From NCBI RefSeq assembly GCF_000315625.1, contig NW_005434517.1, forward strand, positions 42,052-106,051: 64,000 bases of DNA, given 5' to 3'. Of this stretch, positions 1-64,000 are shown one piece after another. Each line of letters opens with the position of its first letter. Within the stretch, counting starts at the first letter, position 1. A model generated the notes under the pieces. The model was not told the origin of the DNA, did not search any database, and saw nothing but the letters and a program-made list of their open reading frames with translations. The position numbers and the translations under genes are program-made. The stretch is from Guillardia theta CCMP2712 (lineage: Eukaryota > Protista > Cryptophyta).

Positions 1-117
1 CAGCGCAAAATTATTCCCTCCTCCTCCTCCCCCGTCTCTGCGAGGCCGTCACAGACCCTCTCACCTTTTCTGCTCTCTCGGACATCGATATCGCTCAGGC
101 ACGCATCGCGCTATCTT

Positions 118-152
<35 letters not shown>

Positions 153-1176
153 CCACCCACCCGCCCTCCCACCTTCTCTGCCTCCCTGCCTTACTTCAAA
201 ACTCCCTCCCTTGTTGCCCCCTCATGCCCATTCTCCTTCCTTTCTCTTTCCTCTCCTCTCTCCTTTCTCTTGCTCTTCCTTTATTTCATCCTCCTGCTCC
301 TGCTCCTGCTCCTGCTCCTCCTGCTCCTCTCGAGCCCTATACTTGGTCCTGACTAATCCTGACAGATTGTTGAAACTCTTTCCATCGTCTACTCTTCCAA
401 CCCCTCCGACCCTTCTGCAGGTCTCACCGCCCCGCTCCCTCCTCCTGTTGCCTCCTGTGTGCTGCGATCGCTGGAGCGGCTCGAGGAGGAGGCGGCGCTC
501 GATCAGATGAGCCTGCGCCACTTGTGCTGTCTGCTGGAGTCTCTCAGCTTCTTGTTCTCGCGCTCTCCTCCTCCTCCTCCTCCTCCTCCTGAGTTGTGGA
601 GGAAGGGAGAACGATGGGATAGAAGGAGAAATGTCGAGTGTATGGACGGAAACGAGACAGGTCAGGATCTCCAGCGAGAGAAGGAAGATGACAGTTCAAG
701 CTGGAGGAAGGCAGGAAGAGACGAGAAGGAGGGGAGGGAGGGAAGGGAAGGGAGGGAGCGAGGGGGCAACGATGAAACGGAGGAGGAGGAGAAGGAGGGA
801 GGAGCAGAGCTCTCCAGCCTGGTTTCACCCGATTGGCTGAGAAACTTGTGCGACAAGATCTTGAAGAGAGTCATTGAGTACATCAGCATTCCCTCAGATG
901 CTCCTCCCGATCAAGAGCAGGAGGATGAGAAGGATGAAGGAGAGGAGGCGGGAGAACGAGCAGGGAAGGAGGGCGGAAGCGAGACAGACGAGGAGGTACA
1001 GCAGGACGGCGAGGGAAGAGTTGAGGATGGCAAGGTAGAGAAGGACGATGGAGAAACCACAGAGGGGACAGACGGCGAGACTAAAGCAGCGAAACCTCGT
1101 TCGGTGAAAGGCATTGAACATGTTTGGACTTGTTTACAATCTTTCTCTGTGTTGGGATATAAGGTGACTTGTCCTG

Positions 1177-1228
<52 letters not shown>

Positions 1229-2464
1229 ATCCGCTCCCGCTCCCGCTCTTGCTCTTGCATCATTTGCTCCTGCTCTTCGACTTCTTTCCTTCACTTCATC
1301 TCCTCACAACATCACTATCTGACCACCACGTTCGCAAAATTTACATCCTTTACTCTTTCTTACTTGCCATCGTTGTCATCCTCACCTATCCTTGTCTTCT
1401 TATCTATCATCCTATGCCCCTGGCTGGTCTCTTTTGACATCCTTGCGTTCGGACTCCTCCTCCCCTCTCCCCTTCCCCCCCCCCCGCCCTTTCCTTTTCC
1501 ATGGCTCTCTTTCTTCTCTTCTCTTCTCTTCTCATCTCTTCTCTTCTCTTCTCTTTCCTGACTCGCTGACACATCTTTCGGCAGATGGAGCAGGAGCATC
1601 TTTCGGCTATCATCCTGGCCCTCGCTCGTCCTCCTGTGCTCGCTCGTCTTCTCTTCAAGCACATTGCCATCGTCTTCTGGTCTGTCGCTGCTCAGGCAGT
1701 TGCGCATGGCGAGGCTCTTCCGATCTTCTTGCGCATGCACGACCAGCACATCATCCAAGCTTGCAACCTGACACGGAGCAAGGTGACTCCCTGCTGCTGC
1801 TGGTGGTGGTGGTTGTGGTGGTGGTGGTTGTGGTTGTGGTGGTGGTGGTGGTGTTGGTGCTGCTGCTGCTGCTGACTCCTCCTGCTCCTGCTCTTCCCGT
1901 ACCTCCTCCTCATTCTCTTCCTCTACCTCCTGCTCCTCCTGCTCCTACTACTCCTCTTCCTCCTCCTCATTCTAGTTTCTTTCTCGTCCTTTCTACTTTG
2001 ATCTGCTCCCCCTGCTCTTCGTGTTTCCCTCATCTTCACGTGGGCAGGAGTGATCTAACATATTTATCCCGAAGGTTCCCTTCTCCTCCTCCTCCTCCTC
2101 CTCCTCCTCCTCCTCCTCCTCCTCCTCCTCCTCCATCATCGTCCCGTACTGCTGCTCTCACTGCGACCTCCCCGTTACCAGGGATCGCATCCCATGGCTA
2201 CTCAACATGCCCGTCAGACTCGCACTTGATCGCATGCTCGAGGTAGCAACCGACCGACTTGACCGCATGTTCCACCCGGACCTCCAGGCCCTCCGGCAGG
2301 AAGCCGGCCCGGAGGTCTTCGTCGACGTCACTTCTCGCTTCATCTGCGGCATGGCAGTGATCAAGTTCCCAGCTGACAAGGCGAGGAACGTCCTGCGGCT
2401 CCTCCCCGTGGAGGCCAAGGCAGTGAAGCTGCTGATGCAGCGAATCATGCCGACAGGAGAGTGA
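1..2464 (+). CDS. Multi-exon hypothetical protein, 5' part outside the window
   Basis: Coding-like exons at about 420-1163 (acidic), 1585-1781 and about 2181-2464 (ends ...QRIMPTGE*), separated by GT-AG introns filled with microsatellites. No recognisable domain. Confidence 0.6.
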
Positions 2465-2698
2465 ACAAGGGGAGGAGACGGCCGGGCGGAGTGGAGCGAG
2501 GGAGGAGGGAGGGAGGGAGGAGTGGTAGTGAGAAACGTTAAGAGGAAGGGGGCCAAGGAGGCGAGGATATATGGTGGAGGGATGGCAGCGGTGGAGGAGT
2601 AAAGAGAAGGAAACGAGCAGACAGACTTTATGATTCATGATGATCACAAGCACGATGATGATCTTTTGACAACTATCAAGTCCCTGCCACCGGCGTCG

Positions 2699-5342
2699 TC
2701 AAGTCGAGCTGTTGACGACGAAGGTATCTGGGGTGATGTTGAAAAGAACTGACGCTCTCTCTGCCGCTCGATGCATCGTTTCTTTCTCCTCCGATAGAAG
2801 TTTCGCTGCCTCTTTCAGCACATCGAGAGCAAGAGCACATCTGAAACTAAAGTCATACCCACTTCCACTCTCCTTCTCCTCTTCCCCTTCTCCTCGTCTT
2901 CTCCCTCCTCCCTGCACCTCTTTCCCCGTACCTCTCCTTCTTGTCCTTTCCCTCCCCCGTTAGTTGGCAGTAGTCTTCATCTAGCAGATCCTCCTTCTTC
3001 ACTCTCTCCTGGTTCCTGGGCAGGGGGTGACTGGAGTACGAGCAGCACACGCTTCCTACTGCAGCAGGTCGTCGCAGGAGGGATCGCGAATACGGTTGAG
3101 GCACAAGGACTCTCCCGAAGCCTGGAGGCATCCGAACATGAGGAGACAAGGAAGGAAAGCCAAGCGAGGAAGAGAAGAAGGGGAGGAGAAGTAGAAGGGC
3201 CTGCATCAAAGATAGGGAAGCAGAGAGGGGGGGACGAGGGGAGCGAGGAGGGGGGCTGACGCTACCTTGCATTGCCAGAGAAGAGCTTCCTGCCCTTGCA
3301 AGATCCTCCCTAAGTCGCTAGCCAGCACTCGTAGAGCGTTGGGATCAGAGTCCTGGCGACGGAGGGGGTCACAGGGATGAAGAGGAGGCGAGGGAACGCG
3401 GCGGATGAGGAGAGGGAACGTGGTGGAGGAGGAAGGGAACCTGTAACAGCTCCTCCATGTTCAGTCCTGGTACATCACCGTCATCGCAGATCTCCTTGGA
3501 GATCTGTCTCATCGCCTGCATGCCACTGTCAGATGGTGTCCCAACAGCGGCTGCAGGAGGAGAAACGAGAGCAGGGAGAAGTGAGGCGGAGAAATGAAAG
3601 ATTTAGGGCGAAAAGAGCAAGAAAACCGACCTGACGTGCCTTCCGTGCATGGAATTTGTTCTCCTTGTAGGCTTGCTTTGCTTTCACCTGACAAAATTCC
3701 TCAGACATTGACACATCCATCGGCTCCTAGAAACCTTCTCTTCTCTTTCAGCCAACTGCTCCTTCTCCTCCTTCTCCTTCTCCGTGTCCTGGTTGTTGAC
3801 CGGCTGCTCCTGCCCCGACACGTCACACAGCAAGGAGGTGAGATCCGGTACCTTGAGCTTCATCGCTTGTCGCATCGCCTTCTTCCGCTCCTTCTCCAAC
3901 CTGCGCCATCTTGAGATGCCTGTCTCCGCCAAGTTTCGCAGCACTTCTTCATCCTCTCTCTTTCCGCGATCCGAGGGTCATGCGCCTTTGCCATCCGGAC
4001 AAGACTCTGTATGCGATTGGCCTCCTCTATCCTCTTCATCTTGATCTCCTGGAAGAAGATTTCATCTCATTGACGTACCATCATCACTCTTTCCCACCTT
4101 GTCGTGATCCTTGATCATCGCTCTTCGCTCCCACCTATTCTGTGCACTTTCGAGCTTCTCATCAGCCTGGAAGGTGAAATCTCGCCATGTCTGTCGACCG
4201 CATCATCTCCAACACATACGAGTCGCACTGCAAACCTGGAAGTTCTCCCAGAAGTTGTAGAACTTTTCAACCTGCCAACATCGTGATTTCCATATACAAA
4301 CATGCGGCACATGGGCCAGACATCCCTCGCGCTGTATTTATCAGAGCATCAACACATCTCATGATTCTCGCCCCCTCTTACTCTCACATCACACAGCTGT
4401 CAAGAATCACCTCTGCCCATGTTGTGTTCTCGTCTCCAAGGCCTGGCACGTGTGGGTTGGTGGACCATCTAGCGTTCACCTCAAAGTAGTGGGACATAAC
4501 AGGGAAGAACCCTCCCTGCATGCAAGAAGAGGACAAGTCAAGGTAACAACAACATGAATCCCCATATGAGCAATCGGCAGAGAGTGATAGAACCTCGTTG
4601 ATCTCCTCTTCTGTCGGCAAATGATCCGTGCACGTGTCAACGGCATCATAGCCCATGCGCTGACCAGATATCAGTGAAAGTCACGGGCACGAGAGGGGTT
4701 GACCTTGCTCTTGTCGCTGAGAATCTGGTACGCTCTATTGATGCGCTTGTACGCCTCATCTGCAGCCTCCACACTGCCGAGTCCATGCCTGACAACTTTA
4801 TCCGGATGGCACAGCAGCGACGTTCGATGGTAGGCCTTTTTTAGTTCATCTTCTCCTGCTTGCCACCTTCTCTCTCCAAGACCAAGGAGCGAGTAGAGAT
4901 CGTCCTCTCCCGCCAATGCACGCTTCACAGCATCAATCCCATGCAGCCTTCGTTCCCTCCGCTTCGCGTCAGCGTCCTTGGACTCCCCGTCCCCTCCGTC
5001 CCCTTCGTCATCTTTCTCGCTGTCGAGTTCCGCTCCCAGATGTCTCATCCTCCTCTCCTCGTAAGACCTTCCAGCATGTTCATAGCTCTCTCTCCTGATG
5101 GGGGCTGCTATAGATCCTACGACCTCATTCTGCAAACCCCTCGAGACGGGGAGGGTAACAACACGAAAGGGACTTGTTCCACTTGCATCGTCATGCGACT
5201 GTCTCAACCCTCTTGGCACAACACCAGCATGGGCGAGGCATCCTGCTCGTCCAGCTCCTCGCAGCCCTCCTCTTTCTTCTCCCGCCCATGCCGTCAGCAT
5301 CAGCGCCAACCACGTCGTTACCCGCCATGCCCATGCGACCAT
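2699..5342 (-). CDS. DNAJC2: Zuotin/DNAJC2 (MPP11)-like ribosome-associated J-domain protein with a hydrophobic N-terminal leader, multi-exon
   Basis: J-domain with HPD motif (DLYSLLGLGERRWQAGEDELKKAYHRTSLLCHPDK). Zuotin-homology segments FFPVMSHYFEVNARWS..PGLGDEN, VEKFYNFWENFQTWRDF and RIQSLVRMAKAHDPRI. No SANT domains recognised. Confidence 0.85.
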
Positions 5343-5729
5343 TGCCTATCCTGCCCCGTTCTACCCCACCTTCCCTTCGGCCACAGGCAGTAGACACCCC
5401 TACCCTAATTATACTATCACCAAACCGGGTGGAAGTCCCTTTTTTTGACTACCCTACCCCCACTGGAAAGACGGCACCCCTGCACAAAAACCTCGCGACA
5501 GTCATAGAAAAGCAGAAGCTGTTCCGGCAATGCCAAGCACAGAGCATAGCATAGAGTGCGGGAGTGGGTGTTTGGTAGACTTGTACCATGCCAACGTCTT
5601 GCAGACATCATATCGCCTTAGCTGCAACAAGACAGTCTTTGCTCAAGACCGAGTTTAACACACACGAAACAAGGATCCAGGAGCACATGAGAGGTAGACT
5701 GAATGCTAGGATGTGAAACCCAAGTCGTC

Positions 5730-6040
5730 ACACCCCGAAGCTTGACGGTTTGGTTAACTGATCTCGAGCGAGACTTTCGTTGGCATGGATATGTTCCACT
5801 GTCGTCCGTACGATGGGAGCCACCTGAGAGAGGTTCAGATCAGGGGTAGATCCAGGGTTCAGCCCGTATTCGACTTGAAAGGCAGACAACCCTGTCTCTT
5901 TGCGACGTGCATGGTTGAGGGAGAATTCAATGATGGGCAGGCTGATGTCCTAGTCCTCGCGCCGCGGTCCTCGGAAGCTTGCGTGCGTAAAATGTCGTAA
6001 TCAGCACGTTGGGCTCGGTGATCGTGGCCGGCATCGTACG
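5730..6040 (-). mobile_element. Degenerate Ty3/gypsy-type integrase fragment
   Basis: Minus strand about 5940-5853 reads LPIIEFSLNHARRKETGLSAFQVEYGLNP, matching the gypsy integrase C-terminal core (LPxxEFAxN...TGxSPF.xxYG). Frameshifted upstream. Confidence 0.65.
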
Positions 6041-6060
6041 GATAGCAGAGGAATGCTGAA

Positions 6061-6441
6061 TCATTTGTGCCGGATCCACTTCACAATTCGTAAGAATGCG
6101 AATCCACTATGATGATGAAAGATTTTAAGATCTTGCATAATCTTGTATCTAAAACGACGGCGGAATAAAGTTTGAGGCGAAAACAGGTTTGAACCAAAGT
6201 CAGGTGCACACAGTACCTGAGTAGTACACTTGAAGAATTGTGTTTGTCCTGTAAGAGTATAAATGTACGCTCCCAGGTTGCCTCTAGCATGAACCTTCGT
6301 GAGTCCTCCAATCCCAGCGACGACAGCCTGAGGTGACGCCAGGGCAGAGTTGTGAAGGAGCGAGGGATCGTTTATTATGTGGACCTGTGATCCTGTATCC
6401 AGTAAGAAGGAAACATTTAGCTTAGATCGGATTCTGCACAA
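6061..6441 (-). mobile_element. Ty1/copia-type aspartic protease relic
   Basis: FLLDTGSQVHIINDPSLL...VAGIGG...G...QVLCAPDFGSNLFS fits the copia protease pattern (LDSGAxxH...VLYVPxLxxNLxS). Confidence 0.75.
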
Positions 6442-9019
6442 AACGCTTTAACAGCAGTCTGATACGTGCACATATTGATGGAACATGTGGAACACATAGG
6501 ATCAGAGTCCAAAGAGGCAGGCAGCGCATGTCCATAGATTTTCGGATTCCAACGACCAGGGTTTGGGGGGACGGAAACAGCAGCGTTCTAGTTGAGCGGT
6601 GGTTGAAGAAATGTTCCGATGGTGATATAGTCCCTTGATCTGAAGGAAAAGGTAGCGCCACACCGCTAATGGGTAGACTGAAGCACACATTCGAATGAGA
6701 CGTCGCTGGGGGCGGGGGTAAAGGTTCAAGGTGGCCAGTAACCGTACCTGGTCCATTAAGAGCAGGTCTGGTGGGGCACGGTGGAAGTGCAGCGGCTGGA
6801 CTAGGAGCCTGAGGAGACCGTGGAACTAGCTGTCGCCTGCGATTCATGCTGGACTGCACACAGACTGTCGACAAACTCAAGTGTCTTGACATGTTCGACC
6901 TTGCCGTAAGCTTTCAAATATCCATGGTACGAAGGATGCAAACATGCGGGCTTGAGTATTGTTGTTATAGTCTAAGCTTTCAAATATCCAAGGCACGGAG
7001 AATATAGACGTGCGTTTAGATTTGTTGATTTTCCAACAAAGTGCAACTGACCGAATAAAGCTGTCCTGAATGTAAGCAGCAACCATGGTTTCAACCACCT
7101 TGCTCGACCCATTGTCGTAATTCAACAGATAATGCCATGAAACAGTTTATTTACAGAACATGTTATGTCCACTAAAGAATATGAATTGAGTATACACTAT
7201 TCAAAGCAAATCTCGCCACTTCTCGCTCTTGTCAGTCTTGCCCGCCCATGGTCCGCACTCTCCAAAGTGGGACTTCTTGTTTCCAACGAACGACTGTAGG
7301 TTCTTCTCGAACTCAATTGAGAACTCAAGATCGCAGGCAGAGGCACTGTTGTCGTTGAATGGCTGGTGCATCCCAAATGTATACTCCGAGTCGTTGTTTG
7401 ACCACGAGCTGCAGGACTGCTCCACGCTCTCTGGACTGCATTTGTCGTGCTGAAGGGTTGACGTTGTTTGAAAACTTCTCGTTTCAATTTCTGTGGATTC
7501 GGGCATTGCGTTCAGTTTTGCTTGATACGATGTTGGTTGACTCCAGGTCCTAGGGGCTGATGAGAAGAAGGGCGTTGCTTACAAAAAATGAAGGACTTGC
7601 GATGAATGCAACAAACTTGGATTGTTCTTTCCTTTCAAGAAGCTTTGTGAACAGATGCAGGTAAGGTATGAGATGTGTGTAGGAATGAAAGGTGAAACAC
7701 AAGGTGTAGGCAGAGGCAAATTGTTGTGTTCCGGCAGACTGTACAATGATGTAGACGGGTGAGGAGCAGTTTTACGTGCATACAGGCACGGAGTCAGCTG
7801 CTGACGATGATGACAGTCAGTCTGTTCGTGATGACTAACGATGTTGTAATGACTCTCCGAAAAGAGAGGTTTCCGATATTTATGCGCCGTGTGCGTGTAA
7901 AGCCCTCAGGTTTCAAATCCCTTTTAATTTTATAAAACGTTTATAAAGCAAATTACAATGACAATATAGATGTATAATCAGTATCCAAAGATCGCATCCT
8001 TTGGACTTTTAGACGCTTCATCGACAAGAGATGACCCCTACCTGGTATTCTGCGACCACCCTTGTTAGCACATATCTATCTGTATCTGGGAGACCACTAT
8101 CCTAGGAATCACCCACCCTACCCATCCATCTGTCCCTGGTTTGTACCTATAGCCAAGCCATGATGGTCCCACCGGGATACCGACTGCAGTTCTGGAAGGG
8201 CGTGGGTCAGGGTGGAGGAGGGGTGCAGGGGATTGCGGTGACAGGGTGAAATGTTAGGTTGATACTTCCATTGCTTCCAAGCTGATCGATTTCTGCATTG
8301 AGAGCTTATTGTACAATCGCCTACCTTCGAAACAAGAGTTGCAGGTCGGAGTCTGAAAACAGCCCGAAGGAATGAGGGGGTAGGGTAGCCAATCGTTGGT
8401 ATGGATGTGTCGAGCGCGGGCCATCCCTCATTGCGACCCTGTAGCTGCATCAGGGGCGATGTCAGCAGCTGACGACCGCCGTCCGAGGCCGGCCGAATGA
8501 TCACGTCTGAACTACCCCAATCACCCTATTATTTCATAACAAAAAGTACGGGTGCTTCGAGACAGGAAGATGCCAGCAATCACGAGGCGCGTCCTCTTTG
8601 ATGCTCATGGGCCACCAACAGCTAAAACATTAAATATAAACCTATATAGTTTTAGATTATAACTATATTAGAGATGCGTCGTCGTAAAGAAGTTGGGTAC
8701 GAGGGGTTAAAAAAAACAAGCGAGGAACACCTGGAAGGCAATACGGGGTCAGAAGGCCACTGGTACAAATCTCTTTACTCATCGCTCCAAATATATTACT
8801 CATCTCCTCTCCTCGCGCCCCCCTCAGGCATCTCATCTCGGATCGAGCCGATGTCAGCTCCCGAGCGTTCGCTCAACTTACCTCTAGTACTCCAGTACCA
8901 CCCTGTAAGGTATTCATTCAGTACCCCTAGCCTGCGGGCCAACCCCCCCCCCCCCCCTTTCTGATTTTACTACTGAATTTTACTACCGAACTGCTAACTA
9001 ACTTTTTGAGTAAAAGTTT

Positions 9020-9420
9020 GCCCGCACGTCCGACGGGGCTCCGAGCCGTGGCATCGTTTACTCAAAGTTAAGTTAAAATCAGTGGGAGGAAAAACTGACA
9101 GTAGTGAGTGCCCGAACCGGTCCGGCTGGCCGGGCTAGTACGCCGGGCCGGGCCCCGCCGTAGCGCACGGCGCGGCCGTCACTCAGGCGGCCCGGGTCCT
9201 GAGCCCCGGAGTCCGACGAACCGGGTGCCCGATCCAGGCTCAGAGCCCGGTGCGCCGCCGGGCGGCCCGGCGGCCTCCGGCGGCCTCCGGCGCGTGACAG
9301 TACAGTTCACGTACTACGGTACTACTGGCGGCCGGTTACCATACGGCCCCCCGGTCACTCAGTGGATTAACTTAACTTTGAGTAAAGGGAGTCACCGTAC
9401 TCAGACCGTCGTCCTCGAAT
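9020..9420. repeat. GC-rich palindromic island bounded by a perfect 20-bp inverted repeat (MITE-like)
   Basis: tttactcaaagttaagttaa (9057-9076) and its exact reverse complement ttaacttaactttgagtaaa (9367-9386) flank a core rich in CCGG/GGCC/GTAC. Confidence 0.75.
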
Positions 9421-9734
9421 GAGATAAAAGTAGGCCTGTAGGACCTGCCGTTGATTGATCCCGGCGGCACCGGCCCCAGCCTGCGGTGGCGGGGGCGGCT
9501 GCCAGGACTCGGGAAACATGAACTTGAAGCAAGGTGCAGTGAAGAGCAGGAACTTGAGCAGCTTGTGCCACTCGGGGGCAGGGCATGATTTAGGGAACTT
9601 AGTAGGATGAGATCTAAAGCCCCCGATAGTCAGCAGGCTCACAACAACCTGAAAGAATTCTTGAGTCATGCCTGAGGGTTCAAAAAGCATAGTGTCTACC
9701 AAGCCCCGGTGATTGAGCCGAGGAGCAGGCAGAT

Positions 9735-10473
9735 ATGGAAGGAGAATTCATTGAGAAAGTTAGAGCTCTCAGATCCGAGTGACTGAAACTGACTGACCTG
9801 ACGACACTGTGCAGATGACAAGAGATCCTGATGCTCGATGATGGAGAGGAGAGAGGAGCGGTAAGTGTGAGGTAGCAGCATGTCTTGGTCGACAGGGTTG
9901 TTCTCTTGCTGGGACGACTTCGAAACCAGTATGTCTGACCTGATACTTGACTGCTGCTGTTCTCACATTGACCTTGATCAGTGATGAACGGGACTGTTCT
10001 GTGCGGCGCAACCGTGTGCTTGATGTCGGTAAACAACAGTGTTGACATGAACGGAGGAAGACCGAGCTGTAACATCCCGACGAGGAGGTTGTGGAGGGTC
10101 TCGAGGGACTGCGGATGCTCGGGTGAGCTATGGGAGGGAGGCAGGAAGAGGATGAGCTATAGGTGGAAGGGAGGCTGGACGGTGAAGCTGAGAGGTTGGC
10201 AGAGAGGGATACAGCCATGCTCATCAACAGCCTGCTCTGCGCCATGTTCCCTTGCATGGGCATGTACTGGAGGAAGCAGATCCGAGACGCGTTCAGCATC
10301 CAGGGCAGTATGTCAGGAGACTGCTTCGCTTGCGCCTGCTGCTTCCCGTGCGCGGTGAGTTTGCTCGACATAGTTTACTCGCACTGAGGAGCCGAAAGGC
10401 CATGCAGGAAGCGAGGGAGATCAAGAAGCGAGGAGGAAGCGTCAATGCCCCCGTGCAGATTCAGATGAGCTAG
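9735..10473 (+). CDS. PLAC8-family cysteine-rich protein, multi-exon, start uncertain
   Basis: MYWRKQIRDAFSIQGSMSGDCFACACCFPCA|AMQEAREIK is the PLAC8 C-terminal signature (R..IR....I.G....DC....CC.PCA..QE.RE). Confidence 0.8.
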
Positions 10474-10553
10474 AGATCACGCGCTCGACTCGACATGCTC
10501 CCAGGCCCTGCAGCAGCAGCATGTCAGGTCGGCCCCAACAAGTCTCCTCGTGC

Positions 10554-13211
10554 TCACAGTCGATGGAGGTGACTGTCTAGCTCCAGCTGGATGTCTCGCC
10601 ATGCGCCTCGAAGAGCGTCGAGCTTTGTCCTCCTCATCTGCGGGAGAAGTCACGCGACACGAGAGGAGGAGGAGGGGGAGATCAGGGACACGTCAGACAC
10701 GCAGGACAGAGAGATAGCAACGTAGGAGCGAAGAAGGACAGGCTGATGTCAGAATCACCTTGTCTGCCTGGATGAATGCTTCTCGTTTACGATGAGTAAC
10801 CTGAGAGTTTTGAGAATCAAGAAAGTCATCTCCTTTCGGCTCGATCTGCTCCTCACCTCCGTCACATGCTTGTTGATCTTGTCTTTGAACATTCTGAACT
10901 CGCTGGCAGCAAACCTGTAGATTCTCGTCACCATCGTCCTCCCTCTCTGCCGTCTCCTTGCCTCATGATGTCTTCTTGGCTCGCCAGGATGCTTGCCTGC
11001 TGGTATCGCATCTGCGCCTCGAAGTCTGCCTTGGCGATGCGCCGAACCTGACGAGGCCGAGTAAGTGCATAAAGGCGGAGAACGAGGAGAGTCAAGGCGA
11101 GGGAAAATGTGATGGAGAGGGAAACAAGGACAACAAAAAGAAAATGGGAGCAGGGAGCAGGGAGCAGGGAGCAGGGAGCAGGGAGCAGGGAGCAGGGAGC
11201 TAGAAGAGCGTTCTGGTCAGAAACCTCATCAGCCGTCTTCATTCTTGCCATCACGTGCCGTCTCGTGTGTATGAACTCCCTGCAGCGAAGGCTCAACCCC
11301 AAACCTCTTCGCATCCTCTCTAGCAATCAACACCTGTGAACAACGTCCATCCACCTGCTCCTCATCGTATCCCTCATCTCCACCATCATCGTCTTGATTT
11401 GCTGCTGGGACCTGAGACGGGGACAGCAAGTACTCAGGGACGTTGGGATATGTCAAGCTTTCAATCACTGTTTCTCTCTTTGCGCGACGTTGAAACTCTT
11501 GCTGCAAGCTACACGCAACATGTCAGCATTCCTTGGAGACTTCAAGTTATCTTCACCTTTCCTCATCACATCCGCTGGAGTTTGACCCATGACAACCTGC
11601 TGACCCACTTTACACCTTGTCAAAACTTGTCGCTCCCTCACTGACCTCAGCTTCCAAGTTGTTCTCGCCCGCTTCATATCGCTGGTTTTCATATCGTCGA
11701 AATGAGCTTGTATTCTGGTTTTGCTTTCTTCTGAAACGTCTCCGCCATCAGCAAAAGCAAACTGGAAGTGTAGCAGACCTTGATAAGACGTCCTTGGCCC
11801 TGGAGTACTCCATATCGTGACCCTCCCCCTCCGCTTCCCTCAGGCCCTTCCCATCCCTCCTCTCGGAGAAGGAGATGAATTCTCCATTCTTAGTGATGAA
11901 TCCACAAAGAGATCCCTGGAGGGAGATTGGGCTCGCTTCCTTGAGCTCCAGCCCTGGTGTAGACTCGACCTCTACCATGGCATGGTAGACATCGTTCTGC
12001 AAGGATCTGAGGACCCTTGCACTCCTGCGAGTGCTGTCATGCTCCTGCTCGCCCATGCTCTCAGAGTTGCTTACCCGTCCGACGATCGTCGCTCCATCGC
12101 TCTCTTCGCAGTGTTTCTTCCCGGCCCATTCAGCATCCTGTCACAACTTCAATCACAAGATCACAAGGTGTTATGTTGTAGACATGACAAGAAAGTGATC
12201 CATGGCTCTTGCACTATCAGGCACAACAACCACGTTGATGTCCATACCGCTTGTTGAGTTGCTCCTCAGTCCAGGTGCTCTTCAGGCTTGCAAACTTATC
12301 GGCGCGGTTCCAATCTTCAATCCCTCCGAGCAGGGGCACGGGCTTGTTCCTTCCCTTCGCCGCTTCTCTCTTGTCCCGCCTCCCTGCTCTCATCTTGCTC
12401 TTGTGCCCTGACCTGTTCCTCCTCACCTGACCTAGGTTCAAGCGCGTATCTGCTCGCATCTCCTCTCCCCGCATGCTCTCTGGCTCTGCAGCAAGGACGA
12501 TGTCCGAAAGCGTCATGACGATGTCGATGAGGTTGCCTGAAGTACGTCAGCCTCTGCTCGCTCTGGGGTCTATCTGCTTACTCAGTGCCGTGATTCTCCC
12601 CATGCAGATGTGGTCGGCAGAGATGTGGTCCAGACTCGCTCCTATCACCTGCGGGCCACGTCAGACTTAACACGCAACGTACCTGAGCTTGCCTCTCCCA
12701 GAAAGAAGAGCAGGGCCCGCGTGTTGTGCCTGTCGTCGTCCTCCGTCACGGGGTTGCGGTTGAGCCCGGGGACCTCAAGATGGAGCATGGCCTCAACGAC
12801 GGCGATGAACATGTTGGGAGTGCATTGATCTAGCGAGCTGATTCGCTCGGGTATCCCCACCCTACCAGTCATCAGACAATGTTTGTGGGGACAAGAGGAC
12901 AGGTGGGCCATCGCACCTGGGAAGTAATGCGGTGTTGATAGACTTGACGTACTGCTCGATCACACGATCGTGCAGGTGTCCTGCAGACAAGTCATTCCAA
13001 CAACTTGATGCTTGACAAGCCTACCAAGTTGCTCTTCTGCTGCTACAAGATTCTTGGCCCAAGATTCCGAGGTCTTGAAATCCGAATGGAACGAGCGTGT
13101 TTGATCTGAGTCCTCATACAACATGCCGAGGACTGTTTGCTTCAATCTTTGATCAGCCTGCAAAGAAAGATTGAGTTAGTCCAATCTGTACTTCACTTTG
13201 TTGATTTGCAT
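10554..13211 (-). CDS. Multi-exon hypothetical protein with coiled-coil C-terminal half
   Basis: Chain of minus-strand exons (MQINK|ADQRLKQTVLGMLYED..., ...VRRIAKADFEAQMRYQQ..., ...DIQLELDSHLHRL*) with short GT-AG introns. Confidence 0.6.
11146..11199. repeat. 7-bp tandem repeat (GGGAGCA)n, intronic
   Basis: Directly visible tandem array. Confidence 0.9.
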
Positions 13212-13536
13212 GGAATAAGCTTATCAGGGCGGAAAACAATCATCCGTTTCCTACTTCCTGCATACAACATTCCCTCATCATCTTCTTCTTCTTCCTCTCC
13301 TGCATGGTTCCTTGTCGCAACCCAACCACCTCCTCCCACTCCCCTCTCCTCCCTCGTTCCTCCTCGATCTCCTTTCATGGGATCCATTGTATTGGTTGTG
13401 CTCGAGAAGGGGTACTATACGGTCGGAGAGTAGGGTGGGGTGGGGACAGTTACTCTTTGTGGTCAAACATTTTACTCAAAATGATAACAAGCCCGCCTCA
13501 TTATATCAGCGAGGCGGACTTGATATATGTTCGTGA

Positions 13537-16014
13537 ATGAGGGGACGAGGGGCAATCGTATTAACGGCCGTCGGGGAGCGAAATGGGGAGCAGGAGAGAG
13601 GGAGAGGAGGAGAAGGTGAACGGATGCTGAGAGAGGAGAAGGAGGACGTTGAGGACTCAGATATGCTGAATGGTTCGAAAAGTTCCTTGCAGCCTGATGG
13701 CTCCATGAGTGTTGTCCATGCTGGCGGCGGCGTTTGAGGAGAGGAGAGCAGTCGTGCAAGTGGATAGTTTTCAAGGATAACTATCCTCCACTTTCCTGCA
13801 AGAAGCCATCCCAATGCTCGCCCAATCTCCTGGAGGAGGACGTAAAGGAGGATCCTCCCACTTGGAGTCCATGCACAAGCCTGTTGAGAAGGGGGGGAGC
13901 GTGCGGCAGGTGCTGGAGCATCGGGAAGAAGCTAAGCCTGTGATGAAGCATGGGGCTGACAAGAAGAGGCATGCTCAAGCGGATCACAAGCAGCAGCATC
14001 CAGTATGGCGCCCAGGAGGGTATGCTCTCGTTGGCGATATGTACAAGGACAACGGAAGGAAGGTACGATGGTCAGTCCTTGCTTCCTATGACCTGACCAT
14101 ATTCGCCTCAAGGTTGCTCGGGGCCCTTACTTTGGAGTCCCCCGGGACTACTGGAGGAGGGAGGAAGAGAACCTCTTGCCTTCTGCTGGGCCAGGCGCTC
14201 AAGCCTCCTCCCCGTTGATCCATCACAGGAGCGCAGTGAAGCCGCAGCAGGGAATCTACGGTTTGCACTCAGACAAGCAGCAGGTCTGGAAAGTGGAACA
14301 GAAGCGAGGAGGAAGAGGGGGCGAGGAACAGGAGCGAGGAGGAGAAAGGAATGGGAGAAGGAACGGAGGGGGGGGGAAGTGAGATTGAATGATTGTACAG
14401 GTGTGGGAGAGTGTCATACCAGCTAGAGCTGGACCATGGTCAGTGTTCAAGCAGAGGTATCATCTGCAGAACGGACCCAGCCGTCCCCTTCCTAAGGTTG
14501 TGATGGAATGCAAGGAAGAGATGATGAAAATATTGAGTGGCAAAATTAAGAAATGATGATGGCAGCTACATGATTATGATAGTGAAGCCGCTGCTGCTGC
14601 CTATGATGATGATGGTGATGATGATGATGATGCATTGGATGAGAATGACGACATGAAGGAGAACAACGATGGTGACGACGGTGATGATGATGGTGATGAT
14701 TTTTCTCAGGGGGTTGTCAAGGTTGGACCTGATTGTGTCGGTCCCATCGTCGAGTTCCGTGAGAGGAGGGCAGACATGCGAGATCATGCGAGAGGGCACG
14801 AGAGGATCGATGTGGACAGGGTGCAAGTGTATCCCCCATGGCCGATAGCCCAGGCCATGTGAGTCACCAGTGATAGCAACGATGTTGCGCTGTTGATCGT
14901 TATGGCAGAGAACAAGCATGGCAGGGACAAGAGAAGTTTGCGAAGAGGGGCGTGTATTTCGAGGATGACCTCAAGTTTGAGGACCAATCAAGGTCAGGGA
15001 TGAAATCGGCGCAGCAGATTTGAAACTCATCGCAAAATAGACCTCAGCAGGCGCCCTTGAATGCGAGGAGGAGAAAGATCATAGCGGATCTGTTCAGCAG
15101 GATTGGGCCAGGATCCGACGGCAAGCTAGAAGTCCAGGTGATGCCGTCGGCCGAAAGTTCAGCCACATTCTCATCGCTATGGTCTCAGGAACTTTTCAAG
15201 GCGATGAAGGTCGATAAATTCAGGAAGTTGTTTGACTACACGTCAAGGTCGGCTCCTCGTACTCCACCACAACCATTCTCTCCTCCTCCTCCTCCTCCTC
15301 CTCCTCCTCCTCCTCCTCCTCCTCCTCGTCTTGACTTTCAGCTCTTGCAGGCAGGGAACGAAGGTTGTGAGAGATGACGAACAGGAGCATCTTGTTGGTT
15401 TGTTTGTGTCGCTCCTCAAGCATGAGGTACTCTTCCTCCTCCTCCTCCTCCTCCTCCTCCTCCTCCTCCTCCTCCTCCTTCCTCCACCTCCACCTGCTTC
15501 TCCTCTTCCTCAATGTCTGCAGGCTAGAGACTTTCGGAACAACATGGCATTTCTTCCATCGAGCAAGGTCAGAAAGATTACTGCACATTGCCAAGCATGT
15601 TATCCTCCCCCTCCTCCTACTACTACTACTACTACCACTACTACTACTACTTGTCTTTTACCTCTTCCTCGTCATCTCCATCATCATCATCTCCATCATT
15701 ATCAACAACAATATGATCATCACTACATCAATCGCAATAGTTTTTTTCAAGTCGTATTGTCTTCTGCCCCACCATCACTCCCTCGCGCTCCATTTCTCTA
15801 CTGCTCGTCATTTTCGCATCAGGGAGGCGTCGGGTGGAGAAATTTGGCTCAGGCCGACGCCAAGATCACCAGCCAAGAGTTTGAACAGGTACGTCTGACC
15901 CCAGCTGAGAGCCCAGCAGGCTTTGACATTTCTCAGGTGATGGTAGCATTGGGCTGCCACATCTATGAAGATGAAGAGTTCAGGACGCTCACTCGCACAC
16001 TCTTTGAGGAATGA
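13537..16014 (+). CDS. Multi-exon protein with a calcyphosin-like EF-hand C-terminus, start uncertain
   Basis: LNARRRKIIADLFSRIGPGSDGKLEVQ...ADAKITSQEFEQ|VMVALGCHIYEDEEFRTLTRTLFEE* resembles the calcyphosin-like EF-hand pair and terminal helix. Confidence 0.6.
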
Positions 16015-16183
16015 CGGAGCGGCAAGAGGTCGGAGGTAGGCCAGAGGGGGATGTGCTGGGAAAGGAGAGCAGGAGGCAGGAAGGGGGAGAAGGAGAAGGA
16101 AGAGGAAGGGAGGGCACTGAAGCTAGGCGTGTTAGACATCCGTTGACTGATTTTCTTTCTCAGCTCATCCAGGAAGGGCTCGA

Positions 16184-19048
16184 TCACTCGCGCATGCTGG
16201 AGACTAGCAGGCAGGCGTTGACGCCGCCGAAGCCGAACGAGTTTGACAGGGCGACCTCTAGTCCTGTGACATGTCAGCAAGTCAGCTGGAGTAGGAGCTG
16301 GGTCCACCTGGGGCGTCTTGCACCGTCTGCTGGGCGATTCTCAGCTCGATCGGGATGTCAGTTGATCGCTGGTCGAGGTTGGCGGTTGGTGGGATCTTTT
16401 GGTGGTAGACAGCAAGAACTGAAGTTATCTTAGCACCACCTGCGCTACCAACTCCTCCTCCTCCTCCTCCTCCTCCTCCTCCTCCTCCTCCTCCTCCTCC
16501 TCCTCCTCCTCCTCCTCCTCCTCCTCCTCCTCCTCCTCCTTCTCTTCCTAATCTTCCCCACAATCAGCATAAATGGCCATCATGATCTCCCTCTCCCCCT
16601 CCCCTTCCCCCTCTCTCTTCCTCTACCTCTCAACCACTCCCACTCTCTTCCTCTGCCTCTTCCTCTTCCTCTTCCTCTTCCTGTTCCACCTGTCGCTGCT
16701 GCCTCCACTGCCCCAGCAGCGCCAAGCAGATGTCCGAGAGCTCCTTTGACGGACGTGAGCTGAAGGAAACTTCAGAATCATCCTCTGAACCCCAGCTGGA
16801 CGCAAACTTACGACGAGGTCGTTGCAACCCGCAAACGTCTTTGCGATTGCTCGAGCCTGAGGGGCAGCAGGTTGAGGATGAGGAAAGAGAGACAGGGGGG
16901 AGGAGGAAGTGGAGATGGTGGGAGAAGGGGAAGAGGAGGGAGAGTGAGACAGAAAGACAGAGGGAGGGAGAGAGGGAGCAGGAGAGATGTGGAGAATGGG
17001 GAAGGAGAAGAGATAAGGATGAAAGAAAAGACATCAGAGAAGGGGAAGGAAAAGAGACAGAGAGCACAAAGGGAAGAGAAAGAAATGAAGGAGGTTGAGG
17101 AAGGAGGAGGAGAGAATAAGAGGAATGGCGGGAGAGAGCAGATAAGGCGACAAAGGAGTTCAAAACCTCGCAAGCGTCTCCTACGGGGGTGGAGGTGGCA
17201 TGGCAGTTGATGTGGCCGACCTGTCAGTGGAGATTAAGAGGATGCAGAAGCTGCGCTGTCAGGTGAGGAGAGCAGAGGAGGAGGAAGAGGAGAAGAGAGT
17301 AGAGGACAGTTGTAAGGGTCAGGCGAGGAGGAGAGGAGGAAGCAGGAGGCAGGGAGGAAGGAAGAAAGAGAGGAAGAGGAGAAATAGAACGCAGGAGAGG
17401 ATGAGAAAGAAAAGAGGGGATGGAAAGGGGAGCAGGAGAAGACTTCACCTGTTGAGGGCTAACACCGCCCATGTCCATGGCAGCCTGAAGAGAAGAGGAA
17501 GTAACGGGAGGAACAGAATGAAAAGATGAGGGAGATCTGTCATGGGAGGAGGAGATGGAAAGGGAGAGAACTTGACGAGAACACACAAAAGAGGGAGAAG
17601 GAGAAAGCAGGAGAGGCGAGCAGGAGAGGCGAGCAGGAGAGGCGAGCAGGAGAGGAGAAGAGGAGAGGAGAAGAGGTTAAGGGCTGTGACAACAAGTCAG
17701 GGCAAGAACCTTCATGACCCTGGCAGCTCCTTCGCCATCTGATTGAAATCATTACGAAACCCACGAGACTGTCAAGTTACCTTCGGGAGGAGAAGTGATA
17801 TGATAGGCGTCGCCTCCAGAGCCCCAACCCCGAATCTTTTGAAAGCTCGGTCATGCTTTCTTCCTCTAGCTTCTTCTCTCTCCTCCTCTCTAACTCATCC
17901 TCCTCCTCTATCTCCTCCTCTTCTTTCCTCTCTAACTCATCCTCCTCCTCTATCTTCTCTTCTTCTCCTTGCCATTGCCATATCACTTAAACTTCCCTCA
18001 CCTCGGCATAAATCCTTGCTCCCCGGCTGTAAAAATTCAAACGAGTCAGCAGGAGGTAATGACAGGAGCAGATGGGAGGACGGAAAACATCCTCTGATGA
18101 AGAGCCAGTGAACCAGCCATGGATGCGATGTGCTTAGGAGCAGCAGAGGAGGAGGTAAGAGAAGAAGCACGCGGGGAAGGCGCAGGGAAAGGAAGCAAGA
18201 GGAGGAGGAGGAGGGACAGGCACCTTCTCGCCATCTCCAGCTCCTCAAGCACCAGCACGGCACTTCCCTCCCCCATCACAAAACCGCATCTGCTCTCCTC
18301 CCTCAGCCTCGTCCGCCAACGTCTCCCTCACCTCCTCGCGTCGAAGGGTCTAGAGGCAGAGCTCCTGCGCCATCGTCATCCCGTTGCTCCCAGCAGGTCT
18401 CAACCTCACGGGTCCTCGTTGAACTCGCATGCCAGGGACTTTGCGCGCGAGAAACCGGCGACGGCAAGAGGCTCCATGCAAGATTCCGTTCCTCCTGCAC
18501 CAACAGCACGCCGTCATGACCGCCAAACCTGCACCACCACTACCTCAACCACATCCACTACCTCCACTACCTCCACTACCTCAACCACATCCACTACCTC
18601 CACTACCTTCACTACCTCCAGCTCTTCCCCTCCTCCACCACCACCACCACCACCACCACCTCCTCCTCCTCCTCCTCCTCCTCCTCCTCCTCCTCCTCCA
18701 CCACCACCACCACCACCTCCTCCTCCTCCTCCTCCTCCTCCTCCTCCTCCTCCTCCTCCTCCTCCTCCTCCGGCTTTATCACCCTTTCCTCTCCCCCCCT
18801 TCTATTTCATCCTCCTCCCAGGTTCTGCCAATTCACCCTCCTCAAATTCACTTCGCATTCTATCGCTGCCGCCTTCTCCCTGTTCTCTTTTCTTCACCTT
18901 GGGAACGAAGAATGGCGAGAGCTTGCGAGGGCTGGTTGTGACTAACTATGAATATACGTCAAGGGGAAGAACCCAGTCACCAAATCCAACGTCATCTCAA
19001 TAATCTACAGCACAACACTTTGATCATCACTTTTTTCATCATCATCCT

Positions 19049-19082
<34 letters not shown>

Positions 19083-20315
19083 TAGGCATCTACCCTCATA
19101 CCTTTCCAGCTTCCACGATCTCCCCTAGAGCTCCAATACCGCTGCCAACACACACCGCAATCTTGGGTAACATGCTCTCTCCCCAGATGTCTTTCGGCTG
19201 CTCCATCCTATCAGTTGACAACTCCTCCGCTCCATCCCAACCTGCACAAACTGCCTGCTCCCCTCCTTTGCTGCGTCTCGCAGCGCCTCGTCAGCCTGAC
19301 ATGTCTCAGCTGCCGAGCTCGATGACTCGCTGCTGCTCACCGCTAGGATCGCAAGCTGAACGAAAGGAGCGTTGCGAGAGGCAGGATAGTCCGGCAGGGC
19401 TGCAGCACCAGCGCATGAGCTCACATACCCTGACCGAGGCATCAAGTGGAGTTGGACCTGAAGGGTTGAGCTCGTGTGGTAGCTCTCCTCGTGGTACCGC
19501 AGCAGCAACCTGCAAGACAAGTAAACAGAAGATATCAACTGAATGGATGTCCTCCTCCTCCCCCAGATCTTCGCTCACTCCCTCCCTCCCTCTCGCACTC
19601 GCTCGCTCACTCACTCACCTTGCAAGGTAAGTTGGCATACGCTTCCCCTGTGGACATGTCAGGAGCAGCTTGCAGTATGGCTGGTAACCTTCCAGCCTTC
19701 TGACTGCGCTCGTTCCTGAAGTGATTCCTTCCCAGCTGCCAGTAAGACTCAGGAGTCCACAACGGGGAGAAGAAGAGAAGAACAAGATGAGAGAATAAGA
19801 AGCGAAGGGAAGGGACGACACGACACGACACGACACGAGAGGCAAGGAGAGGAGAGGAGGCGAGGCGAGGCGAGGCGAGACGACACGACACCAGAGGGGA
19901 GGAGAGGAGAGGAGAGGGGAGGGGTGGAGACGAGACGAGACGACAGCAGCAGCTGAGGATAAGTGGCAACATGGGGATTGACAAATATTCATAGCATGGC
20001 ATACTCCAGAGATAGAAAATGCACACTCAATCGTTTCAGTCTGACAACCTGATCTTCGTTCCAACACCGAAGGGAGTTACCATCCCTATCCCAGTCACCA
20101 CAACCCTCCTTGATGTCCATCAGAGTCACTTGAAGCATGTAGCCTCTCCTAGTTCAACAACCTTCGTTGCCGAAAAGGAGGAGGAGAAGTAATACTGAGA
20201 GAGGAACTGGTGTAGCGTTCAGAAGGTCAGTACTCCCATCCTCTCCCTCAGCGCGCTCTTCTTACAAGCTCCTTGTTGCAGTGCATATGACACGGCGACA
20301 GTTTGAAGAGATCAT
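16184..20315 (-). CDS. OXSM: Mitochondrial 3-oxoacyl-ACP synthase (FabF/OXSM type), highly spliced; catalytic-Cys exon not found
   Basis: Spliced peptides MISSNCRRVICTATRSFSSL (mitochondrial-like presequence), RRVVVTGIGMVTPFG, VCVGSGIG, RKLSPFFVPK, GGTESCMEPLAVAGFSRAKSL, ASRPFDARR, FVMGEGSAVLVLEE, GDAYHITSP, HINCHATSTPVGD, SVKGALGHLLGAAGAVEA, ALSNSFGFGGVNACL. Confidence 0.92.
16453..16539. repeat. (CCT)n microsatellite in an intron
   Basis: Direct observation. Confidence 0.95.
18630..18771. repeat. (CCT/CCA)n microsatellite in a KAS intron
   Basis: Direct observation. Confidence 0.95.
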
Positions 20316-20680
20316 GATTGAATCGGGGAAATGGCAACAACCTGTCCTCAAACAAGATTACTTTCATGCGCTCTACCAACTCTATACAAAGCGTCCTCCT
20401 CACCCTTCTCTCCTCGTGCCTGCCCTCTGCCCCCCTTCTTCCTCTTGTGCTCAATCAGATCTTCTCCCTCCGCCATTCCTGCTCTTCTCCTCCCCTCCTT
20501 CATTTTGCGTCCCCCCTCCACCCCCCTCTTCACTCCCTCCCTTCCCCCTCGTACTGCCAGCATTTCCCTCTTTGTTGCGCCCGCTGGTGACAAGGTACTT
20601 GTGGGGTGGGTACTTTTGTATGCGAGGCAGGGGTAGACAACCGGTCAGGATCATGGTTTGATTTATGGGCGCAGTCGGAG

Positions 20681-22488
20681 ATGGCGGGGGAGGGAGAGGA
20701 GGAGGAGGAGGATGAGGGAGGGAGGGAAGAGACAAGATGGCAAGAGACCGATCGCTGGCTGTCCAAGCGCATGGCGAGCCTTGAAGAGACGAGAGGAGAC
20801 GACGACAAGGTGTTGCTGAAGGCAACCAATGGGGTCGGGACAGGTCAGTCGATCGAAAGTGTCGGTCTGACAACATGCTGCATGTCGATAATCTTTGCGT
20901 TGAAATTTCTTTGCGTTGAAGTTTTGTTCGTAGAAGCTCCTCCAAGAGCTGGGCGAAGCATGGATTGTTTACGTCATTCAGGCTCAAATCCTCGCCATGT
21001 CGTTGACAGGGAGGATCGGTATTGGGGAAAGCGTTGGCGGGGAAGGCTGGATGGGAAGGGAGGAAATAAGAGCAAGGCTGCTCAGAGGAGCCTCTAGCTC
21101 CCCAATACCTCGAGAGTGCTTCATGTGCGGATCAGAAAAGGTGAGCCAAGGCTGCCGTGCCAGTCCCGAAGAGCTCACGGTCAACAGCTCCATGCAGGGA
21201 TGGCGCAGCAGGGGGGGCTGTGGAGAGCGTTCCTGTGTGCGGACTGCTACCCGCACATGGTGATTTCATCATGGCAAGGAGTGTTTCGAGAGCTCGGCGA
21301 GGACAATGGGCTAGAAGTCCTCCTGCTCCGAGGCAGATGTCAGCTCGTACGCCTCTGCTAACTCAGTATGGCCAGTAACGCCCCGGCAGTGCTGTACTCG
21401 CGGTGGGTTCCGAGCTCAGGGAGGACAGGAAGCCAAGAGGCGCATCTTTTGTGCCGTCCACAAGTCACGGGGTATGATGGGCGGGCGTGAGAGAGGAGGA
21501 GGAGGTTTGAGCAAGGAAGCAGATGCTATGGACTACCGCAACCCCCGATGCTCCTCCTCCGGCTGTCAGGTGCCCCCACCAAGCTCCTCGCTCTCCTCCT
21601 TGTCAACTGAGACCGTGTGCTCCAGCGCGTGGCTTCCTGGGGCAGGTGGCAGGGGAGGAGGGAACGATGCCGTCTGCACAAGTAGCGCCCATAGCCCGAT
21701 AGTCGTGCTGCTCTAATGGCTTTCTAGAATTGACAAGGACGTTTACCTTCGCACTTACAACAAGTCGGATCCTCGTTCATGTACCCCCGCCTCCTCCTCC
21801 CTCCTTTCCTACCTGCTCACCAGCTGTGCAGATCCGAGGTGTAATGCAGTTGGAGGATGCAACAAGACGGCCTCGTGGGGCGACATCGACGGGGGGGGCC
21901 TGCGGACGGACAAGCCCAAGTACTGCAGCCTGCATAAGAGAGAAGGACAGATGTGAGTCTTGACAAGAGCGCGTGTCAAAGTCTCCTCACGCTATCACAG
22001 TGACATAAGACACGGACTCTGTCAAAATCCTTCGGGATGTACCACTCAGCCTGTCTTCGGGTGCCCCTCGGAGGTCCTCCTGGCTCTCTCCTCCCTCCTT
22101 CCTCGCTTTCCCTCCTCCCTCCTCCCTCCTCCCTCCTCCCTCCCTCCTGTCCTGCCTGCTTTGCTCGCTTGCTATTCCCGCCTCTCTTCTCCTCTCTTCC
22201 CTGCTTCACCCTCGCATGCCTCCCTCCATTCATCCATCGTTCTCCATCCAGCTGCCCTGTCTCGTTTCGCATCTTTCTAGCCTTTCCCTCTTCATAGTTG
22301 TCTCCACATTCCCTCCCGCCATCACTCTGTCTAGCCTTTCCCTCTTCATAGTTGTCTCCACATTCCCTCCCGCCATCATCTCGAACGCAACCATGTCACG
22401 TTTGACCCTCCAGTGCCTGCAGAGAATCCGTCGGTTCTGCAAGAAACACAGGCGAGCAGGCGATGTGAACCTGATGCGTCCGAAATGA
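20681..22488 (+). CDS. EsV-1-7-type cysteine-rich repeat protein, multi-exon
   Basis: Repeats of C...GC...(A/P).(F/W)G......(F/Y)C..H(K/R)..G..(D/N): IFCAVHKSRG, DYRNPRCSSSGC, CNAVGGCNKTASWG..PKYCSLHKREG, LCQNPSGCTTQPVFG, RRFCKKHRRAGDVNL. Confidence 0.75.
22276..22379. repeat. About 54-bp direct tandem duplication in an intron
   Basis: tctagcctttccctcttcatagttgtctccacattccctcccgccatca occurs twice. Confidence 0.9.
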
Positions 22489-22586
22489 GAAAAAGACCTC
22501 AAGAGGTTTTCAAAGGTGCAATGTAATTTGAATTCAGAATTTACAGTTAAGGGATGTTAAGTTTCTTGTGTCTGCTGCCCAAGGGA

Positions 22587-24366
22587 TCATGTTTTGTGCT
22601 TGTCTTCAGCATGGTCATGAGGGAGAAAGTGATTCCTCATCAGCTCCTCAAACTCATGGTAATCGATCATCCCGTTCTTGTCCAGGTCCGCCAGCTCCAT
22701 CATCGAGTCGATCTCCTCATCGCTCACCCCGATCTGAAGTTTCTGCAAGGCATGGTGGAGCTCCAAAGAGCTGATGTGCCCCGTACGTGCCTGGTCGAAG
22801 TAGTTGAACGTGTCCCTGAGATTCTTCGATAGCGCCTCGCTCCTGGCGCTGGGGGAGGGCCATGGCGGGCCCATCATAATGCAGAACTCGTCAAACTCGA
22901 CTGAGCCTGTCTTATCGATGTCGAACTTCTTGATCATGTCTTCGACCACCTCGTCCGAGAGGTTCGCTCCCAGGCCCTTGAAGGCGGACTGGATGTCCCG
23001 GATGTTGATGTGGCCGGTCTTAGTGTGGTCCAGGGTGTTGAACGCCTCCCGTAGCTCCTCTAGCCACTCTGGATCCGACTTGACCTGGTGCAGGATGTTC
23101 TGCTGCAGGGCCCTGTCAGGAGGAGGGGAGGCCAGCGGGCGGACGAGGTGGTTGAGGGCGCTGACGGTGATGAAAGCTCCTTTGAGCTTCCTGGCAACAT
23201 TCCAGATCTTGAGCTGCTTCTGCGTCTCTGCCAGGGTGACGCTGGAGAGTTGGCCCTTGAGGTACTTGGTAAGCCAAGGATGAGCCAAGCATTCGGTAGG
23301 GGTGTATCGCTGGTATCTGTTCACTTGCATCATGTGCTGAACCAGGTCCTGCCAAGGCCATCACAAGCTTTCAGGTCAGAACACAGGACGTGGAGATGAA
23401 CGAGGAAAGTGTTGGGATTTCTCTAGACTCGCGGTGCATGAACAACACGGATAAACAGATGCGGAGTGAAGGCAAGTGGGATGATGCTGCAGCAGCAGCA
23501 GGCAAACAGTGAAGAGCTAAAGCAGTGAAGAGCTCAACAATTCGTCACCTTTGCCTCTGTAGAGATCTTCTTCCAGTAGGCGTCAGGGAAACCATAGTTT
23601 CCCTTCACTATCCTCCTGACAAGGACCTGCAGAGGAACTCCTTGACCAAAAGGGGGACAACCGCACAGCAGAATGTACAAGATGACCCCAGCGCTCCACA
23701 CATCACACTCAAGGCCGTAGCCCCCAGCAGTGTGATCAGCAGAAATGACTTCTGGCGCAAGGTAGGACGGAGTTCCGCACACTGTCTTCATGATCGCGCC
23801 ATTTTCAAGGTCGACGATTGCGCCCAATCCGAAGTCAGCGATCTTGACCGGAGAGTCAGGGCTCTTGGAGGCATACAGGATATTCTCTGGCAGAGGGTTC
23901 AGCTCCTTTGCGGTTTCGCTGCACAAGAGTGATCGGCCCTCACCTGGTTTCAAGTCTCGGTGCGCAATACCGATGCTGTGAAGGTACTCGACCGCCCCGA
24001 TGATCTGGTAGAAGCAATGAGCTGCTTCTGCTTCACTGTAGTGATCTTTCTCCACGATCCTGTCGAAGAGCTCCCCGCCGCTGACGTATTCCATCACTAT
24101 GTAGATCTTGTTGTTGGATTCAAACATTTCATGGAATTCAATGCATTGGGGTGCTTGACTTTCCTCATGATGTCGATTTCTTTCCCGATATTCTCGTAGT
24201 CTTTCTTGCAGCACATCTTATTCAGAACCTTGACTGCAACGATATCACCCGTTTTCTTCTTCTTGGCTCGCTTCACCTTTGCGAATTTTCCTTCCCCGAT
24301 TGTTTCATAGATATCATAATCTTGCTTTATCTTTTCCCGCAAGAACCACAAGGACCAGAACCCCAT
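22587..24366 (-). CDS. Calcium-dependent (CDPK/CaMK-like) Ser/Thr kinase with four EF hands; 1-nt frameshift near 24147
   Basis: IGEGKFAKV, VAVK, HRDLKPEN, DFG, CGTPSYLAPE and DVWSAGVILYILLCG motifs; junction LKIWNVARKLKGAF; EF loops DHTKTGHINIRD, DIDKTGSVEFDE, DQARTGHISSLE, DLDKNGMIDYHE. Confidence 0.9.
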
Positions 24367-25199
24367 GGTCTTAGAGCTATGTGCCTGTTAAACTTCCTCA
24401 AAGTCTGATCTTGTACTTCTCTATTTCCCTTTAAAAGACAAGTCTGCCGAATTCTGCCTGCCAAATTCAGCAAAGTCAGCAAAGAGCACAGCGCCCAATT
24501 TAGCAACAGAGGGGAAGCAAAGACGAGACGAAGAGGATGGTAACAATGTATGGCATGGTTATCATCATTTCTTTTCAAGATTGTAGTAACAGCAGATTCA
24601 ATAACCATTCTTCTTATCTCCAAGCTAAAAGTACCACCAGTGGATCTGATCAGAACTGCTTAGCATCTACAATCTCATTCAAGTAATGTTTGTAGATCTC
24701 TCAAACATTTCTGTGATATTTGTACAAGATAAGAAACTTTCCATAGCATCACACACCTTCTCTTCCTCGCAAACATGCGCGTGCCTCATGATCTCTCTCC
24801 TCGCTCCAATCGTCTTCCCTTCTCTACCCGGCCGCCCCCTTGCATTTTTCTCACCAGAAGTAAAAAGATGACTTTTAAAAGGAGGCTAGGGGGAGTGGTA
24901 GGGTACTCGAACAAAATCGAATGACCACCGAAGAAGACTCAGACTACCCGGTACTTTCCTAGTAAAATGATGGGGTCGAGTGTCCAGGTGTACGCTGCTC
25001 TGTGAACCAGGGTGGTCATGGCCCCCTATTTACGATAACTATCTGCGACAGGGAGATGAGTAAACATTTGTACCTGGCTTCCCCTGAACAAATATAAAAG
25101 ATATTTTAAACTGTACCAGAGAGCAAATGACGGGTGCATACTGGTACAGTATTTAAGAAGACATTATTGGTTCCAGTCCGGATCGGAGTTTCAAGATTA

Positions 25200-26290
25200 C
25201 ACTAGGCCGGGCCGTGTGAGTCAACCGTGACTCGGTGCCGGCTTGGCGGCGGCGGCGGCCGGGCCCGGGCCCGGGCCGGCCTGCCCGCGGCTAGAGGCGG
25301 CGGCCTGAGCGGCCAGTGCCGCGCCGGCGTCACTGCGTCACACGGGACTCCCCGTCGGGCCCGGGGCCCGCCGAGGCGGCAGCCTGCCCGGCCAGTGCGG
25401 CGGGCGGCGCGGCCTACTACCGTACCGTGACATGATGGTCAGCGGCGGCCGCCGCACCCCCGGCGGCGGGGACGCTGAGCCTCGGAGCTCGGAGGCTTGA
25501 ACGAAGGCACGGCGCAGTTCGCCCAGTCACTGGCTCAGCCGGACTCGGTGCAACTTGGCGCGGCAAGTCACGCCACAGTGACGGCGTCCGAGTCCGCTCC
25601 GAGCGGCTCACGGTATTCACTGAAGTAACTTCAATCATTCTACTAGTCATCATCAGTGCCAGTGGTATGCGGCCGGGCCCGGCGGGCGGCTCCCGGGCCG
25701 AGCCTTGCGGAGTCCGGCAAGCCGCCCCGGCGGCGCTGACTGAGCTGACGGCGGCGTCCTAGTGAGCCGCGGCTCACTGACGCAGTCCGGAGTGCCGTGG
25801 CAGGCGGGCCGCCGGGCCGCCGGGCGGGCCCCGCCGCCGCGCGCGGCGGCCGTCGGAGAGCACGGTACGGTCCGTCCGGATCCGATTGAATACATCCTCG
25901 TACTGATCAGTTTTAACTTAAAAAAAAAAAGGGCCCAATTTTCAGCCTCAGTGCCTTGGCCTAACTTTACTCAACTTGGCCAGGAGAGTCACGGAGTCAC
26001 GAGTCGAGGCCTGCACACAGTGGCGGGGGCCTAACTTAAGTCAACCGTGAGCGGCGGCGTACGCCGCCGGCGTACGGTCACGGCAGTGCCATGATGCGCC
26101 GCAGTCGCGGCCGTTCAACGGTTCACGGTTGACTTAAGTTAGTACCGGCGGCCGCCCGGGGCGGCCGCCGGTTCGGTGAGCGGCGGCCCGGCTTTCCGGA
26201 CCGGCGTCACGCGGACGGTCGGGCAGCTTTCTATCCGACTGGATAGAGTGCGGCATGCGCTCCGTAGCCGCGCAAGGTTCATGCCGCATC
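25200..26290. repeat. Large GC-rich palindromic intergenic island
   Basis: Dense CCGG/GGCC/CCGTACGG words; perfect 20-bp inverted repeat 26031-26050/26123-26142; 18-bp palindrome 26052-26069; 13-bp hairpin arms 26144-26172. Confidence 0.8.
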
Positions 26291-27383
26291 AGCTGCAGCT
26301 TTTAAAGGGAGCGATTCATGTTTGGTGTACCTCGAAATCAAGTCTTTTTGTATATCACTGAGCCAGCGATCACGACCTATCCACGGCATTCCAGCGGTCC
26401 AGCTCTAACACCATACCCCCACCCTCCATTTGCCGGAACTGCCAACGACTACCCTTACACCACTCTAAATAGTACCCACCCCTTTCTCAGCAATTTCTCT
26501 CTAATCAGGAAGTACCGGTCCAGTTCATTTACCTGCGCAGGCCTCCTGCAGGGGGGTTTCACCTGAGATCCCCAACCTCTACATCAACCACCCCACCCTC
26601 AACTTCCCTGGACCACCCCCTCTTTTCCCAGGTTTTGCTTCCCTCAACGTAAAAGGGGGGAAACAAGGTCCAGAGGTCACCCTACCACCTACCATGACCA
26701 CCCCACCCCCATCGTGCGGACGCAAGCGTCCTAGCATCCCCACCCTTCAATTTCCAAAAGGGATATAGAAAAATCCACCCCCTGTGATCGATTTTGTACC
26801 TGCCCCTTTTGACTACCCCCTATATTCCAGCAAAATGACCACCCGACCCCTTCCTTCCCTTGTATGTGCTTCAAACCTCATCCAAATCTCCTCAATCCCA
26901 CCTAGAAGGATAATTCTTCCCGCTCTACTCGTGTCCCCTGCCCTCCTTCGTTGCCCCTCCTTCTTTCATGTTCGTTCCATTCTCAACCTCTCAGGAGACC
27001 AGAGAAGCTAGAGAGAGGACAAGGACGTGGGAGACCATGGAAAGAAGTAGTCATACACTCAGTTGAATCGATCAGAGCAAAGTTCTACAGTTGCGAGAAG
27101 TTTGAGTTGATATAATATTAGCTAATCTGACGTAGACAAGAGACCGAGTCGAATTGGTCAGTGCTGATGGGACTAAACGAATGAGCAAAAACGGCTGTTG
27201 TGGTTTTGTTGGCCACAACAACACATGTCGAACCTAGCAAAGACTTCATTCTCAATGTGAACAAAAGTTGAAAAGTTTGAGGAGAAGCAATCATCCGCAG
27301 GATAGAGTACTCGACTGGATTAGATAATCAGAAGACCAGATCGAATGTCCATGTGGCTTCTTGCTCACCAGCTTCTTTTCAGA

Positions 27384-28204
27384 TGCAGAACAACAACAAC
27401 AACAATTCAAATAGGCTGTCAAACTATTGGTACATCGAAGCAGGATGGAGGAACGGCATGGCGAACGCAAGGGACTTAGGGATGGAGTTCTACAGCCATG
27501 CGACGTCATCAAGCTTCATTGACGATCCTTTCTTGCCACCTGGCGCAAACATACGGATGCCGACACATCAAACAACTGCCCTCGACGCCTCCCGCTTGTT
27601 CCAGACAACTGACAGATTTGCGATGATCAGCAACGACAAGAGCATGCAGAGTCAGATGAAGTTGCAAGCGAGCAACTTTTCTGGTGACATCTCGCTAGCT
27701 GGAGAAGGGCCTTCTGTCCTCAAGAGGTTCAAGCCTGATACTACTCCCCGTGCTCGCGGGGTCGACCAGGATCGGGTCTTGACGGACAGCAGTCGTTCGT
27801 CTCTGTCTGCCAGCTCTAGTTGTGTCTCGCCCATCTCTTGTCCCAGCCTCTCCTCCATCATCACGAGCAATCGTTCCTCGTCCCCCCTCTGGTCCATGCC
27901 CTCAGGAACGGGGGAGCAGAAGCTGGAATCCGTCCATTCCTTCTCGGACGTGAACAATGACTTGGGTGTCGGCGTGAGCCACATACGGCAGCGGGAGGGA
28001 GCAGGTGTCTCGGACCCGTTCCAACCAGCCTCAAGCAAGGCAGGAGGGGAGGAGGTAGGCAAGGAGGGGAGCGATGCTCCGGCGGTTGACCCGGAGGTCG
28101 ATGACTCGGATTTGACGATGGGGCCGGGAGATCCCTGGACCTTCAGTGCTTCTTCTTTCACATCTCGCACATCAGAAAACAAGAGGAGATATGAACCCTT
28201 CTAG
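27384..28204 (+). CDS. Hypothetical Ser-rich low-complexity protein
   Basis: Long single ORF with coding-like composition, followed by AT-rich 3' sequence. No domain recognised. Confidence 0.5.
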
Positions 28205-28354
28205 GAGCCTCGTGTACATCATTTCAGGAATATTCATTATCTTGTATATACAGGTATAACATAGTTTCATCTCAATGTTGTAAGAAAATTCTTTGTAGTC
28301 TTGCTGAGTTTAGAAATGAATAAATGAGTCTTTCCGTCATGGGGATTTTGTCTT

Positions 28355-30644
28355 CTATCGCGTTTTGTTCACATCTACCCGGCATACAGACCTGACAGCT
28401 GTCTCGGCAATATCCATCATCTTATCATCGTCTGGAGGTACGACGATGTGCAGCGCTTTGATGTTGGACGACGCTAGCAAGACAGTCAGGCTGAGGGAGG
28501 AAGCACGAAAAGGAAAGGAAGAAGACGAAGAAGCCGGCAGGACCTCGTATCTCCTCCCACAGGCAGCGCATAACAGCAGTCGATCGGATCATGAGCTTCT
28601 CATTTCTGCTCAAGTTTCCTGTCGCAACCCGTCATTGGTTCCTCCTCTTCATCCTCCTCTCCTACTCCCTTCCTTTCCCTCCCATTTCCCTTCCGTAAAC
28701 CCTAAACTTCTGTCCCTCGTAGCCTCTTCCTCCTCCCCTACAAGTGACTCGCCCTTACCTTCCATCTCAGCACTTCCGCTCAAGCCCTCAGCAAATGCCG
28801 GAGATGCTTCGGCGCTGGTCTCGGTGAGGAGGAGAGGGACGGCAAGTCCTGTAACCGAGTGCCTAGCTGCTGCCTGCACAACCGACCGCAACCCAGCAGA
28901 CACTCGGCTGTCCGGGTTCACGGGGTGAGGAACGCTCTCGACCACGAGGTGGAAGGCGACGTGGGCAGCGACCAAGTTCGTGTGCCATGTTGAGCACCAT
29001 TGACCGACGTCGAGGAAGGTTGTTTCTTTGCGTCTGCTCCGGATGCTTTCCAGCTGGAGGAAGGTGAGACGAAGCAGGCAATCGGAGGTTGATAAGAAAG
29101 ACGTGGTGAGTAGAGGTGTAGGAGATCAGGAGTGAGATAGACGAACAGGTCCAGGAGCAGCAGGAGCAGCAGGAGCAGCGAAGGATGGGAAGGAGGCAAA
29201 GGAAATCAGGTACGGACTGGGCATGATTCGAACGAGGAAGGATACTTGTGCGGGGAGGTCAGGGGCGAGGAGCTCAGCAGATGAGCAGCATCCTTCAACG
29301 AAGCTCGCCGCCGTGAAAGGCCTTGGTGACGCCTCCGTCAGAGGAGAGGAGATTCGGGGGAGGTGTACCTTGTGGCGGAGGAAGAAGGGTGAGCGATGGG
29401 AATGACGAGCCCTAAGAGGTTGTCCCCAGCAATGCCCCGCATGACAGCCTCTGTCCTCCGCTTGCCCCCTGAGGGAGGGCCGGTGCAGTACTCCAAGATC
29501 CTGCCCTGCCGTACCTGTATCCTCACCTTCTTCCTCAGCTGGTTCGTTCCCACCCACGAGACCAGGTCAATGGCGCCGCGAGGGCGACTAGCCTTGGTCG
29601 ACGCCAGCCTGCCGTACATGGACCACAGCCCCTTGGATGTCTCCTCCTCCTCTCTTCCCGCCCCCTTCTCGCCTCCTCCGAACACTTCGTTCCATGCATC
29701 CATCGGGTCCTCGTGCGCAGTCAAAATCTCCCCCTCGTTGGGACTCGCAGGGTTCGTCGCCTCCTTCTTCATCCCCCCCTTGGTCTCCTCTACACTCTCC
29801 CGTTGGATCACATTCATGTAGGAGGAAAAGTCGTTCCTCTGCACTTCCTGCATCTTCGACAGAGACTTGCGGTATTCCTTTCCTGCCAACTTCTTCTTCT
29901 CTCTGTACCTGCATCAAGGAAGACGCGCCAGAGCTCATCAGAGTCCAGCACGGGTATCATCGATCATCACCTTGTCTTCAACGCCTCCAGCTGCTTGTTC
30001 ACCTCGTCTTCATGCATGAAAGCGCCTCGCAAAACAATACTTTGATGCTCTCTCTCATATTCTTTCTCACACCCCTCCATTATCTCCATCCTTCTGCTGG
30101 CAAGAGCCATCCCGTCCTCCCAGAACACCCGCATCAGGTCCAAGACAGGTTTGCTCGTGGACGCCTCTCGCATCAGCATGCTGAACCTCTCGATCGGGCT
30201 CACCTGAATCTCTTCCTTTGCGATCGAGATCCGGCACTGGTAGCTGGAGTTGACGAACGACATCCCATAGACGCTCGTCATCTTGTCGACCAATGCAGGC
30301 ACGTCCTCGGGTGATAGTAGAAGGCCATCCTTTTGTTCTTCTTCCCCCTGTCCTGCTGCTGCTGCTGCTGCTGCTGCTTGATTGATTTCTGCGCGTTCTG
30401 CTCCAAGCTCATGTCCCGCCTTCGATTCCCTTCCGGAGCGATTCAGAAGCTTGCTTGCGATGACTAAGAAGGAATGCCTCCTCCACTCGGGCAGCTGTTC
30501 AGATTCGAATATTTCCAGCATCACTCTTTCTTTCTCTTCCTTGCTCAGACAAGACGGAATGCTCACATCGATCTGATACTCGCCTTCCCCCCCATCGTCC
30601 ACTATCAAGGTGAAGTTCTCGCATACATCCTGCGAGTCCTCCAT
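28355..30644 (-). CDS. Multi-exon hypothetical protein with a coiled-coil region
   Basis: Long exons 29970-30644 and about 29385-29908 joined by a GT-AG intron; further exons to a stop at about 28355. Confidence 0.6.
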
Positions 30645-30739
30645 GTCTGGAGACAGCTCCTCGACTGAAGGATCAACACAAGCGCATCAGTAGATTGTCA
30701 TGGCACATCTCCTTGTGCTTTTTAAAGTTCAGATTTAAA

Positions 30740-31330
30740 AATACCCCGGCAGTGCTGGCCCGGCGCCGGACTCCCGAGTCCGGAGCTCGGCGGCGGCCGC
30801 GCCGCCGGCCCGGCCGCGCACGGCCAGTCACTGTGCGCTGCCGCAGGCTGCGGCGTCGGACGCCGCGGCGGCAGGCTGTCAGAGTACCGTGTCCCTCCCG
30901 GGCGCGGGGCTCGGCCCGGGCCCGGCCAGCCCTGCGTGACGGTGACGTGACCCCGGGCCCCGCGGCACTGCCGGGCCGCCCGGCGCCGAACGGTTCAAAC
31001 CGGCCGGGCCGGGCGGGTGTGTCACCGCCCGACCGTACGGTGACAAGAATGCCGCAGTGCAGTGCCGACGCGAGTACGGTCACCGTACGGAGCCTGAGGC
31101 TCCGAGCAGACTCTTAACTTGCCTGAGTTGCCGCGGCCAGTTGGGACCAAGGCCCCGGACCCGTACTACGGTACCGTCGGACCGTACGGTACTCTCTGCG
31201 GCCCCCCCGAGGAGGTGCAGTGACTCAGTCACGGCGGAGACTCTGGCAGCCTGTGAGTACTGACAGTGCAGTGCCACGGTCGGAAAGGTTCCGAACGGTT
31301 CCGCCGTCCCCGCCGCCAACTTTCACTAAT
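30740..31330. repeat. GC-rich palindromic intergenic island
   Basis: Same vocabulary as the other islands (ccggcc, ccgtacgg, cggtaccg, gtcac, actcagt). Confidence 0.75.
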
Positions 31331-31479
31331 CTTCCGCTAGTCCACTGCGGCGCCGGGGAGTCAAAGCGTCCAGATTCACCATCTGATTTTAAGATCACAA
31401 TGGTGAATCACCATCTGATGAAAGTTTAAGATCACAATCGGACCACCAAGAAGGACATGCCTCTCATCAGCCGATATTC

Positions 31480-32130
31480 AGCAAGCGAGGCCCACGGTCT
31501 CTAGTTCACGGTTGGCACGTTGATTTTTCTAGCCATTACAATCAAACTTAGTGCGATATTTTTCTTCTCTGTTGTGTACTTGTCGCAATATTTGATATCT
31601 GCTATTGACCAAGTTATCATCTGTGCAAAACACATGCTCAGATATTGAGCTGGCACAAGGGATTTTTCCATCTCGTTTGCTGCAAACAACTTTCGACCAG
31701 ACCTCAGTGCCAAGTTTTGTTTGTGGGCTCCAGCTTGGGGAACTGCCCAGCAACTTATCGCAGCTATCATGGACCTGTCTTATCACCTGGAAGAGTGGCA
31801 GACAGCGATGCGTGGCGACTAGCAGCATGGCCCGGAAGCAGAGCTCTACGCTCTCTCCATGGCCGTCTACGATGTTTTGGGATCTTCGCAATCTGGTTCA
31901 AGAGCTGCGCATTGCTCTTTCAGCTGCATTCTATTATCTACGTGGATAATGCGGCGGTAATTCAATTTTCTGAGTCAACAAGGGCAGATAACGTCACTTC
32001 GATATACGGCTCAGTTCTATTATGTGCGTGAAAAAGACGGTTCAGGAAGGCATCATCGAGATATTTCATATCATAGCAGTACCCAAGGTATCCTCCCGGT
32101 TCACCGCAGACCTCATGATGAAGGTTCATC
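31480..32130 (+). mobile_element. Degenerate Ty1/copia reverse transcriptase C-terminus and RNase H relic
   Basis: Frameshifted peptides VGTLIFLA..VVYLSQY..AKHMLRY*AGT, ITWKSGRQRCVATSS, LRNLVQEL, IIYVDNAAVI, RHFDIR..VQEGIIEIFHI..ADLMMK match copia RT/RNase H motifs. Confidence 0.8.
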
Positions 32131-33329
32131 CTCGAGCAACCTTCGGACGCAGGTTTGAAATCAGGGACCCGAAGAGATGTCGATTGAGAACTTTACGGAG
32201 CTTCAGCGTCGTCGCACCCGGGCCTGAGACAGTGACCATCAACATCACTGGCCGGGCCGATCAGCCAGCCGACTCGACTTGCGCAGCGGCTTCAACATTG
32301 AATGACGAAGCAGATGCTTTTGAGGAAGACTCTGAAGGGCTCACAGGTCCCAAGATAAACAAGATCGAAGTGGAGACATCAAGATCGATGAAGCCCGCTG
32401 ATGAATGGACAGCTTGTGGAACCATCGTCAAGAAGAATATGCAGATCAAGATGTCAAGACCAAACTTGACTCCGAGAAGGGTGGCAAAGTGCAACTGTCT
32501 GAACTGACGAAATCCTTTTTGGGGGAGAACAAGGTATGATGCGCTGACAAGAACGCGAGATAACCAGTGCACTGAGGGAAGAGTCACACCTGTATGTTTG
32601 TAGCAAGCTCTTGTTAACATGAAGTTTGCCCTCGGATCTTCATTCTTAAGCTCCCTGCATGCCTACCTCAGGAAGTACTTGTTGATTTCTACACTGGGAC
32701 TCCGTGACTGGCTGAAGTGCCCTCCGAGGCTCGGAACTACCGGTACCCCCCGGCGAGTGAAAACAAGTCGGAGACAACCCCCCGGACACGTTACAAGTCA
32801 CCGTACTAGTATTCTCTATTGACTGAAAAAGAAAGACACCGTACTACCTTGATTCCGGCTCTTCCGAACGTCACACCGGTCATTCCATTTATAAGTCACC
32901 TCACTGCACTAACCGGTACACTATCAAGTTCGGGACTACCGGGAGGGTGTGTGAGTACCCCCTGGTTGCCCCTGCCGTGAAAGGGTCACTGACTAAGGTG
33001 ACAGTGAAGATCACGGGGTTTACTTGGGCGAAAAAAACAAAATGATTGCCCTGGGTATGACCCACCCGAAACAATGTGGGGAGATGGGGGGGTGACATTC
33101 GGCTGATTGATCTTGAGATTTTATTTTATGTTCAGGAACATGACGGAAGTATATTGCATAATTTAAAAACTTTCAGATTAATTTTAAAATTTTATCGATG
33201 ATTTGGGTGTGGACTGTGACCAAAGACATGCTATGGCATTTGGTTGAGTCGAACAGTGGCTAGGCAAGGGCTTGTGAACGAGAGAGGAAGGGCAGGGAAA
33301 GGCAAGGCAAAGAGGAAGAAGACAAATCA

Positions 33330-36300
33330 GATGAGGCGATGAAGTCCTTCCTGATCAGAGCAGAGATCAATGTCGGGTAGAGAGAGGGTAGGAGGAAGAT
33401 CGGTCATGCAAAGAGGTCTGGCAAGAACTGCACCTATAAGTCAAAACTCGTCGCAAAGGATGGAGATTGGCTACAGAGAGGGTCAACGGATAAGATTTGA
33501 GAATTCCAGACGAAAAAGATGCTGATGTGATTGTTTTCATGTTGATATGGGCAAGTGCATGCTGGTACAGCCTTCACAAGACTAATCTTGGTTTTCTCTC
33601 ATTCCAGCAATACAGTTGTCTTACAATGCATTCTTGTTTTGTTATGTTTGAAGAAGCAAGTGTTTTGTTATGAGAATTTGGACCCTGAGCCTGAGAGTGC
33701 AACACTCATTGACTTTCACACAGTTGGAGCAACCTTCGGGCAATATAGGCTCTCTAACTGCGTTTCCGAGACTAAGCGGCAGAGGGGCTTGTTCTTTGAC
33801 GACAGGCGAAAAGCTGACTCATGCAGAGATCTTTCAACTTGGGTGTCAGAACTTTCCATCAGATCTTGTTCACGTGCATCGGGTTGACGCTTCTTGCTCA
33901 TGCTTGGGGAAAGGAGCAGTTGAACATAGAGGGAACCTGGCTTGCAAACATCTGCAATGAGACAAATTTTGCTTTGCCGTTCGTCCTGGGTGAATTTTCT
34001 GCTTGCCTGCAAGAGTCCACGTTCTCAAACATTTCTTGTGTGCAGGCAAAACGTATGAACACCTGCTGGGCCCTGCCGTCCTCGAAGATTCGAATTTGCT
34101 GCTCCGAATGGAGCTTGAGCTCAAGACCTTGTGGGGATCTCCTGTCAAGGTGACTACTCTCATGACCAGAACAATCACATCCAATCATGATGACGTACTC
34201 AACAGGATTCAGTGTACGCGCCGAACAATGATGAGAAGAACAACAGTCTTGATGTCGAGGCTTGCAGATTAATGGCCCTTGAGATCAACTCGAGGGTTGA
34301 CATACGGAAGAAGGTCCGGTGGCAGCAGGTCGCAGCCTGTGAGCTCTGCCGTCCTGATGTCGCGGAATGGATCCGGAAGGAGGCAGGAGAAGCTGTAATT
34401 CTCCGGCATCTGGCGAGCTACGCGGCCCTGTACACCTCCTACTCCATCGATCTCATATGCCATGCGCTCGACGAGGTTGGGCTCCGCAGGTACCTGACGA
34501 CAAGAGAGTCCAATGAGTCTCTGCCGATATCAGGCGCATCTGCCGAGCTGCTGGTGGGTGTGGAGCCGTCGAGGTGCTCGGCAAACTCCTGGCAGCTCTG
34601 CTCAGAATCGGCTGGTCATGGAGGAAAGATACAAGGAGAGGGGAGGAGTGAAAGTTACCAGAAGGAGGTCTACCGGGCCAAGAAGATCTTGCTGAGCGAT
34701 CTCAACACATACCACCGCAAGGTCGCACGTCAGTACGCGACGATTCTTGGGGGGGAGGTGTTGACGGACCACCTGCACGTCCTGGAGGAATTGTTTGAGA
34801 AGGGAGACTCGCCCAGGAATGTTTTCAAGTTCCTCTTGGAGAACTTTGCGAACGTGGTCAAAGACAACACGGCGCAGGCGAGAGAGCGGGCCATGCAGTA
34901 CGTGCACGAGTCGTTCCAGCAGGTGCTGCTGCGGGATGCTGATCCTGACGCCCTCGAAGTCTACTCCGAGCTTCTGGTGCAGGGGACGCACGAGCGAGAG
35001 CTTCAATGCATCCTCAAGCGCTCCGAGGAATTTCGGTCGCTCTGCATTGACGGCAACGCGGTGAAGTGCGACGAGGCGATTCGGCTTGTCTCTCTTCAGT
35101 ATCACGAGGTTCTCAACCGACCGCCTGACCCCCGTGGCCTCTCGCGATATGCTCGCGAGGTAGTAATGGGATACTTGACTGCCGACGGCATCCGCGACGA
35201 CCTGGAGAGCAGCTCTGAGTTCCAAGCAGGACCTGGCATGCTCCGCAGGGTCTCCATGATTGCCAGAAATATCTCCGAGCAACATGAGCGCTGCTTGAAG
35301 ATCTGTTGCCCCTCCCCTTCACCCTCCTCCTCCTCCTCCTCCTCCTCCTCTTCATCCTCTTCATCCTCCTCCTCCTCCTCCTCTTCATCCTCCACCCCAA
35401 GCAAGATCTGTGCCAAGAACTGCAAACACCTAAAGAAGCTGAGCAGAGGCAGGTGCTCGCGAGAGCCCAAGGACCTGATCACGTGGGTCGAGTCCGTCCT
35501 ATGGGGGAAGCGACGGCTGCACAACTTCTTCAAGGCAGACTTGAGCAACCTGACGAGGTATCAGGTCTCGTCCAGGCTCGTCGTTCGCAAGTTTCTCGAT
35601 GTGTTGGGGCGATACCCTGACATGCCCGCCATGCTCAACTTTATCCCCAAAGTCGCCAGGGGTGAGATGAACGTGACGGACCTGACGAGCACCTTGGAGG
35701 CGAGCGACGAGAGGTCTCAGAAGTGGATCCAGCCGAGGCAACCGAAGCAGCTCGGCGAGCTGATCAAAAGAGCTGAGATGATCGCTGGGCTCCTAGTGGA
35801 GAACGGGATCGAGCTCACGGACGTAGCGCACTGTTTCACGATCGAGGAGGACGGGGCTGAGAGAAAGGTGACCATGAATGTTGTCCCGTCCAAGTCCTCC
35901 TGCAGGAAGGTCGGCAAGGTGCTTTGGAGCCTCCAGACTCTGTGGAACGCCAAGGGTCCGGTGCTGGGGAAGAAGGATGCTCCTGAGATTGACAAGCTCA
36001 GCCCCATCGCTGTCTTGCTGCAAGAAGATGACAAGGACCTATGGAAGATGATTGAAAGCCTCGGCAGCATTGCCGGCATCCAGCACTCAGTCGTCATCGT
36101 TTTCTCGCTGGGGTATGTCAGCACTGACTCTCTCGACAAAATGAAGGGTATTGACTTCGCCCGAATCCGAATTCTATTCCACCCGACCCGACAAGATCTG
36201 ATCCTGCAAGACCCCGACGTGGCTCAGAAGGTGACAGGCCTGCTGGACTCCTGCTGCTGCCGTTTGCTGACTCGCCCGTTTCCAGCTGCACTGGAGCTGG

Positions 36301-37234
36301 CTGCAGGAGATGCTCTTCGAGAACATCTCAGAGACAAGGAGCTGGACGGGGGACGTGGTTACCGTCTTCGGGGTGAAGGCGCTGACCTCCGACTTCCTCC
36401 GCATCCTCGAGGCAGCGAGAGTCTTCCAAAAGACCTTCTGCCCCACCTGCTGGAGCATCGCCATGGACGCGGGATGTGACGAGCGGCTGTCGACCGAGGA
36501 TGAGGACAACATGATCTGCGTCAACCATGGCAAGCTCGGCTCAACCATCGCCTTCAACTCCAGCATGTGAGCTTTTTGTGCTGAAGGCTGTCTCTTGCTC
36601 TTCCTGCCTTGCTCCTCGCTCGCTCTCCTGGCCACTTGCTCGCCGACCCTCACGCGTCTCAGGTACGAGAAGATCAGCAGGGAGAAGCTAGAGCTCATTC
36701 CGACCTCGTGGAACTTTTCCCTCTACTACCTGATGCAGGTCGACACGCGGCCCGCAATCAGATGTCACTGACATGAACTTGTCAAGTTGGACAAGTTGAG
36801 CTCCAAATCCATCGGACCTGCAGTACCAAGAGTGCATGACATCTCCTGCTTGAAAGGTTTAGAGCTGAACCCTTCATCCTCCTCTGTCTCCTCTCTGTCT
36901 CCTCTCTGTCTCCTTCTCTTCCCCTTCCCCCATGCTTCTCTTCCTCGTTCTCCCCGCCTCTTTCTCTCACCCTTCCTCACCCTTTCGCCCCCTCGTTAAT
37001 CCTTGATCACCTTCATTCTTCTTCAATCCATTTTCCTGTCTCGTGTCATCTGTCCTGCTGTCCTCCTCTCCTCTCCCTTTTCTCTCTCCTCTTCCTCCTC
37101 TCCCTCTTCCTCTTCCTCGCTCACTTGACATCTCAGACATTACCGACTATCTTGAGCTGCACCTGCAGTACTTCAAGCTTGGTTTCCATACCAGTCGTTT
37201 CGACGCCAATGCATTATGGAGAGGAGGAGAATAG
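33330..37234 (+). CDS. Large multi-exon protein with DUF4214-like helical repeats and a C-terminal glycosyltransferase-like (MGAT2/GT-A-like) region; start uncertain
   Basis: 755-aa exon. Repeats FQQVLLRDADPDALEVYS, YHEVLNRPPDPRGLSRYA and FLDVLGRYPDMPAMLNFI, each followed by L..S.E(F). C-terminal MIESLGSIAGIQHSVVIVFS...LHWSWLQEMLF. Confidence 0.6.
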
Positions 37235-37332
37235 GGAGAGGAGGAGAATAGGGAGAGGAGGAGAATAGGGAGAGGAGGAGAATAGGGAGAGGAGGAGAAT
37301 AGGGAGAGGAGGAGAATAGGGAGAGGAGGAGG
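37218..37332. repeat. 17-bp minisatellite (ggagaggaggagaatag) x6 plus a partial unit
   Basis: Direct observation. Confidence 0.95.
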
Positions 37333-37883
37333 CCTTCTGGCGTATCTGAAGTTGATGTATCGGCAGAAGGAAGCGGCAGGAGCGGAGCAGCGCGAGAGCT
37401 CAATCTTTCTCCCTGGCGTGGGTTTCGTCTCGCTAGCGTGAGCAGACATGAACGATATTCTTTAGCTCTGGGGCACAGCCCGAGGGCCTCCTCCTCGAAC
37501 CCTTGTGATGATGCGTGTAGAAACAGATAAACCCTGTATCAAGTACGATAGTGAAGGTCACCAGTGACTTCAAACGTCGACTCGTTGATCGCCTCGTGGC
37601 TTGCTCTGCGCTCGTTACTCTCTCAGTCTCTTGCCTCATCAGCAGCGTCCGACCGTCTTCTTCGCTCGTCGCCATGCCAGCCCTCCTGGCTGGTTCACTT
37701 CGGGCCGGAGTTCGGCCCGGCCGAACGGCCGTACAGTACGGTCCGTCGCGTAACTTTGAAGAATAAACTTTGCAACGTTGAAAGTGTCAACGTTTAGATC
37801 AAAGTTTCCAACTTGCAAAGATAGCTGGAATCGGGGTGAAAATGCTGGTGAAAATGGCGAGTAGGATCAAGAAGTAGAGGAGG

Positions 37884-39857
37884 ATGAAGGAGGAGGAGGA
37901 GGAGGAGGAGGAGGAGGCAGCTGAATCTCTCAGCGCGCATGCTGCTTGTCTCAAGCTTCAGATTCTTTCACGTCAGTTTCTCTGTCGCCAGCATGTCAGG
38001 CAGCTCAGAATGTCGATGGATCGAGCGTGGCGGAGCCGCCACGAGCCCTGCGACGTGCAAGTGAGTGCTGCAGGAGACACGTGGGCAGACATCCGATGGA
38101 GCATGCCAGCAGGAGTTGGCTTCATGAGCAGGAAGCGAGAGCATGGCATGGAGGGGGATGGCGCAGCGGGTGGGAACAGGAGGAGAAGTTCGAGGTACGT
38201 TCGCGTCAGCGTGCATGGGACGTTCGAGGTGAGCGTGGACGGAGAGGTTCGTGACCGGGTACCATGGGAGGAGGCGGCGACAGGGCTGGGGGAGGGCGAC
38301 GCCAACGACTGCATCCAGTACTGCAAGCACCGGCTGACAAATCTCCCCAAGCTCAAGGCCATGGAGGTGAAGATCAGGTTTGTTCCTGCTCCCTCCCCGA
38401 TGAGCCCTGCCCTCTCCATGCTGGATGATGCCGGGCAATGGACATCGCCGCTTCTCTCCTCCTCTCCTCCTCCCTCCTCGCCTTCCGAGTACCCCCGGGC
38501 CCTGTGCGGTCCCCTCCCCCTGATCACAGGCTGGAGCAAGAGCCTGACGGTTTGGACCAAGGGGATGCATGCAGAACGTATACACAAGCTGAAGGTGGGG
38601 AGAGGAGGACAGAAGAAGGAAGGAGACAGTGCTGATCCGAACTCTGCCAGGACCTGCTGAGGCAGGAGGAGGAGGAGGAGGAGGAGGTGATGTGACGCCT
38701 GTCCTGCTCCGTGTTTCTCATGCTTGCTGCTCAAGGATGCTACTTCTTTGTCCTCTCCCTCCGAGGACGATTCCATTCGCAGAACCTTGTCCTCCTCCAG
38801 CAACCATGCTGCCGTCCGCATGATGGGAGGCAGCTTGCTCCTCCACGTGGCTGCGACCTGACCTGTGCGCAGGATCGACGGTTTCCGCTCCTGAGCGAGG
38901 AAGGATGAAGGAGACGAAGGGGGAGAAGTTCTTCGAGCTGGACTGGAAGGCTGCGAGGGTGAAGCAGGCGAAGTTTGTGTTCGACATGGTGTACGAGAGG
39001 AAGCGAGCGGGAGGGAGGGAGGAAGTCAACGCGAGCGTTCACCAAGACCGCCTACTACAGGAGGAGGACATCATGGAAGCGATGACCTGCCTTGGGGTCG
39101 ACCTGCCTCGCTCCCAGGTGTCGAGGATGATGAGCGAGTTTGATGGCGGAGAGGAGGAGGGAGTTGACGCAGAAGCGTTCTGCTGGATGATGGACCTCTG
39201 CCCCTTCCCCGGGAGGAGGAGGAGGACGATTCAGCGCAGGCACTCCATCCGGAGGACGTTCTCGCGCGCTGAGAGCGTTTCCTCCTCCCTGTCCTCGAAC
39301 ATGTTCGAGCGAACACCGTCAAACATGTTCGAGCGAACACCGTCGAACATGTTCGAACGAACACCGTCAAACATGTTCGAGCGAACACCGTCGAACACTT
39401 CAGAGCAACAGGTGACGGCTCCTGTGTCGGATGGGGAGGAGGCTGAAGATGTTGGAGCAGGGAATGTTCTTTTCCCGCGTATCGAGTATTGTCGAAAGAG
39501 GAGGAAGAGCAGGAAGAGGGAGGGAGGAGGAGGAGGAGGAGGAGGAGGAGGAGGAGGAGGAGGAGGTGCGGTCCATTCGCTCAGTGTTAATGGAGCAGCA
39601 TCTGAGTCAAACTCTTATCCTCGGGAATCTCCCAGCAGGTTGAACTCAAGAGAGGAGGAGGAGGAGGAGGAGGAGGAGGAGAGGAACTGACTTGTTCCGA
39701 CGTGTTAGTCGGAAGCTGATGCTTGACACGGACCATCGCGAACGAAACCAACTGGAAACGGAGGATCGTTGCACGGCCGGCTTACGAGTACTCAATACTC
39801 TTCCCTCATCACCTACTATTTGGCCTTCGGGTCCTCTGGCGAATGAAGTTCTCGTAA
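37884..39857 (+). CDS. Multi-exon protein with IQ-like motif, FN3-like domain, EF-hand pair and SNMFERTP repeats
   Basis: CLKLQILSRQFLCRQ (IQ-like); EPCDVQVSAAGDTWADIRWSMP...HRLTNLPKLKAMEVKIR (FN3-like); EDIMEAMTCLGVDLPRSQVSRMMSEFDGGEEEGVDAEAF (EF-like). Confidence 0.6.
39293..39398 (+). repeat. 24-bp coding tandem repeat (SNMFERTP) x4
   Basis: tcgaacatgttcgagcgaacaccg units, in frame. Confidence 0.9.
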
Positions 39858-40100
39858 ATGAACTCTGAAGCGAACCTGTCTTGGAAGAAGAGTCGGGAAT
39901 AAACTAAAGAATAGGGCACCACTCGGATAATGCAAAAAAACATATCTCCGGGAGGAGTTGTGATTTGAGATTGCCCCCTGAAGTTGAAATGATTTATTTA
40001 TATGAAACGATGCGAAATATATCATTCAAAGTGAGATTGACTGCCTATTACAATAGTTTTATACACCCATTCCTCCGTGCCCTTCCCCTCTCCTTCTCTC

Positions 40101-40853
40101 NNNNNNNNNNNNNNNNNNNNNNNNNNNNNNNNNNNNNNNNNNNNNNNNNNNNNNNNNNNNNNNNNNNNNNNNNNNNNNNNNNNNNNNNNNNNNNNNNNNN
40201 NNNNNNNNNNNNNNNNNNNNNNNNNNNNNNNNNNNNNNNNNNNNNNNNNNNNNNNNNNNNNNNNNNNNNNNNNNNNNNNNNNNNNNNNNNNNNNNNNNNN
40301 NNNNNNNNNNNNNNNNNNNNNNNNNNNNNNNNNNNNNNNNNNNNNNNNNNNNNNNNNNNNNNNNNNNNNNNNNNNNNNNNNNNNNNNNNNNNNNNNNNNN
40401 NNNNNNNNNNNNNNNNNNNNNNNNNNNNNNNNNNNNNNNNNNNNNNNNNNNNNNNNNNNNNNNNNNNNNNNNNNNNNNNNNNNNNNNNNNNNNNNNNNNN
40501 NNNNNNNNNNNNNNNNNNNNNNNNNNNNNNNNNNNNNNNNNNNNNNNNNNNNNNNNNNNNNNNNNNNNNNNNNNNNNNNNNNNNNNNNNNNNNNNNNNNN
40601 NNNNNNNNNNNNNNNNNNNNNNNNNNNNNNNNNNNNNNNNNNNNNNNNNNNNNNNNNNNNNNNNNNNNNNNNNNNNNNNNNNNNNNNNNNNNNNNNNNNN
40701 NNNNNNNNNNNNNNNNNNNNNNNNNNNNNNNNNNNNNNNNNNNNNNNNNNNNNNNNNNNNNNNNNNNNNNNNNNNNNNNNNNNNNNNNNNNNNNNNNNNN
40801 NNNNNNNNNNNNNNNNNNNNNNNNNNNNNNNNNNNNNNNNNNNNNNNNNNNNN
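40101..40853. other. Assembly gap (N run)
   Basis: 753 consecutive N. Confidence 1.
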
Positions 40854-40899
40854 CCTCTACCACCTCCATCTCCATCTCCGTCTCCTTCTCCTTCTCTTC

Positions 40900-46205
<5,306 letters not shown>

Positions 46206-46569
46206 TCTCCAGCTTCTTTCTTCTGCTTGCTTCTCCGCGTTCTCTTACTCCTCTTCCCTCCTCCTCCTCCTCTCCTACTGTCTCCTCCAACGTCGCTCTG
46301 TCTCTGTTTCGCCTACCATGCAAGCAGGACCGTCCGTGTACCCCCTCTAATTAACCTTTATAGAGCACCCTACCCCTGTGTATGATACATAGTTCGTCCT
46401 TAAGTAATGGGTGGAAGTGGATATAGATAGATAGGACCGGTGGTCATCAGTAGAGAGGCCCTGGCCTTTTGACAAGCCTTCAGGTCAACTTGAATGGATC
46501 AACTCTTCTACTAGTACCCCTCTGTGGTGACTACAAAACAGGGGTACACCCAATATGAGCAGTTATCGA

Positions 46570-47480
46570 GGATACGGTGCACGGTGTACCGTTTTAACTT
46601 AACTTTGAGTAAACTCTGTACCGTACTACGGTGCTCAGCGGCTGCCGCACTCAGTGCGGCAGCGGCAGCGGACCGTGTCACAGTGTGGCCGCCGGGCCTC
46701 GCCGGACTGAGTCCGAGGGCGGCCGCGCCCGGGGGCCGTACTAGGCAGTACCGTAGTACGCCGGGCGGGATTTGAATTTGAATTCACTGAATATGTAGGG
46801 CCGTAAGGTGGCGAGGAAGCTTGACCGTACGGTCCTGACACTGCCGCTGTGCGACGGTCGCGCATGATCGACAGGCCACTGACGGCGAGAAGAGAAAAGC
46901 CTGACAGCGAGAACCAAAACCCGGTGAGTCATGACCGGGCCTGCCTACTACTGTCCCTCAAACTTAACTGATACCGTACCTTCACTTAACTGCGCGCAGG
47001 ACCATGCCCCCGCCACATGCGGCAGTGCGGCGTTGCCAGCGATGTCCCTGTAGCCATGCCGGGGCGAAGGAATGAGACGGCATGATAGTTATGAATGAGA
47101 CGGCACTGAGTCAAGGCTTTTTACTCAACTAGTCTCACTACCGTGGGAATCTTTATATTGGCAAACTTATCGGATACTTTTTAAAGGTGACAGAGTTTTA
47201 TAAGTTGCCTCAATTGGTCTATTTTCGGTATCGTCGCTACCGGTTCTAGTACCACATGAGTTTACTTATCAAATACTGTACCGTGATAACCGTAACTGCC
47301 CTGCCTCGTTATTACTCAAATAACGGTAACTGCCCGGCCCCCATACCTCACGGTCCTTAACTGACGTGACTCATGTCCTAGCAGTGCGGCTGGTACTACC
47401 GGTCCTTGCCCCAGCCAGTGCTGGTACATGTGACCGTGGGGGGCACTTGACTCCTCGGCGTGTGAACGGTAGGGGCCGGA
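46570..47480. repeat. GC-rich palindromic intergenic island carrying the same 20-mer as the 9-kb island
   Basis: ttaacttaactttgagtaaa at 46594-46613 is identical to 9367-9386 and is followed by a GC/GTAC-rich core. Confidence 0.75.
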
Positions 47481-47723
47481 GGAGTCATGGGCAGGCTAGA
47501 TCACGACCCCCTCGTTAGGGGACCATGAGGACCTGGCCGATACCCACCCCCCCTGGTCCCCCCCAGGCCTCTTCATATATTGAAGCCTCACGCCGACTCC
47601 TTGCTTACCACTGCACGGTTGCTTGCTCACTGCCGCTCCTGCTACACTTGCTGAGCCTGACTCCCTCATCCTTCTCCTCTTCACGCATACCCCGCCAGCT
47701 CTTCAGCTTCCTCTCTCAGAGAC

Positions 47724-48194
47724 ATGCGACCCGGGGGACACAGCTTCTCTGTGGACAAAGTCAACGAGTGGCTACGCAAAGAGCAGCTCGCCAAGTCTCA
47801 GCGCATGAAAGAAGCTCATCGGCAGCAGCGTCTTCGGCACAAGCAGCAGCATGAAGCAAGGAAGGAGAAACTGAGCCAGGGAGACACTCCGGCGCGGCAG
47901 GAGGATGGGGGAAATGAGGCACAGCAGTGGTCGTCGACTCTCGAGGAAAGCGGCTTGGACTTCTCAGCGTTGTTCGACCTCGTGGGAAATCTTATTGCAC
48001 GTGCAGGAGATCAGCTTAACGACATGCAGTCAGTGACGTCGAGCCAGAGCGACGCGGAGGACAAGAATGTCCACCAGTGGATGGCGCGGGAAGACCTGAA
48101 AGTCTCCTTGTCTCGGGTTGGAGACTTCTCAGAGGGTGTGAAGGTTGAGGAGATCCAGTTCCAAAGTGTTGACAAAAAGAAATACATCTTTTGA
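47724..48194 (+). CDS. Hypothetical protein (156 aa)
   Basis: ATG-started ORF with coding-like composition. Confidence 0.55.
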   Translation: MRPGGHSFSVDKVNEWLRKEQLAKSQRMKEAHRQQRLRHKQQHEARKEKLSQGDTPARQEDGGNEAQQWSSTLEESGLDFSALFDLVGNLIARAGDQLNDMQSVTSSQSDAEDKNVHQWMAREDLKVSLSRVGDFSEGVKVEEIQFQSVDKKKYIF

Positions 48195-48213
48195 GTAGAT
48201 GTGCAGAAGAATG

Positions 48214-50237
48214 TCACAATAAATCATCAGCTACCTCTTTTTGTAGATGCTGGTCACGCTCTAATCTCAATCTTGTTGGAATCCTTCCGCTCCTCCAGTA
48301 CAAGCGCTTCACCGCTCTCAAGGATCTCTCACGGTCGACTTTTGTCTGGGCATGAAATATCGCTAGCCGTCCTTTGAGATGGGTCACCATCGGCGCCGAA
48401 CCTCATCTATTATCGAATCATATTCACAACTCGAGGACCTAAAAAGGTTTCTTCATCCAGCCCTAAAGCCCTAAGAGTTCTTCCTCTGTCTCACACTTGT
48501 CGTCACTTCTGTTTGTTACTGACCCTTGCTCCACATTCGCTGTGCCCCACGAGTGAGGACTGTTCTGAGCGAGTGTAGGGCGGATCTGACAACGGGAGTT
48601 AAGTCTTTTAGTGATTATACATGTAGCTTGCTGTAAAGAAATCTTTACGATCTCACTCCCAAGTCACCTTGTCGCCAAATCATCTTTTGAAAGCCGATTC
48701 ACTTCTTGCTCGTCATCAGATGCCTCAAAGCGAGGCGAGAAGCTATGGGGCTTCCACAGGCCAGCTCATGAGGAAACAAGAGCTCGACATCGCCTTGCGA
48801 TCTTGCCATTCTCCTGCTGATTCGCTCTCGCTCTCGAGTAAGTAGAACAAGGTCGTCGTCTTTCAACTCCTGGGCAGTGAAGGAGAACACGAAGACTGAT
48901 TTGAGTTGCTGCGTCTGATACGGCAGACTGTTCTCAGATTCAAGCTCCTCAATCTGATCTTCATGCTCGTTCTGAATTGCTGGGCACTCATCGTGTGAAA
49001 CGTCTCGTGGCATCTCTTTGTGTTCTCCTTGCAAGGTCTTCATCGAAACAAGATGAAAGCAGACCAAGGCATATTCGAGAGAGCGTCGCAAACGAGCTTG
49101 CAACAAAATTGTGCTAGCCCTGAATGTCAAGAACTCTCTTCGGTCACGATACATTACGACAGTCTGTGCGATTCTTTCATAGCTGTTGTGACGTACTGTC
49201 ATGTCGGATTGTTCGATGAGCTTAGAATATTCGCGAACAGACCAACTTCTTTGAAAACACGAACACAAACATGCCAGCGCCTCTAATCTCCTCTCCTTTT
49301 GCATCTGAACACAAATTCTTACAAGGCGAGCAGCGATGGTTTCATGAGACTGCAGCAGTCTACACCAATGTTTCCTTGCGTTCCGCGACACCAGATAAGG
49401 TCCCAAGATCTGCATTGCGTTGAACTCCGAGCGCTGCTTGAGCATCATCATATAACGTGAGATGATCGAATGGGAGGAACAGATTTGTTGGATAGAAGCG
49501 CACCCTCTCCTGCGTATTCGACTCTGAAGCTCGGTGCTGGCTGCTCTCAGCTTTCTGTACCTCCTCACTTCAACAAACGTCCGCAGCCAGCGAGGCAGAT
49601 CTTGTCGCATGCTACTCCATTCCTTCTGCAAGCGACGTCGGAGGTATCCCTGCATGCAAGAGGCCGCACAATCCTTCACCTTGTGCTGCGTCGCCGCATC
49701 AAAACTGATCATCGCCAAGAAGCGACGAACGTGTCTCTGTGCAACCTTTGCTGCCTCTACCTGTATGGATAGCGCTCTTTGTCGCTTGTCCGTCTTCGCT
49801 CTCTGTTGCTTCATCCGATCATGCCTTATCCATCGGCACTCTTCTCTTCCGAGCATGCCTCTATACGTCCTTTGTACATCCAATGCTGCTTTTCGCACTC
49901 TCGCCTTTCCCCAGGAATCTGCCAACGACCTCAACCACAGATCAAGTTTGCTCCTCTGCCTTCCCCTGCTTTGCTGTATCCTTGCTGCCCGAGCAAAGTG
50001 CGATCGAGCTCCACACAGGTTGTCCGACTGCCTTGCGCGTATTCCGCTTTTGAGGAGGGCGATGACTCGTTCGCTGTTGGAGTCTTCACTCTCGTACCCG
50101 TCAGACAGCAAGTCTGTGGGCTCTCTCGCTGCTTCCAGACTACTCATCGCATCCTCCCCTCTCCCTCCACCATCGCCCGGACGCAGACTCGGCCTCTCCC
50201 TCCTCCTCGCGCTCCCCTTGACCCGGGTCAATGCCAT
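48214..50237 (-). CDS. IQ calmodulin-binding repeat protein
   Basis: Multiple IQ motifs: AALDVQRTYRGMLGR, AAKVAQRHVRRFLA, AASCMQGYLRRRLQ, ASTELQSRIRRR, STILLQARLRR. Small terminal exons run to about 48214 (approximate). Confidence 0.75.
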
Positions 50238-50343
50238 GTTCCAACGGCTTGTGCAGGTTGAGCTAAATTGTTTAGTTATTTTTTATGACAGAAACATTGA
50301 GCTAGGTGCAGTATTAGTAAACCTGTTGAAAGTTTGTGGCCGC

Positions 50344-53300
50344 ATGTCGTCGCAAGGGAGGGAGGGGAAGGCGCCAGGCAGCATGCTGCTGCTGCTGCTG
50401 CTGTCCTGCTCCGCTCCTCCTGCTCCCTTCGTGACCTCAGCATCTAGTGGACTGAGATTTGTCTCCTCCTCCTCCTCCCTTCATCTCCTTCCTGCAGTGT
50501 TGAAGCATACTGGTCGCATCACCCTAGAGCAAACTTTGAGGCTGCGAGGAGGGGACAGCAACGATTGCAATGAGTTTGGCGGGTATCAAGTGCTGAACAA
50601 TGAGATGAGAGAGAGCTTCGATACAGTGATGAAGCGAAGGTTCGTGTTCATGCAGTCATTTCTCATCCATGGAGGTGGGAGCACCTGACGGCGCATGCGC
50701 CTTCTGATGTACATGGCAGGAGTTTCTGGGCTCTTCGATTACGGACCGATAGGTTGCTCCATCAAGAACAACATCGTCGACGCATGGAGAAAGTTCTTTG
50801 TGAGCTCTACCTCTCTGTCAGACAAGTCCGTGACTGTCGATGACGCGAAGGTGGTGAGCGATGGGATGCTCGAGGTCGCGTGTCCGTCAATCACCCCTCA
50901 TCGAGTGCTGGAGGCGTCAGGGCATGTCAAGAGATTCACAGACCTGATGGTTAGAGACGAGACGAGCGGAGAATGTGAGAGGCTGTTCGCATGCGACCCC
51001 ATGTGAACGGGTTGCAGGTTTCCGAGCGGACAAGCTGATCGAAGAGTTCTGCGATGTGGACCTGATGAAAGATGCAAAGCATTCGAATGAAACCAGACGG
51101 TAGATGCCAGGTTGTGTTGAAACATCGAAGTTAACGTGTCTTGGTTGGCAGTGAAATGATGATGAGTTTGAAAGCAAGAGCAGGCAGTATGACGATAGAG
51201 CAAGTTGAGGATGCGATATCAACTTTCAACATCACATCACTCAGCACTGGAGCAAAGCTCTCAAAGGTGAATGTCCTTGCAACTTGCCTCTCTTCTTGAC
51301 ACATTCCAGCCGTTGCCTTTCAATCTCATGTTCAAGAGCACCATCGGACCCTCGTCTGGGTCGTCTGTCTTCCTTCGACCGGAAACCGCACAGGTTGTCC
51401 GATAAGTTGAAATGACTTCGTAATGTCAACGATCAGTGAGCACGGAACTTGTTTCTATGTGACATGATGTTTTGGACACGTATGGTGTTGCAATGATAGT
51501 TCGTCACGACACGCGCTACCTTGAGCGTTGGAAATCTTGTTTTGATTACTAATTCATTCTTCTCTACAGGGAATCTTCACCAACTTCAAGAGACTTCTTG
51601 AGTTCAACGGCGGAAAGCTACCGATGACTATTGCTCAGATCGGAAAATCATTTAGAAACGAGATTGCGCCGAAGCAAGGTCTCGAGAAGAGAGCTACCTT
51701 CGTCTCTTGATTTCGTGATCCAGGGCTGCTAAGACAACGTGAGTTTGAAATGGCTGAGATCGAGCATTTCCTTGCCAACGGAGAAACCGGACATGTCGAG
51801 TTCTGCAAGGTGAGGGAGGCGGAGCACATAGATGGAAGCTGACGGGTAAAGCAGATGGCAGACGTGGAGGTCTGTCTTTTCTCTAGGACGGCGCAGGAGA
51901 GAGGAGAAGCTGAGAGTTGGACTACACTCGGGCAAGCAGTGGAGGATGGAATCATCGTCAACCAGGCATTCTCCTCCTCTTCCTCTTCCTCTTCCTCTTC
52001 CTCTTCCTCTTCCTCTTCCTCCTCATGGCTCTTGCAGGCTCTGGCCTACTTCCTTGGTAAGACGCAAAAGTTTCTCCGGCAATGTGGAATCAAGGCCATT
52101 CGATTCCGGTATGAGCGACAGGGCGTTCTCTGTTGGTCGTGTTTCCGTTGCTTGTGCTTTTCTTTCTTCTCCCTTTCGCTTCATTTCATCTGATCTGTTG
52201 AAATCTTCTCTCCCCTCCTCCCGTCCCTTGGCTCCTGCCCCTCCCTTCCTGTCACTTCCTCCCATTCTCCTCCATTCTTCTCAACTCCCCTCCCGACCCC
52301 TTGCGTTCATTCCGTGACCGTCAGTACTTTCTCGCTTGTTTGACTCTTGACTTGCAACGGTTGTGGACCTGATCTATTGCGTGTCAAACATGACACCTGC
52401 AATCTCTTTGTTTTCTTGCTTGTCAAACTTGACGACTCAAACCTCTACATTCACCTCATTACAGGCAGCACCGGGCAACAGAGATGGCGCATTACGCGCA
52501 AGACTGCTGGGACGCGGAGGTTCTCTGCTCCTACGGCTGGGTGGAGGTAGTGGGGCATGCAGATCGAGCGTGTTTCGACCTCCAGATGCACTCGGAGGCG
52601 ACGGACGTGCCGCTCGTGGCGTGGGAGCAGCACCAGGAACCGCGCGAGAGACGAGTCGTGCAGGCCACGATTGACCGGTGCTGCAACCGCTGGAGGAGGA
52701 GACGGAGGAGGAGGAGGAGGAGGAGGAGGAGGAGGAGGAGGAGGTGGTGGTGGTCATGGTCATGGTAGTTGTGGTGGAGGAGGATGAGGAGGTGTTGGAT
52801 GTGGAGGGATGTTGAAGGGGCGACAATGATAGAGTGAAAGAATAGGGGAAAGGAGGATGAGGAAAACAAAAGGAGAGCGAGTGTCTGACTGCGGTCTAGG
52901 GCTTTGATTGGCAAGGCGTTTCGAGCTCGCAGCAAGCTCGTGGTCGAGGCGCTTGAAAAGTTTGCAGAGAAGGAGGGGGAAGAGGCGCTTGCCTTTCAGA
53001 AGGGGAAGGAGGAAGGAGCACCAGAAGCGCTCAAGTTGCGAGTAGAAGAGGAGGAGCTCGAAATCCCAGCTGCATGCGTTTCCTTCAAAGAGACGATCGT
53101 TCGGTTTACCAGCTCATCCCCTCTTCTTTCATCCCTCCTCTCCTTTCCCCCCCCCCGTCTTCCTCCTCATCACTTCCCTTCAGCCCTTGTTGCTTGTCCC
53201 TGACGAGGCAGGCAGCGAGCATGGAGCCTTCTATTATCCCCGGGTCGTCGAGCCTTCCTTTGGACTTGACCGTTTGTTCTACTGTATACCAGCAAACCTC

Positions 53301-54327
53301 CTTTCTCCTCTCACCTCCCTCCTCCCCTGCTTCCTGCTCCCTGCCCCCTGCTCCTTCCTCTGCTTTTCTTATCTGCGCCCCTTCTTCTCTCCTCCTCTCT
53401 TCCTCTTCTCCTCCTCTCCACTTCTTCTCTACTCCACTTCTTTTCCGTTTCCTCTTTCTCGCCATCTGCTAAGCAGTCTCGTCCTATCCTTGCTCTCCTC
53501 CTCTTTGCGCTCCTCCCATTCTTTATATCCAGGTGTACTGATCGTCGTTCCCTTTCCCTTCAGGCTCCCTTGAGCATGCGTTCTACGTGCGAGGCAACGA
53601 TCATGAGGTCCTTCTGCTTCATCTCCTTCTGCTGCTGCTCCTGCTGCTGCTCCTGCCTGTCAGCTCCTGCTCCTTCCCTTGAACATCCTCGCAGAGAACG
53701 GTGCTGGGTCTTCCTGTCTCCATCGCTCCCTTCCAGTGTTGCATGCTGGGGCTCTCTTCCAACGATCAGCTCATGCCAATAGTGTACGAGATACACGAGG
53801 AGATGAGGAAAATGGTCATACCCTTCCTTCCTACCTTCCTTCTTGCCTTCCTTCCTACCTTCCTTCTTGCCTTCCTTCCTTCCTGCCTTCTCCTACTTGC
53901 TTTTACCTCGTTCACTTTTGCAGGGCGTCAATTGCCGTCTTGATGACTCTGCTGCGAATATCGGCAAGCGATACGCTCGCATGGACGAGATTGGAGTTCC
54001 TTTTGCAGTGACGGTGATAGGAGGAGGAGGGGGAGGGAGTGGAGGAGGAGGAGGAGGGTCAACATGTGACATGGAGCAGGTCGACTTTCAGTCTTGTCAG
54101 GATGGAACTGTCACGGTGAGATGCTCGCTTCATGCCCCACTCCTCTCCCCTCTTCTCCAGCCTCCTTCACTCACCATGAGCAACTTCAGCTACGGGAGCG
54201 CGACAGCATGGAGCAGGTCAGGGTGCCCAAGGAGGAGGTTCCACAGCTTGTCCGCTCGCTGTGTGAGGCTCGAGAGTCTCCCGATGTCAGCTGGGCGGCA
54301 GCTAAGGAGCGGTACCCTAGCGTTTAG
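50344..54327 (+). CDS. GARS: Glycyl-tRNA synthetase (eukaryotic/archaeal homodimeric type) with a bipartite-like leader ending LRLRGG
   Basis: [15 protein letters not shown]|[129 protein letters not shown]. Confidence 0.96.
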
Positions 54328-54357
54328 AGGGCTCAGCTCAAGTTCAGCTGGGGTATA

Positions 54358-57300
54358 TTACAAGTTTGCTCTCCTAATCTTTCTTGGAAGGGGCCAGGCG
54401 GCTCCTCTTGCTCGCTGCCTCCTCTACTGCCAGCTGGTCGGACGCGAGGAGGAAGTTAAGCTCCGTCTCCTGAGGCTCCAACCAGCGACCTAAGCTCGAC
54501 TTTGATCCGCTGACCTTCCACACTTGAAACGCTTCCTCAGGAAGATAGAGCCACTCGTCCTGCCGCCCTCGTCAGCCGCTTGTTCCTCTCTTATCCTTCT
54601 ACTCTCTTTCTTTTCCTCCTCTCTCTTGTTTCCTCATCATCGCATCGCGCATCTCTCCCAGCCTCCCTGTCCTCACCTCTTCCCCGTCGTTCCAGCGGAC
54701 GCGGTGCATGACCTTGACCACGCCGTTCTTGCTTCTGCTGTCTCCCTTGGAGGGGCTCGCGGCCATGGGGAACGGAACCTTGTAGCCCATTACCTGCTCC
54801 AGGTTGAGACGGTCTGCACAAGAAGCGCTCGAGCAAGCAGCGGGAGGGAGGGAGGGAGGGGGGAAGGGAGGGGAGGAGAGGGGACGCTTGTACCACGCAG
54901 GCATGCCATGCATAGGCCTTGATGTCCTCCGTCCATACGCACACGCGGAGCTTCCGACCCTTTGACGAGCGCAGGCGGAGGTTGACGATGTTGCGGAGCA
55001 GGGAGGCGACACGATCGCCAAGGAGGAGGACGGCGAGGTTAACAGACGCGGCACTGGTGCGGGAGGCGAGCAGCTGCCATGCGCTCCTCTCCTCCTCCTT
55101 GGACCACAGAGCGATCCCCTGCCATGCTCCAGTCACGCCCGCCAGCAGAAGCATCTCCGACTGGGCGACATCACCTGGTCATCGCAGTCGTCCGAGCCCT
55201 CGTCATCGCAAGAGTACTCGATGGTCCCCTGCTGTCCCGTTACCTCCTCTCGCCTCTGCCTCCTCCTCTCGCTTCCTCTTCCTGTTTCCTTCCTCTCCTC
55301 TCCCTCCCACCTGTAGGATCCCGCGAGCAAACTCGAGGCCCTCAGGCCTTCGACCTCCCGCTGGCTCAGCAGCATCCGCACTGCGATGAGACGAGGAGGA
55401 GGAGGAGGAGGAGGAGGAGGAGGAGACGTCATGAAGGAAGCTCTCCATCACAACCATCGCCTGTGGAAGATTAGAGTGTTTGCCAGCTCATGAGAAAGAA
55501 AGCATACATCAGCGACGGCACGGAGACTCTTCGCTTGCTTCAGCTTCTTCGCCCAATCTTGTCTCCTCTTCTGCCAGCTTGAGACAGAGCTAGCCATCGC
55601 TGACAGCTCGTTGTCCTCCTCCTCGTCCTCCTTGTCTTCCTCCTCCGGGTTCGGCTCAGCCACGTAACTCCACCTGCACCAGGCCTCCAGGTTGAGCAGA
55701 TTCTCTCTGGCCATCTTCACTCCATCGTCCTCATCGCCAGGCCCCTGCCCCCTAATCAGTCCCTCCCTCCATCTCTCCTCCTCAGCCCCTCCCCTCTCTC
55801 CATCTCTCCTCACCTCGAACGCTGCTGCATTCGTGCTCAGCTGCTGCAGCTGCAGGAGACAGAGTGAGAGGGACGAGGAACTGAGGAGGGGCAGTACCAC
55901 GTTCATGATTGGAGGAGAGGAGTCGGAAGACTTTGACAAGCGGTTGTAAGGAGCTCTGGCTGACACGTCTTTCACCTTAGTGGCTTTTGAGATCTGAGCA
56001 AAGTCCTGCGACTCATCAACATCAGCTCCATCATCATCATCTTCTCCTCCTCCTCCTCCTTCATCCCCATCATCGTCTTCTCCCTTGTCATCATCATCTC
56101 ATGACCCCTCACTTCATCATCGTTATCTCCACCATCTCTTCTCCTCTTCACCTTCTGATAGCTCAGGAGGCTTCTCAGTCGCTTGAGCAGATTGTTCTCT
56201 TGCATCCCCCGCACGCTCAGCCAGCCCTGGTGGTGACGTCACACAATCTCAGCAGCGCCTGCAGCTCACCATGAGCGCGTCCAGCTCTTCCCCATAGGAG
56301 TAGCAGGTCCACCCTCCTCCCTTGGCCTCCCGCACCAGCACAACATCCGCAACTCCTTCAAGCTGCCAGTACACTCGCTGCAGGCGATCTTGTCCCAGAC
56401 ACTGCAGCAAATGAGAAGGTGAGAACGAAGACGGGGAGGGGGAGGATAGGAGAGAAGAGGGGAAGAGGGGAGGATGGTTAACAGTAGGGAAGGAGAAGGG
56501 GACGGGAGAACGAAGATGAAGGATTCGGAGGAAAGAGAAGGAGTCTGTCGCACCTCCCCTCGCACTTTGACTCGGTCCATATCCCTGTTAAACTCCACGT
56601 CTCGCTTGCGCTTGCGGTCCTCCAGCATCTTCATCTCGCTCTCTATCTCCGTCTCGCTCGGCAGTCGCTCGCTCCCGCTCCTCCGCGACAACCAAACTTC
56701 CTCTGCATCCCCACGTCAGTCTGAGGGAGCCAACAAATCCTCCACCCTCTAACCTGCTCGAGCTCGAGACTGTGCCACCTTCTGGTCCGTCGCTCCAGGA
56801 TCCCCTCCTCCTCCTCCTCCAGCTGCCTCTGCCGCCTTAGCCTTCTTGGAACCCTCGGGCTTGTCTCCCTGTGACTCGCTGCTCCCTCCCGTTGCCTTGG
56901 CGCTCTTCTTCTCCAGCGCTGACTGCAGGTCAAGCTTGCGCTTCTTGTCAAGAGTGTCTGACTCCATCCTGCAAGACTGTGTGAGGGGGACAGGGGCGGG
57001 AAGGAGGGAGAGGGAGAAGAAGGAGAGAGAGAGAAGAAGGAGCTCACCTTGACTTGCGGATCTGATGCTGCGTCTCGAGGTTGAACTCGAGGACCTTGTG
57101 CATGCCCGGCGACGAGCAGGCTTCGTCGCACAGGAAGCGAAGAAGCTTAACCTGGGCGGGAACACGTCATGTACATGAGGACTCATCATGCGGAAACCTT
57201 GAGATCGAGCGGAAGCAAGCTGGGCTCCTGCTCAAGCAGAAGCTTGGCGCAGTCGGAGTACCAGGGCTCCGAGGCCTCTTGAGAGTCGGACAGACTAACG

Positions 57301-58761
57301 AGCAAGACGCTGAGAAGCGCCGGCCAAGTGATGTTGTTCAACAAGGACCAGAGCTGGGGGTGAAGGGACGCCAGTAAGCGCGTGGACGAGCTCGCGAGTT
57401 CTTCACGTACCGGGTAAGAGCCGGAGCCATCTTCCTTAGAGGAGAGGCAGACGTGCTTGACCATGCGGATGTCGCTCGCGTCTCCACGTTTCCCCTCTCT
57501 CTCCTCCTTCACTTCTTCGCTCCCCCGTGCCTGATCCATAGCGTCCAGTGCCGCGTTGGTTAGGCGCATGAAGACTTCATGCAGCTTCGAGTCCGTCCCC
57601 TCCTGCTCAGCACGGGCGTGACTTGCTGACCTCCCGCGGCTCTCGAGGGACCTGCAAGCTCTCGTACAGGAAGTCTGCGTCGATCTTCAGCCCGATCAGC
57701 TGCCGTCCGAACAAGCTCATGAAGCTAACGGCTGCAAGGACATCCTCGACCTGCTCCCTCACGTCAGCGTGAAGCTCAGCCCCCGCCAGTCCCGACTTGC
57801 TCCTCGCCGAAGAGCTGGCATGCGCGCGGCCGCGAGCCTGTCGGAGGCTTGATAAGCGTGTGGGGTTGGCCGGCTAGCTCGCCCTCCTCGATAAGAACCT
57901 GGAGGAAAATCAGCAGGCTAGGAATCAGAGGCTCTTGTACCTCAGCGTCCAGGATCGGTCGCTTTGCTTGCGCGTCTTTCTGCTTCTTCTGCTCTGTACG
58001 CTCGCGCTCTTTCTCTCTCTCTTCTTTCTTCTTTGCCTGTCAAGACCTTAACGCAGAGAAACTCTCACAAGGTCGGAACCTCCTCAGCTTTCTTGCGCAG
58101 CTGATCTTCTTTCCTCTGGTTCTCTCTCTCCTGAGCACAATCTTTGGTTGCTGATGAAACCCTGGCAAAACTCACCTTCTTCAGTCTTTCTCTTTCCTCC
58201 TTCTGCCTCTGCTTCAATTGCTGAAGCAGATATCTTAGTGATTGTATCAGATAACCAACACTCTTACTTCTCTGCGAAGTTTTTCTTCCATCGCAGCTTG
58301 CTTTTTCTGCCATGCATCCTGTCCGTTGCTGGACTTTTCTTTATTTCTCTTCTTCGGAATCACGGTCTTTGGGGCGCCTTTCTTGCCTTTGTCGCACGTG
58401 TGTGCACAGTGAGACCCATACGTGCAAGCTTTGCACTCCTTCCTGCCCGCCTCGTTCCCGTTGTCTGACTTCTCTGCCAGGTCTGCGTGTTTACCCTCGA
58501 GCTTCATCGCGCCCTTGTTCTGGTCTTCATCTTCGCAAGTCTTGACCCGCTGCTGACGCAAGTCAACAAGGAAAAGCAACACATTCGCTCGTCTCACGGC
58601 GAAGGCAGACGAGCTGCCGGAGTCCCTGAACAACTCAATCAGGGCGAGCTCACAGACGTGTATAGTATAGCAGCAGTCGCACAGGCGTGTACGAGAAAAA
58701 AAGAAGATTCAAAACATAGTCAGGGGCTTCACCTTGAGGCAGCCAAATCTCGGAGCGCCAT
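54358..58761 (-). CDS. DDT/WHIM-domain protein (BAZ/ACF1/RLT-like ISWI chromatin-remodelling subunit), multi-exon; start uncertain
   Basis: DDT-like VEDVLAAVSFMSLFGRQLIGL..LHEVFMRL and LLNNITWPALL; WHIM1 VKLLRFLCDEA; WHIM2 LGQDRLQRVYW and LSVRGMQENNL; WHIM3 RRQDWAKKLKQAKSL. Confidence 0.75.
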
Positions 58762-58846
58762 TTCCTTGAGAGCCTGCAGTCTGTCAACAGGCTTGCTGAG
58801 GTGGAAGTTGTGCCGATGCTGAAGCAGCTCATCGTCGCGGGTCAAC

Positions 58847-60145
58847 TCACTCTTGAAGGTCCGTCCTTCTGCCCCCTCCCATCAGCGCTACTGCATGCTC
58901 ACCGAAAGCTGTAAACACCTGCAAGCAGGCGAGTATCAAATGCTGACGAGTTTGTCGCCATGAGCAGCGAAGATGAAGCTGGAAAAAAATCACAAGTCGG
59001 TCAAAGGCAGGACCGACACGGCAAGCACAGCTCATTACCAACGTCTCTCAGCTGATCGGACAACTTGTAAGAGCTGACCTCATTTTGTAACCGAACAGCG
59101 CCCAGCGGGTTTCTGTGAGCAAACATCACTTCCGCAGTTGCTGAAAGTGGCGGTAGAACAAGGGGAGGAGGTGGAGGAACTTAGAAGAAGGGGAAGAGGA
59201 GGTGGAGGAACTTAGAAGAAGGGGAAGAGGGGGTGGAGGAACTTAGAAGAAGGGGAAGAGGAGGTGGAGGAACTCACGAGAACATGGTCATTGGGTTTAT
59301 GCTCTTGTAGTAGTCAAACGGCAGGGAGGTCTTGGGGTCGCCTGGACCAGAGGAGGTAAGTCATGCAGCACAAACAACATCCATCGCCACCTCGCATGAA
59401 GAGGTTAGACGAGCTTGTCCTCTGCTAAGAGCCGTCAGACCTCAGCAGCCACACCGTTATGATTGCAGTCACCGGATCAAAGAATGTGTTGGAGTAGTAG
59501 TTCATAAGTCCGTTGGGGCACCCTTGATTCATCTCCATGTTCATGCTCTGGGTTACAGCTGTTCTGGCCCAGGGCTGGTCGTTGCCTCCTGACAGCCTCT
59601 CTGTCAAAGGATCTCAAGGAGAATCAGGCTCACCATTGAGCATGGACGTGATGTGCATGCTCTTGTCGGGCTTGCTGCATGTGAAGGCGCCTTCTTTGCT
59701 GGGGTCAAGAGACGGAAGAGAATCTTGCGAACGTCCGACAGACATGTCCGAGCTCTTCATGCAACGCGATCGCTCAACCTTGAATCTGGTCTAGTGATAG
59801 TATACCGCTGCCGTCAAATATCCTTCATTACCAGCAGGATGTTGTTTCATCCTATCGCCTCTCGTTGCGAGCTCCAAAAGACATGGTGTGAAACATGTAA
59901 TGAGCCGAAACCATCTGAAACAAAAATTCATTCATGAAAAGTTGAACGTAGTGAGGAATGTATACAGAGAAGCTAACGTCTGCTCTTCAATTTCTTTCCT
60001 CCCTCCCTTCCTGTCAGCTTGTAGGGTTGCTCTAAGTAATATCGCTCCTGTAAACCCCACCTTCCGATTTTCCATTGAATGCCAACTGGCCTACCGTGAC
60101 ATATGAAAATCCATGCTGTGTGCATTGTTCCATCAATCCTCGTTG

Positions 60146-60197
<52 letters not shown>

Positions 60198-60338
60198 ACT
60201 GACTGACTGACTGACTGACTGACTGACTGACTGCGTCCGATACATGCATTTCCTTTTCGTAGTTTCTAATTGATGCCCGAGACACAGCTAATAGAAGTTT
60301 GAAATCTTCTACAGCTCATGTCTTCAACATGTCTTCGA
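58847..60338 (-). CDS. Multi-exon hypothetical protein (could instead be 5' exons of the DDT gene)
   Basis: Short minus-strand exons with GT-AG introns (e.g. KEGAFTCSKPDKSMHITSMLN, CPNGLMNYYSNTFFDPVTAIIT, VFTAFGEHAVALMGG). Confidence 0.4.
59165..59275. repeat. 31-bp minisatellite x3.5 forming most of an intron
   Basis: gaggaggtggaggaacttagaagaaggggaa units. Confidence 0.9.
60144..60233. repeat. Compound (GCCT)n(GACT)n microsatellite
   Basis: Direct observation. Confidence 0.95.
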
Positions 60339-60687
60339 TATGTTTTCATCTTGCTTTGGTCTCTTCCTTTGACTGGCTCACCACTCTTGCTCCCCATTCC
60401 CCCCTCCCCCTCTTTCGCCATCTTTTTTGTTTTTTTAAATTTTTTTAAACCACTACCCATTGCTGCTCTGTTGTGTACAACCACCACCCCACTACCCCAC
60501 TACCCCACCGAATTACTAACATCTACCCCTACGATCACTACCCACCTCAGGCTGGTCGGCGCCGCTAGTCACCCGGGCGGCCCCTCCAACTCCCTCCAGC
60601 ACGGTCAAGATGCCAGTGGCGGCCCAGCGTTGAAAGAGTCTGGTACGAGAACTTCGGAAAACCGGTGGCATCACAAGTGTGATACTG

Positions 60688-60855
60688 AGAGAAACTTGAC
60701 CATCATCATGATAAGAGAAAACCATCATCACGATAAGAGAAACTTGACCGTACCATCCGATGATCATCATGACTCGATGATAAGAGAACTTCCGGAAACC
60801 ATCATCATGATAAGAGAAACTTGACCATCATCATGATAAGGGAAAACCATCATAC
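60688..60855. repeat. Degenerate minisatellite of (aaacttg)accatcatcatgataagaga units
   Basis: About 5-6 imperfect copies, most containing the palindrome atcatgat. Confidence 0.85.
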
Positions 60856-60904
60856 CATGCCATCATCATGTCGGATGAAAGTCACAACTTGGCAATGAAT
60901 TTCC

Positions 60905-61110
60905 AGTCACGGTCACCCGGTCCCGCACCCGGCGTCACCGCAAGTTGCCCGGCGCTCCGTACTGAGCAAGAGGCCGGGCGGTGCCGCCGAGTAGGCGGCC
61001 GCTGAGAGATGCCGGGTCACCGGGCAGGGAGCCGGGGCGGGCGCGCTTTGAGGCAGTGAGCAATTCGCACAGGCCCCTCGGAACGTGGACAGCAGTGACT
61101 CCGCCACCGA
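60905..61110. repeat. GC-rich intergenic island
   Basis: Same gtcac/ccgg/ggccg vocabulary as the other islands. Confidence 0.6.
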
Positions 61111-62599
61111 TGGTTAGACATCGAAGAATCAACCATGTCCGGACCAACTAGAGAGGAAGGGGGAAAAGGCGGGCTAGGGACCTAGACTCAGATTATTTCT
61201 CCGGGGTTCCGAAGTTGAAGCAAAGATGTTTTTAGCGAAAGCAATATGTCAAAATCAAGCGATGCAACGGTGCGAATCTAGAGGGGATTGCGATCGCAGA
61301 AAGCTCTCGGATGTTCATCCAACGAGTTCTGCATCATGCCTTTGGACTCCCTTACATAGAATCAGGGGCCTCGCAGTTGTCGTAGCTGATTCCGGAGGTG
61401 GACTCGGTGTCAGGAGGGTTCCAGACCTGCAGTGACACATTATCGATCAGCGAACTGAGGAGTGAGTAGCAACGCTCTCACATCTCCTGCAGCTGAGTTG
61501 TCAGGCATGTCGAGGTATGGTCCCAGCGCCTTGAAGCCGTTGCCCTTGAAGAAGGAAACATCGGGATGAAGATAATAGAGCATGGGGGACTCTGCAGGGA
61601 TGGCGAACAGCTGAGAAACAAACGATCAGGATTGTGATAAAAAAATTATATGATGCCTCATCATCATAGAATGAAATCATCCATGAACGAAAAGGACGTA
61701 CTGGGGCTTTTATAAATGCCCGTCTCAATACGGAGACATTCCTCAATTTTCAATTTGTATGACACGATCAGCACATTCACATAGAACAAAATTCATTTCC
61801 CTGCCCGGTATTCTTGTCCAGGGTCGTTCATATAGGAAGTCATAATTTTACCAAATGTCATGCCTGATCGTTGGTCTCTTCTATTCAAGATAACATTTTA
61901 CACAACACTATGCTATTGTGTGTACTCTAAAACATAGAATACATTCGCGTTAAACAAATCATCAATTAATTGTATCTATTCAATTTGAAGCTGCCACATC
62001 ATCAACACCTTTATACCTGCACAGGCAAGCATCTGACAATCATCATCATCGACCTCTGGGAGTCTTTTTTTAGTATCGACCGTTCCAATCAAAACACACG
62101 ACATGCTCAATAAGTTATGCACACAGTTTATCACATGAGAAACACACATCATAGTAAAAAGACACGTCACATGCACTTCATGTGATACATGCATAGTTTT
62201 GCTATCGCTCAAGCCGTGTCATGGCGCAGAGATTCTTGCTGTGTCGCATCGTTTGCTTTCTGCTGCACTCACCATGATTCAGATGTCTCTTCGACAGCGC
62301 CTCGCACCCCACCCCCTCCTGCAAAACTACCCCCTCGCACAACCTTGCACCACCCTACCTGAAACGATCATCTTCCCATCCAGTGTACCCCCGAACGGGA
62401 ACTACAAAGTACCGGTAAGATCCCAGGCCTCCCGTGATTGCACAGTACCTGAAGTTTTAGGCAATTCTTAGATCCGCGGCGGGCCGGGCTCGGCGGGCCG
62501 GCAGACCGGGAGAAGTCGAGGCAGGTTACTGAACTTTGATAAGTAAAAGAAGTGGGGGTGAGAGGCGCATGATGATGCACGGAAAGAAAGATACCTGAC

Positions 62600-62684
<85 letters not shown>
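62600..62684. repeat. (GCAGGA)n hexamer repeat upstream of SepSecS
   Basis: Direct observation. Confidence 0.95.
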
Positions 62685-62814
62685 TTCCAGAGTGAAGACA
62701 CCTGAGAGGATAAGATCAAAGTGAACCAGTAAACGTTTAATACAGCAAAGAGCAGGAAGCAGCGAAGGTTGGACAGTGAGTTGAAGCTGGGGACAGCATC
62801 TACTAGTGAACAAG

Positions 62815-64000
62815 ATGAACCCGACCAACTTTGAGCTGGCTGAAGGGTTGATCTCTTCGCGATACATCAAGCAGGCCCTTGAGGCTAGAAACAAGAGGGA
62901 CAACCTGGTGAAGTCCCTGCTTTCACAGCGAAGAATGCCAGAGGACGGGTGGGATGATCAGCAGATCGTGTTCTTCCTGCAGAACCTCTCAGCCATGGAC
63001 TCCAATAACTTCGTAGACAACATCGGCGTGGGAGAGCGTGAAGGCCGAATCTTTAACCGACTCGTGTCGGAAAGATACTACGGCATGAGCCACGGGGTGG
63101 GGAGGAGCGGCGACCTCACTGCCGAACAACCGAAGGCGGCAGGTTCCTCTCTGCTGGGCAAGCTCGCCAATCTCATGGTCATGGATGCTCTAAAGATAGC
63201 GGGCATGCACAACGTGAGCTCCTGCGCCGTCCTGCCTGTTGCAACCGGTATGGCCATTACCTTGTCTCTCATGGGAATCTCTTCAGCCCGTCCTGGAGCG
63301 AAGAAAGTGATCTGGCCGCGGGTGGATCAGAAGACTTGCCTCAAGTCTCTCCTAGCCATGGGCCTGACCCCCATCATCATCGAGAACATGCTGGAAGGCG
63401 ACGAAGTGGTGGCTGACATGAATGCCATCGAGCAGGCCATCATCGAGCATGGACCCGACAACATCCTGACTGTGATTGCCACGACCTCTTGCTTTGCTCC
63501 GCGTCGTCCAGAGAGGATTGTTGCCATCGCCGAGCTGTGCAAGAAGCATGAGGTGCCTCTGCTTGTCAACAACGCGTACGGATGTCAGAGTCGAGTCAAC
63601 ATGAAGAGCATCGCGTCAGCATGTCAGCGAGGACGAATCGATGGAATAGTGCAGAGCACAGACAAAAACTTCATGGTACCGGTGGGAGGAGCTATCCTCG
63701 CGACGGTGAACAGAAACGACGACCTCGTGAAGGCAGTTGCCTCTCTCTATCCCGGGAGAGCTTCTTGCTCTGCCGTCCAAGACCTCTTCATCACGCTCTT
63801 GTCCATGGGACGCAGGGGATACCAGAAGCTCTTGGAGGAAAGGGAGGAGATGCTCGCGTACATGTTCTCGAAGGTCGGAGAAGTTGCGCAGCAGCATGGT
63901 GAGAGGATGTTGAACACTTCTGGCAACGGAATTTCGCTCGCCATGACGCTTGACTCCTATGTCGCCATGGTGGGGAAACCAGGCGTGAGTCAGCTTGGCA
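62815..64000 (+). CDS. SEPSECS: O-phosphoseryl-tRNA(Sec) selenium transferase, intronless, 3'-truncated by the window
   Basis: Open frame from ATG 62815: MPEDGWDD..LSAMDSNNF..GVGEREGR..HGVGRSGDL.AEQPKAAGSSL..LPVATGM..WPRVDQKTC..TTSCFAPR..VNNAYG..VQSTDKNFMVPVGG..YPGRAS. Confidence 0.96.
   Translation, partial: MNPTNFELAEGLISSRYIKQALEARNKRDNLVKSLLSQRRMPEDGWDDQQIVFFLQNLSAMDSNNFVDNIGVGEREGRIFNRLVSERYYGMSHGVGRSGDLTAEQPKAAGSSLLGKLANLMVMDALKIAGMHNVSSCAVLPVATGMAITLSLMGISSARPGAKKVIWPRVDQKTCLKSLLAMGLTPIIIENMLEGDEVVADMNAIEQAIIEHGPDNILTVIATTSCFAPRRPERIVAIAELCKKHEVPLLVNNAYGCQSRVNMKSIASACQRGRIDGIVQSTDKNFMVPVGGAILATVNRNDDLVKAVASLYPGRASCSAVQDLFITLLSMGRRGYQKLLEEREEMLAYMFSKVGEVAQQHGERMLNTSGNGISLAMTLDSYVAMVGKPGVSQLG

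Follow-up and report, generated by a model that had tools for sequence, protein, structure and literature searches.

The leader of a glycyl-tRNA synthetase (GlyRS) gene in a 64,000-nucleotide stretch of Guillardia theta DNA (hereafter the window) ends in LRLRGG, the hexapeptide that forms the tail of ubiquitin. Comparison with orthologues shows this element to be under purifying selection at the sequence level, beyond what chance would produce. We judge it rather probable that the leader ends in a selected mimic of the ubiquitin tail, and that it would most likely be cut after the two glycines by a ubiquitin-tail-specific protease acting in the periplastid compartment (PPC). Taken globally, the data point to a step of protein import into complex plastids that resembles the action of a ubiquitin protease and has apparently not been described before; in it the putative cut would mature the leader.

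The GlyRS gene and its transcript

The gene is a class II GlyRS of the eukaryote/archaeal alpha2 type, as judged by similarity, by a complete spliced open reading frame and by expression. Joining the 17 exons (Table 1) yields a frame of 725 amino acids with its stop codon at 54325-54327, and all the listed exon joints follow the GT..AG rule and are present in RNA contigs of two runs (X1 and X2). A PDB sequence search matched exons 2-3 to human GlyRS structures (2pme and others; E=3e-18), and the relative P0005 is named glycyl-tRNA synthetase by its JGI source; Pfam searches with single exons, which are short queries, returned no match.

Previous work distinguished two G. theta enzymes, a separate cytosolic glyRS1 and a glyRS2 predicted to be PPC/mitochondrial (Gile et al. 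2015). Our gene is probably the latter, the PPC GlyRS of this cryptophyte, with a localisation predicted from sequence. An earlier note, written from the DNA alone, had already suggested a periplastid-type GlyRS, and the eukaryote-type enzyme, the bipartite-looking leader with a non-aromatic +1 residue and the published prediction for glyRS2 all agree with it.

The RNA contigs of both runs join 50674 to 50720 and carry the leader unspliced from 50372; one X2 contig (record 15) is gap-free over 50372-50672 and runs on into exon 2. Since the leader lies within RNA contigs from this point, LRLRGG is part of the mRNA. Transcripts beginning downstream of the leader had been named as an observation that would speak against the whole idea, and the contigs instead hold the leader from at least 50372. 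Raw RNA reads (X17, about 6% of the run sampled) gave almost no depth on the gene.

Table 1. Features of the GlyRS gene and its leader, in window coordinates
Feature	Position	Strand	Remarks
Class II (eukaryote-type) glycyl-tRNA synthetase gene	50344..54327	+	17 exons, 725 codons plus stop
Exon 1: leader and start of conserved GlyRS core	50344..50674	+	translation; RNA contigs
Signal-peptide-like segment, residues 1-24	50344..50415	+	charged n-region, MLLLLLL core, SCSA; second ATG at 50383
Transit-peptide-like stretch, residues 25-64	50416..50535	+	Ser/Thr-rich, net basic, non-aromatic +1
LRLRGG, identical to ubiquitin residues 71-76	50536..50553	+	proposed processing or recognition site
Variable acidic linker, residues 71-87	50554..50604	+	proposed mature N-terminus D71
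Start of conserved GlyRS core (first 23 residues)	50605..50674	+	
Intron 1	50675..50719	+	45 nt, GT..AG; joint in RNA contigs of X1 and X2

Architecture of the leader

Translating 50344-50674 reproduced the quoted leader exactly, with LRLRGG at its expected coordinates and both candidate ATGs (50344 and 50383) in place. The leader looks bipartite and the residue that follows its signal-peptide site is non-aromatic; these sequence features support its assignment to the periplastid class. Its hydropathy maximum falls at residues 12-16, and AlphaFold predicts a helix at residues 14-20. The putative signal peptide of the window gene is weak, having a core of seven residues and a proline right after SCSA; those of the orthologues are canonical and end in AWA, AHA or AGA.

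Residues 25-70 comprise 12 Ser or Thr, 5 Lys or Arg and a single Asp or Glu. The transit-peptide-like stretch is unconserved among orthologues, where its length ranges from 13 to about 41 residues, and its +1 residue is non-aromatic in every case (P or A in the window gene; E, S, N or R in the orthologues). Most of the GlyRS leaders lack lysine altogether between the signal peptide and the motif.

A six-frame translation of the window contains LRLRGG a single time, some 40 residues past SCSA. The distance from the second glycine to the core, previously given as about 18 residues, holds as an approximation and comes to 17 when counted. Among orthologues the linker after GG varies in length (7-29 aa) and in sequence, and the residue that follows GG is D, A, Q or S but never P. 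At the core start, by contrast with this variable linker, six positions (F, V, M, K, R, R) are invariant, and a helix is predicted by AlphaFold at residues 86-99. The leader has the layout in which hydrophobic-x-[L/M]-R-G-G stands 8-60 residues past the signal-peptide site and directly before the mature domain, a layout that recurs in EF-1alpha, 14-3-3, RRM1, CyP, Ubc8, ugg-t and Cdc48. Other genes of the window showed, in six-frame translation, no RGG preceded by L, I, M or V after a signal-like start. The GEERGGLRG of the DnaJ ORF differs from the canonical motif.

The resemblance to ubiquitin is confined to this tail. Pfam found no family in exon 1 at E<=1, 39 leader residues searched against PDB sequences matched no ubiquitin chain at E<=10, and in an AlphaFold2 model built from nine sequences the leader is coil (mean pLDDT 56.6) with no strands, which bears out the earlier statement that a full ubiquitin fold is absent. 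The fainter echoes of ubiquitin then perceived in the leader (TGRITLE/SLHLL) did not hold up: they are unconserved even in a relative that is 94% identical, in which TGRITLE reads AGRINPK. On the strength of these searches, the model and the lack of conservation, the idea that the leader is homologous to ubiquitin beyond its tail is rejected.

Conservation of the motif in orthologues

The least biased comparison comes from a divergent orthologue, L002, which was retrieved through exons 2-3 only, with the motif unused in the search. Its leader is unrelated to that of the window gene, and it carries the identical LRLRGGD 18 aa before the core; a 7-mer shared between the two leaders arose in a fraction of 8e-5 of 200,000 composition-preserving shuffles. 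In assemblies from Logan, ENA/TARA and JGI, six further N-terminal fragments all present the same succession of signal peptide, variable linker, LRLRGG, variable linker and core, although the profile search behind six of the orthologues was skewed towards LRLRGG-containing sequences.

Across nine aligned sequences LRLRGG is the sole invariant block of the leader, and it is kept in about five lineages whose leaders are otherwise unalignable. Its six codons differ synonymously in every lineage with zero amino-acid change. Even in the 94%-identical relative the motif has one change, a synonymous one, against four replacements in the adjacent seven residues. A tree of 78 core columns was unresolved, with the motif-bearing rows nearest to the window sequence.

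Searches with exon 1 itself recovered little. An exhaustive representative search gave P0001, a near-identical relative, and otherwise a single low-complexity match; in a word search the exon 1 part of the 384-aa stop-free ORF retrieved P0001 alone. When JGI metagenome contigs were scanned twice, once with exon 1 and once with alignment A2, no candidate passed tblastn, and the motif-bearing JGI contig L004 was missed by the patterns.

The motif on other periplastid proteins

G. theta leaders of the PPC bipartite type drive GFP into the PPC, and all six of the G. theta proteins placed there by GFP fusion carry xLRGG at the end of the leader (ASAFind 2.0 supplement, PMC12136025). The same source holds LRLRGG in 14-3-3, RRM1 and CyP, and in EF-1alpha, where GG abuts the native GKEK; Ubc8 has IPLRGG, ugg-t has MSLRGG and the PPC Cdc48 has MRLRGG (PMC12136025). 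By chance, LRGG is expected about 0.0016 times per 60-aa leader. The proposal of a ubiquitin-tail element at the junction of leader and mature protein is thus strengthened twice, by the selection described above and by its being common to experimentally localised periplastid proteins.

Stroma-targeted cryptophyte proteins with F or Y at +1 contained no LRGG in about 23 sequences (part 1/5 of the control file), and the two clear LRGG carriers of that file have a non-aromatic +1 residue. Two proteins given as PPC examples, hemE and iddi, are without the motif; both lack experimental localisation. Within the cryptophyte motif there is next to no variation at P4 Leu/Met, P3 Arg and P2-P1 Gly-Gly, and no form of it is commoner than the full six-residue ubiquitin tail. 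At least five PPC proteins of the diatom Thalassiosira pseudonana have xRGG at the corresponding position, the diatom versions being looser (ARGG, GRGG, IRGG).

Proposed mechanism and alternatives

In the mechanism that we favour, an ER signal peptide would be followed by a short, fast-evolving, Lys-poor basic stretch. The absence of an aromatic residue at +1 means that the protein should remain in the PPC and not move on to the stroma. The third part, the invariant LRLRGG, would be an instance of the hydrophobic-x-[L/M]-R-G-G motif with which leaders of this alga's PPC residents end. Once SELMA had brought the protein into the PPC, a deubiquitinase-like protease would read the ubiquitin tail (P4 Leu, P3 Arg, P2-P1 Gly-Gly) and cut after GG, removing the whole leader plus anything attached to it, and mature GlyRS would begin at Asp71.

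The sequence requirements of a deubiquitinase substrate, LRLRGG and a P1' residue other than proline, are present. Most deubiquitinases, however, require the ubiquitin fold, and its absence from the GlyRS leader counts against a cut by an enzyme of this kind. The papain-like protease PLpro of coronaviruses cleaves polyproteins at LXGG and also acts as a deubiquitinase; as it recognises LxGG without the fold, a tail-only site can be cut. The context of that cut is a viral polyprotein. The canonical SELMA deubiquitinase, ptDUP, is reported to be absent from cryptophytes, and among the T. pseudonana TAILS peptides listed there were no neo-N-termini after the RGG of five PPC proteins.

Alternatively, LRLRGG could be a sorting or recognition signal and no cut site: a SELMA or PPC factor, for instance an E3, a Cdc48 cofactor or a ubiquitin-tail binder that is catalytically inactive, would use it to let PPC clients in or to keep them there, and the leader would be removed elsewhere or kept. 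The motif would then possibly stand in for real ubiquitination of Lys-poor leaders, in keeping with the missing lysines of most GlyRS leaders. Some leaders are also so short (8 residues before LRMRGG in XP_005842093.1, 13 in P0017-P0019) that the motif forms much of their transit-peptide-like part. A precedent is PUBL of Toxoplasma gondii, whose ubiquitin-like domain is preceded by an RGG that had been regarded as a deubiquitinase site and is neither processed nor required (PMC5487736). PUBL resembles the GlyRS case in that it is a ubiquitin-machinery component in a red complex plastid, with an RGG following its leader, but it is a single protein, whereas the G. theta motif is general to many unrelated PPC proteins. 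We nevertheless consider a pure sorting signal rather unlikely. In every case the leader ends with the motif, which in EF-1alpha directly adjoins the native N-terminus; this is the place expected of a cut site and not one required of a binding signal. Moreover, in work by Gould and colleagues from 2006, changing the +1 residue to Phe is said to reroute PPC leaders into the stroma; as a retention signal, the motif would then not be dominant.

A cut by a dedicated protease unrelated to ubiquitin, for example an M16 enzyme (MPP/SPP-like) with an Arg at -3 rule, would make the identity with the ubiquitin tail convergent. Arg at -2 or -3 is common in the sites of organellar processing peptidases, the looser diatom motif suggests that Arg-Gly-Gly may be the real core, and the mitochondrial component predicted for glyRS2 by Gile et al. 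would suit such an enzyme. The fixed cryptophyte motif, on the other hand, agrees less well with M16 rules than with the specificity of ubiquitin proteases for L73-R74-G75-G76. The PPC ubiquitin system also includes a precursor composed of a signal peptide, a Ubl ending in LRVRGG and then Ub, which needs a ubiquitin-tail protease. We therefore give the convergent reading a low probability.

That the motif is a coincidence, or a neutral and now functionless relic of an old ubiquitin fusion, is already contradicted and highly improbable: chance alone would place LRLRGG in a proteome about one or two times (per-position probability 1.6e-7) and the supposed echoes hinted at a degraded ubiquitin, but the echoes are unconserved, and the invariance across lineages with synonymously varying codons, the shuffle result for the unbiased pair and the localised PPC proteins all stand against it. 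Equally hard to credit is an untranslated leader, with a downstream start and a leaderless or purely mitochondrial product; the RNA contig does begin at 50372, inside a CTG repeat where DNA contigs break too, and a second ATG follows at 50383, but the mRNA holds the leader from at least 50372, after Met14 no in-frame Met occurs until Met88 at the core start, the relative L001 keeps both ATGs and the frame while losing the in-frame upstream ATG at 50236, and the orthologues conserve signal peptide and motif as coding sequence.

Beyond cleavage of the GlyRS leader by a ubiquitin-tail protease, a wider hypothesis may be put forward tentatively, as one that we find possible but doubtful. In cryptophytes, and in diatoms in the looser RGG form, PPC residence could be written as a cis-encoded ubiquitin tail, with Lys-poor LRGG leaders handled by SELMA/Cdc48 and clipped by an associated ubiquitin-tail protease. 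One motif would then act as entry ticket, as substitute for trans-ubiquitination and deubiquitination, and as maturation site. If true, a simple sequence code would predict the whole proteome of the PPC and of the proteins serving the nucleomorph.

Relation to known systems

The leader shares its signal-peptide-like start, basic hydroxylated stretch and non-aromatic +1 residue with the PPC bipartite targeting sequences of red complex plastids that use SELMA. The descriptions of these that were searched stop at the +1 rule and general composition, whereas here a fixed ubiquitin-tail motif ends the leader. We found no mention of such a motif in the literature searched; Gould et al. 2006 (MBE) and Stork et al. 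2012 could hold an earlier one. The SELMA model leaves open how PPC leaders are removed and how PPC residents are distinguished from ordinary secretory proteins, and existing predictors lean on the +1 residue and weak composition scores. If our reading is true, leader maturation would be tied directly to the ubiquitin machinery that drives import, and the motif would suggest a replacement for the missing ptDUP in cryptophytes. It would also provide a cheap and specific marker for nucleus-encoded proteins in the service of nucleomorph and periplastid cytoplasm, among them translation factors and aminoacyl-tRNA synthetases like the present one.

Polyubiquitin, fusions of ubiquitin to ribosomal proteins and the Ubl-directed SDE2 likewise place the hexapeptide, or GG, right before the mature protein with no proline after GG, and they are processed by deubiquitinases after LRLRGG or GG. 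These natural precursors carry the whole beta-grasp fold bound by the enzymes; the GlyRS leader has only the six-residue tail, behind a putative ER signal peptide.

Within the GlyRS family itself, the enzymes of chlorarachniophytes and diatoms are dual-targeted to organelles, with sorting between plastid and mitochondrion by alternative initiation (Hirakawa 2012; Gile 2015). For these no ubiquitin-tail motif has been reported, and the present orthologues differ in having no conserved second Met; what the chlorarachniophyte and diatom enzymes share with our gene is the family, the N-terminal extension and a possible alternative start, the window gene having two ATGs.

Structure and expression of the GlyRS gene

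Contigs of two RNA runs gave 15 GT..AG joints at the intron-rich eukaryotic GlyRS gene, and these, together with two further inferred joints, define a reading frame of 17 exons and 725 codons. Exons 2-3 match the solved human glycyl-tRNA synthetase at E=3e-18. Gile et al. (2015) distinguished three G. theta GlyRS genes, the cytosolic glyRS1, the plastid glyRS3 and glyRS2, the last predicted to be dually targeted to the periplastid compartment (PPC) and the mitochondrion; the window gene fits glyRS2.

Features of the window and the basis of their annotation
Feature	Position	Strand	Basis
DnaJ-domain ORF	4674-5342	-	Pfam, E=6e-13
EF-hand protein ORF	22590-23333	-	EF-hand_7, E=2e-32
755-aa ORF	34212-36476	+	DUF4214; weak MGAT2-like match
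Divergently transcribed 512-aa ORF	48699-50237	-	No Pfam family
GlyRS gene	50344-54327	+	RNA contig joints; spliced reading frame
GlyRS exon 1	50344-50674	+	Leader, then start of conserved core
LRLRGG motif	50536-50553		Within exon 1

One RNA contig is gap-free across 50372-50672 and runs on into exon 2, indicating that the leader belongs to the mRNA. Position 50372 is not a mapped 5' end, since it lies within a CTG repeat where DNA contigs break too, and the raw RNA reads are too sparse for placing the transcript start.

Several introns of the gene are very short (43-52 nt), and some are divisible by three in length. Intron 2, at 51 nt, is in frame and has no stop codon, and retention of the 66-nt intron (54014-54079) would yield a run rich in Gly. 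A TCC/TCT repeat in exon 9 (51964-52030) encodes a run of about 19 serines within the GlyRS body and stays exonic in the RNA contigs (joints 51809/51855 and 52108/52465). The aligned segment after this repeat has the lowest similarity between the window and its metagenomic relative L001 (86% vs about 94% elsewhere).

The leader ends in a ubiquitin-tail motif but has no ubiquitin fold

The translation of exon 1 matches exactly the leader quoted in the earlier note, LRLRGG included. In residues 1-24 a charged n-region is followed by MLLLLLL, a short hydrophobic core, and by SCSA; the stretch at residues 25-64 is basic and rich in Ser/Thr, residues 65-70 are the motif itself, and residues 71-87 are variable and acidic; residues 25-70, with the motif, count 12 S+T, 5 K+R and 1 D+E. 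The motif does lie near the GlyRS core, at a spacing of 17 residues from its opening 13-residue stretch rather than the roughly 18 first proposed.

The statement that the leader lacks a full ubiquitin fold is supported from three sides. Pfam found no family in exon 1; when the 39-residue segment around the motif was searched against PDB sequences, no ubiquitin chain came up even at E<=10; and an AlphaFold2 model built with nine sequences presents coil outside two helices, one in the signal peptide and the other the first of GlyRS. The likening of TGRITLE to the ubiquitin N-terminus did not survive comparison with L001 (ENA metagenome), a sequence with 94% nucleotide identity to the window and barely informative by itself: four replacements within the seven residues immediately upstream of the motif change this stretch to AGRINPK, removing the supposed echo, while the sole change in the motif is synonymous (CTG to CTA). 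With no fold found and this echo lost, we rejected a wider resemblance of the leader to a degenerate ubiquitin.

Conservation of the motif among GlyRS orthologues

The decisive orthologue search used exons 2-3 only as query, leaving the motif unused. Its best non-self match lies on contig L002, where the upstream exon begins with a signal-like hydrophobic segment. A basic linker of 15 residues comes next, with no relation to the linker in the window, and then LRLRGGD, 17 more residues and the same core. Among 200,000 shuffles that preserved composition, a fraction of 8e-5 produced a 7-mer common to both leaders.

A profile search added six N-terminal fragments, drawn from the Logan, ENA/TARA and JGI assemblies. 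In all of them LRLRGG stands between two variable linkers, the second 7-29 residues long and followed by the core; five of the six carry a textbook signal peptide, and P0020 has none in the called ORF. Because the profile search is biased towards the motif, these fragments are consistent rather than independent evidence. No leader block other than LRLRGG is invariant in the nine sequences, and in the six with DNA (the window and L001-L005) all six LRLRGG codons vary synonymously with the peptide unchanged, a signature of selection on the peptide. In an unresolved tree from a short alignment, the motif-bearing sequences lie closest to the window, apart from a well-supported cytosolic-type pair.

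The motif recurs on published periplastid proteins

The LRGG leader motif is not peculiar to GlyRS. Among the G. theta sequences given in the ASAFind 2.0 supplement (PMC12136025), six belong to proteins localised to the PPC with GFP fusions (Gould et al. 2006), and all six carry the motif at the leader end: LRLRGG in EF-1alpha (followed directly by GKEK, the native N-terminus), 14-3-3, RRM1 and CyP, IPLRGG in Ubc8 and MSLRGG in ugg-t. The chance expectation is about 0.0016 LRGG per 60-residue leader. In the same source the periplastid Cdc48 of G. theta has MRLRGG, and hemE and iddi, only "listed as examples" of PPC proteins, have no motif. In the periplastid ubiquitin precursor of G. theta, gt_155024, a signal peptide and leader precede a divergent ubiquitin-like domain with the terminal sequence LRVRGG, which is followed by a canonical ubiquitin ending in LRLRGGSY.

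As a control, about 23 sequences were read from a file of cryptophyte proteins targeted to the stroma (part 1 of 5), and LRGG is absent from every leader there with an aromatic +1 residue. The two clear carriers in this file both have a non-aromatic +1: one is FBPase-like and has LRLRGG, and the other is XP_005842093.1, in which LRMRGG comes after just eight residues. There is one further RLRGG match in the file. The motif is also absent from G. theta proteins that resemble ordinary ER proteins and are the best-BLAST homologues of periplastid proteins in diatoms. Thalassiosira pseudonana has a looser xRGG at the same leader place in at least five periplastid proteins (sCdc48, LSARGG; sCdc48-2, DIGRGG; Der1-1, FDLRGG; sSec14, FQIRGG; TrxH, LSLRGG), suggesting that diatoms may share the feature in looser form.

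In the searchable literature, LRGG or LRLRGG is unmentioned in a periplastid, Guillardia or plastid signal-peptide context, including relevant papers on periplastid or SELMA import, and RGG or diglycine in a periplastid context appears only in the PUBL paper (PMC5487736); Gould et al. 2006 or Stork et al. 2012 may contain an earlier remark.

Proposed role of the motif

Taken globally, there is good support for the proposed periplastid ubiquitin-tail mimic as a conserved leader element that recurs among proteins, and its cleavage by a deubiquitinase is plausible. Mechanistically, a ubiquitin-tail-specific protease would read LRLRGG as a processing site, and a cut there would remove the entire leader plus anything attached. 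Such a site fits the placement of the motif precisely where the leader meets the mature protein, its identity with residues 71-76 of ubiquitin (P4 Leu/Met, P3 Arg, Gly-Gly fixed) and the lack of Pro after GG. The PPC would need a protease of this kind anyway, its own ubiquitin precursor being the natural substrate.

Most deubiquitinases bind the ubiquitin fold, however, and a leader without it counts against cleavage by one of them; a rival explanation is that the motif is cut by a peptidase outside the ubiquitin system whose rule is Arg at -3. Alternatively, the motif could serve as a signal that is recognised but not cut: the RGG of T. gondii PUBL, at a comparable position, is not processed (PMC5487736).

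Lys is missing from the stretch that links the signal-peptide site to LRGG in most of the leaders compared, which come from the GlyRS orthologues P0015-P0019 and L002 and from published PPC proteins of G. theta. SELMA import in diatoms is reported to need ubiquitination of N-terminal lysines, and if this holds, Lys-less leaders are odd. A 2025 phylogeny found the SELMA deubiquitinase ptDUP to be absent from cryptophytes. Together, the many Lys-free leaders and the missing ptDUP leave room for a bolder reading, in which a cis-encoded ubiquitin tail may replace trans-ubiquitination.

Other features of the window

The divergently transcribed 512-aa ORF is highly represented in the RNA contigs (depth about 1700), with about 100 bp of shared intergenic sequence between it and GlyRS. 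The start codon of this ORF overlaps an upstream ATG at 50236-50238, in the GlyRS frame, which is lost in L001, where a 27-nt insertion also precedes the GlyRS start. The window has a G+C content of 53% and holds 753 N. At the start of the DnaJ-domain ORF, GEERGGLRG comes after a hydrophobic, signal-like stretch; this sequence recalls the canonical xLRGG leader motif and is not identical to it.
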